Source: a virus (lineage: Duplodnaviria; Caudoviricetes). Taken from it: 64,000 nucleotides of DNA. Position 1 is the stretch's first letter. Each line of letters starts with the position of its first letter. The translations under genes were made by a program, and so were the position numbers. Below the pieces are notes generated by a model. It had not been told where the DNA came from. It did not search any database and saw only the letters and a program-made list of their open reading frames with translations. The DNA lies in IMG/VR virus record IMGVR_UViG_3300017965_000002, positions 7,254-71,253 of that record; one strand, written 5' to 3'. This document shows, one piece after another, positions 1 through 64,000 of this stretch.

Positions 1-177
1 GTACGGGACTTCTTTGAGAACCAGCTGCGTTGCGGCTTCAATAGGGATGCCCCAACCGCCGGAGATTACAAAGATCATTTTCTTGCGATCTTTGCGGAAC
101 TGCGCCCCGTTGATTGCCCAGCGGACAATCCCGGGGGCACAGAAGAGCGAAGTAGATCCTAGCGTGTACGTTTTCAT
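1..177 (-). CDS. hypothetical protein, partial (runs off left edge)
   Basis: ATG at 177 with GAAGGA RBS; frame MKTYTLGSTSLFCAPGIVRWAING... open to position 1. Confidence 0.55.
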   Translation of the reverse strand, partial: MKTYTLGSTSLFCAPGIVRWAINGAQFRKDRKKMIFVISGGWGIPIEAATQLVLKEVPY

Positions 178-250
178 GTTGTAGTCCTTCTCGTGCGATA
201 TTGCACGCTCAAGCACCACAACGGATTGTGGTGCTTGCACTTGCAATCCG

Positions 251-439
251 CTAGTCTTTCCTAGTGCCGTAGATTTCGTTAGTGAGCGCGATCCGGAGAT
301 CGTTCATCATCGCGCGGGTTTCCGCTATGAGCTCAGGGGTGATTTGCTTCCCTTCCTCAATGTCGGACAGTATGCGGTTAACAACCGTTGTGGTGATGTT
401 CGTGCCATACTTGGCAGCGTATGCTGAGATGCTTCGCAT
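251..439 (-). CDS. hypothetical protein
   Basis: 62 aa ORF; ATG directly follows the TAA of the upstream small ORF. Confidence 0.55.
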   Translation of the reverse strand: MRSISAYAAKYGTNITTTVVNRILSDIEEGKQITPELIAETRAMMNDLRIALTNEIYGTRKD

Positions 440-613
440 TTAAAGCTCCACGATTTTGGTTCTGCAGTCGCTTGGCGGCCAGTGCTGCTCAGCGAAAGCA
501 GCAGCGGCGGCGTAGGTTTCAAACGTTTTGATTTGCTCGGCGTTTCGCCCAGCGTTGCGTTCGTCATAAACGAACGTAGGTCCGAAGGACGAAAGTACAG
601 TGATCATCCACAT
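440..613 (-). CDS. hypothetical protein (57 aa, not in ORF track)
   Basis: Manual translation MWMITVLSSFGPTFVYDERNAGRNAEQIKTFETYAAAAAFAEQHWPPSDCRTKIVEL; tiles exactly between neighbours. Confidence 0.55.
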   Translation of the reverse strand: MWMITVLSSFGPTFVYDERNAGRNAEQIKTFETYAAAAAFAEQHWPPSDCRTKIVEL

Positions 614-614
614 G

Positions 615-797
615 CTACTTGCTCTCGTCCAAACGCAGCGCGAGGGTGACTTTGTTCATTGCTTCCTCGGCGGACAACAGCCCGTCAAGGTATTGCATAG
701 CAATGTCACTAACTTCGTTGATTTGGTTTTCAAGTGACTGCACTTGGACTGCCCATTGCTGGGCTTCTGCCCTCTCGAGGGGTGATTTAACTGTCAT
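615..797 (-). CDS. hypothetical protein
   Basis: Likely start MTVKSPLER at 797 after AAGG RBS; part of a tightly packed leftward gene chain. Confidence 0.55.
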   Translation of the reverse strand: MTVKSPLERAEAQQWAVQVQSLENQINEVSDIAMQYLDGLLSAEEAMNKVTLALRLDESK

Positions 798-801
798 CTG
801 C

Positions 802-987
802 TTAGCCTTTCTTTGCTGGTGGAATGAGCCGCACGAACTTAGTGTGGCTCGGGGTGTACTGGGCGTGAACGAACTTGGCACCACATGGGGCGTGTTCGGG
901 CTCATACAGACCCGCTGGACGCAGGGAATACCCCTGAGCCAGTAGCTGAATGATTTCCTTGCGTCCTATGGTTTGGTACTTTGTCAT
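802..987 (-). CDS. hypothetical protein
   Basis: Likely start MTKYQTIG at 987 with AAAAGGA RBS. Confidence 0.55.
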   Translation of the reverse strand: MTKYQTIGRKEIIQLLAQGYSLRPAGLYEPEHAPCGAKFVHAQYTPSHTKFVRLIPPAKKG

Positions 988-1476
988 TCCCGTCCTTTTG
1001 CGTGTTGGGTGTTCCCATCCAACCTGCGCAAAGCGCAGCTTAACACAGATTTTGGGAAGATGCAAGTGCCTAGGTGGGTAGAGGTGGATGAGGGTGTTCA
1101 AACGTGGGAGGGCGAGTTTGTGAGTAGGGTTGGTTACATTCGGATAATGCTGCGATGCAGCAACCTTTTATTTGGCAATTTTGGGGTGAAAAATTTAGGT
1201 TGATGTGTGCGAGAATTATTTTTCGCCGGGGGGGGGGGTTTAAGGGGGGAGTCATCTGGGAGTAAAAACGTGGGCCTCATGAGATGTGTAGAAGACCAGA
1301 TGAGGGGGTATAAGGCTCTTACTACTATTCTATATATTCTATTATATATTCTTTATATAGAACAACCACTTAGTATGGAAAAATCTGTATTCTTGCGACC
1401 TTTATCGCTATAATGTGCGAGTCTTTTGTCGTTTTCAATCGTTTATATCAGAAATAAACTTTTTTTATTTCGCCCC

Positions 1477-1505
1477 TTGCGCTCAACAAATTCTTATGCT
1501 AGGCT
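1477..1505 (+). promoter_or_regulatory. putative sigma70-type promoter
   Basis: TTGCGC-17 bp-TAGGCT with TG extension; points into the CGAGTT repeat array. Confidence 0.35.
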
Positions 1506-1510
1506 CTGTA

Positions 1511-1604
1511 CGAGTTAAGAGGTCGAGTTCAATGTTCCGGCCGAGTTGATGGTCGAGTTGACAGCCGAGTCTTTCTTCGGCTCGAGTTCTTAGCCGGTCG
1601 AGTT
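1511..1604. repeat. array of 7 short direct repeats CGAGT(T)
   Basis: CGAGTT at 1511, 1524, 1542, 1554, 1583, 1599 and CGAGTC at 1566. Confidence 0.75.
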
Positions 1605-1802
1605 CGAAGCCGGTTTGCTTTTCTGCTGCGCTGTTTGACATTGTGAAAGGTTACAGTCTGCCGCTGCCACGCGGCGAGATTGATGCTAGGGCCACCTATG
1701 GCGAGATTTATCCCAGACAGAGCGATGCATAGCCTCACGATGTAACATCCAGAGGCGCAAAGCAGCGGCTGAGATGAAACCGCCATTGTGGTGTTCACGC
1801 GA

Positions 1803-1972
1803 GCGCGCCGATATATAAGTATATGCGTCGGCCTCGAGAAAATCTTGATTTTCGATCTCGAAGGACTTCTTGAGAACTCCTTCTCAATTGAAATCAGTCA
1901 CCATCGAAGTCAGCAAATCCGCGCGCCTCCCTATATATACACATCCGCCTCCGCGCGCCGGCGTATATATAT
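1803..1972. repeat. three GCGCGCC...TATATA composite repeats
   Basis: GCGCGCCGATATATA (~1803), GCGCGCCTCCCTATATATA (~1921), GCGCGCCGGCGTATATATA (~1953). Confidence 0.6.
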
Positions 1973-2322
1973 TTTCGTTCTCGAGGCTCGAACCTCAAGA
2001 TCGACTTTCGGATCGGTACCGGCCTCGCGAGGCGGTGTCGCGAGAAAGTGACACGAAGATCGGACAACTCGATTTCGGGCGACAGCGACTTTCACGTGTC
2101 CGCTAGGCCCGACTCGAAATTTTGGCGAGAGGCGAACCGCTTCGGGGCTGCGGGCGGCGCGCCTCGGGCGTGGGTCGGGTGGCCGAAGCTTGAGAGCCGG
2201 GCTGTGCCTCGACTCGCCCGAAATCGACGTGCGTCGAGATGTGGGCCTTTGCCGACTGGTGTCGGAGATGGGCGACCGGCTTGGAGTCGGGAGCGATGCA
2301 AGACACGCTTGTCAGCCATACC

Positions 2323-2351
2323 TTGACATTCACCTGAAAATATCGCATGGT
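2323..2351 (+). promoter_or_regulatory. putative sigma70-type promoter
   Basis: TTGACA-17 bp-CATGGT upstream of the ORF at 2391. Confidence 0.45.
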
Positions 2352-2390
2352 GCGCGTGCCGGCGCACCGCCGGTTTCAAAGGGGTTGCAA

Positions 2391-2552
2391 ATGAGCGACA
2401 AAGTGAAAAAAGTTGAACTGTTGATTTCGGGCGACACCATTTTCGTGCGGCTAGACGACGACTGTGTCGCCGAAATCGAAAAGGCGAAGTGCGAGGTGCA
2501 ATTCGGCGACGGGGTGACGCAAGTTGTCATTTCGACGACGGCAACCGATTAG
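2391..2552 (+). CDS. hypothetical protein (53 aa)
   Basis: MSDKVKKVELLISGDTIFVRLDDD...; AAAGGGG RBS, promoter upstream, hairpin downstream. Confidence 0.55.
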   Translation: MSDKVKKVELLISGDTIFVRLDDDCVAEIEKAKCEVQFGDGVTQVVISTTATD

Positions 2553-2563
2553 CCGCTAGTCAC

Positions 2564-2591
2564 AAAAAAGCGACCCCCTTTCGGGGGTCGC
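2564..2591 (-). terminator. intrinsic terminator
   Basis: Perfect 9-bp stem GCGACCCCC/GGGGGTCGC with A6 on + strand (U6 on -). Confidence 0.75.
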
Positions 2592-2608
2592 CGGTTTGCC
2601 GCGAGGGA

Positions 2609-2926
2609 TTATCGGTTGTCAGCGGCCTCGCAGAACTCTTGCTGAACGGCTTCCAATTCCCCGTCGGTGGAGTTCGTTGCTCCGTAGGCGTCGCCGAGTC
2701 GCCGAAGGACGACGTTGTAGATTCGCCGCTCTTTCTTGCGGAGCCGCCGCCGAGCGGCAACCGTCTCTTCGAACGGGTTGAACTCCGTGCAGACATCGGC
2801 GACAACCGCCGCCTGCACTCGGTTCGGCGCAGCGAACAGGGCGAGCACCGCTCGATCCACAAGCGGCTCCGCTGCCGCCGGCAGAGTGCCGGCGAACAGC
2901 GCGAGGGCGACCAGGGTGCGCTTCAC
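2609..2926 (-). CDS. hypothetical secreted protein
   Basis: GTG start gives signal-peptide-like MKRTLVALALFAGTLPAAA; terminator follows. Confidence 0.55.
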   Translation of the reverse strand: MKRTLVALALFAGTLPAAAEPLVDRAVLALFAAPNRVQAAVVADVCTEFNPFEETVAARRRLRKKERRIYNVVLRRLGDAYGATNSTDGELEAVQQEFCEAADNR

Positions 2927-3082
2927 TTGCGCACCCAATCGAAGACAACTCGGTAACCGAACTCGGTCATCAGCAGCTGAAGCTGAACCGCTTGCGGCCA
3001 GCTGGTGCAAGTGAACATGCACCGGCCGGTTTCGAGGTTGATAAGTTTGACGCGCATGACGTGTACTTTCTGTTGAGAGGTG

Positions 3083-3112
3083 AAAAATGGGGGTTGCCGG
3101 TTGGCAACCCCC
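3083..3112 (-). terminator. intrinsic terminator
   Basis: GGGGGTTGCC/GGCAACCCCC perfect stem with A5 tract on + strand. Confidence 0.7.
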
Positions 3113-3119
3113 TTGTCGC

Positions 3120-3491
3120 TTACTTGCGACCGTGGTACTTTCTCCAGGCGTAGAATTCCTGGCTGGCGTTAGACACGTTCCAGTTGTGCTCTACGGCGTG
3201 GGCACGGAGCGCGGCGACTGTGGGGTGAGCCCCTGACGCGAGTAAGTTGTCACAGGCATTCCACACTTGCCAGCACTTGCCCCCCTCTCTGGGGTACTTT
3301 TTGACTTTGGCGGGGGCAGCGGGTGGGGCAACAATGGGACCCAACGCCTCCGTGTCCGAATCCGTGGGGGCAACTTCCGCAACAACTTCCGCGGCGGGGG
3401 CCTCAACGGCAGAGACAACTTGCGCAACATCCGACTCAACGACGGGGGCTGACGCAGCGACAGACTGAGACTTACGTGACTTTTTAGACAT
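3120..3491 (-). CDS. Ala/Pro-rich N-terminus plus helical putative DNA-binding domain; paralogue of 53844-54425
   Basis: C-terminal P..GGKC...W...D.L...P..A.LRA...N..N...E...WRKYHG shared with the 53844 ORF. Confidence 0.7.
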   Translation of the reverse strand: MSKKSRKSQSVAASAPVVESDVAQVVSAVEAPAAEVVAEVAPTDSDTEALGPIVAPPAAPAKVKKYPREGGKCWQVWNACDNLLASGAHPTVAALRAHAVEHNWNVSNASQEFYAWRKYHGRK

Positions 3492-3795
3492 AACTAGCCT
3501 ACTTTCTTTTTTTAGGCGTGAAACACGCTAGCGGCGCTAGCGCGACAGAAGCACTTGCTTCCATGCCTAAACTTGTAAGGCAAAAAGCGGGCGGATGCAC
3601 ATGTTATTTTTGCATAGCAGCTATGCAGATGGACCCCCCGGGGTGACAACTAAACCGCGTCCGGCAGTTGTCGCCGGCGGCGTACCACATTCGAGCCTTC
3701 CCAAAAAACCATTCGGTCATCTAAAACCGACTTAAAATCTCAGATCGAGCGTTTTACGAAATCTGGTTCTCTCATCACAAACGGGGCACACCACA

Positions 3796-4284
3796 ATGGA
3801 CTACCTTATCTTACGTTGCCACCCACGCGATACCCTTCCCCTCCAAGCTGCCCACCCCAAACTCGAACTCCTCTGCCCCACTACGACTCTCCAAGTCCGC
3901 CGTGGTCCATCCCGCCAACGTACTACCCTCACCATCCCCATTCTCCCCTCCTTCCTCTTCTTCCCTCTCCCCAACCAACTCCCTTCCCGCCTTCCCTCCC
4001 GTCTCCACCTTATGAAACGCCCTTTCTCCCACTCCGTTTACGCCACATGCACCCTTAACGAAATCTCTGTCATGGTTACACATTACAGCACTCTTACCCC
4101 TAACACAGACTCCCCTTTCACCCCAGGCTCCAAAGTTAGAGTTACTGATGGCCTCCTTTGTGGCGTAACTGGAACCATTACGAATATTAGGACAAACGGA
4201 GATATCACATTGAAAATCCAAGAACATTTAGGATGGCAAATTAATACTTGCATCGTAAATGCTTCTGTGTTACGCTGCCTTTAG
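3796..4284 (+). CDS. NusG-family transcription regulator (NGN + KOW), probable late antiterminator
   Basis: NGN-like PILPSFLF motif and KOW motif FTPGSKVRVTDGLLCGVTGTI; first gene of the rightward operon. Confidence 0.8.
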   Translation: MDYLILRCHPRDTLPLQAAHPKLELLCPTTTLQVRRGPSRQRTTLTIPILPSFLFFPLPNQLPSRLPSRLHLMKRPFSHSVYATCTLNEISVMVTHYSTLTPNTDSPFTPGSKVRVTDGLLCGVTGTITNIRTNGDITLKIQEHLGWQINTCIVNASVLRCL

Positions 4285-4485
4285 TAGCTCTAGCGTCATG
4301 CTTTGTAGTAACTGACTTGCGGTGAGTAGTGGATTTGTTCACACACCGCTTAGCTTCCGGATCTCTGCATCCCCGATTCCCTGATGCAGTCATTCGGAAG
4401 CACAGTTAAAGTCGTGCCTTCTTCCCTCCGGTGGATAGTACGACTTTAGTAACTGGGTTTGGCGACTCCCGTCTACCTACCCAGC

Positions 4486-4527
4486 GCGGGGACGGACTTC
4501 TACTCCGTTGGACGTCCCCGCATTTTT
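4486..4527 (+). terminator. terminator-like hairpin
   Basis: GCGGGGACG/CGTCCCCGC 9-bp stem followed by ATTTTT. Confidence 0.55.
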
Positions 4528-4570
4528 CTCCATGCTCAGACTACGCCTACTCGACAGCGACCCGCGCCTT

Positions 4571-4612
4571 AAGACTGCCTTTGACCTCCCCCGGTTCTAG
4601 GCAGTCTTTTTT
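4571..4612 (+). terminator. strong intrinsic terminator just upstream of terS
   Basis: AAGACTGCCT/AGGCAGTCTT 10-bp perfect stem running into T7. Confidence 0.75.
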
Positions 4613-4629
4613 TGTGACTATATATCAGT

Positions 4630-5061
4630 ATGAACACGCAAGTTTACATCCCTCCCGTTAATCTGACTGCTGAGCTACAAAAGGCTCATCTTCAGAACAC
4701 ACTCACTGCTGATCAACATGCTGATTTGCGTACCCTTATATTAGATGCAGCGGCAGCGATTGGTTTTGATGGTAATGGGAGAGAGGGTCTTCTTGGCTAT
4801 CTGAAGTACGCTGCGAGCACCTATCCTAAGCAGTACATGGCGCTGATCTCTAAGGTGATGCCTCTCCAGGTTGATTCCAAATCTACCATTAACGTGATCG
4901 AGCATGTGAATATCGTTAGCGTTCCCGCTGATAGATATATGCCACCACAATCCACTACCCAAGGTCCTACGATTGATCACGTCCCCACTCCCGAATCCGT
5001 TCAGACGATTGAGGATCTCCTCAAAAATCCTACCCCTGTGAAACTTGACGAAACCGCTTGA
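4630..5061 (+). CDS. probable terminase small subunit
   Basis: GFDGNGREGLLGYLK..A...P..Y..L..KV.PLQV motif typical of alphaproteobacterial phage TerS-like proteins; upstream of TerL. Confidence 0.55.
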   Translation: MNTQVYIPPVNLTAELQKAHLQNTLTADQHADLRTLILDAAAAIGFDGNGREGLLGYLKYAASTYPKQYMALISKVMPLQVDSKSTINVIEHVNIVSVPADRYMPPQSTTQGPTIDHVPTPESVQTIEDLLKNPTPVKLDETA

Positions 5062-5097
5062 CCCACACTTGACCCACAACAGAAGGACACACTACCG

Positions 5098-5853
5098 ATG
5101 AAGAAGCTATTGCTGGCGACTGCCCTTTCACTTGCGCTTGCCAGCGGCGCAATCCACAACGCGAAAGCCGACATTCTTGGTGGGATTGACTGGACTCTTG
5201 CTGGTGCTGATGTTCTGACTGTCAGTCCAACGGCGCCTGGACAGCAAGTCACGAACTTGCCCTGCTTGATTTGTGGTGCGAACCAACCACAGCAGCCTGC
5301 CAACTTTGGTTACAATTTGTTCGGGAACACGGGCAACCTGAGCACGGTTCCGTTCTTCTCGACGTCAGTTGTAGGCGGTTCGCTTGGTCCTGATGTGTAT
5401 GGGGGTGTGACGTCTGGTTATTCGATTGCTGCTGGTTCGCCCTTCCTCACTGCACTCGGTGGCAATCTGACGTTCTCCGTCGGCGTGGACAGCAACCAGG
5501 CTGGCGGCGATACTCAGGTGCTGGAATCGTTCTGGTTTTTGAACTTCACAACCCAGACTGTCCTGGCGGTGTTCAGTCCCGGTCCAGGTGGCTACAACAT
5601 CGACCCGCTCAACAATGGAACCGGGTTTCCTGATTATACAATCTCTGGCTTTGATCTATCCGGTGTCAACGTTGGGGACCAGATCGGCTTTTTCGCACGC
5701 ATTACCAATGCGAACGATGGACCCGACTCGTTCTTCTTGCTGCCACAAGCAGTTCCCGGCCCTCTGGTTGGAGCTGGTTTGCCTGGGATTGCTGCTGCCT
5801 TGATGGCGTTGTTTGGCTTCCATCGCCTCCGTCGGCGCCGTGCGCTTGCGTAA
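5098..5853 (+). CDS. secreted protein with PEP-CTERM/VPLPA-CTERM-like sorting signal
   Basis: Signal peptide MKKLLLATALSLALASGAIHNAKA; C-terminal AVPGPLVGAGLPG, hydrophobic helix, RLRRRR. Confidence 0.8.
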   Translation: MKKLLLATALSLALASGAIHNAKADILGGIDWTLAGADVLTVSPTAPGQQVTNLPCLICGANQPQQPANFGYNLFGNTGNLSTVPFFSTSVVGGSLGPDVYGGVTSGYSIAAGSPFLTALGGNLTFSVGVDSNQAGGDTQVLESFWFLNFTTQTVLAVFSPGPGGYNIDPLNNGTGFPDYTISGFDLSGVNVGDQIGFFARITNANDGPDSFFLLPQAVPGPLVGAGLPGIAAALMALFGFHRLRRRRALA

Positions 5854-6026
5854 ATGCGGCCTCTGCTCACCGAGGCTGAGAAAGCTGAACGCCGGCGGGC
5901 CTTACAAGTCCGCTGGCGTAAACGCCATCCTAACTACCACAAGCTCTGGCAGATAATGAATCGGGACTACGTCGCACAGAAGAAACGACTCTGGCGAGCA
6001 GAACGATATAGATTAGGGTTGCCAGT

Positions 6027-6242
6027 ATGAACGACAAGTTCGAGCAATACCAGCGTACTCAGATCGCAGAGATGCGGCCTTACGAAGAAGGCGAGAGTAT
6101 GCGTTCTATCAGTATCAGCGAGGCTGACGCCAATAATGGCTCGCCCAAGGCTGGTGATATGATTGCTCGCAACCCCAAGAACCATCACGATCAATGGTTG
6201 GTTGCGAAGCAATACTTCGAGGACAACTTCGAGCGAATCTAA
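6027..6242 (+). CDS. conserved phage hypothetical protein
   Basis: SPKAGDMIARNPKNHHDQWLVAKQYFEDNFE resembles a recurrent small phage family. Confidence 0.7.
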   Translation: MNDKFEQYQRTQIAEMRPYEEGESMRSISISEADANNGSPKAGDMIARNPKNHHDQWLVAKQYFEDNFERI

Positions 6243-6502
6243 TGAATTCAATGCCGCTTGAGAATCCGTCGCGCCGAATCGGTGCACCCCGTGAATGGGA
6301 TCATTCCCAAGCTGGTTTATGCCACACCCTGGAAGTGTGGGATCAAGATGGTTATATGATATCTGCATGGCAACCTAGTCCTTCCGAGTTGAAGCAGATA
6401 AATGAGGGTCACCCGATACTGTTATGGATATCTGGTACCGTTCATCCCGTAGTTAGCCTAACCGTTGCTAGTCCTACTGAAATAGAAGGAGATAAGCTAT
6501 GA
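6242..6502 (+). CDS. hypothetical protein
   Basis: TAATG-coupled start at 6242; SAWQPSPSELKQINEGHPILLWI motif. Confidence 0.65.
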   Translation: MNSMPLENPSRRIGAPREWDHSQAGLCHTLEVWDQDGYMISAWQPSPSELKQINEGHPILLWISGTVHPVVSLTVASPTEIEGDKL

Positions 6503-6963
6503 ATGCAAGACTCGCGCTTTGTTTGGTACTTCAAGAAATTGGTGGTCCTATCGATCCTGGCTTTGGAAACATTGGCGGGATTGGTGGGGGCCCTGGGATT
6601 GGCAATCAGTTGCCGTGGGGACCTGGTCATCCATCACAGGGACTCCCTGGACAAGGTGGACATCCCTCACAAGGACTGCCGGGTGGCGGACACATTAGCG
6701 GTCAGCCAATCCCCGGTGGTGGCTATCTGCCATCGCATCCGATCTATCGCCCGGACAAACCAACACCTCCGGGCCAGCCAACACCTGGCGCAGGCTTGTG
6801 GGTTGTGGCGTATCTGCCTGATAAGGGTCTGCACTGGGTTTCAATCACTCCTGGCGTTCCCGAGAAACCACAGCCGGTACCACCGGGCATTGACAACACG
6901 CTTCCGACTGTGCCAGTCAATCCCGACAATACGTTGCCTCCGACTGCAACACCTAAGGCCTAA
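6499..6963 (+). CDS. Gly/Pro-rich repeat protein
   Basis: GHPSQGLPG x2, IDNTLP/PDNTLP x2; ATGA coupled. Confidence 0.7.
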   Translation: MNARLALCLVLQEIGGPIDPGFGNIGGIGGGPGIGNQLPWGPGHPSQGLPGQGGHPSQGLPGGGHISGQPIPGGGYLPSHPIYRPDKPTPPGQPTPGAGLWVVAYLPDKGLHWVSITPGVPEKPQPVPPGIDNTLPTVPVNPDNTLPPTATPKA

Positions 6964-7256
6964 TGCGCTTTCGTCCTGGCGATATACCTGTAGGAGATCC
7001 AACCACTCCCAACACCCCCGTAGAGTGGACAGACAACTGGCTATCTAATTTGATGGCTTGGGTTTCCTACAGGTTCCTTTCTAAATGGTGCCAGAGCGAA
7101 GATCACTGGACGTCTCTTACTACCCAGTATCTGTTTACGGATTGTCCATGCTGTCTCCTGTTCAGAGGTATCACAGTTGGCTTAATAGTAGGCCTGGTGG
7201 TGTCTGGTTTGGTGTGTATCTTAGCTTTCTGGTTGCTCTGGTGGTCTGGACTTTAG
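6963..7256 (+). CDS. hypothetical membrane protein
   Basis: TAATG coupling; C-terminal hydrophobic helix preceded by CPCC. Confidence 0.55.
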   Translation: MRFRPGDIPVGDPTTPNTPVEWTDNWLSNLMAWVSYRFLSKWCQSEDHWTSLTTQYLFTDCPCCLLFRGITVGLIVGLVVSGLVCILAFWLLWWSGL

Positions 7257-7275
7257 CCTTCTACCTGATATTCGA

Positions 7276-8523
7276 ATGATACCACAAAAGAAAGCCCAGC
7301 TAGATCTTCACCTCGGCGAGAAGTTTGTTCAGAATCTGTGGACTCCTGCTCGACATCACGCTCTCTTTGGTGGGCGAGGCTCTGCTAAGTCCTGGTCCGT
7401 TGCTAGCTTCATAACAATCGTTGGCGCCCAGGAAAAGAAAAAGATTGTTTGTGCTCGTCAGTTCCAGAACAGTATTCGCGACAGCTCTAAAGCACTTATT
7501 GAGAAGAGAATCTCTACCCTTGGTTTTGATGGGCACTACAAAGTAACGGATCAATACATCACTCATGTTGAAACTAAGACTGAAATCTCTTTTGTGGGCC
7601 TCGAGCGCAACATTGACAGCATACGTTCTCTCGAAGGTGCTGATATTGTATGGGTAGAAGAAGCGAGGACGATTCGTGCCAAGTCGATGGAAGTGCTTCT
7701 GCCCACAGTGCGTTCTCCCGGCAGTTTCTTCATCTGGACTTGGAACCCCGAAAAGCCCGACGACCCTGTCGATTACTACTTTCGCAACACGAAAGTCGGT
7801 CCGCCACCCCGTTCCCTTGTCACGTTCGTCGACTGTGCCGATAACCCGTATTTCTATCAGACCGAGTTGCCGGAAGAGCGAGACACACTAAAGCGAGGCA
7901 ATTTCGAACGATATAAGCATGTGTGGCTTGGTGGTTACGATACGGCTGCTGACTCCAAGGTCTTCCCGAACTGTACCACAGGAACCTGCTTAGTACCAGT
8001 AGATTGTCCGCCGCGATACGGGATGGACTTTGGCTTCGGGACTGATCCTAGCTTCGTTGTCAAGATATATTTAATCGAAGCCATTAAGACAATCTATATC
8101 GCAGCCGAGGCTTCGGGCCGCGTGCCAATGGATCAGCTTCCGGTACTCTTGCTTTCCGTGTTGGATAACAGTAACGATCTAGTCAAGGCGGATTCTAGTC
8201 AACCTGGCACGATTGAGTTTCTACAGACTCGTGGTTTTCCAAATTTGGTTGGAGCTAAGAAGGGTCCTGGATCTGTTAAGTCCGGCATTAACTTTATGTC
8301 CGGGTATAAGATTGTGATCCACCCGCAATGTGAGATGATGCGGGATGAGGCGCGTCTTTACTCGTTTATGACTGATAGACTCTCCGGTAAGGTACTTCCT
8401 GGTCGAGTTCCTGTTGATGCAAACAACCACGGTTGGGATGCAAGTCGTTACGCTCTTGAAGATGCCATTGCCCAACCCGACGTTTCTGATGATCCTTTTG
8501 GTGGTGTGGTGAAGCTGTGGTAG
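7276..8523 (+). CDS. terL: terminase large subunit (PBSX-like)
   Basis: Walker A GGRGSAKS, Walker B VWVEEA, nuclease motifs GMDFGF and NNHGWDASRYA. Confidence 0.95.
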   Translation: MIPQKKAQLDLHLGEKFVQNLWTPARHHALFGGRGSAKSWSVASFITIVGAQEKKKIVCARQFQNSIRDSSKALIEKRISTLGFDGHYKVTDQYITHVETKTEISFVGLERNIDSIRSLEGADIVWVEEARTIRAKSMEVLLPTVRSPGSFFIWTWNPEKPDDPVDYYFRNTKVGPPPRSLVTFVDCADNPYFYQTELPEERDTLKRGNFERYKHVWLGGYDTAADSKVFPNCTTGTCLVPVDCPPRYGMDFGFGTDPSFVVKIYLIEAIKTIYIAAEASGRVPMDQLPVLLLSVLDNSNDLVKADSSQPGTIEFLQTRGFPNLVGAKKGPGSVKSGINFMSGYKIVIHPQCEMMRDEARLYSFMTDRLSGKVLPGRVPVDANNHGWDASRYALEDAIAQPDVSDDPFGGVVKLW

Positions 8524-8765
8524 AAGACAACGTTGTTAGCTTGGAGCGTGAACGTATTAAAAAGATGCTTCAGCTGACACACGAATTACTTGATCGTATT
8601 GTTAACGGTCAGACTCTTGCGATTGCTATTGTTGAAGTTCATCCTAATAATGCGGTATCGACTTCCGCAATTCTGAATGATCGTTTTCATCATGTATTAT
8701 CTGGAGCTACGCAATTGGTTCATAATATAGCTGAACAGACAGATGACGAACTAGAGGATCTATGA
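8517..8765 (+). CDS. hypothetical protein
   Basis: 82 aa ORF tiling between terL and the next gene. Confidence 0.6.
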   Translation: MVEDNVVSLERERIKKMLQLTHELLDRIVNGQTLAIAIVEVHPNNAVSTSAILNDRFHHVLSGATQLVHNIAEQTDDELEDL

Positions 8766-8766
8766 T

Positions 8767-8949
8767 ATGGGATGTAATTGTGGTAAGTCCTTCTCTACCT
8801 ACGCCACAGGTTCGCGTTATCGGTCTGGAAGTACCAGTCACGTTCCGACTCAGCAACCTGCACCTGTAAGTATCAAGAGTAAGTCGCTCCAGGCGAAAAC
8901 TGCTAACGGTACTCCAGCTCAAGCTGCCTCGGGAAGACGTAAAGTCTAA
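8767..8949 (+). CDS. small basic protein with N-terminal CxC
   Basis: MGCNCGKSF...; TAATG coupled to portal. Confidence 0.6.
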   Translation: MGCNCGKSFSTYATGSRYRSGSTSHVPTQQPAPVSIKSKSLQAKTANGTPAQAASGRRKV

Positions 8950-10277
8950 TGTGGGACTGGTTAATCAAAAAGCCACCTAAGCGGGACGTATCCGAAGAGC
9001 CTATGAGTCCGATCTTCACGATCGGGGGTCAGGCGGTTCGTGTTGTTTCTACTGCTGCAATTATGACGGCTGAAGAAGCACAGCGCCGCATTCCCCAACT
9101 GTATCGTGTAACTCATCTTGTTGCATCTAGCGCCCAAGCTGTTCCTTGGTTTTGCGAAGCAGATCCAATGGTTCCAGTTTCTGAGCGTGCTAAACCCGGA
9201 GCGATTAAAGCTATCAATTCGATGCTTAAATCTCCGAATGATAACTTCACTCCGGAAAATCTGCGTTACTGGATGACGCTTAACTTGATGCTTTATTCTC
9301 GAGTGCATTTCAAGGTGGGTGTTGGTACAGCAGGTATGCCCAACGGAATCTATCCCCTTGCTACAAGGTATATGAAAGGGGTTCCGAACTCCCGAGGTAC
9401 AATCGATACTTACATTTATGGTGAGAATACACCACAGGAACAGAGGTTCCCGTCTAAGCGCAAAGCACAACCTGGCGAAAGTTATGCTGCTGAGATCTCT
9501 TTTCCATCCCTCTCTGGTTTAGTCGAATACAATAAATCTCCAGCAGCTATCGAATCGTTGATGATTCCACTTTCGATTATTACTTGTCTGATGCAAAGAG
9601 CGTATGATACTGCGTCTGGTCATCCTAATATCAAGTACGTGGTTACGTCTGATAAAACTTTAACCAAACAGCAAGTTGAGGCGCTTAAAGAGCATCTCGA
9701 AAGCTCCGGTCCCGGAGAGGAAGGTTCAGGTACTGTCCTCTTCCTCTACAATACTAAGATCGAAGTTCACACGCTCGACAATAAGATGGGGGATATTCAC
9801 AGCAAGATCCCTCTCGATGATATGACCCGCATTATTGCGGGAGTGTTTGGTGTTCCTGTGGCTCTTCTAGGATTGAGCAATGCGGACTCTGCAAAGTATT
9901 CGAATAATTATGAACAGTCCAGACTTGCGTTATGGCAAGATACTGTCGTACCTACTTATATTTCTCCTATGGCCGCTGGTCTCAGTGCGTGTCTTTGTCC
10001 GTATGGTTCTAAGATTTCCTTCGACTATGATGCAATTCCTGCGCTCTGGGAAGGCCGCGCAAAACTCGGTCAGACCCTCAGTCACGTCAACTTCCTCACG
10101 AGCGACGAGAAACGCGAAATCCTTGGATTCGAGCCGGACCCCGATCTCCCGAAACTGATTGGTTCCACTACATCCACCCCGATCCCGACCGAGGGCGGCG
10201 AACCTGCTAAACCTGATGAACCCGACGATGAAGAAGAAGATTCTTCAAAAGCTCCCCCGCTCAAGCTCGTAAATTGA
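8949..10277 (+). CDS. portal protein (HK97 family)
   Basis: Size and position; IAGVFGVPVALLG and YSNNYEQ motifs. Confidence 0.9.
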   Translation: MWDWLIKKPPKRDVSEEPMSPIFTIGGQAVRVVSTAAIMTAEEAQRRIPQLYRVTHLVASSAQAVPWFCEADPMVPVSERAKPGAIKAINSMLKSPNDNFTPENLRYWMTLNLMLYSRVHFKVGVGTAGMPNGIYPLATRYMKGVPNSRGTIDTYIYGENTPQEQRFPSKRKAQPGESYAAEISFPSLSGLVEYNKSPAAIESLMIPLSIITCLMQRAYDTASGHPNIKYVVTSDKTLTKQQVEALKEHLESSGPGEEGSGTVLFLYNTKIEVHTLDNKMGDIHSKIPLDDMTRIIAGVFGVPVALLGLSNADSAKYSNNYEQSRLALWQDTVVPTYISPMAAGLSACLCPYGSKISFDYDAIPALWEGRAKLGQTLSHVNFLTSDEKREILGFEPDPDLPKLIGSTTSTPIPTEGGEPAKPDEPDDEEEDSSKAPPLKLVN

Positions 10278-10288
10278 GAGATAGACCT

Positions 10289-11029
10289 ATGACCCAGACT
10301 CATAAACAAGGTGATATGATCAATCTCGATCTTGGTATCGAACTCTCCAAGATTAACATTGAGAATCAGCCCCCGGGTTATTTCGAGGGAATTGCGAGTA
10401 CACCTTCCACAGATCTTTATGGTCATAAAGTGTTGAAGGGAGCTTTCGATAAGTCGATCAAGCAGAAGGGCTTGACTGGACCCCGGGGTGTGAAACTTCT
10501 GGTTCATCATGATTGGACAAGACCCGCTGGCGCTATCTCCAAGCTCAAGACAGTGGGCGACAATCTCGAGATCGCTGGGCAAATGAACTTGAACATCTCT
10601 TATGTTAAGGATGTTCATGAGGTCGCCATCCAGAACGGCGGTCTGAACTTCAGCGTTGGGTTTACGCTGGATGAATTTAGTTTTGTTGATGAGAAGAAGT
10701 CCGAAGACGGTGAATATCTTCTCATTAAGTCAGGCGACTTAATGGAAGTCAGCGTTGTGGTGTTCCCTGCCCAACTCGAGGCAGAAATGACCTTCATTAA
10801 GAATCACGATACGATGGCACAACTCGAGAAAGCTCTTGTAGCCCAAGGGATGTGCCGAAGCAGAGGCGATGCGCACAAGTTGGCGAACTACTTGAAAGCG
10901 AATTCGCATCTGTTCCTAGACGAGCGGGAGCCTTTGGCTGAACCGCTCGGAAACGGGCATCCCCTGCTGGATGTACAATTGCTACAGCCAGTTCGCGATC
11001 AACTTGCACGCATCAAAGCGATGCTGTGA
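10289..11029 (+). CDS. prohead maturation protease (HK97 family)
   Basis: FEGIAS...D...GAF, LLVHHD, GLNFSVGF, LMEVSVVVFPA motifs. Confidence 0.9.
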   Translation: MTQTHKQGDMINLDLGIELSKINIENQPPGYFEGIASTPSTDLYGHKVLKGAFDKSIKQKGLTGPRGVKLLVHHDWTRPAGAISKLKTVGDNLEIAGQMNLNISYVKDVHEVAIQNGGLNFSVGFTLDEFSFVDEKKSEDGEYLLIKSGDLMEVSVVVFPAQLEAEMTFIKNHDTMAQLEKALVAQGMCRSRGDAHKLANYLKANSHLFLDEREPLAEPLGNGHPLLDVQLLQPVRDQLARIKAML

Positions 11030-11057
11030 GACTCTCAACACATAGGGGATATCCCAA

Positions 11058-12500
11058 ATGATTAAGAATAGACTGATGGCTGCACCTGCCCTGGTGACGC
11101 GGGGTATGTATCTGACGAAGGAAGCTCCTGCTGACCGGCAGGCAGCAGAACAAGCTCTCGAGCTGCTGAATAAGGAGCTTGGCGACATTACTGGTCTGTT
11201 GACCAAGAATCGCGCCGACACCGAGCAGCAATACAAGGACTTGACAAACCATTTTGGTACCGTCAAGGCCGACAGCGACGAGCTGAAGAAAACGGTTCTG
11301 AAGCACGCTGAAGATTATGCTGCGCTTGTGGCTACTCAGCAGTCACTCACGCAGGCTCTCGACCAGGTGAAGAAGGAACTTGACGCTCCGATTCTTAAGG
11401 GTGGCGATGCTTTGGTTGAGTCCGACAAGAAAGCTGGCGTCGAGTGCCAGAAGCGCGCCCACATCTTTAAGGGCGGCACGGAAGACGACTTCAAACCCGA
11501 CATGAACAATCTGATCGATGCGTCTGCCTATCGTTCGGCTGTGCGCAAGATGATGCAGGTTGGCATCGAGTCGAAGCAGAAGGTCATTCGTGGACTTACC
11601 GAGCCGGAGAAGAAGGCGTTCGATGCTTCCTCTCTCGACAGTGCATTCTTCTCGCCCGAGCTTCTTGGGATCGAGGTGGATTGTATCATCGAGTGTGCCG
11701 AACTGCTGGATCTTTACGGCAGCGTATCGGTTAGCAAGTCGCAGTTCATGTACCCGCAGGTCATGGACTACGGCGCCATCGGTCAATACGATTGCGATGC
11801 CAAGTGCGATGCCGAATACGGCCCGGAAGGAAATATTATCTTCAAGTCCGGTGCGGTGTCTGACTTCCGTGGCGTGTTTTGCTTCCAGCGTAAGGTGCTA
11901 GCGGAAGCTAACTATCCGTTGCTGGACTTCATGTTCCGTGCAGCGGCGCGTTCCTATCGCATTAACCGCAACCGTGCGTTGATGGTGGGCGATGGTATCA
12001 ATCAGCCTCTCGGTTGGTTGAACTCTTCGTGCTTTACGAAGAAATCTACGTCGACGCCGGCGAAGTTCAACCACGTGGACTTCCGTTTGTTTTACGGTAG
12101 CTCCCCCGTTGAGTATGGTCCGGTGACAGCCGTCATGCACCAGAACACGTTTGCTTATCTGGCGGCATTGGTAGACACCACTGGACGTTTCATCTTCGGT
12201 GATGGTCTGATGACCTATTCCCCGAACGATGTTCGTGAGAACATCCGTATCAGCAACTGCCTGCCTGATCCGACTGCTGATCTGACCAAAGGTAGCGAAG
12301 CTGTTCCATTCACCGCCGGCGACTTCCTTGTTGCTGCTGGTAGCTGGAAACAGGCCTACTACATGGTCAATAAGCGTTCGCTCTGGATGGAACAGTGGGA
12401 AGGTCAATCTACTGCCTGGTGCGTCAAGTATGTGTTCGGCGCCGAGGACGGTGGCTTTACCGCTTGCTGCCCCGCAGCACGCATCCTCACCGTTGGTTGA
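11058..12500 (+). CDS. major capsid protein (HK97 fold, N-terminal delta domain), Cys-rich
   Basis: Coiled-coil N-terminus, GDGINQPLG motif, position after protease. Confidence 0.9.
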   Translation: MIKNRLMAAPALVTRGMYLTKEAPADRQAAEQALELLNKELGDITGLLTKNRADTEQQYKDLTNHFGTVKADSDELKKTVLKHAEDYAALVATQQSLTQALDQVKKELDAPILKGGDALVESDKKAGVECQKRAHIFKGGTEDDFKPDMNNLIDASAYRSAVRKMMQVGIESKQKVIRGLTEPEKKAFDASSLDSAFFSPELLGIEVDCIIECAELLDLYGSVSVSKSQFMYPQVMDYGAIGQYDCDAKCDAEYGPEGNIIFKSGAVSDFRGVFCFQRKVLAEANYPLLDFMFRAAARSYRINRNRALMVGDGINQPLGWLNSSCFTKKSTSTPAKFNHVDFRLFYGSSPVEYGPVTAVMHQNTFAYLAALVDTTGRFIFGDGLMTYSPNDVRENIRISNCLPDPTADLTKGSEAVPFTAGDFLVAAGSWKQAYYMVNKRSLWMEQWEGQSTAWCVKYVFGAEDGGFTACCPAARILTVG

Positions 12501-12524
12501 TCTTTCAATCTTAAGGAGGTCGAT

Positions 12525-12710
12525 ATGGCCGACAAAGATCGTGAAGTAAATGAGGATCAACCTGAGAGGGAAGCTCCTCCTGTTCGTTGGAATGAGACTG
12601 TGAACTCCGGCTGGTATATCTCGAATGAGATGTTTCGACGGATTGCTCGCACAGGAGAGTTCTCTCCTAAACAGGAAACCGCGGAGCCGAAGGCTGCTCC
12701 ATCCGCCTAG
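12525..12710 (+). CDS. hypothetical protein
   Basis: AAGGAGG RBS, 61 aa. Confidence 0.6.
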   Translation: MADKDREVNEDQPEREAPPVRWNETVNSGWYISNEMFRRIARTGEFSPKQETAEPKAAPSA

Positions 12711-12734
12711 TCAAGTTAACTCATAGAGGTTCAA

Positions 12735-13142
12735 ATGAACATCAACGTAGCTACCCAGAATAGCGGCCTTGTGGCATATTCTGGTGCTGTGGCGGCGATC
12801 AGTCCCCCGATTGATATTCGCCAACATAACAACTTCGGTTTCACATTCCAGGTTGCGGCGGCTATTGCGGCCAATGCAGTCTTTGAAGTGCAAGCTGCTC
12901 CGCCGAGCGATCCTAATCCGTGTCTTCCTGGAACCTTTGTTCCGGTTCCTGAAGTACCTAACTGCACCGGGTTAGGTGTTCCTGCTGCCAATTCCCGTAT
13001 CACTATCCCTGCGGGTACGCCAATTGGCTCCATCTGCACGGCAACTCTGCCTTGCCGTCCCAATGCCTTCATAAAGGTGATCCCGGTCAGTGGCACTACG
13101 GCGAGCGTTGCTGTTGTGGCGGTGCTCGGCGGACCGCGCTAA
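12735..13142 (+). CDS. putative minor capsid/decoration protein, paralogue 1
   Basis: After MCP; beta-rich; shares IDIRQHN.F.FTF.V, CTAT.PCRP.AFIKV and VAVL.GPR with the next gene. Confidence 0.65.
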   Translation: MNINVATQNSGLVAYSGAVAAISPPIDIRQHNNFGFTFQVAAAIAANAVFEVQAAPPSDPNPCLPGTFVPVPEVPNCTGLGVPAANSRITIPAGTPIGSICTATLPCRPNAFIKVIPVSGTTASVAVVAVLGGPR

Positions 13143-13169
13143 TATCACCCCAGTCCAGGAGATGATCTC

Positions 13170-13586
13170 ATGAATCTGAATATCGCTTCACAACATCAAG
13201 GGGTCATCGCCTGGAATGCTAAGACCCCTCCTCATAATCCCGGAATTGATATCAGACAACATAACGGGTTCTCGTTTACCTTCACAGTTGATTCTGATAT
13301 CACCGTGGAAGCTGTGTTTGAGGTACGGTCGGCGCCACCTCTCCCATCGGACAACTGTATGGGAGACGTCGCTAATGCAAAAGACATCCCCGAAGTTCTG
13401 ATGTGTGCGATGCCTGGGCAAGTCGCTGCTCCGAAGTCGCAGATCATCTTCCCTGTTGGTACTAAGGCAGGCACTGTCTGCACGGCTACGATACCGTGCA
13501 GACCGGATGCTTTTATTAAGGTGTTCGCGGTCTCTGGTGATACTGGCCGCGTCATCGTTGTTGCCGTTCTAAGTGGTCCACGTTGA
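13170..13586 (+). CDS. putative minor capsid/decoration protein, paralogue 2
   Basis: Tandem paralogue of 12735-13142. Confidence 0.65.
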   Translation: MNLNIASQHQGVIAWNAKTPPHNPGIDIRQHNGFSFTFTVDSDITVEAVFEVRSAPPLPSDNCMGDVANAKDIPEVLMCAMPGQVAAPKSQIIFPVGTKAGTVCTATIPCRPDAFIKVFAVSGDTGRVIVVAVLSGPR

Positions 13587-13984
13587 GAAAGACTGCTACT
13601 AAAGCGGTGAGAGTGCAGCCGGGCGATGAGATAATCGTTCGTGCTGTACTTCCACCTGAGCTTGGCCTTGCTCGCTTATATGTTTGGGCAAGGCTATCCG
13701 ATGATGCGAATTTCTCGCCTTACGTTCAGAATACGGATGTAATAGCTAAAGACGGTCTCCCTCAGATGCTCTCGCCATTGAGCATGAGATTAGTGTCACA
13801 ACGCCCTGCTCATAAGATTAGTTTTGTGGCTGACATTAAAGGTCAGATTGTTATTATTCAAGAAGTAGATACTCATGAAGATAGAATTGCTGAAGTAAGT
13901 CTCGATCTCATTATGGCTGCGACGTCAAGGTTAAATCGTTTCAAACGGAGATTGACAGAATGGCCGAAGACAGTGAAACTCTAA
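13583..13984 (+). CDS. hypothetical protein
   Basis: TTG start overlapping upstream TGA; 133 aa. Confidence 0.55.
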   Translation: MRKTATKAVRVQPGDEIIVRAVLPPELGLARLYVWARLSDDANFSPYVQNTDVIAKDGLPQMLSPLSMRLVSQRPAHKISFVADIKGQIVIIQEVDTHEDRIAEVSLDLIMAATSRLNRFKRRLTEWPKTVKL

Positions 13985-14322
13985 AAGTTCATATGCTCCG
14001 CACGACGGGGAAGAACGATACCATTCAATGGTTCGAATATCGACCGTCATTCCAAGCGGAGATTGTGCGTATTGAATGGGAAATCGATACGATGGACGTG
14101 GAACTTGATTCTCCGATTGCTGACTACTTGCTGCGAGCGGGCTATGCTACCCCAGTTTCCCCGGGTTCAGCCCCTGTAACCCCGCCCCCTGCGCCCGATC
14201 CGGCGGTACCCGCGGATGAGCCCGTTTCTCCGCCTTGGAAATCCGAAACATCAAACAACCACGCAGCGGATACGCCACCACCTCCGCCTGCACCTTCGTG
14301 GTTGAAGCCAGACGGTGGCTGA
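13960..14322 (+). CDS. hypothetical protein, Pro-rich C-terminus
   Basis: 120 aa ORF in head module. Confidence 0.6.
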   Translation: MAEDSETLKVHMLRTTGKNDTIQWFEYRPSFQAEIVRIEWEIDTMDVELDSPIADYLLRAGYATPVSPGSAPVTPPPAPDPAVPADEPVSPPWKSETSNNHAADTPPPPPAPSWLKPDGG

Positions 14323-14336
14323 TAAAGGAGATTACT

Positions 14337-14429
14337 ATGATCCAGGTTACTTGTCGACCGGGTTGCGGACCGGTCACTGCTGTTCCGCTTGCCGCTCCGC
14401 CTTGCTTCACTTGTCCGCCCGCACCTTAG
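14337..14429 (+). CDS. 30-aa Cys-rich micro-peptide (candidate capsid linking protein)
   Basis: AAAGGAG RBS; MIQVTCRPGCGPVTAVPLAAPPCFTCPPAP. Confidence 0.65.
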   Translation: MIQVTCRPGCGPVTAVPLAAPPCFTCPPAP

Positions 14430-14507
14430 CAGCGGTAGGGACCTCTCCTCTGTTTTCCGCTTTCCCTTGACGGGGGAGAGGACTCCCGCTAATTAGAGGG
14501 TAACATC

Positions 14508-15200
14508 ATGCTCCAGTTTGCTGTTGAAGACGCTGTTCGCGATTCGTGTCAGGTCTGCTGCTGTGAGCAGGTTACTCTGAAGCCTGGAACTACGTCCCGG
14601 CTTATGATTAATTATGCTCCGTGGGCAGTTCCAATCGGTCGACTGCATTGCGAACCACAGTTTGCTATCGAGCAGATGGCAGTCTGCGGTACCAGTTCGG
14701 GTGCGCCTGTAAAGGTCGACGGAGCCAATGTGGCGTTCAATGTTCCGTCACCGCCATTTACTGAGGATTTCAATGCTAAGATTGTAGATCCCGATGGTGG
14801 TACATTAACCTTTAAGGGTGTTCCATTCTACGGACCGAAGTATGGTGTCGTTGAAATCAATTCCGATGGAACGTTCACGTACACTCCTCAAGGTGGATAT
14901 AACGGTCCAGATCGATTCTACGTTAGCGCCACTGACCCAACTGACAAGACTTCTACGTTTGAAGTTCTAGTTGGCGTCGGAAGCTACGATTCCGCTGATA
15001 TGGAAGAGACACCACACGTTACTGTCGAAGGATGGAACGTCAACTATCAACATTATTTTGTCAGTGTTGCAGTCAAGGTTGCACCGAATGCTGACGCTTG
15101 CGAAGTGTGGCGTCTTACTGCACAGATGCAGGCAATTGATTGTAACTGTGTCTGTTACACTCATCAAGATTGTTACGACATTAGGATGAGCAAGTGTTAA
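14508..15200 (+). CDS. Ig-like domain neck/collar protein
   Basis: FTYTPQGGYNGPDRFYVSATD (Big/cadherin-like) with Cys clusters at both ends. Confidence 0.65.
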   Translation: MLQFAVEDAVRDSCQVCCCEQVTLKPGTTSRLMINYAPWAVPIGRLHCEPQFAIEQMAVCGTSSGAPVKVDGANVAFNVPSPPFTEDFNAKIVDPDGGTLTFKGVPFYGPKYGVVEINSDGTFTYTPQGGYNGPDRFYVSATDPTDKTSTFEVLVGVGSYDSADMEETPHVTVEGWNVNYQHYFVSVAVKVAPNADACEVWRLTAQMQAIDCNCVCYTHQDCYDIRMSKC

Positions 15201-15895
15201 GCAGCACCGCTTACACTCTTTCACCTGGGCCGCCGAAACCTTCTGAACCTTTGAAGGAAGGCGAAGCTTTGCGCGGTGTTAACTGGGATGAGTATCTCAG
15301 TATCAATTTGATTCGTCAGCACACTAAGACAGACGATGTGCCTGGGGTGAGTGACGAACAACTGCGTCTTTATCGTGCAGCGGCTGTCGAAGCAGCAGAA
15401 TTCTATACTGGTCTTAGTCTTAAACAACAGAAGGTGTTCAGTGAAATACTTACTGTGAAAAAGCCTAAGCTTGGGCACGATTACGTGATAATTAGACTTC
15501 AGTATCCTTCGGTCGATGGGGAAGTTTATATTTACGGGAACAATCAAAATCCAGAGATTGTTCATGTTACTCCAAATAGTCGTAAAGTAAAACTTCCTGG
15601 GCGGTTCTTTTATACTCCCGATATGAGTAACTGTTGCAATCCGTGTTCGACAGCAACAAATGGTCTTCGGATCATGTATCGTGCGGGGTTCTCTTGTGCA
15701 GATCAAGTCCCGGCGGGAATACTCCTCGGAATCCTCCAATTCGTCGCCTGGGTCGTTGAACATCCTGGTGATGAAGTTCTCAGTATGCGTAATACTCTTT
15801 CTGCTCGTGGTGGAGCAATTATTGGCACTAATAATATTGCGTTGATTAGTGGTGCATTGGAATCTTGGCGTCAATTTGATCCTGAGGGATTCTAG
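15194..15895 (+). CDS. head-tail adaptor (HK97 gp6-like)
   Basis: AAVEAAEFYTG and Y.AG...VPAGILLGIL motifs; position. Confidence 0.75.
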   Translation: MLSSTAYTLSPGPPKPSEPLKEGEALRGVNWDEYLSINLIRQHTKTDDVPGVSDEQLRLYRAAAVEAAEFYTGLSLKQQKVFSEILTVKKPKLGHDYVIIRLQYPSVDGEVYIYGNNQNPEIVHVTPNSRKVKLPGRFFYTPDMSNCCNPCSTATNGLRIMYRAGFSCADQVPAGILLGILQFVAWVVEHPGDEVLSMRNTLSARGGAIIGTNNIALISGALESWRQFDPEGF

Positions 15896-16317
15896 TGGCT
15901 GAAACTAAGATTTCACAGTTGAGGCATCGCGTTGCGATTTGCACGATGAAGGATGTTGTGGTCTCCGCGGATCGAATGGATCTACGCAGAGAAGCTGTGG
16001 TATGGACTTGGGCTAGAATCGAGCATCAGCAACATCTTCCTTCATTCTTATCCGAGATGGGTTATGCAATCAAAGAGCTTGCAACTCGAGCAACACATCG
16101 CATTCGACTCCGATCAGATTTGGGTATTGACTATAGTTCTGCAGCTTGGATCTATGAGGAATTTCTTCAGAGCCCATCTCGCTGGTATAAAGTTCTAGGA
16201 TTCGTAGGTGAGACTAGAAAGATAATAATGCTCGAATGCCATCTTGTTGAAGCTAGTGAGAGAGCTAAACCAGTAGCTAGTGATTTTGATCCTCAACGTA
16301 CCCAGGTGAGCTTGTGA
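15895..16317 (+). CDS. head closure protein
   Basis: LRHRVAI...VWARIE...THRIRLR pattern and position. Confidence 0.7.
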   Translation: MAETKISQLRHRVAICTMKDVVVSADRMDLRREAVVWTWARIEHQQHLPSFLSEMGYAIKELATRATHRIRLRSDLGIDYSSAAWIYEEFLQSPSRWYKVLGFVGETRKIIMLECHLVEASERAKPVASDFDPQRTQVSL

Positions 16318-16712
16318 CTATCGAACTCAGTTTCAAAGAATGGGCACCGTTCTGGGCGAAGCGTGATAAGGCTGCATTTAAACGTTGGCTCAATGCGGTA
16401 GCTCAAGAATCTGAAAAAGCTTTTAAAAGGATGGGGAAATATCCTCCTGCATCAAAACCCAGTGAGTATCCTGCGGTCCGATCTGGTAGACTTAGAGCTT
16501 CGATTAAAACTAGGGTAACTGATACCTTTGTGGAGATTAGCAGTAACACATCTTATGCTGGATTTTTACGCCACGGTACAAGAAAGATGGCACGACGTAA
16601 GATGTCTGATAATGCTTTGAAGGAAGGACTTGCTGCTGCTAAGAAGAGAGCTAAGTCTTGGGTTGGTTGGTCGCACGGTTCCCCAGGAACAAGAGGAATA
16701 CAAGGCGGATAA
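16314..16712 (+). CDS. HK97 gp10-like tail/neck component
   Basis: PAVRSGRLRASI...YAGFLRHGTRKMARR. Confidence 0.7.
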   Translation: MTIELSFKEWAPFWAKRDKAAFKRWLNAVAQESEKAFKRMGKYPPASKPSEYPAVRSGRLRASIKTRVTDTFVEISSNTSYAGFLRHGTRKMARRKMSDNALKEGLAAAKKRAKSWVGWSHGSPGTRGIQGG

Positions 16713-17336
16713 ATGGATGCTATTACTCCCAGAGATGAACTGCCTAAGGTAGAGACTCGTCTTCTGCCTGCTCTGGCGGCTGCGATCGCAGAATGGTTTC
16801 CTGAAGTAGGCGGTCGGGCGATGGCGGTTTCTGAGAGTGCAGTAACGAAAGAGAACATCCCTACGCTTCCGCTAGTTGTGGTTGCTTTTGTTCGTAGTGT
16901 TGGTGAGCAGAGTATAAAATCTCGACAAAGTCAATTTGAGATTACAGATCATTTTGTTGTGGAGTTTTGGTTACCTCCAGAGAAGTATCAACGCGCTAAT
17001 GGAACCGATGCACCGTTCTGGAGTTATTACAATTATGAAGCAATCCGAGATAAACTTTTGACGCATATGGCGACTTGGAGAGCACCGCGGGATGCTCGAA
17101 TTGCTTTTCGAGCTTTAGATACAGAAGCAGATCATTTAGCTGTGACAATGACGTTCGGCTTTATAGCTGCTATCAATTGGAAGGCATGTGTTGCTTATCC
17201 TCCAGATATGATAATCGATCATATTGGATTCAATATGTGCGTTCCTGATCACGAATGTTGTGCGCCACTAGACTGTCTCGAGCCTGATCCGTGTGATCCA
17301 TGTCCACCCGAACCACAACCCGTAGGAGAAACCTAA
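16713..17336 (+). CDS. tail terminator/completion protein
   Basis: Position before sheath; Cys/Pro-rich C-terminal tail. Confidence 0.55.
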   Translation: MDAITPRDELPKVETRLLPALAAAIAEWFPEVGGRAMAVSESAVTKENIPTLPLVVVAFVRSVGEQSIKSRQSQFEITDHFVVEFWLPPEKYQRANGTDAPFWSYYNYEAIRDKLLTHMATWRAPRDARIAFRALDTEADHLAVTMTFGFIAAINWKACVAYPPDMIIDHIGFNMCVPDHECCAPLDCLEPDPCDPCPPEPQPVGET

Positions 17337-17602
17337 TGGCCATGATTTATGTGCGTACCAAGCCAGGCCGCAAGGCCTTCTTTGAGGGGAAAGTAATTCC
17401 TCAAGATAAGTTCATCCCAGTTCCAGACAATCCGTATATCCGTCGCCTTGTTGATCACTGGGAAGATCTCGAGGTTGAAGGCGGTCGTGAGGGGAGACCC
17501 GCGCAGCCGAGAAAGAAAGAGCCGATGCAGCCAGTTGGAGGTAAAGTTACACCTTCCAATCCGTTCGCACCGGGTACTGGTTCGCCTGCTCCGAAAGCTT
17601 AA
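17336..17602 (+). CDS. DUF2635-like small protein (Mu gp38-like)
   Basis: IYVRTKPGR...VPDNPYIRRLV..DLE directly before a Mu-like sheath. Confidence 0.65.
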   Translation: MAMIYVRTKPGRKAFFEGKVIPQDKFIPVPDNPYIRRLVDHWEDLEVEGGREGRPAQPRKKEPMQPVGGKVTPSNPFAPGTGSPAPKA

Positions 17603-17649
17603 ACGTCCTTTACCGGACTTCATTCGATTACTCACAAGGAGACTGACTC

Positions 17650-19182
17650 ATGTCAATCGACAGTTTGCGGTCCGGTGCAATCCGGATCTGTTTTGATCCA
17701 AGCCTCAACGCTTATCCCAATCGTTGCCGCATTCTTGTCGAGGGTCAGATGCTCGATAGCGGTACTGCGGAAGACGGTGCTCTTATCAAGATCCCGTCGT
17801 TGAAGGACGTCGATCTTCTGTTCGGCGAAGGCAGTATTATCGCAGAAGGTCTTAAGACCGCTTTTCTGTGTTGCCCAGCCGGAGTAATGGAATTTTACGC
17901 TCTGCCTTGGATGGACGCGACTGTGGGAGCTGGTGCGAAAGCTGCCTACACTGTAACGTTTACTGGAACAGCAGAGAGTGACGGTCGTGTTGACTTGTTC
18001 CTGGTCGACGGACGTTATAATACTTCTGTTCGTGTACACGAAGGTGACACGGCGGATGAAATCGCTTCCAGTGTGGCGTTGGAGCTCAACTCCGAGGCTG
18101 GACTTCCCTTCATTGCTGTTGCGGCAGCTGGTGTTATTACGCTAACAGCGAAGAATGGTGGGACGGTTGGTAATGCCGTCAACATCATCTACAATTGGCA
18201 TCAGCGTCGTGACTATGCTCCTGTCGGTATCGATGTAGTGGTTGCTCAGACTGTGCAGGGCGGCAATGTTGCGATGCCATCATTGCCGGACTATGCAGCG
18301 ATTCTCGGTGAGTGCTGCTATTGCTGCATCGCAATGCTCTATGCCGATGATGATTGGCAGGATGCGATGATCGAGTATATCAAGTCCGCATGGGACTGCT
18401 CGAAGCCGCAATGTTTCGGTCATGGTTATACTTACAACTATGGTACATTCGGTCAGATTATGTCGTCTGATACGAATTCGGCAGAGGTTAGCCGTATCGC
18501 TCACTGTGCTTCTGATCCAGTTGCAGGTTGGCAGAAAGCGGCAGCGTATGCTGCGAAATCTTGTTGCTCGACTATCGACAACCCGGAGATGAATATCCAG
18601 GGACCAAACTTCGGTGTTCTTGGATGTTTGCATCAGCCTGAGTCCTGCTTCCAATGCTTCACGTTTGAAGAGCAGCAGGTTCTGCAGGCTACCGGATTCG
18701 TTGTTACCGTTCCGCTTCAAGGTGGCACGGGCAGCATGACGTCGCCGATGATCGTTAACGACGTGACGAACAATCGTTACGACGAAAACGGTCGTTTCAA
18801 TGCCACATGGTGGAACACGAGCAGCCGCCGCCTCGCAGCGGCAACTGCGGATCAGGCCGCGCTTGTTCTTGGGACTGTGCTTGGACTTGGTTTGTACACT
18901 AAGAACACGACGATCCCTGCGGGCGTGCGTGGTACCAATCCAAAGATGATCCTTGGTGCATTCCGTACCTGGGCCAAATCGCAGATCGGAATCCTGTTCT
19001 CGGAGTTCGAGGATATCGATAAGGACATTAAGTTGTTGACGGACTTTGAGGTCGCTCCCAAATGCCAGGGTATTCCTGGCAAGTTGTGGATTGATTTCAT
19101 TTATCGCCCACCGGTCCGCATCACCAACATCATCATCAACGCCAAACCGTCGTTGCTGACCAACTGCGATCGCCCGTACTAA
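17650..19182 (+). CDS. contractile tail sheath protein (Mu gpL-like)
   Basis: 510 aa; LFGEGS, TLTAKNGGTVGN motifs; followed by tube. Confidence 0.85.
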   Translation: MSIDSLRSGAIRICFDPSLNAYPNRCRILVEGQMLDSGTAEDGALIKIPSLKDVDLLFGEGSIIAEGLKTAFLCCPAGVMEFYALPWMDATVGAGAKAAYTVTFTGTAESDGRVDLFLVDGRYNTSVRVHEGDTADEIASSVALELNSEAGLPFIAVAAAGVITLTAKNGGTVGNAVNIIYNWHQRRDYAPVGIDVVVAQTVQGGNVAMPSLPDYAAILGECCYCCIAMLYADDDWQDAMIEYIKSAWDCSKPQCFGHGYTYNYGTFGQIMSSDTNSAEVSRIAHCASDPVAGWQKAAAYAAKSCCSTIDNPEMNIQGPNFGVLGCLHQPESCFQCFTFEEQQVLQATGFVVTVPLQGGTGSMTSPMIVNDVTNNRYDENGRFNATWWNTSSRRLAAATADQAALVLGTVLGLGLYTKNTTIPAGVRGTNPKMILGAFRTWAKSQIGILFSEFEDIDKDIKLLTDFEVAPKCQGIPGKLWIDFIYRPPVRITNIIINAKPSLLTNCDRPY

Positions 19183-19222
19183 TCAACTGCGCCGAGGCGC
19201 ATAGCTTCAAGGAGTTGTCTAA

Positions 19223-19669
19223 ATGACTTGCGAAAATCAAGTTGGCGTCAAAAACATCCTGCTCTCGTTTCGGGATTGCGACACCGATCAAGTGTACGGT
19301 CCGATCAGCCACGAACTCTCGTCGGAGGATCTGCCAACGTGGCGTCTGTGCGGATTCAACAACGAAGCGTTACCGCATGGCTATGTTAAGCGTCAACCGA
19401 CTAATCCGGAGGTCGAGATCAAAGTGATCCGCGATCTTCGTATCCCTCTCAGTATGTATCAGGGATGCAGTGACGTGAACTTGCAGGTCGAGTATTACAA
19501 TGGTCTTGTATATTCGGCAGCCAAAGGCACGGGCACGGGTGATACTAAATCCGATACACACGAAGTCGAAATGACGATCGTGTTCAAGGAGATCGACGAA
19601 ATGCTGCCGGCGGGTACTCTCGAACCGACACCACAGGTGGTTCAGCCGACATTCGCCGTCGCAGCATAA
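19223..19669 (+). CDS. tail tube protein
   Basis: 148 aa directly after sheath. Confidence 0.75.
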   Translation: MTCENQVGVKNILLSFRDCDTDQVYGPISHELSSEDLPTWRLCGFNNEALPHGYVKRQPTNPEVEIKVIRDLRIPLSMYQGCSDVNLQVEYYNGLVYSAAKGTGTGDTKSDTHEVEMTIVFKEIDEMLPAGTLEPTPQVVQPTFAVAA

Positions 19670-19684
19670 CTCAAGGGAGAGTTT

Positions 19685-20302
19685 ATGCCTAGTGAAAAAC
19701 TGACGCTACCACAACCGTGGCAGCTTCGTGATAAAGTTATTGACGGAGCTGTCATTAATAGGCTTTCATTTCAATCGTTCTCGGATTTTATAACCGAGGC
19801 GCAAACAATGAAGAAGCCGAAAACGCTCGAGGCGCGACTTCGTAGATTGCGCCTCGCTAAGCAAGTGGTCTATTATGTCAATGGTGCGACAACTCCAATC
19901 GAACCAGATGATGTAACAATGATGCCCATTCCTAATGCTCAGATGTTGACGACACATCTGGATGAGGAAGAAGGCGGAGTTGGTAAGATCACTCGTGAGG
20001 GTGATGGAATCTCCACCTCGATTATTTATGAGTTAGGTACTCCTATTCCGGTTGTAGGAAAAGATTCTATTACGGAACTTGAATTCCTTGCTAAGACATA
20101 CGGGGATGTCGAAGACGTTATGTCAGCTAATGATAGTATTACGCAGACAGCATTGTTGATTGCAACAATCGCTAAACCTCCAGGTATGTTGCAACTTCCA
20201 AGTTGGGCTGTGAGTGCTATCACTATCGGGGATGGAATCACAATCGCTAAACTTGTGACTCCACATTTTTTAGGACAGCCGGTCGAGTTGCAGAACGAGT
20301 AG
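19685..20302 (+). CDS. tail assembly chaperone
   Basis: Between tube and tape measure; slippery site near the 3' end. Confidence 0.7.
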   Translation: MPSEKLTLPQPWQLRDKVIDGAVINRLSFQSFSDFITEAQTMKKPKTLEARLRRLRLAKQVVYYVNGATTPIEPDDVTMMPIPNAQMLTTHLDEEEGGVGKITREGDGISTSIIYELGTPIPVVGKDSITELEFLAKTYGDVEDVMSANDSITQTALLIATIAKPPGMLQLPSWAVSAITIGDGITIAKLVTPHFLGQPVELQNE

Positions 20303-20445
20303 AACAATACCGTTATTACTCTGCTTCCGCCGGCGATGTCAGATCTTTAACTATACGCTTGCTAACTCTTCGAATTTCCAATTTTATTAAAGTTCATAAT
20401 CAGGAGATCCGTAACAGGATCGCTTTGGCTGGAGGTAAGGCGTAG
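20266..20445 (+). other. -1 programmed frameshift site and extension of the tail assembly chaperone
   Basis: T TTT TTA heptamer at 20266-20272; -1 frame open for 59 codons to TAG at 20443-20445, overlapping the TMP start. Confidence 0.75.
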
Positions 20446-23018
20446 TGGCTTCTTTTACTGAGAGAGCAACCCTTGAGGTAAAAGATAGATCTACGGCACA
20501 GATCCGTAGAATTAATGCTGAGCTAAAGAAACTTCAGGCTACTTCAAGATCTCTGAAAAGCATTCGAATACAATTCATAGGTATTGCAGCAGCAACAAGA
20601 CAAGTCAATCAGCTTACTCGAGCTGTACAGCGTCTGAAGTCAGTTGCTGGTAAGGCGATTCGTGTCAATGTTAGTGCTGCTGGTCTGGGTCTTGTACAGA
20701 GACAGATCAGCACTCTACGGAATTCAGCTAGACGGCCTGTCAATGTTCGTGTAAATTATACTGGTAATAGACCTCCTATTATTCCACCTGGTGGAGGTGG
20801 AGGTCCTGGTGCTGGTGGCAGAGCGGGGCGTCGTGCTGGCCGCGGGCGAACCTTCTTTGGTACCGCAATGCAGGGTGCTAACGCTGGGTTCGGCGGGGGT
20901 ATGGGTCTAGGTCTCATGGGAGGCCTAGCTGCCGTTAATCCTGCGATGCTGGCTGTGGCTGCCGCAGCTTATCTAGCTGCCGCTGCTCTCCGTAAAATTG
21001 GATCGGAGACACTTAAAGCTGATAAAGCTGATCTCATGATGAGATTAGCAGCGACTAAAAATCAGCAAGATATTATTAATAAAGCGGTTGCTGATTACGC
21101 TACCGAAACTACTCATCCCTTGACAATGACTAGGGCTGAGATGAAAGTATTCATTACGGGAATACTTGGTGACGTTGGAGGAAAAACAGATACTGAAAGA
21201 GCAACGGCTGCCGCGGGCATTGCTCCGAAGATTGTTGATACATTCCTTCCGTTAGCCTACGGTCTCGGTGGTATAGATACGACCCGAGAACAGGCTATGT
21301 CGGGTCTCGTTACAATTGTTAAAGGTCTAAATATTGCATCTGGTGATTTAACAGATGCCCTTGGTAATTTTACTAAAGATGGTCAACGTGTTTTCGAAGG
21401 CATAGCTCTTGCTAAAGCTATGAATCCTAATCTCGAGGCAGAGCGCATTAGAACGGTGCTTGCCAATCTAAAGACGGCGGCATTTACAATGGATTCCACA
21501 GCACTCGCTCGAGTGCTTGCTTCAGGTGGTGATAGAGGAGTACGAGTAGCAAACGAAGCCTATATGGCAATGCGTGCTATGACTGGCATTGTCGATAACA
21601 AGGCTCTGAATAAAGCTCTTCAAAAGATGGATCTACTTACTGGTGGTATTCCTATCACCGATAGCAAAGGTAGACCTTTAAAGGGTGCAAGAGCTGGTAT
21701 CCAGCCTGGATCAGGTACACCGGTTGATTCTGATTTACTTCGTACTGATCCATTTGAATGGATTATGAAGCACGTTCTACCTAGAGCAAAAAAATTAGCA
21801 GAAACAAGTCTTACTAAAAAAGAAACTGCGGCAGCAGAAGCTCGAGCCAGACAAGTTAGAGAGGAGGGTGGAACTGAGGAGGAGGTCGCCGCAGCTCGCG
21901 CTCCGCTTCGTTCTAGGATACAGACAGTATTGGATCAGATGTTCCCTGGTCTAACTGGTCCAGCTAGAACAGCTATTTCCGAGACTATATTTGGGGCAGA
22001 GCAAGCTAAATCAACTACTGCACAAGGTAAAGATGCTTTAAAGAATCTTCGTGAACAAGGTAAAGCAATCTTTGATGCATCTCTTTCCGCAGCATTAAGT
22101 AATATCGGAACAACTCTTTCTGATAAAGCTGCCGATATGGGTAAATCTGCAGCTGATGCTATCGGTTTGACAGATGCGATCAATAAAATAAATGCAGCTC
22201 TTAGAGATCCAAAAGGTAAAGATCGTGAAAAACTATTAACCGATGCTCAACGGGCTTGGGATCTTACCCCAATGGGTTTAGCATCGAAAATTATAATGGC
22301 AGGTGCTGAGTTAATATATAGAGCAGCCGCTTGGATGGCATCATGGATCCCAGGTGCTGGTAAAGAACCTACTAAGAGTGCAACTTGGACTGCTACTAAA
22401 GGAGTTGAAGATCAAGCAAATCTGGATGCAAAAAATCTAGCGGATGAGACGATCCGTGTAATGGGATTAGAGCAAAAGCTGAAGGCAAAAGAAAGAACGT
22501 TACGAGATACTCCAGCAAGACGTACAGCCGAAAGAAAAGCTCTGACTGATGAAATTCAAAAAATAACAGCCGCTATTGAGGAAGGAAAAGCTAACATTGC
22601 GGGTCTGAAAGAATATCTTCAACAGAAAAAGGAAGAAGAAAAGAAACCTGCAGAGGTAAAGCCTGTTATCGATGATGCAGATCGGGATCAATTAGATATA
22701 CCACGCAATAAAGAAGGTCAGCCTATTAAAGTACCGGCCGATATTCAATCAATGATAAATTCAATTGATACTGCACCTAGTAAATTTGACACAGCTTTTG
22801 CTACGCTTCCTACTAAAGGTGGAGAAGGTGGAACTAATTTCTCGAACAATGCGATGACTGCAATTAACTCGGGAGCTCCGGGTGCTGGAACTGTAATAGG
22901 AAACGCAGCAGTTGCGGCAATTAAGGCAGGTGTATCTAATCTTAATATCAATGTCAATGCTAATGTTAAGAGTGGAGATTCTGCTCCTGATACTGGTGCA
23001 AGAACGGCTGTTGGGTAA
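20445..23018 (+). CDS. tape measure protein
   Basis: 857 aa Ala/Gly-rich helical protein with hydrophobic segment; position. Confidence 0.9.
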   Translation: MASFTERATLEVKDRSTAQIRRINAELKKLQATSRSLKSIRIQFIGIAAATRQVNQLTRAVQRLKSVAGKAIRVNVSAAGLGLVQRQISTLRNSARRPVNVRVNYTGNRPPIIPPGGGGGPGAGGRAGRRAGRGRTFFGTAMQGANAGFGGGMGLGLMGGLAAVNPAMLAVAAAAYLAAAALRKIGSETLKADKADLMMRLAATKNQQDIINKAVADYATETTHPLTMTRAEMKVFITGILGDVGGKTDTERATAAAGIAPKIVDTFLPLAYGLGGIDTTREQAMSGLVTIVKGLNIASGDLTDALGNFTKDGQRVFEGIALAKAMNPNLEAERIRTVLANLKTAAFTMDSTALARVLASGGDRGVRVANEAYMAMRAMTGIVDNKALNKALQKMDLLTGGIPITDSKGRPLKGARAGIQPGSGTPVDSDLLRTDPFEWIMKHVLPRAKKLAETSLTKKETAAAEARARQVREEGGTEEEVAAARAPLRSRIQTVLDQMFPGLTGPARTAISETIFGAEQAKSTTAQGKDALKNLREQGKAIFDASLSAALSNIGTTLSDKAADMGKSAADAIGLTDAINKINAALRDPKGKDREKLLTDAQRAWDLTPMGLASKIIMAGAELIYRAAAWMASWIPGAGKEPTKSATWTATKGVEDQANLDAKNLADETIRVMGLEQKLKAKERTLRDTPARRTAERKALTDEIQKITAAIEEGKANIAGLKEYLQQKKEEEKKPAEVKPVIDDADRDQLDIPRNKEGQPIKVPADIQSMINSIDTAPSKFDTAFATLPTKGGEGGTNFSNNAMTAINSGAPGAGTVIGNAAVAAIKAGVSNLNINVNANVKSGDSAPDTGARTAVG

Positions 23019-24217
23019 TGTCCAGAACTAATTGTGCCATTGGTAAAGATTATGTTCCTGCATCTTTTAAGGGTGTGGGTTTCTGGTGTACTGAAGCTAA
23101 TATTGAAGGTGGACGTCGTGGTGCAGAAGGAGAATTTCCATTTGGCGAAGATACTGCGTATGCAGATCTCGGTCGCAAAATAAGGGTCTTCAATCTCAAC
23201 GCGGTATTTCGTGAGGATAATCATGTCGGCGATAGTACGGCGTTGTTTCGTGCCTGTGAAAGTCCACAACCCGGTATCCTTGTTCATCCGACTCGCGGAA
23301 CTCATCTTGTTGCTTGCCGTCAAGTAAAGGTTAGTGATAAATTAGAAGACGCACAGGGCGAGACTACTGCCGAATTAGAATTCGTCGAAGCTAATCCAGT
23401 TGGTACTGGACTCGGTGGATTACTGTTTGGGCTTATCGCAAGTGCTGTTCTTTCTGTTAGTTCTGCGTCGTTCCGAAGAGACTACACTCCACGATTTGTA
23501 TCTCAACCTTGGTCCAGGGATATTGTGACGTCTGCTCAGAAGCTTATTAAGACGACGCATGATGTATTAGTTCAGACTTTTACAACTGAGACCAGTTCGA
23601 CGCAATGGCGTGTGGCGCTCAATATGAAAGCAGTTGCCAGCGACCCCGGTCTGGCTATGGTAGCTGAGAATGTAGATAAGGCTCTTACTTCCGGAGTGAG
23701 TGAGATTACTTATAATCTTCAAGATGATCCAGATGAACAATGGCGGACTTTAAGGAAACTTGCCAACCAAGCTGCAATTGATAGTTCTCTTCCAGTTAGC
23801 GGCGGGGCTGCGGAAGTAGAAAATGCTCTGTACAGCCGATTCCGTGTGCTGACTGGCGTAGCAATGGCTGAAGCCGCAATGGCTCGCAAGTATCCGCATG
23901 TTCAAGCTGCAACGGCAGCAATGGATACTACGTCTGCTGTTCTTGAAGATGAAGCTCAGTCTGCTTACAACATTTGTGATAACGCTTTATTTCTTGAACT
24001 TCAAAAATATATCACCAATTTTAAAGAAATGATGTATGATTTAGCTTATCGTTTACCGGGACTGATCACAGTTGACTTTCAAGGTGGGGTACATCCATTG
24101 GTTGCTGCTTATGTAATCTATAATGATTCGAAACGCCACAGGGATCTTGAGCCGCGAAATGTGATTGACGCTAACGGTCGTTTCGGTCGTATTGTGAGAG
24201 GAATAGCTCCAGTATGA
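23018..24217 (+). CDS. Mu gpN-like DNA circularisation N-terminal domain / distal tail protein
   Basis: PASFKGVGF...GGRR....EFPF....YADLGR. Confidence 0.85.
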   Translation: MSRTNCAIGKDYVPASFKGVGFWCTEANIEGGRRGAEGEFPFGEDTAYADLGRKIRVFNLNAVFREDNHVGDSTALFRACESPQPGILVHPTRGTHLVACRQVKVSDKLEDAQGETTAELEFVEANPVGTGLGGLLFGLIASAVLSVSSASFRRDYTPRFVSQPWSRDIVTSAQKLIKTTHDVLVQTFTTETSSTQWRVALNMKAVASDPGLAMVAENVDKALTSGVSEITYNLQDDPDEQWRTLRKLANQAAIDSSLPVSGGAAEVENALYSRFRVLTGVAMAEAAMARKYPHVQAATAAMDTTSAVLEDEAQSAYNICDNALFLELQKYITNFKEMMYDLAYRLPGLITVDFQGGVHPLVAAYVIYNDSKRHRDLEPRNVIDANGRFGRIVRGIAPV

Positions 24218-25524
24218 AACCCGTTGTTATCACTGTTGGCGGTACCGAACTTACGACGTGGACTGAAATGACTCTCCAGCGTAGTAAGGAAGAATTGACG
24301 GGAAGTTTATCTGTGACTATCTTTGCTGGTGCTATGCCTTCCATTCCTATGGCTCGAGCGGCAGCGGCAGGAGCGGAGATACAAGTTTATATCGGTGGAC
24401 AGCTTGCGTTCTTTGGTAATGTCGATAAACGAAAGGGAACTGGATCAAAGAAGGGTAAGAAGGGAACCGAGGAAAAGAATGATGATCCGCAAGGCGGTTC
24501 GATGTCCTCTAGTATCGGTCCCACCGAATACACTATTAAACTGTCAGCGCGGGGTAAGACTAAACGATTAATAGATAGCAGTCATCAGCATCCGACTACC
24601 AATATGCTAAAGCCCACTACAAAAGAAATTGTTGAGAAACTATGTGAGCCGTTCAAAATACAATGTGAATGGAAAGGTGAAGTAATTAAACTTGATAAGC
24701 AACGCTTTCGTGATGGTGCCCGTGTGGTTGACGAACTTAATCGCGTCGCATGTGAGAATTGTTATTTCATGTATGAGAGTCGGGATGGGAAGCTAGTCGT
24801 AACCGATGGATGCGCAGGTCAGAGTGGCGATCCTCTTATCCTTGGAATGAACATCCTTGAGTTCTCTGCAGAGCAATCTGAAGAAGATCAAAAGTCAGAA
24901 GTCAAAGTTAAAGGTCAGCGTTCTAAGAAAGATAAATGGGGAGAAGAAGCTACGTTGAAAACTCATAAAACGACTAAGAATAAACGGATGAAGTCTTATG
25001 TTCCTTTTACTATTCAACACAACGGGGATGCTGACGAGAAGACTCTAGAGCGCCGTGCGCGGTTTGAGATGAATGCGCGGGCAGCTAAAGCTAAGAAGAT
25101 TAGCATCGAAGTATTCCATGTGATGTCAATGGGTGGTCCGTGGGATATTGGAAATCTACATTATGTCGAAGTTCCTCCAGAAGGAATCTTCGATATGTTC
25201 GAATGCACCGAGTTGACTTATACTGTGAATGCAAAAGATGAACTTAAAACCAGTTTGACATTATCTCCCCCACCGTCTGCTGGAGGTGGAGAAGGATTTG
25301 GACTTAGCAGTATCAATTTTAATACTGGAGGAGCGCGTAAATCGCAAGCAGGCATATCAATGGTAGTAGGGCAATTTCCAGATGCATGGTTGCCACCAGA
25401 TTTGTCAATCTTACCTTTTATGTCTGCTGCTGAATCTCTAGCTCAGCTAGAGAAGGAGAACTCAGAGGATACTTCTTCTCCTCCACCTCTTACGCTTCCT
25501 CAATGGTTTGGAGAAAAAGTATGA
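24214..25524 (+). CDS. baseplate hub (Mu gpP/gp44-like)
   Basis: MKPVVITVGG...W, SARGKT..LID, DG.LVV motifs. Confidence 0.8.
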   Translation: MKPVVITVGGTELTTWTEMTLQRSKEELTGSLSVTIFAGAMPSIPMARAAAAGAEIQVYIGGQLAFFGNVDKRKGTGSKKGKKGTEEKNDDPQGGSMSSSIGPTEYTIKLSARGKTKRLIDSSHQHPTTNMLKPTTKEIVEKLCEPFKIQCEWKGEVIKLDKQRFRDGARVVDELNRVACENCYFMYESRDGKLVVTDGCAGQSGDPLILGMNILEFSAEQSEEDQKSEVKVKGQRSKKDKWGEEATLKTHKTTKNKRMKSYVPFTIQHNGDADEKTLERRARFEMNARAAKAKKISIEVFHVMSMGGPWDIGNLHYVEVPPEGIFDMFECTELTYTVNAKDELKTSLTLSPPPSAGGGEGFGLSSINFNTGGARKSQAGISMVVGQFPDAWLPPDLSILPFMSAAESLAQLEKENSEDTSSPPPLTLPQWFGEKV

Positions 25525-26081
25525 CTAGCTTTACCCGTTATCGGGAACGTTCGAGAGATATAAATGATGGAACTGAACGTCACGTGTGGGGTAAGCAAGA
25601 GTATATCAAAAAGAATGGTTCGATTATTAAAGTACGGGGAACCGATACTGAAGATCAGGAAGCAGCGGTATTGGTGATTGGTGGAGTTAGCTTCAATGTT
25701 AAGGAGAAATTTAACACTGAGGTAATGCTTCTTGCATCATCTTCTGACACCACACTGAAAATGGCATTACTGACTATCCCAAAAGATAAGCAACGGCGGT
25801 GGATGGAAGGCCACGGTGGTGTTCAACATCCTACCGATGATACGTTTGCCCTAGACTTCAGTGACAACCTTGCTCATATTACTAAGAATAAATTTGCAGT
25901 AGGTGAGAAGGGTGAATTCGAAGTTAAAGAAGACAAGGTTTACATCCGCGCCAAGGAAGTTATTATCGAGGGTGAACTGATTGTCAACAAACTTATCAGA
26001 ACACCTGAAGTAGTTCGGGATAAGAAAGTAATTCCGGCTTTCGAAGGCAGTAAGCAGGCTGAAGCTAAGGATCCAGACTAA
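25521..26081 (+). CDS. baseplate central spike (Mu gp45-like)
   Basis: ATGA coupling; position and size. Confidence 0.65.
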   Translation: MTSFTRYRERSRDINDGTERHVWGKQEYIKKNGSIIKVRGTDTEDQEAAVLVIGGVSFNVKEKFNTEVMLLASSSDTTLKMALLTIPKDKQRRWMEGHGGVQHPTDDTFALDFSDNLAHITKNKFAVGEKGEFEVKEDKVYIRAKEVIIEGELIVNKLIRTPEVVRDKKVIPAFEGSKQAEAKDPD

Positions 26082-26617
26082 TGCCTGAAACACGTTGTCT
26101 CCCTGATGATATTGGGCGACGTCGTGTGTTCTGGACGACGCTGGACTCTTGTGGTCGATATGGCTTGTGTGATGCTGAGTGCTCGATACCTGGTCTTCAG
26201 TATGTTAATACACCTGAAGGTCGAACAATCGCTAACGATGATTGGATTCGAAGTCTTGTTTTGAACATTCTTAACACGCGGGCGAGAAGCGATCTTAAAT
26301 GTCCAACTCCCGCGGGTACCTATGGGCATTGGTCAGAATCTTATCGAGATGATGGACTCTATATTGGAACTCGAGTTTACAATGCAGCCGAGAAATCGTA
26401 TCCTCGAATTCTCGATGGAGTCAAAGCAATTGGTGCAGCTATACGCAGCGATGTTGGTAAGTTAATTATTCTTGGAATAGCTGACGATATCGATGTTGAT
26501 GTAGTGTATCGCGGGCGATCTCAAGTTGATGTTACGATTACAGTTATCGCGCGTTCTGTTCGCCGGACAGTAAATCTCTCTGGTATTTATAGCTCCGACA
26601 CATGGATATGGAACTGA
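26081..26617 (+). CDS. baseplate wedge protein (Mu gp46-like)
   Basis: LNTRAR...GHWSESY...GTR motif. Confidence 0.75.
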   Translation: MPETRCLPDDIGRRRVFWTTLDSCGRYGLCDAECSIPGLQYVNTPEGRTIANDDWIRSLVLNILNTRARSDLKCPTPAGTYGHWSESYRDDGLYIGTRVYNAAEKSYPRILDGVKAIGAAIRSDVGKLIILGIADDIDVDVVYRGRSQVDVTITVIARSVRRTVNLSGIYSSDTWIWN

Positions 26618-27837
26618 TGACTTGCGTCATTCCACGACCGGATCCCAAGCAACTGTTCGATCACATCAAGAGTATGTTTTCGTCGACAGTTCTTGGAGGT
26701 GGGCAGGTCATTCCGGAATCAAACGAATGGTATGTCGTTACGAATGATTATGCTGCGGCGGAACAATTCTATGCTATCTCCGATCAAATGTGGAGGGAAC
26801 TTAATCCGGAGACAGCGTGTTGTGATAATCTTTATAAGATGGCAGCGCAGAAAGGAATATTTCCAAGACCTGCTAGTCATTCGGAGGGGTATGCAAAATT
26901 ATCTGGCATAGTTGGATCAGCTGTGCCACCATCCCTTGAGATCCAAACATCGCAGGGTATCTATATTTCAGTTGGTACTATACCTCTTAGTATTCCAGCA
27001 TCCGGTGAGATTATTATTCGTATTCACGCGCTAACGCCTGGTTCTAATATGAACGCAGATGGGACTGTAACTACAGGTACGCTAATAACAGATGCACCCG
27101 GAATCAATTCGGAAGTAGTTATCTGCGGTGGAAGTTTCTGTGGAGGTGCTGAAGCTGAAGATTGTGAAGCCTTTCGTAAACGATATATCGAAAGACTTGC
27201 CTATCAACCTAAGGCGACAATGGCGTGGATCAAGGAGAAATTACTTGAATTTCCATGCGCGACTCGAGTTTGTGTCCGAGAGGGAAGTTGCTGTCGATGC
27301 AACGCAGAATGCACTGAATGCGGCTGCAAGAACTGTGGTAATCGAATGGAATTCTACGTCTTATTCGACGGCGTATTCCCATGCGGCATCCCTCCTCAAA
27401 ACCTTGTTGACGATATTACCAACTGGTTATTTGGCGAGCATCAAGGTTACGGAGAAGGACAAGTAGAGATTGGCGTTTGTGGACAGATCTATGTACCGAT
27501 TCCATTGCCGGTGAATGTCTTTGTTGACATTGAAGGTTGTCCATCGTCGGCGGAGAAGCAATTGATCACGGATCAGATTACGGCGTTGTTTCTGCGTATC
27601 TGTCCTAGTATGCCGTTACTCACTAAACAGTTAGAATTGATTGTAGCAACAATAATCGGAGCCGAGATTAATACTTCAGTACGGTTTGAGATTGTCGGAT
27701 ATGAAGATCAGAAACCTCCATATCCGCGCAATTTAGTGTATGCTGATCATTGTGGACTCGAACCAGAATGCGATGTTTTACCGTGTCTTAATGAAATTAA
27801 ATTCACACAACCAGATGCGAAGAATACGCAATGCTAG
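26617..27837 (+). CDS. baseplate J-like wedge protein (Mu gp47-like), Cys-rich
   Basis: GGAEAEDCEAFRKRYIERL motif; CCRCNAECTECGCKNC cluster. Confidence 0.85.
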   Translation: MTCVIPRPDPKQLFDHIKSMFSSTVLGGGQVIPESNEWYVVTNDYAAAEQFYAISDQMWRELNPETACCDNLYKMAAQKGIFPRPASHSEGYAKLSGIVGSAVPPSLEIQTSQGIYISVGTIPLSIPASGEIIIRIHALTPGSNMNADGTVTTGTLITDAPGINSEVVICGGSFCGGAEAEDCEAFRKRYIERLAYQPKATMAWIKEKLLEFPCATRVCVREGSCCRCNAECTECGCKNCGNRMEFYVLFDGVFPCGIPPQNLVDDITNWLFGEHQGYGEGQVEIGVCGQIYVPIPLPVNVFVDIEGCPSSAEKQLITDQITALFLRICPSMPLLTKQLELIVATIIGAEINTSVRFEIVGYEDQKPPYPRNLVYADHCGLEPECDVLPCLNEIKFTQPDAKNTQC

Positions 27838-28742
27838 AGCAGATACCCACGCGATTAGGTGCGGATGGCTGCGTACCGTTTATGGACGTTGAGGATACTG
27901 GTTGTTGTCCTCCGCCGTTGTGCGGAAATGATCTCTGCTGTACCTTTGTGGCGTTTTTTAATCTGCTTCCATCCGGACCGGTATGGGATTATTGGAAAGC
28001 TGCGGCAATCAATTATTTCGAGAATAATGAGGATCCGGCAGAATGTCCTCTAATAAAAGATCCGGATTGTCCATCGTTGATTTTACATGCGATTTATACA
28101 GTGCTGAAGTTAAGGGGGCTTATTCATAACGCGCTATGGCCAGCAATACGAGAGAGTAATCCAACTACTGCGATTACGACATTAGATTTTCATTTAGATA
28201 CACTTCGATGGGAAGATTGCCACAATCAACATTGTCGATCAGTTTTGCTTGGCGAATTAACACCTTATGAAGTAATGTCAGACTGCGGTCCGTTATTCTG
28301 TCCAGTTGATTTTCCACCTGAACTGGTGTGCGCTGTTAAGCGTAATGTCGCGATTGCATTAACACGAGCTAACATGGGTGTGATTAAGAATCTGTGCGCT
28401 ATCAATTGGGTGATCGAACCCCTTGGTGCAAAGCTCACTCCAGTTTATCCGCCGCCCGAACCGACGCATCCTATTGTACCTGAGAAGTGTGATCCTGCGC
28501 TTTGTGTTGAAGGAGTTGCATTTCAGATCTGTAACACTAGCGATTGGTTAGAAGGTTGCGATGACGGTGATCTCTGTACCACACAGATGCCGCTACCGAA
28601 GATCCAAGCTTATTGGGATCGTGGCTGCGACAAACCAGCGGGCTTGCCGGATAGGATTTGGCCCGCTGTTCTCGCCGCGGAATGCATCGTTCGTTCGATG
28701 CTGCCGCCAACTTGCCCGTCGAACATAACTCGGTGCTGCTAA
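27831..28742 (+). CDS. baseplate wedge protein (Mu gp48/DUF2313-like), very Cys-rich
   Basis: LLPSGPVW and RESNPTTA.TTLD motifs; position after J. Confidence 0.7.
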   Translation: MLEQIPTRLGADGCVPFMDVEDTGCCPPPLCGNDLCCTFVAFFNLLPSGPVWDYWKAAAINYFENNEDPAECPLIKDPDCPSLILHAIYTVLKLRGLIHNALWPAIRESNPTTAITTLDFHLDTLRWEDCHNQHCRSVLLGELTPYEVMSDCGPLFCPVDFPPELVCAVKRNVAIALTRANMGVIKNLCAINWVIEPLGAKLTPVYPPPEPTHPIVPEKCDPALCVEGVAFQICNTSDWLEGCDDGDLCTTQMPLPKIQAYWDRGCDKPAGLPDRIWPAVLAAECIVRSMLPPTCPSNITRCC

Positions 28743-29272
28743 TGGCTACATCTGTATTTCCAGAAGTTCATGCGGGCGGTCTAGAAGTTCGCGACGGGGC
28801 AGGTAATCCTGCTAATCCAGTTGCTGTCGAGAAAGCCTATTCACCGCTGCCTGCGTTCATTTCGACTTGTCCAATTACTGCTTTACCGAGCGATTGCAAT
28901 GCGCGGATTGAGCCCCGGCAGATTAATGCTATCGTTTCAGAATTGGTTTCGTTTGCTGAATGCTTGGATCCGACTGGACCGTGGGATTGTAACTCACTCA
29001 AGAATCTGTGTGCAGCATTTCAAGAGTGGATGCTGGTTAATATCACCGGAACTATTATTTCAGATACGATACCGCCAGCGCAGCCTAAACCCATCCTGTG
29101 GTGGGAGAGTGATACTGGCAGATTGTTTATCTGGTACGACGATGTTTCGTCTCAGCAATGGGTTCAGGTAGGCGGCCCGAGTAGCATTGCGGTGGATATG
29201 GTCTCTATCATTGGCGCCGGTACCCCATCGAATCCACATGCTGTCGGTTTGGTCGACGGCGGTACATATTAG
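28742..29272 (+). CDS. fibre adaptor protein with WWESD module
   Basis: TAATG start MATSVFPE; LWWESDTG...QWVQ; C-terminal DGGTY. Confidence 0.65.
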   Translation: MATSVFPEVHAGGLEVRDGAGNPANPVAVEKAYSPLPAFISTCPITALPSDCNARIEPRQINAIVSELVSFAECLDPTGPWDCNSLKNLCAAFQEWMLVNITGTIISDTIPPAQPKPILWWESDTGRLFIWYDDVSSQQWVQVGGPSSIAVDMVSIIGAGTPSNPHAVGLVDGGTY

Positions 29273-29283
29273 AGGAGATCACC

Positions 29284-29451
29284 GTGGCTTTTGATTTCCC
29301 AACTAACCCAACATTCGGGCAGGTATATGAACCCGACAATGCCGTTTACACATGGGATGGCGAGAAGTGGATTATGGGTACTATCTTGCCAGCCGCGGTT
29401 GCTGCGGATCAAGATAAATCTATCGATGTGACAACCACTCCGAAACAATAG
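29284..29451 (+). CDS. 55-aa stand-alone MAFDFP fibre module (not in ORF track)
   Basis: GAGGAG RBS, GTG start; MAFDFPTNPTFGQVY...YTWDGEKW matches the N-terminus of 37582. Confidence 0.65.
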   Translation: MAFDFPTNPTFGQVYEPDNAVYTWDGEKWIMGTILPAAVAADQDKSIDVTTTPKQ

Positions 29452-29458
29452 GGATATC

Positions 29459-30394
29459 ATGTCACAGACTGTAATAATCAAACGCACCTTAACACCGGAC
29501 TTGCCGCCGCCGACATTGCAACCCGGTGAACTTGCTGTCGAAATGGCTTCAATACCACCTAAGCTCTGGGTCGGCGTACCAACTAATATCGATCCAGTTG
29601 GTAAGAAGTTATTGTCACCTACTAACGTGACAATAGCGCCTGAGATCAGTTTCTTTCAAAGCAGCGGCACGTTGAAGTTCGTCAGTCGCACCCAACTGTC
29701 GTTCAAGCCGTACAACGGTAACCAGTTGCAAATCGACGGCAAGAACTTCGTCATTCCCGATGCCGGTATTCCGGGCCTGAGCAACGTCGGTCTTGTTGGG
29801 GCAACGCGCTATTACGTTTATGTCTACAACAACGCCGGCGTGTTGACTGCCGAATTCTCGACCGTCGGTCATTCAACCAGTACCAAGCAGGGTAATTCAG
29901 GGACCGAGATTAAGATTGGCGACGATAGCCGTACGCTGATCGGCATGGTCTATACCGGCAGCAACACACAATTCTATGACGAACCGGCGTACCGATTTGT
30001 GCGTTCGTGGTTCAACGATACTGGATTGGCTTGTCTTGCAATGTGGCCGAGCAACCAACTCTGGGCTTCGGTAGGTTGGAATTTGTCTGGATATCCACTT
30101 GCGTTTTTGTCTTGGGCGAACGAGTGGGTCAGTTTTGAATTTAATTCACCTATCTCACCTCAAGCTATCAATGTTGCATTTCAAGGTGTTCTTACACTCG
30201 ATGGCATAAATGTCAGTGTTCAATCTATCGTCTCTATGGCGTCTATTGGATACAATTATCCGTTCTCCGTAGTGCATGACATGCTGGTGACAGAGGGTTA
30301 CCACGTCATGAATATGAACGGCAACTCTGGCGGCAACGCTGTCAATTTCTTTCACGCAGTTCTAATTCTGCGTAACACCGGTTCGGGAGTGTGA
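29459..30394 (+). CDS. tail fibre / receptor-binding protein
   Basis: N-terminal IKR...P..L.PGELA module; beta-rich C-terminus. Confidence 0.7.
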   Translation: MSQTVIIKRTLTPDLPPPTLQPGELAVEMASIPPKLWVGVPTNIDPVGKKLLSPTNVTIAPEISFFQSSGTLKFVSRTQLSFKPYNGNQLQIDGKNFVIPDAGIPGLSNVGLVGATRYYVYVYNNAGVLTAEFSTVGHSTSTKQGNSGTEIKIGDDSRTLIGMVYTGSNTQFYDEPAYRFVRSWFNDTGLACLAMWPSNQLWASVGWNLSGYPLAFLSWANEWVSFEFNSPISPQAINVAFQGVLTLDGINVSVQSIVSMASIGYNYPFSVVHDMLVTEGYHVMNMNGNSGGNAVNFFHAVLILRNTGSGV

Positions 30395-30804
30395 CGATGG
30401 CAATCCTGTACGGACCGACGTTTGCCGATGAAATGTTCGCAGCGGGTTTGCTGCCCGGCGCGACAGTAATGTGGACCGTGGACACGATTGATCGTAGATA
30501 TTTGACACCAGAACAGAACACGTTGCTCGACACTATCATCGCTGCGCATGATCCAACTAAGCAGCGTGCGCCGATTATTCCAACGTCGGAGTTTATCGTA
30601 ATGTTTACCGACAGCGAATATCTGGCGCTGAAGCAGACGCTCCAAAACGACACAACCGGCGGTCCATCTAGAAGTTGGGACAGCGTCACGTCTAATATGC
30701 ACATTGATTTTAACAGTTCCGAAGTGAAGACGCTGATGACGGGATTAGTGTCAAGCGGTGTGCTATCACAATCTAGATCCGACGAAATCGCTCGTTCAAC
30801 TTAG
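30391..30804 (+). CDS. putative fibre assembly chaperone
   Basis: Follows fibre gene; IAAHDPT motif. Confidence 0.55.
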   Translation: MTMAILYGPTFADEMFAAGLLPGATVMWTVDTIDRRYLTPEQNTLLDTIIAAHDPTKQRAPIIPTSEFIVMFTDSEYLALKQTLQNDTTGGPSRSWDSVTSNMHIDFNSSEVKTLMTGLVSSGVLSQSRSDEIARST

Positions 30805-30816
30805 AGAGAAACTCAC

Positions 30817-32163
30817 ATGGCAATGTTTCCAGATAGTGGCGTGCCTCCGGCAGACGCCAAGAATTCTCTCCCCGATGTAGATACTGCGGGGTGCGACGAA
30901 TTGTGGTATTCGACCTCACGTTGTCAACCACGGTTTGATCCTGCTGCCGCTAATGCCATGTTGGCGGAACAGATGAATCTCATTATGAAAGGTGAGGTTC
31001 AGTATAAGTGTCCGGATTTGAACAATGTCGAATTAGCTACGCGATATATTATTCAACGTGGACTTCAGACTGGAGGTATCGCGCAGGCTGGACCGTTCGA
31101 TTATCTGCTTACGTTAGATCCGCCGTTGACACGTTACAACAATTATCTAACGTTGATTATCGTCCCCGCTAGCGACAATCAAGGTGCGGTACGCATTAAC
31201 GTCAATGGTAAGGGGTTGGTACCGATTCTGCGCAATGACGGGCAGCAACTGAAGTTTGGCGATATGCTGGTTAACCGGCCGGCGTTGATTAGTTACTGGT
31301 CCGGTGCTTTCTACATGGTGGGATTGGTCTCATCACAAGTTCTCAAACTCAGTCCGGCGCTCGAATTTTGGATCAGAACTGACGGCAACGACAGTACCGG
31401 AGACGGCACCGCCAACACGGCGGCAAAGGCGTTTCGCACTATCGCCGGATGCTGGTATGCAGTCGGCTCGCGCTACGCGGCAACACCGACGTTTGCCATT
31501 CATATGAAGCTCGGCATCCCCGGAACTTACGAAGGAACAAATCTTGGACCGTTCGGCGGCAACGTTTCTTTGACTGGCGACGAAGCCAATCCGTCAGCAT
31601 ACCGGATTAGCGGCGTCATCTTTTATCCTGGCATGTATGGAGCACTATGGATTAGTGGCATCGCGTCAATGTTTGTCCGAGGCGTTAGCCTTTTGATGGA
31701 TCGCGGACCGCCGGATAAGTGTGGCGGACTAATATGTGTTGATTCCAATGTTGGTCTGCTCAATAGCCGGATCGAAGTTTTGGTGTCAAATTCCAACTGG
31801 GGTTCTGCTGCCATTGGCTGCACCAACAGTATTTTTGGACTTATGAAGGGAACGGTTCACGTTGTCGGCAACGGCAACACGCTCGGACAAATTTTGATAG
31901 CCACTAACAACGGTTCGTATCGAGGAGCGTGGATCATCGAAGGTGAAGTTTCCACCCTTCTTCTTGATAACATTGTAGTATCTCAAGAAGCACTTAGCTG
32001 TGCGGCGCTATCAACCATGCATCTTGGAAACGTAACGTTTCTCAATAACGTGACGGGGCGAACATACAATGTTACTGAGAACTCTATCATCAGCATGAAT
32101 GGTAAAACGCCGCCCGGTACAGTGCAAGGTGTGGCATCCAGTGGCGGCATCTTTATCCCTTAA
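30817..32163 (+). CDS. tail spike/fibre with beta-helix-like C-terminus
   Basis: N-terminus related to 28742; RTDGND.TGDGT...AFRTI motif. Confidence 0.7.
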   Translation: MAMFPDSGVPPADAKNSLPDVDTAGCDELWYSTSRCQPRFDPAAANAMLAEQMNLIMKGEVQYKCPDLNNVELATRYIIQRGLQTGGIAQAGPFDYLLTLDPPLTRYNNYLTLIIVPASDNQGAVRINVNGKGLVPILRNDGQQLKFGDMLVNRPALISYWSGAFYMVGLVSSQVLKLSPALEFWIRTDGNDSTGDGTANTAAKAFRTIAGCWYAVGSRYAATPTFAIHMKLGIPGTYEGTNLGPFGGNVSLTGDEANPSAYRISGVIFYPGMYGALWISGIASMFVRGVSLLMDRGPPDKCGGLICVDSNVGLLNSRIEVLVSNSNWGSAAIGCTNSIFGLMKGTVHVVGNGNTLGQILIATNNGSYRGAWIIEGEVSTLLLDNIVVSQEALSCAALSTMHLGNVTFLNNVTGRTYNVTENSIISMNGKTPPGTVQGVASSGGIFIP

Positions 32164-32175
32164 AGGACAGTGATC

Positions 32176-32355
32176 ATGGCGGACACAGTTGAAACATTGC
32201 GCACCGAACTCGATGCGTTGCGTGCCGAGTTCAACACACTCAAAGCACAGGCTCAGCCGGTGATTGATAATCATAAACCGATATCACCGCCGGAAAATTA
32301 CGGGTCGATTGCTGTACCGCAGTTTATGTTAAAACCCTATATACCAAATCCATGA
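32176..32355 (+). CDS. hypothetical protein
   Basis: AAAGGA RBS; short coiled coil. Confidence 0.55.
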   Translation: MADTVETLRTELDALRAEFNTLKAQAQPVIDNHKPISPPENYGSIAVPQFMLKPYIPNP

Positions 32356-32356
32356 T

Positions 32357-32677
32357 ATGGGCAAGCTAGTCGCATTGCCACTTGTCATTGTGTTGGGATT
32401 AATGTTGCTTGACTATTTTCAAGTGGTCGACTTTGCACGGTCGCAAGCCGTACCTGCTTGCGTCAGTGCTCAAGATCAGGAGTATATTCGCGCGTTGACC
32501 AATTCGGCTATTGACAGCGCATTTCAAGCGCATGTTATGAAATTGTACGATGTGTGGTTGAAGGATTACAGTCCGGAACCGAAACGAGCTATGGGTGGAA
32601 TGGCTAATGGGATCAGTGCGTATCAACGTGCTTACGCTAATGCGAAACAATGGCAACCACAGGTGTGTCCTAAATGA
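32357..32677 (+). CDS. membrane-anchored hypothetical protein next to endolysin
   Basis: N-terminal TM helix, helical soluble domain; ATGA coupled to endolysin. Confidence 0.6.
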   Translation: MGKLVALPLVIVLGLMLLDYFQVVDFARSQAVPACVSAQDQEYIRALTNSAIDSAFQAHVMKLYDVWLKDYSPEPKRAMGGMANGISAYQRAYANAKQWQPQVCPK

Positions 32678-33231
32678 GTCGCGGTTTCAATAAGGATGTC
32701 TTTTTTGAATATGTTCGCGAGTACCTGTTCGATGGTGTGTTGAGTCAAGAGCAGGTCACCGGGATGAATTTTATCTTGCGCGAATGGCGCAGACGTTACG
32801 GCTTCGGTGGCGATCATCGAAAGCTCGCTTATATGTTGGCGACAACTTATCATGAATGTGCATTTCGAATGGTGCCAATTACCGAATACGGCTCGCAAGC
32901 ATATCTAGAGGCAAAGGATTACTATCCGTATATCGGTCGGGGTTTCGTTCAATTGACATGGTTAGATAATTACAAAAAAGGTAGTGAAGTATGCGATGAG
33001 AATCTAGTCGACTATCCGGATATGGCGCTGATTCCAGATCTCGCTGCCATTATCATGTTTGACGGTATGGAAGCGGGTTGGTTTACAGGTAAATCGCTTA
33101 GTGAATATTTTAATGATACTGTAGATGACCCCTACAATGCGCGTCGTGTCATTAATGGTACCGATCGCGCTACCGAGATCTCTGAATATCATAAACACTT
33201 TCTTACCGCTATAACCGAAGCAGTGAGGTGA
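32674..33231 (+). CDS. endolysin, glycoside hydrolase family 19-like
   Basis: AYMLATTYHE, YIGRGFVQLTW..NY, GWFTGK, ARRVING. Confidence 0.9.
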   Translation: MSRGFNKDVFFEYVREYLFDGVLSQEQVTGMNFILREWRRRYGFGGDHRKLAYMLATTYHECAFRMVPITEYGSQAYLEAKDYYPYIGRGFVQLTWLDNYKKGSEVCDENLVDYPDMALIPDLAAIIMFDGMEAGWFTGKSLSEYFNDTVDDPYNARRVINGTDRATEISEYHKHFLTAITEAVR

Positions 33232-33234
33232 ATT

Positions 33235-33504
33235 ATGCCTGGTGTCACCACTAAGATTGAAGAAACTGTAATAACCGGAGACGAGTTGTTGGTTCAAGTG
33301 CCTAATATTAAGCATGGTGATGTTGATGCCGATACGCTGAGTCTGGTTGTCAACGATGAAGAAATTTCAGAAGACGAAGTTGATTTTACTATTGATGTCA
33401 GTAAAGAAACAATCTGCATCAAAAACCTTACTGATCATGATTGGGAAGTTGATGATGTTGTTACGTTGGCATGGCACAAAATCGGGGAACTAAACAACGC
33501 TTAG
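33235..33504 (+). CDS. acidic hypothetical protein
   Basis: GAGGTG RBS; 89 aa. Confidence 0.6.
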
Positions 33505-33520
33505 GAACGTTGTAATCACA

Positions 33521-34165
33521 ATGGCAGATCCTGAAGTTTATCCGCTCGATCGAGCAACTAAGAATCCTGAGACTGGTGAACCGATCCAGCGAGCGATCTT
33601 TACCAATTATAATGACCAGATGAAGATTCTGGCTGACGGCAAGACGCTTGTCGGTCGTAGTCTAGATGATAGAAATATAGCTGAGGCTATTAAAGTTCAA
33701 TCTCCATTGTGGTTGAAGAATGGAATTCTAGGTAGTGAAGGCGGTACCGGCGGTGGCGAACCAGGTCCACCTGGACCACAAGGTCCTGTTGGTCCTCAAG
33801 GACCTAAAGGTGATACCGGTGCAGCTTCGACAGTTCCCGGGCCCCCGGGTGCAACTGGTCCCCAAGGTCCAATAGGTCCACAAGGCATACCCGGCGAAGA
33901 CGGCGGTGCTGGAGTTTGGATTGGCGACACGCCGCCCACATCGCCAGCGCAAGGCGATGTGTGGTGGGAGAGTGATAGTGGTAGTACATACATCTGGTAT
34001 ATAGATCCAGGTGGAGCGCCGGGACAATGGGTGCAAACTAACAGCGTTGGCGTGAGCGGCATACCCGAAGCACCATTGGATGGCATCACCTACGGACGGC
34101 AGAACTCATCGTGGACGCACGTTTTAATGGCGTCAGGAGATATCGTGGACGGAGGCAATTTCTAA
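33521..34165 (+). CDS. collagen-like fibre protein
   Basis: G-X-Y repeats, WWESD module, PEAP.DG..YGR module, C-terminal DGGNF. Confidence 0.8.
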
Positions 34166-35656
34166 ATGGCTGACGTACTCAGAATTAAACGGAGAACAGG
34201 TGGCGCTGTTGGCGCTCCGTCTAGTCTTGCGAATGCCGAGTTAGCCTACAATGAAATGGATCATACGCTCTACATCGGTGAGGGCACCGGTGGGGCTGGT
34301 GGTACTGCGTCTGTTATCCGCGCTATTGCAGGTGATGGACTTGTCGCTAACACTCAACCTCTTGACGCTGATCTTACGGCGATTGCTGCTCTCGCAGGCA
34401 TAAATGTTATCTACTATCGATCGGCTGCAAATACTTGGTCACCCGTTATAATCGGCGCGAACCTAACGTTCGCAGGTGGCACATTAGCAGCCGCAGCAGG
34501 AATCGCGGAAGCACCGTCCGACGGCAAATACTACGGACGCTTTAATACGATATGGTCCGATCTCGGGTTGCGCTATCAACCGCTCGATGCAGACTTGACA
34601 TCGCTGGCAGCGATGAGTGCGACCGGCGTTCTTGTTTATCGATCAGCCGCCGACACATGGGGATCTGTCACTATCGGCGCAGGATTAAGTTTCTCTGCCG
34701 GTACATTGATGGCTACTGGTGGTGGAGGTAACGTCAGCAATAGTGGTACGCCAGTCAATCTCCAACTCGCACAATGGATTAATTCTAATCAAATCCAAGG
34801 TATTAATATCGGCTCGCTATCCTTGAGCGTGTGGGGTCTGCCGACAGCAGACGTACCGTGGAACAGTAAAAAGATCACCGGTCTGCTCGATCCGAGTAGC
34901 CCGCAGGACGCAGCAACTAAAAATTACGTTGATGGAATAGCGCAGGGAATTGATGCGAAGCAATCTGTGCGGGTGGCTTCAACCGGCAACCTCGCACTAT
35001 CCGGTACGGGGCCAGTAGATGGTTTAACGCCGGTCGTTGGCGACAGAGTTCTAGTCAAAGACCAAGCAGCGCCCGCTGCCAATGGAGTTTACATAGTCGC
35101 GTCCGGTGCATGGACACGCGCACCCGATGCTGACACTTGGGCGGAATTGCCAGCAGCGTATGTCTTTGTCGAGGAAGGCACTGTTAATGCCGACAGCGGT
35201 TGGGTCTGCACTGTCAATGCTGGCGGTACGTTGGGAACAACGCCGGTCACATGGGCGCAATTCTCCGGTGCCGGGTCGATCACAGCTGGCGCCGGCTTAA
35301 CCAAGACCGGTAATCAGTTAGATGTCGTCGGCACAGCGGGACGAATTTCAGTCGCTGCGGATACTGTTGATATCGACGCCGCCTATGTCGGGCAGACCTC
35401 GATCACAACGCTGGGCACGGTCGCAACTGGGACATGGAACGCCACAACAATCAGTGTGGCTAAAGGTGGAACAGGGGCAGTGACATTTACAGCCGGTTAT
35501 CTTAAAGCAAGTGGCACGACACCATTCACAACGGTTGCAACAATTCCGAATTCCGATATTACTGGACTTGGTACGATGGCGGCACAGAACGCCAACGCTG
35601 TTGCGATTACGGGCGGAACCATTGACGGAATTACCTTTGATATGGGTACGTTCTAA
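34166..35656 (+). CDS. long fibre protein
   Basis: IKRR N-terminal module; QPLDADLT repeat x2; GDRVLVKDQ...NGVY...WTRA.DAD domain. Confidence 0.8.
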
Positions 35657-37314
35657 TGGTGGATATACTTCGCATCAAGCGCCGTTCCGCAGCGGGCGCG
35701 GCCGGAGCACCAGCTTCGTTAGCAGCCGCTGAAATTGCATACAACGAGAAGGATGATATTCTCTATTACGGTAAAGGAAATAGTAGTGGTCTTGCAACAA
35801 GCATAATTCCAATTGGTGGTCCCGGTGCTTTTAATCCTCTTAACACTCCAGCTCTTGCATCTGTCTCGGATAGTGCTCCCGTTGCACCGAAGGATGGTCA
35901 ATTGTGGTGGGAGAGTGATACCGGCAACACTTATGTCTGGTATATAGATCCCGGTGGAGCACCCGGCCAATGGATACAGGTTACTAATACGCAAAGCATT
36001 GTCGGCCCGCAAGGACCGCAAGGTGATCCTGGTCCAGTAGGACCGCAGGGTGTCGTCGGCCCAACAGGACCAGAAGGGCCTGATGGTCCGCAAGGAATAC
36101 AGGGCAACATGGGTCCACAAGGACCACAGGGGCCTGCTGGTGCTGGATCTCCAGGTACTGCTCCGCCTCTTATGGACAGCGTGGCGACAATCGGCACGTC
36201 AACCTTGTTCTCGCGTGAGGATCACAAACATCCAAGCGATACGTCTAGAGCGCCGCTTGACGCGCTCGCCTACAGCGGGATGCAAGTCAACGGATCGATG
36301 GATGTCAGTCAGGAACGGGGCAACACCGCATTTGTAATTCCTGCTTCAGCGTATGCGGGCGATAATTGGGTGGTTGGTTCAAACGGGGCACAAAATGTCG
36401 GCTGCTATCCACAAGGCAATGGTGCTTCACCGCCCGGCATCACTCAGCATTTGTGTATCTACACCAACACTGCAAATGCAGCGCCAACAGCGGCAAATCA
36501 TGTTTTAATTTATCAGCCCATTGAAGGTTACCGTGTTGCCCGTCTAGCTTGGGGAACGGCCAATGCTTCACCCATCACGTTAGGTTTTTGGGTTCATTCT
36601 GCTGCTCGAGCAGGATTGGCTTCCGGTTCGATCCGCAATGCTGCGACCAGTCGTTCATATCCTTTTTCATTTACGATCAACGCGGCAAACACTTGGGAGT
36701 ATAAGACAGTCACCATACCGGGAGACACCACAGGGACATGGGAAATAACTACCGGCATTGGAATGTTTGTAACTTTTGCCGTCATGGCTGGATCGTCGTG
36801 GTTGACGACAGCGGGTGCGTGGACTGCCGGTAGTTTCCTTGGCGCGACAGGCACAACGAATTTTGTTGCTGCCACAAGTGATCTCTATCGGGTCACGGGC
36901 GTTGTTGTTCTCCCTGGTATCGTTGCACCGACCGCCGCGCAGTCGCCGCTCATCATGCGGCCCTACGATGTAGAACTGCAATTGTGTCAGCGATATTTTT
37001 ACAAGCGCGTTTATGCAAATGCCACCACTTGGATTGGGCAGATGCAGGCATACTCGACAGCGGCAGCTTCTGGAAAACTGTTTGATCTCCCTGTCACGAT
37101 GCGTGCAGCACCCAGCGTAACGCCGGGCGGATCATTTGCCGTATATAATGCGGCTGGTTCTGGTTTTGCGGTCAACGCAGGAACATACGGTTCGTCACCG
37201 GACATGGTGTGGGGATCAAATCTTGGAGGAGCTACTTTTCGGGCGGGTGACGCCGTGCTGTTCAGCAATACAACTGCAAACGCTTTCCACTCAATGAGCG
37301 CAAGACTGATATGA
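35656..37314 (+). CDS. collagen-like tail fibre with C-terminal receptor-binding domain
   Basis: IKRR module, WWESD module, G-X-Y repeats, ELQLCQRYF motif. Confidence 0.8.
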
Positions 37315-37592
37315 GCGAGTACCAACTTACTAATACGCCAACCGTAATCCGCATCGCAGACGGCGTACACATTCCCGACGATCCCGCTAATCGTGATCGC
37401 ATTGAGTACGAATTGTGGCTCGACGATGGCGGTGTACCTGATTCCTACGTTCCGCCACTTGCAGTTCCACCAACACCAACATCTATACAGACAATTTTAT
37501 TTGATCACGAAAATCGTTTACGTTCGCAGGAGGGTCTACCATTGTTAACGTTCAAAGAATTTATTGCGGGAGCAAAACTCGATGGCCTTTGA
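37311..37592 (+). CDS. fibre assembly chaperone
   Basis: [20 protein letters not shown] motif after fibre. Confidence 0.65.
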
Positions 37593-38652
37593 TTTTCCTG
37601 CTTCACCAATCGAGGGCCAAACGTTCACGCCTCCTGGCGGGCCTAGTTACATCTATCATGCTCCGGCTTGGCAGTTGGTGTCGTCATCAAGCGGTGGTGG
37701 CGGCGGCATTCCAGACGCGCCCTCTGATGGCTCGCTCTATGGACGTCTGTCGGGGATCTGGTCAAAAGGCGTGAAGCTGGCTGGCGATACGATGACCGGT
37801 CTGCTGACATTGTCTGGAGCGCCGACAGCCGCTCTTCATGCCGCCACTAAAGCGTATGCTGATACTAAGGTGCCGATTGTTGGAACCACCACCATCACAG
37901 GTGGGATAACTCTTACAGGCGGGTTGGCAGTCGGCACCAACATGACTGTTGGCACTTCGATACAAGCAGGCACTTCAATATCGGCAAACGGCAGAGTAAA
38001 ATCCAACGAAGCTGGAGGTTTCTTTGCCGATGACACAGGTAGCTTTTTTGGGTTTAACGGAGATGCTTCTTATCGACAGTTCTATTTCAACAGCGTGGCG
38101 TTATGGCAATTCAATAAAGCTACTGCTGATCTTATGTATATCGCTTCTCCGTACAACATGCTACATCTACGATATGCTGACAACGCTATGGTTCTGTCGG
38201 GCTACGCCTACAAGCCGGGCGGCGGCGCGTTTCTCGACGCATCCGATGCCCGCATCAAGACCGTCGAGGGCGACTACACGCGGGGGCTTGAAGATGTCGC
38301 GCAGCTTCGTCCGGTCCTCTACACCTACAAGGGCAACGACACGTCCGATGCCCCGGCACATCTCAGAACCGGCATTACAGAGGAGGACGTCAAGAAGTCT
38401 AAGGAAGCTCTTGTCGTTCCCTATCCAAACAGTCCGCATCATGCTGCGGCGCAGCAGAGTAGAAAATTCACCGGCTTAGTCGCGCAGGAGGTCGAAACAA
38501 TTATTCCCGAGATGGTAAAGCAACGCAACGGCTACATCGATGGTGCTGCGGTTACCGATTTACGCGATCTCGACACCACACCTTTGATCTTTGCGCTGGT
38601 CAATGCTGTTAAGGAATTGAAACTGAGAGTTGAAGAACTCGAAACACGATAG
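37582..38652 (+). CDS. tail fibre with C-terminal peptidase S74 intramolecular chaperone
   Basis: SDARIK...L..LRPV.Y...GLVAQEV...P.MV...LVNAVKEL. Confidence 0.85.
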   Translation: MAFDFPASPIEGQTFTPPGGPSYIYHAPAWQLVSSSSGGGGGIPDAPSDGSLYGRLSGIWSKGVKLAGDTMTGLLTLSGAPTAALHAATKAYADTKVPIVGTTTITGGITLTGGLAVGTNMTVGTSIQAGTSISANGRVKSNEAGGFFADDTGSFFGFNGDASYRQFYFNSVALWQFNKATADLMYIASPYNMLHLRYADNAMVLSGYAYKPGGGAFLDASDARIKTVEGDYTRGLEDVAQLRPVLYTYKGNDTSDAPAHLRTGITEEDVKKSKEALVVPYPNSPHHAAAQQSRKFTGLVAQEVETIIPEMVKQRNGYIDGAAVTDLRDLDTTPLIFALVNAVKELKLRVEELETR

Positions 38653-38661
38653 GAGACTATC

Positions 38662-38838
38662 ATGGGTGCAAATATCTGGTTCTGGATTATTTACGTTCTG
38701 ACGTTGGTTTTCGGCATCTGGGGTATGAATCCTTGGCGACCCTCTGGTCAACCGTGGGCACCATTCGGCAGCTGGTTTGTGGTCTTTCTTCTCGTGGGCA
38801 TTCTTGGTTGGGGAGTATTCGGCCCCCCTATACGATGA
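38662..38838 (+). CDS. 58-aa two-TM membrane protein, holin candidate (not in ORF track)
   Basis: AGGAG RBS; MGANIWFWIIYVLTLVFGIWG...WFVVFLLVGILGWGVFGPPIR. Confidence 0.6.
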   Translation: MGANIWFWIIYVLTLVFGIWGMNPWRPSGQPWAPFGSWFVVFLLVGILGWGVFGPPIR

Positions 38839-38889
38839 GCGACAACCCTTGCCGCTAATACCTCCTGCTCCGCCGTCGATCTGCAAGGA

Positions 38890-39087
38890 TTGTTGATGTC
38901 ACTACCGAAGGCTGATTACCAAGCGTACGACGAACCGATTCGAGTCTACGATCGCAATCACAAGGATCAATTGTTGGAGCGGTTGAAAGAACTGCATCCC
39001 GAACAGGACCCCTATTGTGATTGTCGTATCACAAAACCAAGACCTGCTGTTAATCAACGGAGAAAGTTAAATGCGAGTAATCCTTAG
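38890..39087 (+). CDS. hypothetical protein
   Basis: 65 aa ORF with AAGGA RBS. Confidence 0.5.
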   Translation: MLMSLPKADYQAYDEPIRVYDRNHKDQLLERLKELHPEQDPYCDCRITKPRPAVNQRRKLNASNP

Positions 39088-39256
39088 GTATGCACAAGTC
39101 GTTTCAATTACTAACGTTCCGACCTTACCCCTTGTTCATCCCGAGGAAGAAATAGTTGAAGCACCTGAGTTTGTTAAAGTGGGTTGGTATTGGGTGGAGG
39201 AGTATGGTTGGATTCCACCTGAATCTCAACGAAGAGAAAGGAGTAAGTCATGGTGA
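39071..39256 (+). CDS. hypothetical protein
   Basis: 61 aa ORF with GGAGA RBS. Confidence 0.5.
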   Translation: MRVILRYAQVVSITNVPTLPLVHPEEEIVEAPEFVKVGWYWVEEYGWIPPESQRRERSKSW

Positions 39257-39330
39257 AGATTATCTGTCATCCTAGAGGCTGTACGGTTCCCGTACCTCTA
39301 CCTGCTGACTATCCACAACCGCTGCCCTAG
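39250..39330 (+). CDS. 26-aa Cys micro-peptide, paralogue of 14337-14429
   Basis: AAAGGAG RBS; MVKIICHPRGCTVPVPLPADYPQPLP; last ORF before terminator. Confidence 0.6.
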   Translation: MVKIICHPRGCTVPVPLPADYPQPLP

Positions 39331-39347
39331 AACGGTTACATTCGATT

Positions 39348-39384
39348 AACGCAGCACAGCGTGAGCCGTGCTGCGTTTAATTTT
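39348..39384 (+). terminator. terminator between the convergent late and early arms
   Basis: AACGCAGCAC/GTGCTGCGTT 10-bp stem followed by TAATTTT. Confidence 0.7.
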
Positions 39385-39490
39385 GATGTACGTTTAAACC
39401 GTTTTAAACCGGGGCTGTATGCGTTTGAGGTCGCCGCCGCTACTACGGGCCACCCCCTAACGAAACCGCCCTGTACGCGGCTTAAAACGC
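39381..39490. repeat. diverged duplicated element, copy 1
   Basis: 31/36 identical to 45601-45636 over its first 36 bp; patchy similarity to ~110 bp. Confidence 0.65.
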
Positions 39491-39496
39491 CCCTCT

Positions 39497-40000
39497 TTAT
39501 CCTTTCCCAAATACAATACTTCTGATCTCCTTCTCACTTAGAACTTTCCCAACAATTCGACGTCCTACTTTATCTTTCAATCTGGCGTATGCAGAACTAA
39601 ATTCTCCACATTCAGTTCCTGTACAATCGCGTAACTTTTTACCGTTGGGCATTATTAAGTCAAGTAACACTGTCTGACGGATTTTTTCTGCTACTTCTTT
39701 TATAGCTTGTTCTCGAGTTTGTTTTCGAGTTTTAGAATAATTATGAATTCTAGATTTCTTTATCTGTAAGCCTGATTTTACAATCATTGTCAAATCGTTA
39801 GCAAAGCATCTTCGAATTGCTTCTTCAACTAAATCTTCTGATTGAAGAACCCTTTCCACATACAGTGATTCAAGATCTTCTTTACCGATATTTAGATTAT
39901 CTGTCATTAAGCGAAGTAGAACTCCGCGTAAATGATTTTCATCTCTCCACGTTGAACGTGTTTGTCCTCTTTGCGCGGGATTGTAATTTTCAGTCGACAT
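39497..40000 (-). CDS. hypothetical protein
   Basis: 167 aa; LLDLIMPNGKKLRDCTG motif. Confidence 0.7.
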   Translation of the reverse strand: MSTENYNPAQRGQTRSTWRDENHLRGVLLRLMTDNLNIGKEDLESLYVERVLQSEDLVEEAIRRCFANDLTMIVKSGLQIKKSRIHNYSKTRKQTREQAIKEVAEKIRQTVLLDLIMPNGKKLRDCTGTECGEFSSAYARLKDKVGRRIVGKVLSEKEIRSIVFGKG

Positions 40001-40478
40001 TTACATTCTCCATGATTTGTGTTACGTCGATTCCGAGTTCCTTTAATACCGTCAGCGGATTAATGTTAGACGGTACAGTAAGATTCATTGATTTTAAAGT
40101 TTCCCTAATTAACTTCTGTCTTGAGCGATATAATTTACTAAGAAAGCTCCTTAGTTCTATATCTTTAAGATATTGTTTCCTTTGTGATAGAGCAACTTTT
40201 TCAGGATACTTTTTTCGATATATTTCACTTCTTTTATTTCTTTGTATTCGATATTTCAATTCTGATTTTCTGACACTTAATCTAACTTTTTCTGGATTAT
40301 TTCTCATCCAATCAGCTGCTCTCTTTATACATAATTCTCTATTCTTATTGTACCAATCCTTTTTCGTTCTTCTCTCATTTTCTTCCCCACAAATACGTGA
40401 ACAAGTTACTCTTGGTCCAGGAAGCAATGGGCCGCACCTAAATTTCTTTTTACAGATGCAACAGCTCTGTCTAATCAT
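39990..40478 (-). CDS. basic, AT-rich protein resembling the non-catalytic part of homing endonucleases
   Basis: CCIC...CSRIC, NPEKV/YPEKV repeats; no HNH motif seen. Confidence 0.55.
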   Translation of the reverse strand: MIRQSCCICKKKFRCGPLLPGPRVTCSRICGEENERRTKKDWYNKNRELCIKRAADWMRNNPEKVRLSVRKSELKYRIQRNKRSEIYRKKYPEKVALSQRKQYLKDIELRSFLSKLYRSRQKLIRETLKSMNLTVPSNINPLTVLKELGIDVTQIMENVNVD

Positions 40479-40675
40479 TAACCTTTCTCCGCATCCATTC
40501 TAAGTGTTGCTTCTCGATCGCTGACTCGAGTGTATTCCCCACTCTTTAGATCTAAGAGTGTTCGGTTACCGCACTCCGGACAGAAATTTGGTAGACGGGG
40601 ATTCACCCAACATAACATCTGACCACAGCAGGGCATCTGAAATAATCTAAAATGAATCAGCTCGTTAGTTATCAT
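40478..40675 (-). CDS. zinc-ribbon protein
   Basis: PCCGQ...FCPECG. Confidence 0.65.
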   Translation of the reverse strand: MITNELIHFRLFQMPCCGQMLCWVNPRLPNFCPECGNRTLLDLKSGEYTRVSDREATLRMDAEKG

Positions 40676-41145
40676 TATACAACCCAATCCATTGTTGATG
40701 ATTCCTCATACCATACCGAACCATCAGGACGCACGATGCAGATCGGGCGTCGCAATTTACGAGCGGCACGGATCGTCGCCCAAGTACCTGAACCCCGCAT
40801 CCTTTCGATAACCTCACCCGGGGCGGCCATCAAACGTTCCGTCGCTTGGACAATGTTCTTGTTGCGTTTCAAATAGTCCGCAGGCTTGCGAATGTCGTCG
40901 GCCTTCTTGAAGGCCCGTCTGCCCGAATCTGAGGGCGGGTGGATCACGGGGCAGATGCCAACTGCGACGGCCATGTCGTGGGCCTGGGCGTCAGCACCAA
41001 TGCAGTCCCCATGATGCAATTCCGCTGGGATTTCAACACTGGCAGCAAGACCACGTTGTACTTCGAATAGACGTTTGAACACTTTAATCTGCTCTTGGGT
41101 CATTCCACGTTGTGTTCCCGTGAAACCCCAACGCAATACTTTCAT
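40675..41145 (-). CDS. SLOG superfamily protein (DprA/YspA-like Rossmannoid)
   Basis: GFTGTQ, HHGDCIGAD, YLKRNKNIV, SGTWATIR motifs. Confidence 0.8.
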   Translation of the reverse strand: MKVLRWGFTGTQRGMTQEQIKVFKRLFEVQRGLAASVEIPAELHHGDCIGADAQAHDMAVAVGICPVIHPPSDSGRRAFKKADDIRKPADYLKRNKNIVQATERLMAAPGEVIERMRGSGTWATIRAARKLRRPICIVRPDGSVWYEESSTMDWVV

Positions 41146-41408
41146 TTGAACTTTCTTGCTTCGTTCTGCTGCTGTTGAAGCGAATTCCACTGTGTGGCGC
41201 CACCGTCATGGAACGACTCAATGTGGCGCTCATAGGCAGCTTCGTTTGCATTGTCAACACACGACTGACAAATGAACTCACCATAATCGTTCTCGGGAAG
41301 TTCGCAGGGGCAGGCGCATTTCTGGCAGGGTGGTAGCAGCATGTCGTCCTCCGTTGGGTTACATGCACAGTATAGCACTTGCCCCTTTTGAGGGCAAGTG
41401 CTATCCAT
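41142..41408 (-). CDS. Cys-rich hypothetical protein
   Basis: Multiple CxxC/CxC motifs. Confidence 0.55.
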   Translation of the reverse strand: MDSTCPQKGQVLYCACNPTEDDMLLPPCQKCACPCELPENDYGEFICQSCVDNANEAAYERHIESFHDGGATQWNSLQQQQNEARKFK

Positions 41409-41414
41409 TAGAAA

Positions 41415-41801
41415 TTATTTATCTTTCTTTTTAGCAGAAGACAAAGCAAGAGCTTTGAGATCATCAAACTCGGTAGCTGGATCTGGTTTCTTTTCTACGA
41501 TTACTGGATCCTTTAGTGGAGTCGGTTCAGCGATATTGCCATTAAGAATTTTCAAGTGATGTTCTTCGAACGAGTCAATAGCCGATTGACAAGACGCCAC
41601 ATGCGCGTCGACGTTATCTGCTAGCGAGTTGGTAACTTTTTCGAAGTCCGCGATGTACTGTTCCGTTGCTTGCCGCATCTCTCTAGTTTTTTCTTCCGCA
41701 GCCTCAACTGCTGCCATCATTGCTTTGATAGCACTCTCAGTTGTGGTTCTGATTGCGCCTGTCGTTAAGATCGCAATACGTCTGGTGTCATTCTCTGTCA
41801 T
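41415..41801 (-). CDS. coiled-coil hypothetical protein
   Basis: Start MTENDTRR at 41801 with AAGGAG RBS. Confidence 0.65.
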   Translation of the reverse strand: MTENDTRRIAILTTGAIRTTTESAIKAMMAAVEAAEEKTREMRQATEQYIADFEKVTNSLADNVDAHVASCQSAIDSFEEHHLKILNGNIAEPTPLKDPVIVEKKPDPATEFDDLKALALSSAKKKDK

Positions 41802-42031
41802 CACTCTCTCCTTGTTGCTTTCTGGTAAAGATGCTTTCTGCAGTATTCGACTAGACTTAACGTAGCTTGTGCGGATAGAATTGTTTCGCAGATAATTGTT
41901 CCGTCTATTCGTCTGGAAAAGATGTGTAGACCGCACTCTATCTCTCCGCAAAATGTAGTATCATAATGATCAGCCTGTTCAATTTCAGGACCGGAAGGTT
42001 GGTAATCGAATTCCATTTGTGTCATCGGCAA
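41801..42031 (-). CDS. hypothetical protein
   Basis: 76 aa; couples to neighbours. Confidence 0.6.
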   Translation of the reverse strand: MPMTQMEFDYQPSGPEIEQADHYDTTFCGEIECGLHIFSRRIDGTIICETILSAQATLSLVEYCRKHLYQKATRRE

Positions 42032-42441
42032 TGCGTCTTAACGACGCTCCCTGATTTGTAGCTGCGGCATTCTGAATAAGGATTACTTTTACTGTGACAC
42101 GTTGTGATTGTTACCGAACCGCTGCGTCTCGTAGTGCAGTTGGCAGCGTCGGCAAGGTTCGGCAGCAACACTACGAATAAAGCTGTTACTGCCGCAACCT
42201 TTCTCAACTTTAACTTCGGGCGTTTTCTGGGTTCTACTACACAAACCCGTCCAACGAATTTTGTGAATCCTCTTTCCTGGTTTGCCATTCGGGTAATGTT
42301 ATCTCGATCGATCGCAATGTACATTCGAGACACCATTACAGATCGCTGTGTTTTATCCGCTATTTCTTGGGCGGCTTCTTCAGCATCTGTTTTCTTAGAG
42401 AAGTATCTATCTACTCCGGAATCGATGTAGTAGAGGTTCAT
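42022..42441 (-). CDS. hypothetical protein with internal hydrophobic segment and 4-Cys C-terminus
   Basis: TAATG start MNLYYIDSG. Confidence 0.55.
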   Translation of the reverse strand: MNLYYIDSGVDRYFSKKTDAEEAAQEIADKTQRSVMVSRMYIAIDRDNITRMANQERGFTKFVGRVCVVEPRKRPKLKLRKVAAVTALFVVLLPNLADAANCTTRRSGSVTITTCHSKSNPYSECRSYKSGSVVKTHCR

Positions 42442-42725
42442 TACATTTGTCCCCTTTCCTTTAGCATTTCGAGATGTAGAATTCTTGTAGCTTCGTCTTG
42501 GGTACGAAGTGAAGCAGCCATATTGACACAACAATATCCTGGGGTGTCTTCTGGAGTATCAGTTAACACTACCCAACTATAGTCTTTGTCGACAAGATCA
42601 AGGATTACAACTCCAAGTACCTTGTCATCGCTTGTGGCGTACCATTCTAGATTCTGATGTAGTATGGGACTACCCATCCTTGGGATATTGTAGTGTTTGG
42701 GATCAATCTTTCGGATTGAGCTCAT
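42441..42725 (-). CDS. hypothetical protein
   Basis: Start MSSIRKID with AGAGGG RBS. Confidence 0.6.
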   Translation of the reverse strand: MSSIRKIDPKHYNIPRMGSPILHQNLEWYATSDDKVLGVVILDLVDKDYSWVVLTDTPEDTPGYCCVNMAASLRTQDEATRILHLEMLKERGQM

Positions 42726-42726
42726 A

Positions 42727-43002
42727 TTAAGCCCTCTGTTTGCCACCTTGGATTACTCGGAATTGGCGATTGGATTTAACGAGCATCAGATCATAACCGA
42801 TTGCGTGAGCGACCGCTTGTATTGTTGCAAACTTCGGTCGTGAGACTGTACCTTTGGGCGACCAGTTATAGAGTGTATTAATCGAGACACCTGAAGTTTT
42901 TGAAATGTCTTTCCATTTGTGGCCGCCTTCTTTGGCCGCTGTCATCACAAGATTAAGCACAGGGTCTTTACCTCTGAAAGGATATGTCTTGTATATTGTC
43001 AC
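42727..43002 (-). CDS. XRE/Cro-like helix-turn-helix regulator
   Basis: WKDISKTSGVSINTLYNW...RPKFATIQAVAHAIG. Confidence 0.8.
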   Translation of the reverse strand: MTIYKTYPFRGKDPVLNLVMTAAKEGGHKWKDISKTSGVSINTLYNWSPKGTVSRPKFATIQAVAHAIGYDLMLVKSNRQFRVIQGGKQRA

Positions 43003-43331
43003 TTGGCTGTTCCCTTGTTGACGCTATAAACGCCATTCTTTGCAGAGATAGTCTTATCGTTCTTCATCTGATGAATGGGTCCATGGCAACCTTGACGTTT
43101 GCGACCAGCAGCTACAAACGCATCTCCAATCTCTTTGACTGACATTGGCTTTTTTGCAAGAAGTTCAAGTACGAGAGCCTTGTTTGTCTGGCCCCCATTC
43201 ATTTGCCTTATTGCAGGTTGTTTCACGTTGCTCAGTTCAACGTTGTAAGAGATTCGACGAGTCTCCATCCACTTGAGTAAAGGTGAGAGCTGTTCCATTG
43301 GAACAAGCGAAACAACTTTGAAGATATCCAT
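42999..43331 (-). CDS. winged-helix-like DNA-binding protein
   Basis: LVLELLAKKPMSVKEIGDAF...KNGVYSV. Confidence 0.6.
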   Translation of the reverse strand: MDIFKVVSLVPMEQLSPLLKWMETRRISYNVELSNVKQPAIRQMNGGQTNKALVLELLAKKPMSVKEIGDAFVAAGRKRQGCHGPIHQMKNDKTISAKNGVYSVNKGTAK

Positions 43332-43379
43332 CTGTTACTCCGTTTGTTTATTTAGACATACAGTGTAACACATTAACAG

Positions 43380-43616
43380 TTAGATGTCAATAGTGAGCCC
43401 TTTTGGTACGATAAGAATATCTACTTCAGTTCCAGGGTCAAGCCCTTCTGGTTTTTCATGTCCGACAAAGAGAGCTTCATAACTTCCTTCAAAATGCACA
43501 AACCATCCCAGTTTCTCGTGCATGAAGATTACTGTACCGTCTTCAAGTTTCTTTGCACCCAGAATACGTTGTTTCTCTTCAAGTGATGAGACACGAGTCG
43601 GAATACGGATGTTCAT
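43380..43616 (-). CDS. hypothetical protein
   Basis: ATGA coupling, 78 aa. Confidence 0.6.
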   Translation of the reverse strand: MNIRIPTRVSSLEEKQRILGAKKLEDGTVIFMHEKLGWFVHFEGSYEALFVGHEKPEGLDPGTEVDILIVPKGLTIDI

Positions 43617-43801
43617 TTCTTTTTCCGTTCCAATTCTTCAACTAACTCTAGTAACTGTAGATTTCGAAGCGTTCCATCTGTATCCCAAGGCCACGGCGGA
43701 GGTATCTTGCCACCCGCAGCGTAGATGCGATCTTCCAATCTTGTACGCATTACAAGAATCTCACGGATTAGATTTTTCCGTTTTGTAAGAATGTCTCTCA
43801 T
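43613..43801 (-). CDS. hypothetical protein
   Basis: ATGA coupling, 62 aa. Confidence 0.6.
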   Translation of the reverse strand: MRDILTKRKNLIREILVMRTRLEDRIYAAGGKIPPPWPWDTDGTLRNLQLLELVEELERKKK

Positions 43802-44034
43802 GATCGTTTAGCTCCTGCGAAAGCCAATTGAGTTAATCGGTTGATCACTGCTGCATCGCTTTCGTTAGGTAATCGTAGATTGTGTTTCTTGACAGTAGCC
43901 CAGAACGCTGTGCTGACTGCACCATCATCGTGACGCACAAGAACTGATAAAATAGGAAGCCCCGCTTTGATTCGATCATCGTCAATCGAACACAGCATCT
44001 CATCTATCATCTTCTTATCTACGTCATCGATCAT
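43798..44034 (-). CDS. hypothetical protein
   Basis: GLPILSVLV motif, 78 aa. Confidence 0.6.
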   Translation of the reverse strand: MIDDVDKKMIDEMLCSIDDDRIKAGLPILSVLVRHDDGAVSTAFWATVKKHNLRLPNESDAAVINRLTQLAFAGAKRS

Positions 44035-44203
44035 CTTTCTCTAGCCTCCATTCCGCAATCCATTGTTCCTTTAGATCACCGTTATTCCACCACGACACAG
44101 AGATCGTTACATCATGTGGGTAGAAACAGAAACCGATGACTGTTCCAATTACGGATCCCCCATCGATCTTAACTTTGTCTCCAAATGTGAATCTACTTTT
44201 CAT
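44024..44203 (-). CDS. 59-aa SH3-like small protein (not in ORF track)
   Basis: Manual translation MKSRFTFGDKVKIDGGSVIGTVIGFCF...; GAGGA RBS. Confidence 0.55.
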   Translation of the reverse strand: MKSRFTFGDKVKIDGGSVIGTVIGFCFYPHDVTISVSWWNNGDLKEQWIAEWRLEKDDR

Positions 44204-44221
44204 TGTTTGAGTTCCTCGTTT

Positions 44222-44467
44222 CTAATGTTCATCGGTTTCTGTACAACCACACTTCTCACATCTGCGTTTAACAGCACGCGGATGAAACCAATCTCCAGTA
44301 TAACTGACGATTTCCCACGCTGACCATTTGTGTCGACAATGGATGCCCAATTCTTTTCTAGTAAAGTTACCTTTCCATCGTTCGTCAACTGGTCGATTGG
44401 TACGACAGTAGTTTGCATGGTCACCACCATCGTAGCCACAGTCCTCGCAGATGTAATGTCCGCTCAT
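44222..44467 (-). CDS. Cys/His-rich hypothetical protein
   Basis: CEDC, HCRHKW, CEKC; ATGA coupled. Confidence 0.6.
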   Translation of the reverse strand: MSGHYICEDCGYDGGDHANYCRTNRPVDERWKGNFTRKELGIHCRHKWSAWEIVSYTGDWFHPRAVKRRCEKCGCTETDEH

Positions 44468-44685
44468 TGCCTTGGCTCCATTGCATCGCTTTCATCTAAA
44501 CAAAGCTTGCCACACTTGATGAGATCCATAACTGTGGCATTAAAGGTCTTCTGTTCAACCTTAGCCATTTCGATAACTTGTTCAAACAGTTGTGGTGGAA
44601 AACGAACTGCGATTTGTTTACTCCCATCTTCTCGATTGAACCCTATCGGATATTCGATTGGCTGTTTCATTTTCTGCATCTCCAT
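44464..44685 (-). CDS. Arc-like ribbon-helix-helix regulator
   Basis: IAVRFPPQLFEQVIEMAK...TFNATVMDLI. Confidence 0.7.
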   Translation of the reverse strand: MEMQKMKQPIEYPIGFNREDGSKQIAVRFPPQLFEQVIEMAKVEQKTFNATVMDLIKCGKLCLDESDAMEPRQ

Positions 44686-45098
44686 GTTTTGCCATTTTGA
44701 TTGTACACTTTACGCATACGATGTGCGCTACAGATATCTGGAGTAACTTTTTTCTGCGGCTTCTCAATAATAGGTGGTTTAGGTTTCTCAATAATAGGTG
44801 GTTTAACGATACGTTGTGTTTCGACAATACGCGGCTTATCAATAGGAATTGGAATCTCTCCTCCAACAACCCAACTAAAATCAGGTCGATATGAATTAGG
44901 AACAATCCGATCAGTCTTTACTACACGAGGTCCTGGAACGATTGGGGGAAGGTCACGAATCACATCAACCCATCTTTCATGCAGGGTTGGGGCTCGCGGT
45001 GTCGCTTGTCTGGAAACACCCCAGACAACGAAAACGACGCTGCATCCAGCAGCAAGATAAGCGAGCTTTAACAATCGGGGGACTCCGTTACACCACAT
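44667..45098 (-). CDS. membrane-anchored Pro-rich protein
   Basis: N-terminal TM; KPPIIEKP x2; C-terminal C...C. Confidence 0.55.
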   Translation of the reverse strand: MWCNGVPRLLKLAYLAAGCSVVFVVWGVSRQATPRAPTLHERWVDVIRDLPPIVPGPRVVKTDRIVPNSYRPDFSWVVGGEIPIPIDKPRIVETQRIVKPPIIEKPKPPIIEKPQKKVTPDICSAHRMRKVYNQNGKTWRCRK

Positions 45099-45130
45099 AT
45101 TATACGTGGTTCAAGCCCCTGATGCAAGCG

Positions 45131-45571
45131 TTATTTTTGGAGGGAGGCTTTAACCCAACTGATGAACCAAGTCTTGAAAGTCTCCCAATCTATCTCTCCT
45201 GTAACTTGCATCTGATGACCTTCAGGAAGAGGAAGATAGAAATAGGTTCTAACCCGCCAAGGTTTCTTATTCTGTCTATAAACGAGAACTGGAACACAAC
45301 CATCCCGCTTTGCAGAAGTCTCACATTGTCTCCACCATGTGTTGACACTTAGAATCTCTTGACGTTTAACTTCAACTGAGAGACCATAACAATTGAGTAG
45401 ATCCGAACCCCCGATAGCAGTTTGTATTTGATTTCTTTGAATGGTAGCCATCCCTTGAAGACATTCTTCTCTCGGGTAACCCAGCGTTTGCATTGCAAGA
45501 AAGATACAATAATTCATTGTATCCGCAACTTCGCGCTCTCCTGTTTTCCCTTTGTTAACGACGTGGATCAT
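45131..45571 (-). CDS. Holliday junction resolvase (Hjc-like PD-(D/E)XK)
   Basis: KGKTGERE, SDL, VEVKRQE, WWRQ, PVLVYRQN..W. Confidence 0.8.
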   Translation of the reverse strand: MIHVVNKGKTGEREVADTMNYCIFLAMQTLGYPREECLQGMATIQRNQIQTAIGGSDLLNCYGLSVEVKRQEILSVNTWWRQCETSAKRDGCVPVLVYRQNKKPWRVRTYFYLPLPEGHQMQVTGEIDWETFKTWFISWVKASLQK

Positions 45572-45600
45572 TACTGGTTCCCTTGTGCTGCGACCTGTGT

Positions 45601-45710
45601 TTTTGATGTGCGTTTAAACGCATTTGAACCGGGGCTACAGCGGTTTTCTTAAACGGCCGCCCCCTGCGTGGCCCCCTGCTGATCAGCGGCTGTACAGCCA
45701 TTTAAACTGG
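45601..45710. repeat. diverged duplicated element, copy 2
   Basis: TTTTGATGTGCGTTTAAACGCATTTGAACCGGGGCT vs copy 1 at 39381. Confidence 0.65.
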
Positions 45711-47783
45711 TTTCCCTTTAACAGTCATCGGGTGACCTTTATTGAATTCAAATTCTTTTACAACCACATTGGGTTCTGTCAATTTAAGATATGTTTCCCA
45801 ATCCATTGCTCCGATATCAGATAGTATTCTATATGCCTCTTTAATGTACCAATCATAATTTATATCGGTAGGTAGAGAATCTGGAAGCACCATTAACTCC
45901 CGTGCTCCATCAGATCGAGGTACTTTGTTACCAGACATAACATAGACTAATTCCCCCTCAGTATTGGTTGAATAATACCATCGTATAGATCGACCTATAT
46001 ATTCGTTTCCTGAGGGCCGAACCCGTGCAGCGCCTCCGCGTACAGTGCGAACGCTAACAAACTTCGCGACGTCAATACAAGCCCGAATTGTGGTTTCCAA
46101 TGGGACTCCTTTAGTAAGGTATTCAAATACTGCATCACGACAAATAGTTGCTGTCGGATTCTTATGTAATTGATCAGCGGGGGATTCGGGTTTTGAATAA
46201 GCTCCTTTGGACTTAATTTTTCCGTCTTTCTTAATTGCGATATAGTTATTAACGTCGCGAGAATAGAGAGCTTGGAATTCAGAGCCTTCTGTTTCGAAAC
46301 GGGTATCGAATTCCCAAGCTTTAATAATCCCTTCCATTGTATTCTTAAGTCGACGTGGACACTTAATTACGATACCGTCGGTATTGGCGCTGACAACACG
46401 AATACCGGAGAGCTCTAGACGTTCGATCAGAAGTAGAAGGGTTAGCTGGCCTGTAACTGTAACCTGGATCAAAAGATCGGGCGAGTAGATAATAGAGTGC
46501 ATGTTGCCTAGCTTACCGAACGTTCCATTGACTACGATCTTTAAAGAATCAGCAGCCGCTTTATTTCCAGCCCGTTTTGCTTCGACGCGCTTATTGACAA
46601 TAGATCGATATACAGTGAGGAATGGATCGCCAAGATGTTGTGGTGCTAATTCTAGATTTAGAATAATGAATGGATAATAAGATATCACGTCTTTGTCAAG
46701 CAACACAAAATCGTTATCCGCCACATGGGCAGCAGTCTGTTCCGAACTATGCAGACCACCGATCCCCATACGATATACAGAACCGTTCATGTTAATTGGA
46801 AGTTCTTTAATTTCTTTCGGCATTGCAATCGAGCCAGTATGATCGACAATGAATTGTGCAGTAGCAACAACATTCAAAACATATTTCATTAAGTCGGATT
46901 CAAAATTAAGATAATAAGGAATTCCGTACTGATACACTGTACCTATCGCTACCATAGGCCGAGTTGGAAAGCGACCCGTAATTCTTTTGAGTTCTCTGTT
47001 AATGACAGCTTCCGCAATCTGTGCATCGGACTTCGAACGTAGATCGATATTGAATTCGTTACTCAATTCGTAACGCAGTTCAATCTGCTCACGTAAACAT
47101 TCGCGCAACAATTGGGTGTTGAGAGTATCATTGACGCAATACCATCTCACAATGCTAATCTGATCTTCACTTAGGACAGTGTCAGGATGGAATGGAAGGT
47201 CCTGCATCTTATGTGCGTGAAGCCTACCTGCATAAGTTTTTAGACTTGCATACAGAGGAGCAACTTCGATTAGATCAATATGGTTAACACCAAATTTCTT
47301 AACTCGATGTTGTTTAAGAATCTCAGATGGATTTACATTAAGTTTGATTATAGCGTCTGAAGCATCCTTCACAATATCTTCTTCTACACCATCACAAATA
47401 AGATAACATATTGTTAGATCGTAAGTGATAGAATTAAATCCAACGGTAAGACAATTCGATAAGATCCAACGCAGTCCATCAGCCATTTGCGGAGTCTTAG
47501 AATCGAGATAGAATACTTTACCTGAGACCACATGCGTGAATACCGCAAGAAAATAGTTTTGAAATACTTCTACGTCAACTATGAGTTCTTCTACATCTGC
47601 ACTAATACGAAGTAGATCGTCGAGAGTTAAAAGCTCAACGGGAAACGCCCGGGCTTCTTCAAGCCCGGGTAGATGATCGAGCCACGTTTGCTCAGGCGGA
47701 GTACGCTTCTCCCGCTGGACCTTTTCAGGTTTAGGTGGAGGTATATCGTTCCAGAAAAGACCCTCAACAGGATTGCGCGGCAT
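45702..47783 (-). CDS. DNA polymerase, family B-like with 3'-5' exonuclease
   Basis: Exo DVE, GFNSITYD, YCVND; Pol DVISYYP, K...NGTFGK, SANTDG. Confidence 0.9.
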   Translation of the reverse strand: MPRNPVEGLFWNDIPPPKPEKVQREKRTPPEQTWLDHLPGLEEARAFPVELLTLDDLLRISADVEELIVDVEVFQNYFLAVFTHVVSGKVFYLDSKTPQMADGLRWILSNCLTVGFNSITYDLTICYLICDGVEEDIVKDASDAIIKLNVNPSEILKQHRVKKFGVNHIDLIEVAPLYASLKTYAGRLHAHKMQDLPFHPDTVLSEDQISIVRWYCVNDTLNTQLLRECLREQIELRYELSNEFNIDLRSKSDAQIAEAVINRELKRITGRFPTRPMVAIGTVYQYGIPYYLNFESDLMKYVLNVVATAQFIVDHTGSIAMPKEIKELPINMNGSVYRMGIGGLHSSEQTAAHVADNDFVLLDKDVISYYPFIILNLELAPQHLGDPFLTVYRSIVNKRVEAKRAGNKAAADSLKIVVNGTFGKLGNMHSIIYSPDLLIQVTVTGQLTLLLLIERLELSGIRVVSANTDGIVIKCPRRLKNTMEGIIKAWEFDTRFETEGSEFQALYSRDVNNYIAIKKDGKIKSKGAYSKPESPADQLHKNPTATICRDAVFEYLTKGVPLETTIRACIDVAKFVSVRTVRGGAARVRPSGNEYIGRSIRWYYSTNTEGELVYVMSGNKVPRSDGARELMVLPDSLPTDINYDWYIKEAYRILSDIGAMDWETYLKLTEPNVVVKEFEFNKGHPMTVKGKPV

Positions 47784-47784
47784 C

Positions 47785-47970
47785 TTATCCCAGTACAGTT
47801 CGAGTCGCATCCTTTAGTTCTTGAACTGCTTTTGAATATGCTTCTTTAGATAAATCGTAGGTCTGATGAGCGCGCTCCAGTGCGCGTTCATCAGCAGCTA
47901 ATTTCTTTTTAGCTATAACTAGATTGTCTTGAATGGTTCCGAGATCTATTGACTTGACTTTAGCAACCAT
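47785..47970 (-). CDS. hypothetical coiled-coil protein
   Basis: GGAGG RBS; 61 aa. Confidence 0.65.
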   Translation of the reverse strand: MVAKVKSIDLGTIQDNLVIAKKKLAADERALERAHQTYDLSKEAYSKAVQELKDATRTVLG

Positions 47971-47993
47971 TGTATCCTCCGTTTGTTTGATGT

Positions 47994-48950
47994 TTACCCA
48001 CGCATACCAACAATCGCTCCTCGTAGGTTCTTTCCAAAGAATAGAACTGGATCTGGATAACGTGTAAAGTCTGCTGTCTCAGCTACACCTTCTAATAAGC
48101 GTAGCATTTTAATTTGGTAAAGTCCAGTGATACCTAAACCGTTTACTTCGTAGCTAGCTCCGACTTCATCAGCTAGATGTGTTTTGAGAATTCCATCTTT
48201 AAGATGAACACGGGTCAATTCATCAGAGAACATACTCAAACTATCCAATGCGGGATAGAGACGTGGATCGATAGGAACTGGGGTAGATTTCTGATCGAGC
48301 ACTTTGCTGATGTCTGGCCACTCTGTAACGTAAAGTTGAGTTCGAATCCAGCGTCCTCCAGGGTAATGAAAGGTAACAGAATTACCGCTAAGTTGAAGAT
48401 GTGATGGAGGTTCCCCAACACGAATGATTTCCTTAACTGCTGTTCCTGGAATATTAACCACGAATGGAATGTCAATTGCTAACCAGTATTGAATCACGCA
48501 GACGTTGTTTGTTGCGAATGCAGATTGACCACGCAGTAGAATTCCATTAGTCCAAGGGCGGGATGCATCATTTCCAACAAACGCACTAATCTTTTGAAAC
48601 GAATCAAGTAATGCAGAGCCATCAATGTTAACGATGTCACCTGCTGGTTCTGGATGTAGTTGTACATCATCTTCTACAGTTTCGATGAAAGCTTTGAACT
48701 TACCACTCTGTACTTTGAGACGTCCTTTCTCAGTCATGCTGAGTAGAACTTCTTCTTCACAGTTAGCGATCGCTCGAACTAGCGGATCCGCTTTTGGAGA
48801 ACATTCCAAATCCAACGGAATAGGGCTACAGATAGCCATATGTCCATTAAACGATCTCACAGTGCCCTTCTCGATTTTAAAATGAGTCATTGCAGGAACG
48901 AAATCTTTCTTCGCTACCGCACCCTGAACGAATTTAAGTTCCTTCAGCAT
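47994..48950 (-). CDS. DNA polymerase sliding clamp (beta-like)
   Basis: 318 aa; SRPWTNG, FATNN, WPD...VL pattern; next to the polymerase. Confidence 0.75.
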   Translation of the reverse strand: MLKELKFVQGAVAKKDFVPAMTHFKIEKGTVRSFNGHMAICSPIPLDLECSPKADPLVRAIANCEEEVLLSMTEKGRLKVQSGKFKAFIETVEDDVQLHPEPAGDIVNIDGSALLDSFQKISAFVGNDASRPWTNGILLRGQSAFATNNVCVIQYWLAIDIPFVVNIPGTAVKEIIRVGEPPSHLQLSGNSVTFHYPGGRWIRTQLYVTEWPDISKVLDQKSTPVPIDPRLYPALDSLSMFSDELTRVHLKDGILKTHLADEVGASYEVNGLGITGLYQIKMLRLLEGVAETADFTRYPDPVLFFGKNLRGAIVGMRG

Positions 48951-49877
48951 TCAGAACAGCTCCCTTACCCGTCCTTTATAGATACCACGATTTCTAATGT
49001 TAACTATAGCATTGATTATGCCATAAGACCAAAGGTTATATGCTGCTCGGCTTTCATAGACGGTGGACAACCGTTCGTATGTGAAACCCTTATCTTCAAG
49101 GTGTTTAAAGATAACATCCTGCTCGATCGCGGATAGAGTTGTGGCGTGTTGATTCGCGTCGTGGCGTTGCGGACTCTTCTCCGAGACGTTAATCGGACCC
49201 CATGTCGGTGTCTGAATGCCCCCGAATGCTGCGGTTTGCACCCAAGAGGATGAGTCGCAGCTATACCAAGGATAAGCTTCCATAATTGGAATGGAAGTAA
49301 TACCAAATCCGTGTACTTTGAGACGCGGTCTGCCGCTGCCATCGACAAGGTATTTATCCCAGATTCTATCAAGCCATTTCATAAGTTGTGAAGATGAAGC
49401 TCCAACCATTCCGCCCAATGTAATGTATTCATAATTCCGAACATAGTGTTCAAGGTAACGTTCATCTTCACCCGAGTGGAAACAAGGAAGTGGACGCACT
49501 CCACGCGCCTCCATCTCAAGCTGGTTGCGATACGTTTGAAGTGGATCACCAATACCGTCGAGTACGGATACTAACGGGATTCCATCTTCGACACGAATGA
49601 TATCCGGATTGCGTTTAATATAATCACAATATTCTGCAACCGAAAGTTCTACCTTAAGTGTGTGAGCAGAGAACGCTCCAGAGTCGAGAAACACCTTGCT
49701 GTGATCCTCACGCATAGCATCAGCAAACTTTTGTTTCTGAACGTAATGATATGATTCAAGAATATGTGGGACTGCATCTACCAATAGCTTTTCATTGTCA
49801 GTCAAGTTACGGTACCGACCGGAGTTGCCCCCGGCACGATATCCGTTTGTGTAGATCGCAGCTAGATAGATCTGCAT
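48951..49877 (-). CDS. dpdA: DpdA, TGT-like DNA guanine transglycosylase
   Basis: FLDSGAFS, LDGIGD, LPCFH, LGGMV, VHGFG, CDSSSW; adjacent to preQ0 synthesis genes. Confidence 0.85.
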   Translation of the reverse strand: MQIYLAAIYTNGYRAGGNSGRYRNLTDNEKLLVDAVPHILESYHYVQKQKFADAMREDHSKVFLDSGAFSAHTLKVELSVAEYCDYIKRNPDIIRVEDGIPLVSVLDGIGDPLQTYRNQLEMEARGVRPLPCFHSGEDERYLEHYVRNYEYITLGGMVGASSSQLMKWLDRIWDKYLVDGSGRPRLKVHGFGITSIPIMEAYPWYSCDSSSWVQTAAFGGIQTPTWGPINVSEKSPQRHDANQHATTLSAIEQDVIFKHLEDKGFTYERLSTVYESRAAYNLWSYGIINAIVNIRNRGIYKGRVRELF

Positions 49878-50432
49878 TTATTTCAATCCCAAGAATTCGG
49901 AACGAGCGGAATCCTCAGTTTTAAAAATTCCTCGGAGAGCACTAGTAACAGTGTAATGACCCTGTTGACAAATTCCCCGGGATTCCATACATAAGTGTCG
50001 GGCACGAATAATAACGCCACATCCCAGCGGCTTCACTACCTCAAAGATAGAATCCGCTATCTGGCATGTTAGACGTTCCTGAACTTGTAGGCGTCTCGAA
50101 TAGATTTGTAGTAGGCGAGCAAGCTTGCTTAATCCGACGATCCGTTTATAAGGTAGATAACCAATTGTCGCAGTACCAAAGAATGGGGCAAGGTGATGTT
50201 CACAGTGAGAATAGAACGGCAGGTCTTTGACTACGACCATTTCGTCTACCCCTTCCGATCCGTCAACAAAGGTCTTGAGTACGCTGATTGGATCCATATT
50301 GTAGCCGGCGGTCCAGAATTCCCAGGCTCGAGCCACACGGTCCGGCGTCTCTTGCAACCCTTCCCGCTTAGCATCTTCGCCTTGGATGTTTTCAAGGACA
50401 GCTTTAAAAGCTCCGTTTAGACTGTCGATCAT
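49878..50432 (-). CDS. folE: GTP cyclohydrolase I
   Basis: REGLQETPDRV, SHCEHH, GLSKLAR, QVQERLT, HLCMESRG. Confidence 0.95.
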   Translation of the reverse strand: MIDSLNGAFKAVLENIQGEDAKREGLQETPDRVARAWEFWTAGYNMDPISVLKTFVDGSEGVDEMVVVKDLPFYSHCEHHLAPFFGTATIGYLPYKRIVGLSKLARLLQIYSRRLQVQERLTCQIADSIFEVVKPLGCGVIIRARHLCMESRGICQQGHYTVTSALRGIFKTEDSARSEFLGLK

Positions 50433-50468
50433 AAGGGACTCCGTTAGGGACTAATTATACGCGAGATG

Positions 50469-50894
50469 TTATGCTTTTACAAGCAGATTCTGCAAGAATT
50501 GTTTAACGATTTCGAAGTCTGAAGTAATGATATTACTGTGGGCTCTGACCCACGGTGGTATGGGTTTCTTTCCACCCCATTCACTTATTGCATCGTGACG
50601 AGGAGTCCAACCAATGACTGGAATACGCCGGCTATGAGCGTAGAACATCTCCATTGCAGTACCCCAAGATGGGCGATCGATTCGAGCAAGGAAAGCATCG
50701 CTCATTCTAATTGCAGCAAGATCTACTTCTACTATTTCACAAGCTTTTTCATCTTCATCTTCGTTCTCTACAAATAATTCAATCTGTGTTGGATCGATTG
50801 CTTCCCAGCCCTCAGGTAATTGAGCTGTGAGTTTACGACGCCATGTAACCGGATCTTCGACTCCCCATATTGCACCGGCGAGATAGATTTTCAT
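50469..50894 (-). CDS. nucleoside 2-deoxyribosyltransferase / NMP N-glycosidase family
   Basis: KIYLAG, D..AI..SD, SWGTAMEMFYA....PVI. Confidence 0.85.
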   Translation of the reverse strand: MKIYLAGAIWGVEDPVTWRRKLTAQLPEGWEAIDPTQIELFVENEDEDEKACEIVEVDLAAIRMSDAFLARIDRPSWGTAMEMFYAHSRRIPVIGWTPRHDAISEWGGKKPIPPWVRAHSNIITSDFEIVKQFLQNLLVKA

Positions 50895-51256
50895 GTTCGT
50901 TTCCCGCTGAATTTAGTCTTGAGATTATATTTCTCTGATGTAGCATTAAACTTGGTGATGACTGCTTGATTCAGATCAATGCCAGCTTGCATTGCAATCA
51001 GATCAAGACAGATTACTGCATCCGCTAGTTCCTCAGCGAGCTGTTCAATTGTGGCTCGCGATCCGCGGATACCAAGACGTTCGCGTTCTAGTTTCTTGAT
51101 AACGTTGCACGCTTCTCCAATTTCGCCTGCAAGTTCGTTACCACGATAAGCAAGAGTAATCACATCAGTTGGATCCCATTCCTTTTGACGTAGCTCATTC
51201 AGTATGCGTAAAGTTATCATTCCTTCACTCCATGTAGATTGCTGAGTTGGCACCAT
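50891..51256 (-). CDS. MazG-like nucleotide pyrophosphohydrolase
   Basis: ELAGEIGE...EELADAV EXXE/EXXD motifs. Confidence 0.85.
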   Translation of the reverse strand: MVPTQQSTWSEGMITLRILNELRQKEWDPTDVITLAYRGNELAGEIGEACNVIKKLERERLGIRGSRATIEQLAEELADAVICLDLIAMQAGIDLNQAVITKFNATSEKYNLKTKFSGKRT

Positions 51257-51671
51257 GTTCCTTCACTTCAACAGATCGAACTTCGACTCGCGGGGCATAG
51301 CCGTTATCTTTTAACCAGACTATTCCGTATTCGTATATCAGTTTAGCGAATGCTTCACATCCTGTATCGGGTACCAATACCACATTGGCGATATGTAATT
51401 TTGCTAGATGGCATAGAGCTGCTCGATCTGGGTCGTCCTCAGCTACTAACATCTTATGATCAAAAGTATTTTCAAGCCAACCTTTGAAGCCCTTTAGAGA
51501 ACCAAAATCGACTACCCAGTTGCGCTCATCCAATTCTTTAGATTCAAATTCAATGTGGACACAGAGAGCGTAGCCGTGAAGATATCTACAGTGGCTTTCT
51601 GCTTTCCATTGTCGAAAGCAAGCGGAGAGACCGATGTCGTGACCCCACGTCTTTGTGCTGATATAGGTCAT
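51225..51671 (-). CDS. queD: 6-carboxy-5,6,7,8-tetrahydropterin synthase
   Basis: HCRYLHGY, WVVDFG, FDH, TGCE, VEVKEH; likely start MTYISTK at 51671. Confidence 0.9.
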   Translation of the reverse strand: MTYISTKTWGHDIGLSACFRQWKAESHCRYLHGYALCVHIEFESKELDERNWVVDFGSLKGFKGWLENTFDHKMLVAEDDPDRAALCHLAKLHIANVVLVPDTGCEAFAKLIYEYGIVWLKDNGYAPRVEVRSVEVKEHGANSAIYME

Positions 51672-51672
51672 C

Positions 51673-53058
51673 CTACTCTCCTCCATTTGCATATTGAATG
51701 ACTTCAGGTAGCTTATTGATTTCGAATGCAGTTCTACGCATGAAGCAAGGACCACAGGTCCCACAATGTATCGGGCCTGCTCGATAACAACTCCATGTGA
51801 GGTTGAGTGGAGCGCCTATCTGGTGACCGATTGCAACGATCTCATGCTTCATAAGATTGCCTACCGGCATAACAACTTTGATTCGTTTCCCATCTCCAAC
51901 TGCGAATGGAAGCATATCATTGAATCGATTAATAAATTCAGGTTCATTATCTGGATAAGCACCCGCCTCTTCTAAATTGTTACCAAGTACGATTGTACCA
52001 ATTCCTCTAGCTTCAGCGAATGCGGTTGCCATTGCAAGCATCACAAGATTACGAGCTGGAACCCATTCGTGAGCAAATTCAGCGCCTGCTTCACCTCCTG
52101 CAATTTTACTATCAGTTCGAAGGAGTGGGGAATCTTTTGGATTGTAAATGTTCATTGGAAGAAAGTGTAATGGTGTATCAAGAAATTCAGCTACCATTCT
52201 AATTGCTGCTTCCTCCGGAAGCGCAGCACGCGAACCGTAACGAAAGTGAACTAGTTCTGTATCATATCCTTCGCGTTTGATCATTGTAGCGGCAACAACG
52301 CTATCCATCCCGCCGCTGCATATGACAAGAGCTTTCCTACCATATTCAAGTTCTTTGTCGAGTCGTTCAATCTGATCAGGTTCAAAAGCCCAACATGAAT
52401 AAGGTGGTAGCATTTCTGGAACAAAGTCTTCAGGAAAATAATCTTTTGAACTTGTAAAGAAAATTCCACGTTCTTCCTTAGTATACCAGATGGGTCTATA
52501 GTTGCAGGCGGCTAACATCAGATCTGGAAAATCATCATGTGTTGCTAAGATAGCATAACTTCCTCTGAGTTGAAAAATAACCTTTTGAAATATCTCTTTT
52601 GCATGATTATTATCAAAAATAGTTCCTTTGGATTCGAGCTGTTCAACGATTGCAGCACTGTCAATTGTGGTTGGATATTTTCCTGTTCGTAGTGCCTTAT
52701 CGTTTGCAATAGTTCCATTATGAACAATATTCCATTTGCCGAGTGAGTAGGGTTGTTGATCGTTTGCAGTTTTCTTAACCACAAACTCCGTCGTGGGCTC
52801 GGCTCTAAAATTACCGATTAGATTTACAGCCACTCGTGTTCCAGTCGTAGTAAAGAATTGAATATTCTTTTTTAGATGCGTAGTCTTTTGTGCTGTCTTA
52901 TGCGTATGATTTGGTCCAGAACTTTCATAAGTATGAAAGCCCCATCCATCACGACCACGGGCGAAGCTTTCGTTTGCGACATGTATAATGATACGATTAG
53001 CTTCTGCAAGATGATGGGTAGTTGCTCTCCAGATAAGAGCCCCCATGATTGAACACAT
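51673..53058 (-). CDS. gat-queC: GAT-QueC fusion (class II glutamine amidotransferase + preQ0 synthase)
   Basis: N-terminal MC, RGRDG, HNGTI, DS; C-terminal SGGMDS PP-loop, PARN, TWSCY...CGTCGPC. Confidence 0.92.
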   Translation of the reverse strand: MCSIMGALIWRATTHHLAEANRIIIHVANESFARGRDGWGFHTYESSGPNHTHKTAQKTTHLKKNIQFFTTTGTRVAVNLIGNFRAEPTTEFVVKKTANDQQPYSLGKWNIVHNGTIANDKALRTGKYPTTIDSAAIVEQLESKGTIFDNNHAKEIFQKVIFQLRGSYAILATHDDFPDLMLAACNYRPIWYTKEERGIFFTSSKDYFPEDFVPEMLPPYSCWAFEPDQIERLDKELEYGRKALVICSGGMDSVVAATMIKREGYDTELVHFRYGSRAALPEEAAIRMVAEFLDTPLHFLPMNIYNPKDSPLLRTDSKIAGGEAGAEFAHEWVPARNLVMLAMATAFAEARGIGTIVLGNNLEEAGAYPDNEPEFINRFNDMLPFAVGDGKRIKVVMPVGNLMKHEIVAIGHQIGAPLNLTWSCYRAGPIHCGTCGPCFMRRTAFEINKLPEVIQYANGGE

Positions 53059-53775
53059 TCATTCTACTCCAATGTACTTATGAATTTGTAATTGTAGCCT
53101 ATACCCGTGTTTCATGCAAGACTGAGTCACAGCTTGGATATTCCGCATATTATGAGCTGGGTCTCTAGTGTCCATAGGCTGGAGATAGATTGGGTTATCC
53201 CAACCCTCAGGTGGTCGAGCGAGTTGGGGATTAGCCGTGTGGCCGAGGGCTTTAATTGGAAGTCCATCTTCTGGATTCATACTGTCTGCGTCAAGGACGT
53301 ATTTGAAACAACATGCTGCGTTAACAATTCCTTGATTGACGCGTCCTGTTTTTGGACTGCAGACAATATAGACGCCGTGGAAATGATCCATTCGCGGGTA
53401 TTTTGAATATCGGAATTCGCTCGGCGCAAGAGTTCCATTAGTCTCTATTTGAACAAGGTGTCCAAAGCCAGAAAGATGAAAGAGTAAAGCAGTTAGGTTC
53501 TGCCTGAAAGGCTCGCCGCCCGTAATGACTACGAGACCTCTAGGTAGGCTTATTGAATTAACATATTTGGCAATGACTTCAGGATGAGCAAGACGACGGC
53601 CTTGTGTGTATTCGGTATCACACCACGGACATTGGAGATTGCAGCCAGCGAGCCGAATAAAAACGGCGGGGAATCCACTGAAGGGTCCCTCGCCTTGGAT
53701 GGTGTAGAAGATACTGTGGACGTCGAGTAACCCTTCAGGGTGATCGACCGACTTCTCGATTGCTTGATGATTCAT
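53059..53775 (-). CDS. queE: 7-carboxy-7-deazaguanine synthase (radical SAM)
   Basis: IQGEG, FIRLAGCNLQCPWCDT, TGGEP, IETNG, QIHKY. Confidence 0.95.
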   Translation of the reverse strand: MNHQAIEKSVDHPEGLLDVHSIFYTIQGEGPFSGFPAVFIRLAGCNLQCPWCDTEYTQGRRLAHPEVIAKYVNSISLPRGLVVITGGEPFRQNLTALLFHLSGFGHLVQIETNGTLAPSEFRYSKYPRMDHFHGVYIVCSPKTGRVNQGIVNAACCFKYVLDADSMNPEDGLPIKALGHTANPQLARPPEGWDNPIYLQPMDTRDPAHNMRNIQAVTQSCMKHGYRLQLQIHKYIGVE

Positions 53776-53793
53776 GTCTCTCTCCGGGAGGTA

Positions 53794-53819
53794 GCCCCGG
53801 GAGCGTATTCTCCCGGGGC
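53794..53819. other. perfect hairpin in queE leader
   Basis: GCCCCGGGAG/CTCCCGGGGC 10-bp stem, no U-tract. Confidence 0.6.
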
Positions 53820-53843
53820 AGGTTTCGGTATTGAGACGTCAGA

Positions 53844-54425
53844 TCAGGCAGCCGGCTGAGGCTGTGCAGGAGCGAGCGGCGCAGTCGGAGCAATGGTACC
53901 CGAGAGACCGTGGAACTTCTTCCAACGGGGATACTCTGCTTTGACGTTGCCTTCGTTCAGATGCGAATGCTGTGGCATCGCAGCACGAATCTCCGCAGCG
54001 GCAACAGGAGCACCCTTTGCCTGGGATAGCTGATCGAACAGCGCCCAAGCCTTGCCGCACTCGCCATCCGGCTTCGGACGACGGATGCCGTTCTGCTCCG
54101 GCTGTTTTGCCTGCTCGCGCTGAGCAGCCTTGGCAGCCTTTGCCTCATTGCGTGCCTGCATTGCAGCTTCCTTCTGCGCCTGCTTGTCGGCTTTCTCCTG
54201 GGCCTTGGCAGCCTTGGCAGCTTCCTTGGCCTCGGCAGCGGCAGCTTTCTCCGCGTCCTTAGCGGCCTTCTTCTGCTCGCGCTCGAGCTTCTTCGCAGCC
54301 GCCTCCTGCTCCTTCTGTGCCTTCAGAGCAGCCTTCTGCCCCTCATCAACAGGAGCGGCATCAGTAGGAGCGGCGCCAGCAGACGGAGGTGCAGCCCAAG
54401 CAGGTGCGTTTGTGGTGTCATTCAT
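53844..54425 (-). CDS. Lys/Ala-rich (histone H1-like) protein with C-terminal domain; paralogue of 3120-3491
   Basis: AKAAKA-type repeats; RPKPDGECGKAW...WKKFHG. Confidence 0.75.
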   Translation of the reverse strand: MNDTTNAPAWAAPPSAGAAPTDAAPVDEGQKAALKAQKEQEAAAKKLEREQKKAAKDAEKAAAAEAKEAAKAAKAQEKADKQAQKEAAMQARNEAKAAKAAQREQAKQPEQNGIRRPKPDGECGKAWALFDQLSQAKGAPVAAAEIRAAMPQHSHLNEGNVKAEYPRWKKFHGLSGTIAPTAPLAPAQPQPAA

Positions 54426-54458
54426 GTGGATCTCCTTTACTCGTTGTTACAATAGAAC

Positions 54459-54487
54459 AACATAATACAATGCGCCGCAGATTGCAA
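54459..54487 (-). promoter_or_regulatory. putative sigma70-type promoter
   Basis: TTGCAA-17 bp-TATGTT on - strand. Confidence 0.5.
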
Positions 54488-54502
54488 GGACTATTTTTGC
54501 CG

Positions 54503-54542
54503 AAATAAATAGACAGAGCGGAGAATAAACTCCGCCCTGTCT
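54503..54542 (-). terminator. intrinsic terminator
   Basis: 13-bp stem AGACAGGGCGGAG/CTCCGCTCTGTCT then ATTTATTT. Confidence 0.65.
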
Positions 54543-54557
54543 TATTGTGTATCAGCT

Positions 54558-55517
54558 TCAGGAGATCATCTCCATCAGCTTACCCTTGACTTGATCTTTC
54601 TTCTTTCCAGTCTCACCCAACCAGCTGTTGAACAGGCGGGAATCCTTTGAATTGCCTGCCATGTGATCGGCCCAGTAAGTGACACCGTTCAGAACACCCC
54701 AACCATTGCCGGGGGTAGCACCCGGCGCCTTCTCCGTCGCCCACAGCACGCGCTGGAGTCTCGGAGAACGTGCATCCGGCTCGTTGATCAGTTCTTCGAT
54801 GTTGTGCTGAGTACCGGCTTTGGGTGCAGGCTGAAAGAATTCTGCTAGGACGCGCAACGTATCAAACTGGCTCATCTTCAGCTGTTGCAAAGCCTTGGCA
54901 TCGAGTTCCATCTGCGCAATCTCTTCTTTTACCAACTGCACAGATGCCTTAGCGGCTGCGGTGTCGAAGTTGTAAATGTGGCTTTGGCGATATTCTGCGT
55001 TCTTACCGCGAACCCCACCCGCCATCGCTAGCGTATTGGCGCACACGACACGGACGCTTGTGGTTCGAACAGTAATTGCTTTTCCAACTTCGTGTGGAGA
55101 CACTATCAGAATGTACGCTTTCACGTGGTCTCTGCCCTGGAGCGAGAATCCAGCAGCGACACGCGCCAACGCCCACACGACTTTTCCTCCGTGGAGCGCG
55201 CCGGCTGTCTCAAGTGTGCAGCCGCCTTCCTTGGTGTACTCTCGGAAGAAGTCCATTGTAACTTTGTTTTGATTGGGCTTCCAATCCAGACCAGTTACGG
55301 TGAAGATTCTCTTGTCCGTGGAACGAACAATCGCCTTACGATTGACAGCAACATTCTTGCCATCAATCATAATGTAGCAAGGGAGTTCCTCAACGGTCCA
55401 ATCGAGACCGGCTGCGACTAACATCTCATCGCAGCTAATGTTTCCCTCGACCTTGTTACCAAGTCCGTGCCAGGGAACTTCATGTGCCCAGGCCATTGAT
55501 TCCACTTCGTGTGACAT
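54558..55517 (-). CDS. DUF932/DUF945 family protein
   Basis: PWHGLG, AGLDW.V, ETAGAL.GG, VRVVCANT, W...N.VT...DH. Confidence 0.9.
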   Translation of the reverse strand: MSHEVESMAWAHEVPWHGLGNKVEGNISCDEMLVAAGLDWTVEELPCYIMIDGKNVAVNRKAIVRSTDKRIFTVTGLDWKPNQNKVTMDFFREYTKEGGCTLETAGALHGGKVVWALARVAAGFSLQGRDHVKAYILIVSPHEVGKAITVRTTSVRVVCANTLAMAGGVRGKNAEYRQSHIYNFDTAAAKASVQLVKEEIAQMELDAKALQQLKMSQFDTLRVLAEFFQPAPKAGTQHNIEELINEPDARSPRLQRVLWATEKAPGATPGNGWGVLNGVTYWADHMAGNSKDSRLFNSWLGETGKKKDQVKGKLMEMIS

Positions 55518-55624
55518 TCTCTAACTCCATTGTTGAAGCAGCGTTGAAACAACTTGTTGCTGCCCCAGTATATAAGCATGGGTCTTCGTTTCAATGCAAG
55601 CATTATTTTGTATCTAATTGTATC

Positions 55625-55849
55625 TTATTCAATTCCAAATAGTTTTACTAGAATCATCACAATTAATACACCAATCATAGATATTAACCCACCAAGCGCA
55701 ATGCCTACCCAAAGAATTGGATCGTGGACAGTGCGTGTCGATGGTGGAGGTGGTCCAACGGGACGTAAACGATCTTGTCCGCGTCGTAATAAGGTTTCAA
55801 GATCAACACGTTCTTTTATCTTTGGTCCAGTTGGTTTGTTGTCGTTCAT
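55625..55849 (-). CDS. small membrane protein
   Basis: C-terminal TM ILWVGIALGGLISMIGVLIVMILV. Confidence 0.6.
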   Translation of the reverse strand: MNDNKPTGPKIKERVDLETLLRRGQDRLRPVGPPPPSTRTVHDPILWVGIALGGLISMIGVLIVMILVKLFGIE

Positions 55850-55851
55850 AG

Positions 55852-56004
55852 TTATATTCCAAACATAATGGCGATCCAACCACACATCGGAATCAGCGCC
55901 AGTGTTGCACCCATTGCATAATTTCCGTTATTCGCTTCGCGTGCTGCGCAGATGATCATCAGGACGGTCATTAATAGCATTAGAAATAGACTACCTGTAG
56001 TCAT
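55852..56004 (-). CDS. small two-TM membrane protein
   Basis: TAATG start MTTGSLFLM. Confidence 0.55.
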   Translation of the reverse strand: MTTGSLFLMLLMTVLMIICAAREANNGNYAMGATLALIPMCGWIAIMFGI

Positions 56005-56081
56005 TATCTTACTCCAAATATTAGTCGAGCAATATAAAGAAACACGATGAAGATAACAAGCCATAGAAAGAAGAACTCCAT
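56004..56081 (-). CDS. 25-aa single-TM micro-protein (not in ORF track)
   Basis: AAAGGAGG RBS; MEFFFLWLVIFIVFLYIARLIFGVR. Confidence 0.6.
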   Translation of the reverse strand: MEFFFLWLVIFIVFLYIARLIFGVR

Positions 56082-56083
56082 GA

Positions 56084-56302
56084 CTAATCCTCCTTTGTCT
56101 TAGCAAGCTGTTCCTGCGTGAACGCTATGAACCATTCTGTCTCGCCAAATTTATCAGTGTTGATATGATCGAGTGGACAGTATTGACGTAATGCTTTGAT
56201 ACATTTACTTATCGCAATGCGATCCCAACCTGGTCCACCCCGCATGACGCTTATTATGTCCAATGAAAACACGCGATTTGCTTCGGTAACTTTCTGGTTC
56301 AT
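56084..56302 (-). CDS. hypothetical protein
   Basis: 72 aa tiling ORF. Confidence 0.6.
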   Translation of the reverse strand: MNQKVTEANRVFSLDIISVMRGGPGWDRIAISKCIKALRQYCPLDHINTDKFGETEWFIAFTQEQLAKTKED

Positions 56303-56545
56303 TTAATCCTCCTCTATCGGTTCGTCGCATTCGTAGCGTGTGTGAATATCAGAACGGAATCCTTTCATTTTTCTTCTGTGACAGATCTCACAAGTGTAGC
56401 AAAGAAAGATACCATGCCCATCGTATCGTGCATTTGGAATCTTACCCGAACCACAGGGGCACAAGCGCCGTTTAGCCTTGAACTCGTTTGCAGCCGGAAT
56501 GCTGAGATTGACATAATCGAGATCGCCCGGCTTCGGATTGCTCAT
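56303..56545 (-). CDS. zinc-binding hypothetical protein
   Basis: CPCGSG...CYTCEIC. Confidence 0.65.
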   Translation of the reverse strand: MSNPKPGDLDYVNLSIPAANEFKAKRRLCPCGSGKIPNARYDGHGIFLCYTCEICHRRKMKGFRSDIHTRYECDEPIEED

Positions 56546-56757
56546 GATTCGCTCCGTTCGATTGTGATACGATAGATCACATTGTTAGGATCGGGAGAGC
56601 GTTTAGCGTCGGTATGAGTACGGATATAAACTGCTTCCCCAACCGAGCCTTTGTCCATTGCGGTGTCCCAGTAGGACGGTCCTGCAACTGAGAATAAATC
56701 ACCGGGTTGCAGATCGCGTGCAGTCATCAGTTCAGCTTTGATCTTAACGTTAGGCAT
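56542..56757 (-). CDS. hypothetical protein
   Basis: Start MPNVKIK; ARDLQPGD motif. Confidence 0.6.
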   Translation of the reverse strand: MPNVKIKAELMTARDLQPGDLFSVAGPSYWDTAMDKGSVGEAVYIRTHTDAKRSPDPNNVIYRITIERSES

Positions 56758-56758
56758 C

Positions 56759-57205
56759 TTATTTCTCCAGTTTCCAATACCCATATACACACCGTTGCCC
56801 ATTGCGTGATGGATCATGCGTGTCGTGGATAACTCTGTTGATAACTGCTGTGAGATGCTTGCTTACGGCCACAACCAGCCTCCCGGTGGGTAATTCGTTC
56901 TCGCGAAGATGTACCTTGCATCCACTACCAACAGTCATAGTCGGTGTCCATATGAAACCAAGGTCCATCATATGGCGTTTAAATAGAACGCTCCGGGTAT
57001 AGATGCCGTGCGCCGCGCTATGGATGCCTGCTGTGGTACGACGTTTAGTCTTGGGCATTTTAAGATTGATCCAAGCTAGATCGGCATAGACCTTATGGTA
57101 AGGCTGCTCAGTAACGATGGCGATAGATCGAGCTACACAGTCACCTGCCTGTCCTCTGTATCCAGAAGCAGAACGTCCACCGTCGTCATAGATAACGCTG
57201 ATCAT
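56759..57205 (-). CDS. conserved phage protein with GDC...H...D motif (papain-like fold candidate)
   Basis: GDCVARSIAI...HLTAVI...IHDT. Confidence 0.75.
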   Translation of the reverse strand: MISVIYDDGGRSASGYRGQAGDCVARSIAIVTEQPYHKVYADLAWINLKMPKTKRRTTAGIHSAAHGIYTRSVLFKRHMMDLGFIWTPTMTVGSGCKVHLRENELPTGRLVVAVSKHLTAVINRVIHDTHDPSRNGQRCVYGYWKLEK

Positions 57206-57237
57206 TGTTTGTGGTGCTCCTTAACACCACAAACAAT
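57204..57237. repeat. perfect 13-bp inverted repeat enclosing the RBS
   Basis: ATTGTTTGTGGTG-CTCCTTAA-CACCACAAACAAT. Confidence 0.8.
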
Positions 57238-57261
57238 AGCACAGATGCCTATAAGATGCAA
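57233..57261 (-). promoter_or_regulatory. putative sigma70-type promoter
   Basis: TTGCAT-17 bp-TATTGT on - strand. Confidence 0.55.
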
Positions 57262-57267
57262 GCCGAA

Positions 57268-57657
57268 TTAAGCTTCTATAGGCAACTCTTCATCGGCGTG
57301 ATTGTCAAACTCTAATTCTAACTGATCAGGAAAATTAATATTTACATCTTCAAGATCAGCGTTCTCCCAAGTGGAAACCCATTCGTCGGCAGAAGATCCA
57401 GTATCACTTTCTTTCCAGGTGTCCGATTTGTCATCGAACTCATCACGCCGCCCTGACCCAATGCCATCAACAAAGGTACGGAATTCACCAAGCGATTCGT
57501 TGTATTGAGCTAGAGCAGTTTCGACAGCGTTCTTAAGCTTCTCAGTGTCTTCATTATAATCCTTAACTGCTGTTTCTACCTCACCGTATTTCTCAGTAAG
57601 CTCTGTCTTTAATTTTTCAAATTGCGTTTCTTCAGCTTTAGTCAACTTGAAAGCCAT
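57268..57657 (-). CDS. highly acidic coiled-coil protein
   Basis: About 36 D/E vs 13 K/R in 129 aa; KSDTWKESD motif. Confidence 0.7.
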   Translation of the reverse strand: MAFKLTKAEETQFEKLKTELTEKYGEVETAVKDYNEDTEKLKNAVETALAQYNESLGEFRTFVDGIGSGRRDEFDDKSDTWKESDTGSSADEWVSTWENADLEDVNINFPDQLELEFDNHADEELPIEA

Positions 57658-57669
57658 AGTCTTTCTCCG

Positions 57670-59469
57670 TTAGAATGGGATTACTTCCATTGGGTTCTTA
57701 GACGTAGCAGTCAGAGAGGTAACAATTGTTGGAACCTCGTCTGACATCTCCTCTGTTCCAAAGGCTGTGCCATCAAAGCAGAGGGCCATAATCTCTGGGT
57801 AGGGAGTCTTGTTAACCCAGACGCGAATGTGCGTTGGGTGATTGATTTCCTCAAGACGCGTGAGAGCTTCATCTACTGTGGTAGGAATTAATGTACTCGA
57901 ATTGTGCATTCTTGTTTTCCACCAGGCTCTGGCACGACGTTGAGCATAGGCATTACTGTTTTCGAATGTTACGAATTCGGTGTACATTTTCATCCCGCAG
58001 TAATACGAGACTCGCATCGATATAGAACCCCCACCCATTTTCTCGTGTCGTGCTGCACTGATGTGATCTACTTTGAATACCTTTGTGATAGGCAGCTCGC
58101 CCTTTAGTGGGCTGACGGAACTTGCTGTCTGCACGATGTTGAGTTGGATATGGAATTCGTTACCACAATGTGGACATTTACGCAGGCTGGCGTGGACGTA
58201 GGTTTGACAGACATCGCAGAGCTTAACTGGGGCAGGGCGTGTTCCGCGGGATCTAGGAGGTTCTGGGATCACAGGGTCATTGATTGGCCCTAGGCGGCGC
58301 GTGTTACCTGCGTAGTCTAGAACTAGGCAATCTAATTTGCCGCTGGCTTTGATTGCAGCAATGCGCTGTTCTATTGTATCGCTGTTATGTCCCGGTGGGT
58401 AGACAGGCCGCGTACCTCGACCTAACATCTGAACCCAAAGCACTGTGGACATAGTGGGTCGCAACACAACAATCATATCAACAGCAGCGTCATCAAATCC
58501 CGTTGTCAGAATATTGTTATTGACTACAGCTCGGATTTTTCCAGCTCGGAAGTCTAGAATCGTTTGGTCGCGCTCTTTCTTATCGAGTTTGCTATGAACA
58601 CATTTAGCGGAGATCCCCATCTCATTTAAGATCTCAGTGATATGTTCCGCGTGCTCAATACCTGCTCCAAACACTAACCACTTCTTACGATCCTTGCCAA
58701 GTTCGATAGCTTCTGTAACTGCTGCAACAGTGACTTCGTGTTTGTCGACTGCAATCTGCAGTTCCTTTTCCACAAATTCTCCGCCGCGGAGGTTAACTCC
58801 ATCCACGTTAAGTTCGGTCTTTGGTTTCTTTGGGATCAACGGGACAAGATAGCCTTCCGCGATCAACCTATTGAAGCTCTGATAGTTTGTAATGTCAAAG
58901 CAGAAGTCTGTGAAGATACTTTGGGTTAACGATCCGTCCTTGTTTAGGTAAGGATCGGTTAACTTTCCATGTCCCATGCGCCAAGGTGTAGCAGTAAGTC
59001 CAATAACACGAAGCGCAGGATTGACACGCAATAACGCTTGAATAAATTTCTGGTACATTGTAGTACCATTCGGACTGACTAGATGAACCTCGTCAATAAT
59101 GATTAAGTCCACATGCCCAAAGATCTCAGGGCGCCGCCACACAGAAGCAATGCCGCCTATTGTAATGGACTGCCTAGAGTTTTTCTGTCCAAGACCGTCG
59201 CTGTAGATGCCAACTGGGGCATCTCGCCACAAGATTAACAACTTATCATAATTCTGTTCAATTAACTCTTTAACGTGAGTCAGCAGCATAATTTTTTGGA
59301 AAGGAAACTTTTTGAAGACCTCTCGGAGAAACCGCGCATTAACAATCGTCTTCCCGCTGCCGGTAGGCATCGCGATGATAGGATTGCCAGTAGCATGAGT
59401 CTCAAAGTATGTCCATATACTTTGAACAGCCTCCGTTTGGTATTGGCGATCGGTGAAAGGTTTCTTCAT
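57670..59469 (-). CDS. superfamily 2 helicase (RadD/YejH-like) with zinc finger
   Basis: PTGSGKT, DEVH, GLTATP, LTTGFD, QMLGRGTR, CDVC...CPHC. Confidence 0.93.
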   Translation of the reverse strand: MKKPFTDRQYQTEAVQSIWTYFETHATGNPIIAMPTGSGKTIVNARFLREVFKKFPFQKIMLLTHVKELIEQNYDKLLILWRDAPVGIYSDGLGQKNSRQSITIGGIASVWRRPEIFGHVDLIIIDEVHLVSPNGTTMYQKFIQALLRVNPALRVIGLTATPWRMGHGKLTDPYLNKDGSLTQSIFTDFCFDITNYQSFNRLIAEGYLVPLIPKKPKTELNVDGVNLRGGEFVEKELQIAVDKHEVTVAAVTEAIELGKDRKKWLVFGAGIEHAEHITEILNEMGISAKCVHSKLDKKERDQTILDFRAGKIRAVVNNNILTTGFDDAAVDMIVVLRPTMSTVLWVQMLGRGTRPVYPPGHNSDTIEQRIAAIKASGKLDCLVLDYAGNTRRLGPINDPVIPEPPRSRGTRPAPVKLCDVCQTYVHASLRKCPHCGNEFHIQLNIVQTASSVSPLKGELPITKVFKVDHISAARHEKMGGGSISMRVSYYCGMKMYTEFVTFENSNAYAQRRARAWWKTRMHNSSTLIPTTVDEALTRLEEINHPTHIRVWVNKTPYPEIMALCFDGTAFGTEEMSDEVPTIVTSLTATSKNPMEVIPF

Positions 59470-60410
59470 CTGTAATAATCTGCCATCTTATACATTGGGC
59501 AGCCCACAAGTTGTTTCTCTATAGTAAGTATAGCACGTTCTGTTGGGTGAGTACAGTGCCAAGTTGCTGCCGATCCGACTTGAACATATTTGCAGGTACG
59601 GCAATTCCGTGCAGGATCTCGTTTCATGTGGCAGACAGGCTTATGCTCACACCAAGTACATTTCCAGAATCCGGGTGAATTATTGATCTTAGGTGGAGGT
59701 GTAGGCATCTGGATCAGCTTCTCGCCCCTATCAATATACTGATCTGCGTGCTCAGGATTGAGAGTAATGATTTCAATATAAAGATCATCTGTATTCTTAC
59801 TAACTGCGAGATAAAGACAGGTTGCAATACCCATCTTGCGCATGTAGATTTGCGATTGGACAAAGTGTTCGGGTTTAGCTTCACGAACACCTTTTCCTTT
59901 GAAGTGTCCTTCGCCAACTAAATATGCCCGCCAACTCTCAAGTGATCCAGCTAACTCAATAAAAGATTTCTCATTATGTGTCTTCGCTTCAATCAATGCG
60001 GGGTTGTTATTATAATGTGTGACCCCGTCTCCGCTTCCACCACCATGCCCATCTCCAAACTGAATACGAAACTGCTTTCCCTCTGCATCTTGTTGATAGA
60101 CAGGCATTCCTACAGTAAGAAGCATCGCAATGAAACGAGCTTCTTCAATATGGCCACGATTAAATAGGCGGAGCATACGACCACTGTGAGCTGCCTTAGT
60201 TGTCCAGTGAAAGCTATACCAGACAGCACGTCCACAGTCCTGGCCGAGTTGCGAAGCCCCCATGTGACTTCGATACGTTTCCTCAGTGTCCCGGTACGCG
60301 TCTGACATATGAGGAAGCACCTTACCGAGCCACCCTCGGTAAGTTGCTCCTTGATCGGCTTGGATAGCCTTATCGATAGCGAGACATAGATCGACTGCAA
60401 TATCAACCAT
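59466..60410 (-). CDS. Cas4-like PD-(D/E)XK exonuclease
   Basis: GASQLG..C.R, GH, DG...IEAKT, QSQIYM, CTWCEHKPVC. Confidence 0.85.
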   Translation of the reverse strand: MVDIAVDLCLAIDKAIQADQGATYRGWLGKVLPHMSDAYRDTEETYRSHMGASQLGQDCGRAVWYSFHWTTKAAHSGRMLRLFNRGHIEEARFIAMLLTVGMPVYQQDAEGKQFRIQFGDGHGGGSGDGVTHYNNNPALIEAKTHNEKSFIELAGSLESWRAYLVGEGHFKGKGVREAKPEHFVQSQIYMRKMGIATCLYLAVSKNTDDLYIEIITLNPEHADQYIDRGEKLIQMPTPPPKINNSPGFWKCTWCEHKPVCHMKRDPARNCRTCKYVQVGSAATWHCTHPTERAILTIEKQLVGCPMYKMADYYR

Positions 60411-61190
60411 TTATTTTCGCTCCGCGATTGTTGTCAGTATCAGTTCGATCTTCACGGCTCGCTCGTCTAGAGCTTTAAGTGCAGCAAGAATTGGCTCGGC
60501 AGTATATCGAGCAGCTTTAAGTTCGTCCAATAAAGCTTTGGCATTGGACACTGTCTCTGCCATCACTTCATCAATGTTTGGACCGAAGTTCTCATCCCGG
60601 ATTTCAGCTACCCATGCAACAGGCACACCAAGATCATCAGCTACCTTTTTGTCGTTCCATCCTGAGGTATAACCGATCGCTTCGCTGACGTACTTCTCAT
60701 CGATCTTGTTGTGGATAATCCTACGCTCATCTCGGGATGGACGTTTAGTTGGAGCCTGGGGAACTTCAACTATAACAGATGTAGCTTCGATAGGTTCAAT
60801 TGGCTTGGTCTCCATTGGATTAATTGGTACCACTTTCAATTGTTCATTCCGTTTCTTAGCTGCCACTTTGAGCGCAGTGAAACAAGAGGGGCATCTATGT
60901 TGACTTGTACTCTTTCCAATTTTCCATCCTAGCCTCTCGAACTTATCCGCTACCTTACGCTCAACCTGTTCGTCATCATCACCGTGACTTCGAACGGTGT
61001 TAACTTGAATGCTTTCAGTCCTATCACAGTATCCACATTTAGCTTTCGCACCGCGTTTCGGATGACCCCCGACTGGTACTGTGCAGACTTCGAATGCAAC
61101 ATACGCCATGACTCTTTTCTCCGTTGATGGTAAATGGATTGACGCTGCCGTTCCGAGTAGATCATATTTTGTGTAGATGGGCTCCTTCAT
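60411..61190 (-). CDS. zinc-ribbon plus helical-domain hypothetical protein
   Basis: CGYC...CPSC; GWNDKKVADDLGVPVAWV; start MKEPIY after GGAGG. Confidence 0.7.
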   Translation of the reverse strand: MKEPIYTKYDLLGTAASIHLPSTEKRVMAYVAFEVCTVPVGGHPKRGAKAKCGYCDRTESIQVNTVRSHGDDDEQVERKVADKFERLGWKIGKSTSQHRCPSCFTALKVAAKKRNEQLKVVPINPMETKPIEPIEATSVIVEVPQAPTKRPSRDERRIIHNKIDEKYVSEAIGYTSGWNDKKVADDLGVPVAWVAEIRDENFGPNIDEVMAETVSNAKALLDELKAARYTAEPILAALKALDERAVKIELILTTIAERK

Positions 61191-61203
61191 GGTCCCTCCG
61201 TTG

Positions 61204-61236
61204 AAAAAGAAGGGGCCCCGCGAACGGGACCCCTCT
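61204..61236 (-). terminator. intrinsic terminator with UUCG loop
   Basis: AGAGGGGTCCCG-TTCG-CGGGGCCCCTTCT then TTTT on - strand. Confidence 0.75.
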
Positions 61237-61248
61237 GAGTTGGTAACA

Positions 61249-61986
61249 CTAGCTACGGGCCCAAGGAGGAGCAGCATTCTGAGCTGTCTGAACCTCAGGC
61301 GTCGCAGGCTGCTGAACGGGTTGAGCTGCCGGCGGAGGCGGGGTAGGTGCAGCGAACCCAGCTGGCGCGGGCTGCTGCGATGGCGGTGCAGTAGGAGTCG
61401 GCTGCACAGGCGGAGCTGCCTGCTGCGGCTGTCCCCACGGCTGCTGAGTCTGAGGCTGTTGCCAGTTTCCGTTACCCTGAGGAGCGGCTTGTTGAGGAGC
61501 CGCTTGCTGAGGTGCCCATCCAGTAGGAGGTGCTGACGCCATCTGTTGTGGCGCTCCGGGTTGAACAAATCCACCCGGCGGTACAAAGCTAATGGGCTTG
61601 TAGCTCTTGATCTCCGACTGATCGTCGTATTGACCAGTTGGATCCTTACGAGTTTTCACGCGCCCCTTCATCGGAAGGTTGTGGAGCTGCTGGCTATCCT
61701 GAACGTAAGGAATGCCAACCGCGGCAGCAATCGAGCTCAACTCCCGATTTGCAATCTCCATCGTCTGGATGTTAGTGTGACGAATGTTCAGACCGTTGAA
61801 AATCTTACGGCCCTGGTGCGGTCCATCCATGACGGAGAAACGCAGAACCAAACGGAGATGGTTAGGATTACCATCCTTCGTCGGAACTGCATTTGATTCG
61901 TCAATGATGAGGTTGTACCATCCTTCTGGGATGGGGTCGTTGTCCAGCGGAGCGTGCTGGCGGGCATCGAAGTTAAGTTGAACCAT
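61249..61986 (-). CDS. DUF669 family single-stranded DNA-binding protein
   Basis: IPEGWY...I, F.V.DG...GRKIF; Gln/Pro-rich tail. Confidence 0.85.
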   Translation of the reverse strand: MVQLNFDARQHAPLDNDPIPEGWYNLIIDESNAVPTKDGNPNHLRLVLRFSVMDGPHQGRKIFNGLNIRHTNIQTMEIANRELSSIAAAVGIPYVQDSQQLHNLPMKGRVKTRKDPTGQYDDQSEIKSYKPISFVPPGGFVQPGAPQQMASAPPTGWAPQQAAPQQAAPQGNGNWQQPQTQQPWGQPQQAAPPVQPTPTAPPSQQPAPAGFAAPTPPPPAAQPVQQPATPEVQTAQNAAPPWARS

Positions 61987-61997
61987 AAGGTGTCTCC

Positions 61998-62720
61998 TTA
62001 CGAGTTGACGATCTTGTTGAAGATGTAGTTCAGATTCGGTGGCTCTGAAAGTGACAAAGCTCCGCTTCTATCCTTCGCTTCGAACTGAAGGTCAGGTTGC
62101 GTTTGCAGGAAACGAAACTCTTTTCCCTGCTGATCTTTACTTACTCCAAGACGAAAGACTTCGTCAAAGAAGAAAGGTAGTTTCGGTCCAAGTTTAGCGC
62201 CTGGCATCGACGGTCCGTATTTAACAATGCCAGATAATTCATCTTTAAGCGGTTCCATCTTTGCGGAGACGAGTACATTCTTACCAGGAAGATCCCGGAA
62301 GGCTCTGATCGCAGTCTCCATTTGTTCGATAAGATCTCCATAGGCTTGTCTTGGATCTTTCACTTGTCGTTTGGCGTTGTTGAGAACTACTTCACCAATC
62401 TCACTAATGCTATCCAATGCAATGCTTTGGAAGTTCTTTGCTTCTGCACTCTGATGACACCAAAGATGAACATCACGTAGATCGTCTGCCGTTCGAATGG
62501 TAATGATTGGCATGTTATAACAGATGGTTGGATCATCACCAAACAAACGTTTCAAGTTAGATTCACGAAGAGACAGTGCGCCTGCTTCGGCAGAAATTAG
62601 AACGGGATTCGGGAGTGTGGCGGTAAGAACAGTTTTTCCCACTCCCGAACCTCCATATACAAGTACCTTGATACCGTTGGCAAGAGATTCTTGCGAAGCG
62701 GTAGAAAACTGAAGTGGCAT
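61998..62720 (-). CDS. AAA_24 family ATPase (Sak4-like)
   Basis: VLVYGGSGVGKT, LDSISE, DPRQAYG, FDEV, AKDRSG. Confidence 0.9.
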   Translation of the reverse strand: MPLQFSTASQESLANGIKVLVYGGSGVGKTVLTATLPNPVLISAEAGALSLRESNLKRLFGDDPTICYNMPIITIRTADDLRDVHLWCHQSAEAKNFQSIALDSISEIGEVVLNNAKRQVKDPRQAYGDLIEQMETAIRAFRDLPGKNVLVSAKMEPLKDELSGIVKYGPSMPGAKLGPKLPFFFDEVFRLGVSKDQQGKEFRFLQTQPDLQFEAKDRSGALSLSEPPNLNYIFNKIVNS

Positions 62721-63154
62721 TAGCTCCCTTTCTTTGGAATCATAATCTCCAACCCAGGCATACCCGGCTTGATCACAAGCGCCTGATCGAACAGGTGCCT
62801 CTCTTCGTCTGTGAGCAGCCGGTACTCTTTAATTGCAACTTCCGGCTTCCACCTAATTAACTTATCCAGATCCAACTTGGGCAAGTTGTTATCAGTCTCT
62901 AACGACTTACGCAACTCTTCAAGTGGCTCTTCCTGCACAGCACGATTGATGACGTGCGTCATTTTTGCTACGGCACCCGTTCCATCTGCGATGTCGTGTT
63001 TGTTGACACCTTCTACAGGATCTTTGAACAACCCGTTGCAAATGAACTGTCGAATGACGACTTCCTTGTTCTTCAGTTCGTCAAGCTGTTGTTTTAGCTC
63101 ATACCACTCTTTGAGGTGCTCAAGAGTGACCTCCCGTTCTGGAATTAAAGTCAT
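62720..63154 (-). CDS. conserved phage hypothetical protein
   Basis: Start MTLIPERE; LIRWKPEV...FDQALVIKPG. Confidence 0.7.
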   Translation of the reverse strand: MTLIPEREVTLEHLKEWYELKQQLDELKNKEVVIRQFICNGLFKDPVEGVNKHDIADGTGAVAKMTHVINRAVQEEPLEELRKSLETDNNLPKLDLDKLIRWKPEVAIKEYRLLTDEERHLFDQALVIKPGMPGLEIMIPKKGS

Positions 63155-63218
63155 AGGATACTCTCCGTTGTTATAGACCCCCATTGTATAGCACAAACTG
63201 TGACCAGATGCAAGTATC

Positions 63219-64000
63219 TTATGTGCCTCTGATCCAATATAGATCACCAGCTACCATTCCCTTTTCGAATGGATCTCTAATTTCTTTAAGTCTTCCCATC
63301 TGAATAAGAGTTTGGATTGAAGCTTTTAATTTTCTATCATCGAAGTTACCATCGGTCTTAAAGGCAGGTATATGTTGCATCCTTTGTCGAAGAAAGCTAT
63401 ATTGAATTTTTCCAGCCGCTTGCAATTCAGGTTTGACTTTATAACTTTCAGGAAGTTGTCTATATAGATAATCATCAATAAGTTTTTCAATCTTTTTAGT
63501 TTGTACACTATCCCCGGTTCCTATATCACCTGCTTCCTGTCTAGTTTTGAAATTATTTATATCATTCATTATCATTCGTTCAAAATAATCCCAATGAGCT
63601 TTCGTAACAACAGGCGGTGTAACAAGCCCCTGTGGTGTCGGCGGAGGTGCATCAAGAATCGCAGCAAGAGTTGCCAGAACATTAATTCGATTCAAAGAAC
63701 GAGACCACATATGATGTTCGATATCCTCACCTCTAGTCTGGACAGCCTTGTTGTAATTACTATGACAATATTCATAGAAATTATGATATTGAATATCAGC
63801 CTCTAAATCTAGCTTAGCAGCAATAGGTTCTTTTTTCTGAGTAGCAATCAGATCAGAAATTCTAGCAAGCATGATTAGATAATCTATAAATCCTGAATCG
63901 ACTCTATAATCTACAGTTTCATTCATTCTCCCTCGAAGTCCTTTATATTCAAATATATTGAATCGAGATATGAATCCGTTATTAAGAAGAAATGAATTAA
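63219..64000 (-). CDS. C-terminal part of a primase/helicase-like (DUF3987-type) protein, truncated by the window
   Basis: Frame stays open upstream of 63926 to the window edge (NSFLLNNGFISRFNIFEYKG); GF.SRF motif. Confidence 0.6.
   Translation of the reverse strand, partial: NSFLLNNGFISRFNIFEYKGLRGRMNETVDYRVDSGFIDYLIMLARISDLIATQKKEPIAAKLDLEADIQYHNFYEYCHSNYNKAVQTRGEDIEHHMWSRSLNRINVLATLAAILDAPPPTPQGLVTPPVVTKAHWDYFERMIMNDINNFKTRQEAGDIGTGDSVQTKKIEKLIDDYLYRQLPESYKVKPELQAAGKIQYSFLRQRMQHIPAFKTDGNFDDRKLKASIQTLIQMGRLKEIRDPFEKGMVAGDLYWIRGT

Follow-up and report, generated by a model that had tools for sequence, protein, structure and literature searches.

To our knowledge, the control of phage late genes has been worked out thoroughly in just a handful of models, namely the switches that rely on lambda Q, the T4 sigma factor, Mu C and P2 Ogr. 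What brings RfaH to its target is not RNA but a DNA element of 12 nt, ops, which lies in the non-template strand and has the consensus GGCGGTAGnnTG. Lambda Q and BrrG of the Bartonella GTA are DNA-binding proteins which load at the promoter via a sigma-dependent pause (10.1101/2024.11.20.624540). Long bacterial operons are among the known targets of NusG paralogues. The paralogues usually adjoin their target operon (PMC7819879), and rfaH-like genes have been noted on prophages (PMC7593976). The paralogue LoaP was shown to require a small leader hairpin and an intrinsic terminator in the dfn leader of Bacillus velezensis (PMC12691694). In addition, nut (boxA/boxB) and put are nascent phage-leader RNAs that make the polymerase ignore terminators (PMC9378689), while conAn of Gram-positive conjugative plasmids has, at the head of a long operon, a protein gene and then an RNA region of 260-600 bp, of which the RNA antiterminates and the protein gives processivity (PMC8191782).

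The window studied here is a stretch of 64,000 nt and covers bases 7254-71253 of an IMG/VR virus record of 71,253 bp, which CheckV rated complete. A gap of 345 nt separates a NusG/RfaH-like gene from a late operon of ~35 kb, which comprises packaging, head and tail genes (Table 1). We infer that positions 4283-4613 of the + strand encode a non-coding RNA of ~330 nt with six hairpins, the last of which is the terminator, transcribed from a promoter-like site at the end of the gene. With a probability of roughly one half, this RNA is the terminated leader of the late operon and the RNA partner of a NusG-paralogue antitermination switch. A cis-acting leader is favoured because the parts follow an order like that of lambda Q/PR'/6S RNA/tR', because the logic is that of LoaP, and because the locus resembles conAn.

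In the predicted layout, the order shared with lambda is an antiterminator gene, a promoter (promoter-like here) at its end, a terminated leader and the late genes, and the lambda leader measures 200-300 nt, compared with ~330 nt for the phage element here. However, no Q-family protein is present in this locus, whose protein is NusG/RfaH-like by PHROG and fold, and we know of no description of the lambda leader as a conserved structured RNA apart from its terminator. As with LoaP and dfn/mln, a specialised NusG paralogue is encoded beside a long target operon, and the leader terminator of that system is matched here by a 10-bp stem and 7 U at 4571-4613. In contrast, the LoaP element is one small UNCG hairpin, while 5-6 hairpins with C-rich loops extend over ~300 nt here, and an H1 loop of the UNCG type is found in three variants only. 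The LoaP target is an antibiotic gene cluster, whereas a phage late operon follows here; the phage NusG-like protein is not detectably an orthologue of LoaP. The same protein-gene-then-RNA layout is found in conAn, but host range and element type differ, and no relation in sequence is evident. Lambda N/nut and HK022 put are short, with one or two hairpins, and no sequence or model match connects them to the element here; moreover, lambda N does not belong to the NusG-like proteins, and put works without any protein. As for RfaH/ops, RfaH is the best fold match of the phage protein, and both systems concern a long horizontally mobile operon.

Table 1. Positions of the NusG-like gene, the parts of the RNA element and the first late genes in the window.
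Feature	Position	Strand	Description
NusG/RfaH-like gene	3796..4284	+	162 aa; NGN-like N-terminal and KOW-like C-terminal domain
-35-like hexamer TTGCAT	4248..4253	+	within codons Thr-Cys-Ile
Extended -10-like TGnTAnnnT (TGTTACGCT)	4268..4276	+	17 nt after the -35-like hexamer
Predicted transcription start	4281..4285 (~4283)	+	at the stop codon of the NusG-like gene; predicted only
H1	4319..4349	+	outer stem GCGRYG/CRYCGC; 5' internal loop ending UA
H2	4353..4401	+	long hairpin; covarying base, variable upper stem, C-rich apex (AUUCCC here)
H3	4405..4453	+	base is conserved GUUAAAGUCGUG ... AGUAAC; upper part variable
H4	4453..4484	+	variable hairpin, apex GACUCCCGUC; MFE fold
H5	4486..4521	+	9-bp covarying stem, invariant 18-nt apex GACUUCUACUCCGUUGGA
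Weakly structured linker	4522..4570	+	carries CUACUC motif
Intrinsic terminator	4571..4613	+	10-bp stem AAGACUGCCU/AGGCAGUCUU, structured C-rich apex, 7 U
Box TGACTATATATCAG	4615..4628	+	directly after the T-run, 1 nt before the start codon
First gene of late/packaging operon	4630..5061	+	phrog_11043, function unassigned
Large terminase terL	7276	+	late operon
Portal	8949	+	late operon
Prohead protease	10274	+	late operon
Major capsid protein	11058	+	late operon

The gene upstream of the gap probably encodes a NusG/RfaH-like protein, for which the scores are weak but consistent. The protein matches phrog_6386 ('transcription antiterminator') with an E value of 2e-6, and the profile of its 19 homologues matches Spt5/NusG KOW domains with an E value of 0.003, while no Pfam match of any kind was obtained for the protein. 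In the AF2 model, the NGN part reaches a pLDDT of 70-89 and the C-terminal domain is poorly modelled. The best PDB matches found by Foldseek are the RfaH structures 5ond and 2oug (prob 0.97-0.98, E ~3e-3), and the top matches also include NusG and 8f5g ('NusG-RNA complex'), which we take to be the LoaP-RNA structure. Scanning 185k GTDB genomes with the NusG-like profile returned no relative, and thus neither prophage copies nor a host assignment could be derived. The Atlas matches of a neighbouring PEP-CTERM protein, all of them viral clusters or a mixture of bacterial phyla, did not single out a host.

The first gene of the late operon had been labelled terS in the sequence-only reading, a label which was not borne out, as the gene has no Pfam family match and phrog_11043 is its sole PHROG match. 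Downstream of it the + strand genes are tightly packed. Over 4.5-43 kb, sigma-70-like promoter and terminator matches occur at a frequency not above that of shuffles, and this pattern in the late region is compatible with one long transcription unit. No tRNA or tmRNA was found by ARAGORN, and blastn of positions 3600-5100 against phage GenBank gave no match. An argument from leaderless mRNA was discarded as diagnostic, since a Shine-Dalgarno sequence is absent from most genes of this phage.

A protein search retrieved 19 homologues of the NusG-like gene, which all lie in the same genomic context, and further relatives were collected from the homologue contigs and by scanning IMG/VR as well as JGI metagenomes. 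The resulting set comprises about 17 distinct loci of a common modular architecture, sampled in soil and sediment viromes. The gene order in all loci is the NusG-like gene, a gap of 190-450 nt, small genes and the large terminase, and the modules of the gap are H1, H2, H3, one or two variable hairpins, H5 (in about half), a hairpin with a U-run, and the box. The element was found downstream of every NusG-like homologue with enough sequence. When IMG/VR was scanned with the H1 DNA pattern, blind to the protein, the NusG-like gene was linked in all 10 loci recovered: five were new, with the gene immediately before the element (cut off by the contig end in L043), and the remaining five were previously collected contigs with the NusG-like gene.

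The sequence-only reading had placed an array of tandem hairpins at 4319-4612, and H1 does start at 4319, with the terminator T-run ending at 4613. RNA folding of the + strand likewise returned the tandem arrangement, with six hairpins, and the MFE of positions 4285-4629 is -135.3 kcal/mol compared with -95.8 ± 5.1 kcal/mol for dinucleotide shuffles (z = -7.7), a value equalled by 0/100 shuffles. Furthermore, the structure recurs among relatives. In a MAFFT alignment of 12 sequences, which was not model-fitted, RNAalifold recovered H1 and the H2 base, where 10/20 pairs show compensatory double changes and 91% of cells are paired, compared with 39-51% in slid controls, and the score was reached by 0/500 shuffles. 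A model-fitted alignment of 18 distinct sequences gave 95.9% paired over 20 pairs and double changes in 11/20 of them, with 36-49% paired in the slid controls and 0/500 shuffles as high. The covariance model returned one hit per locus, always on the gene-sense strand (202 kb, both strands), and a single hit in the whole 71-kb genome. The earlier claims that stems differ while the structure recurs, and that selection acts on an RNA structure, are upheld by this covariation. The locus holds a conserved, single-copy RNA structure, which is under selection on the + strand and is tied to the NusG-like gene.

The modules differ in how they are conserved. H1 was found in every relative with the consensus GCGRYG, NN-UA, GUGGN, loop, NCAC, A, CRYCGC, that is, with an inner stem GUGGN/NCAC, a bulged A and a free apical loop; double compensatory changes affect 4/6 outer pairs and the closing inner pair, and a G-U pair of the inner stem is kept in 16/18 sequences. 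The base of H2 shows double changes in 6/9 pairs. At the base of H3, GTT[AG]A[AG]GTC[AG]T is present in 10/11 full-length elements scanned, and the AGUAAC motif recurs, while H4 is swapped for one or two unrelated hairpins in relatives. The H5 stem is 100% paired in 9 sequences, with double changes in 4/9 pairs and G-U intermediates, and its 18-nt apex is identical in 10/10 carriers; an alternative drawing of this apex has a 5-bp stem and a 7-nt loop, CUUCUAC, that resembles an anticodon loop. H5, although it is the best conserved of the modules, is missing from about half of the family (L002 and the groups of L009 and L011), so it is not essential to a shared mechanism, and relatives without it carry UCUUCUACUUCAA at the linker position, immediately 5' of the terminator. 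A strong hairpin with a U-run occupies the terminator position in 13/14 relatives, with unrelated stem sequences. The terminator of the window is missed by a simple promoter/terminator scanner because its loop exceeds 8 nt. A 76-aa ORF (4431-4661) overlaps the element, in a region that varies among relatives by non-triplet indels and whole-hairpin replacement.

In the covarying helices, G-U/U-G pairs outnumber A-C/C-A pairs by 35 to 5, which fixes the strand of the RNA as + and bears on two other explanations. The first, a minus-strand sponge of the CsrB/RsmZ kind showing GGA loops to CsrA/RsmE, had been put forward in the sequence-only reading, and the complements of 5/6 loops do contain GGA. 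On the minus strand, however, these pairs would become conserved mismatches, the fold is weaker (z = -4.8), no terminator is present, and the transcript would run antisense to the NusG-like gene; + is the strand of the terminator, of the promoter-like site and of every flanking gene. The claim is therefore abandoned as exceedingly improbable. A boxA candidate was also dropped, since it is the reverse complement of GUUAAAG that resembles the boxA core, and the minus strand would be needed. The second explanation, a site acting as DNA, such as a cos/pac packaging signal or a terminase-binding region, would suit an element just upstream of the packaging genes, and the invariant sequences of the H5 apex and of the box would be in keeping with DNA sites bound by a protein. 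Still, changes that preserve pairing, with G-U pairs on one strand, mark an RNA and not duplex DNA, and the record ends are located elsewhere, which makes this explanation highly improbable.

The 3' end of the NusG-like gene contains a conserved promoter-like site that is held at synonymous positions. The -35-like TTGCAT is present in 15/15 distinct relatives (as TTGCAC in L018), and the TG and TAnnnT of the -10-like site are kept in 15/15 relatives, where the variants TACGCT, TACAAT, TACAGT, TAAGGT and TATGCT occur despite residue changes. The codons ACT, TGC and ATC over the -35-like hexamer are invariant; the Cys codon in TTGCAT is TGC in 16/16, while other conserved Cys columns prefer TGT by 14:2. 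Codon-invariant columns number 11/18 in the last ~35 codons versus 0/33 upstream (Fisher p 7e-7). Since transcripts usually start ~7 nt beyond a -10 hexamer, the start here would be at ~4283. A mere ~10 nt separate the stop codon from H1 in L038 and L037, which leaves the inside of the NusG-like gene as the sole place for a promoter of the RNA. The simple promoter/terminator scanner also misses this embedded site. L022 is the closest relative, and over 280 nt its RNA does not differ from that of the window (100% identity), while the NusG-like gene shows 79.5% identity over its 5' two-thirds and 95.2% over its last 104 nt.

A structured 3' UTR or insulator without a specific partner, which stabilises the NusG-like mRNA and blocks early transcription into the late genes, could be proposed for an RNA that lies directly after a gene and ends in a strong terminator. 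Stabilisers, however, need neither an invariant 18-nt H5 apex nor a conserved H1 internal loop, the RNA is fully identical where the gene has diverged by 20%, and the embedded promoter-like site argues for separate transcription. This function is very unlikely to account for the element.

The box directly downstream of the terminator has no second copy in the window when up to 2 mismatches are allowed. Nearly all relatives have retained it, either as TGACTATATATCAG or as TGACTATAAGTATA, at a distance of 0-30 nt from the start codon that follows. A C-rich insert of 14-18 nt splits the box in L018 and L021, and the TGAC half survives in L018 alone, where the halves lie 18 nt apart, like -35 and -10. 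No extra copies of H1, H5 or the box were found elsewhere in the genome; being single-copy, they are not repeated promoters or recruitment sites, and the box was for the same reason rejected as a promoter for a phage RNAP. The box could still be a separate late promoter, in which case the RNA would be a stand-alone transcript and not a leader. It may, speculatively, be the counterpart of ops. An ops of the E. coli type is not present within 4250-4640 at up to 2 mismatches, and window-wide ops-like matches (47 versus 38.8 ± 7.3) are at chance level. The 5' arm of H1 loosely resembles ops, a likeness on which no claim is based here.

The apical loops of the RNA are rich in C. In the MFE fold of the window element they read CCCGAUUCCCU, CUCC, UCCC, UACUCC and UCCCCC. 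The repeated CUCC(C)GU loops described in the sequence-only reading hold good in the window, where CUC(2-5)G[GU] occurs 4 times against 0.44 expected and 0/500 shuffles reach 4; as a family feature they fail, since 13 relatives have only 0-3 occurrences, mostly just the copy within H5, so that the exact motif is peculiar to this phage. What the family shares is composition: over 85 loops from 14 elements, apical loops contain 47.6% C versus 30.4 ± 2.2% after shuffling and refolding, and CCC/YUCC is present in 42% of these loops versus 14 ± 4% in controls. YCCC or CUCC also occurs in all of the 17 H2 interiors that were scored (of 18 distinct alignment rows). The apical loops of H1 are diverse (UUUG, CUCG, UCCG, UUCG, CCCC, CCCCU, UUAG, UCAG, UAAC and GCAA), and three are UNCG.

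Several hairpins showing a short repeated loop motif are likewise known from RsaE/RoxS, RNAIII and CsrB/RsmZ. Unpaired UCCC/CCCC in several loops is a feature that the phage RNA has in common with RsaE/RNAIII, and the descriptive part of the earlier comparison with C-rich anti-SD-like loops agrees with the C content of the family. In contrast, the GGA loops of CsrB/RsmZ appear on the minus strand only, and all of these RNAs are chromosomal and trans-acting, with no Rfam match for the phage RNA.

Such loops raise the possibility of a stand-alone trans-acting sRNA, which would pair with G-rich ribosome-binding sites of the phage or host in the manner of RsaE, RoxS and RNAIII, or titrate a binder of C-rich RNA (such as Rho or a KH-domain protein), and whose tie to the NusG-like gene would reflect regulation or simply position. 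Consistent with this, the RNA is bracketed by a promoter-like site and a terminator like a separate gene, C-rich apical loops are strongly enriched across the family and in the H2 interiors, GGGG-type sequences stand upstream of several phage genes (e.g., the NusG-like gene and the capsid gene), and the box may be an independent late promoter. Against it, no target was identified and no loop-target covariation was seen; the parts conserved best (the internal loop and inner stem of H1 and the apex of H5) do not resemble C-rich seed loops, and it is a cis-element, not a trans-acting one, that would need to sit so strictly next to the NusG-like gene and directly before the late operon. We consider a trans-acting sRNA rather unlikely. 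An anecdotal 5-nt complementarity of the RNA to the region upstream of the NusG-like gene was also seen.

A broader proposal combines the two roles: an abundant phage regulatory RNA of a new class, with its own promoter, which forms an RNP with the NusG paralogue and captures, through its C-rich loops, a host factor that reads C-rich or G-rich RNA (such as Rho, NusA KH domains or ribosome-binding sites), thereby reprogramming host transcription or translation in trans and opening the late operon in cis. This is put forward tentatively and seems unlikely.

No named element matches the RNA, as the sequence-only reading had supposed. At gathering thresholds, Rfam 15 gave 0 hits over the whole window, put, EAR/epsC, CsrB/RsmZ, RsaE, 6S and pRNA included, and the riboswitch and ribozyme families likewise gave none; a permissive search of 4200-4700 returned two chance-level hits only (E 4.6 and 8.1), far below gathering. 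This bears on an RNA that acts on the polymerase alone, like HK022 put/EAR, where the NusG-like protein would add long-range processivity as in conAn. The layout of conAn (protein gene, structured RNA of several hundred nt, terminators, long operon; PMC8191782) is indeed the one seen here, and the RNA is large, consists of many modules and is more conserved than the protein. With no similarity to put or EAR-type families in Rfam, an RNA of this kind is distinctly unlikely; it differs from the favoured leader solely in which partner does the work.

According to the favoured antitermination leader, transcription would start at the promoter embedded in the last 40 nt of the NusG/RfaH-like gene, and the RNA would end at the strong intrinsic terminator abutting the first gene of the late operon. 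H1, the C-rich apex of H2, the base of H3 and, where present, H5 would form a nascent-RNA platform, via which the NusG paralogue, possibly with host Nus factors, would load onto RNA polymerase. Once the paralogue has accumulated, the polymerase would pass the terminator and traverse the late operon. Transcription from the embedded promoter, protein-RNA binding and antitermination are the steps that we infer. Recognition by the adjacent NusG paralogue had also been suggested from the sequence, and it is the best supported of the earlier readings, through the linked gene; the multi-copy recognition elements it assumed are not identical sites, since the conserved units (H1, the C-rich apex of H2, the base of H3, and H5) differ from one another. 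Several points count against the favoured mechanism: the box may be a separate late promoter, H5 is lacking in about half of the family, the scores behind the NusG-like assignment are weak, the leader has no ops of the E. coli type, and the H1 loops are mostly not UNCG, unlike the LoaP hairpin. In addition, co-variation of a C-terminal protein motif with H5 failed as a test: GWQIN/GWQFS was perfectly linked to the presence of H5 in 13 loci, but L032 and L038 broke the rule, and the link was rejected. Nor was a mutually exclusive antiterminator fold found in the RNA.

The RNA motif is absent from Rfam and from the literature searched, in which no phage late switch made of a NusG paralogue and a large structured RNA was found, and on the favoured reading it would belong to the processive-antitermination leader systems. 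The locus illustrates that a promoter-like site hidden in a coding region is detectable purely by suppressed synonymous change. If the favoured mechanism is true, the locus would represent a compact natural cassette of protein, RNA and terminator, which would aid the study of how NusG-family factors are recruited by RNA and might serve as a gate in synthetic biology, and the known non-coding RNAs of phages would gain a covariation-supported motif with unusual C-rich loops.

The sequence coding for the NGN-like N-terminal part of the NusG-like protein (window 3796-4180) shares only 79.5% identity with its counterpart in the closest relative, L022 (1501-1885), while the flanks share 95-100% (96% in the upstream region and 100% in the RNA element), a pattern attributable to recombination between mosaic genomes or to a polymerase-binding domain that evolves rapidly. 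The KOW-like C-terminal part appears as helices in the AlphaFold model at very low confidence (pLDDT <50). As the C-terminal domain of autoinhibited RfaH is helical, the predicted helices may point to fold switching, or the model may just be poor.

The divergent region upstream of the NusG-like gene (3492-3795) contains three motifs that relatives also conserve (see table), and resembles a stretch of operators and iterons that would serve early control. The hexamer TTGCAT is common to the palindrome and to the promoter-like site embedded in the 3' end of the NusG-like gene. As well, the 5' ends of several relatives' metagenome contigs (L009, L014, L015, L018, L033, and L034) fall 130-430 nt upstream of this gene, and the L018 contig starts within the C-run/G-run tract. 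These ends may represent an assembly break at the homopolymer palindrome, or may hint at a genome end.

Conserved motifs around the NusG-like gene and the terminator
Feature	Window position	Conservation
Palindrome TGCATAGCAGCTATGCA	3611-3627	Relatives
CCCCCCGGGG tract	3634-3643	Relatives
Repeat resembling AAAAACCATTCGGTCATC, 2-4 copies	~3703-3722 and ~3757-3776	Relatives
Box TGACTATATATCAG, directly 3' of the terminator T-run	4615-4628	Across the family

The NusG-like gene shows suppressed synonymous change over its final ~100 nt (4180-4284). This suppression reaches well past both promoter-like hexamers, e.g., over GATATCACATTGAAAATCC, and suggests that the coding sequence is overlapped by a further candidate element: a structured RNA, a site for a regulator, or an upstream element of the promoter.

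The invariant apex of hairpin H5 in the RNA element (4492-4508) has an alternative drawing in which ACGGA and UCCGU form a 5-bp stem capped by a 7-nt loop, CUUCUAC. This loop has U and A where a tRNA anticodon loop has U33 and A37, with UCU as the anticodon. The alternative stem competes with three pairs of the covarying outer stem. Among the relatives without H5, UCUUCUACUUCAA is unpaired and lies immediately 5' of the terminator.

The box between the terminator and the first late gene is a near-palindrome with one copy in the genome, and may act as a second promoter, a DNA pause or loading site, a site of processing, or a signal for translation. A C-rich insert of 14-18 nt, similar to the loop motif of hairpin H2 (CCCCAUYCC), splits the box in L018 and L021.

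Finally, most of the late genes (4630 onwards) lack a recognisable Shine-Dalgarno sequence, which points to a host making little use of such sequences.
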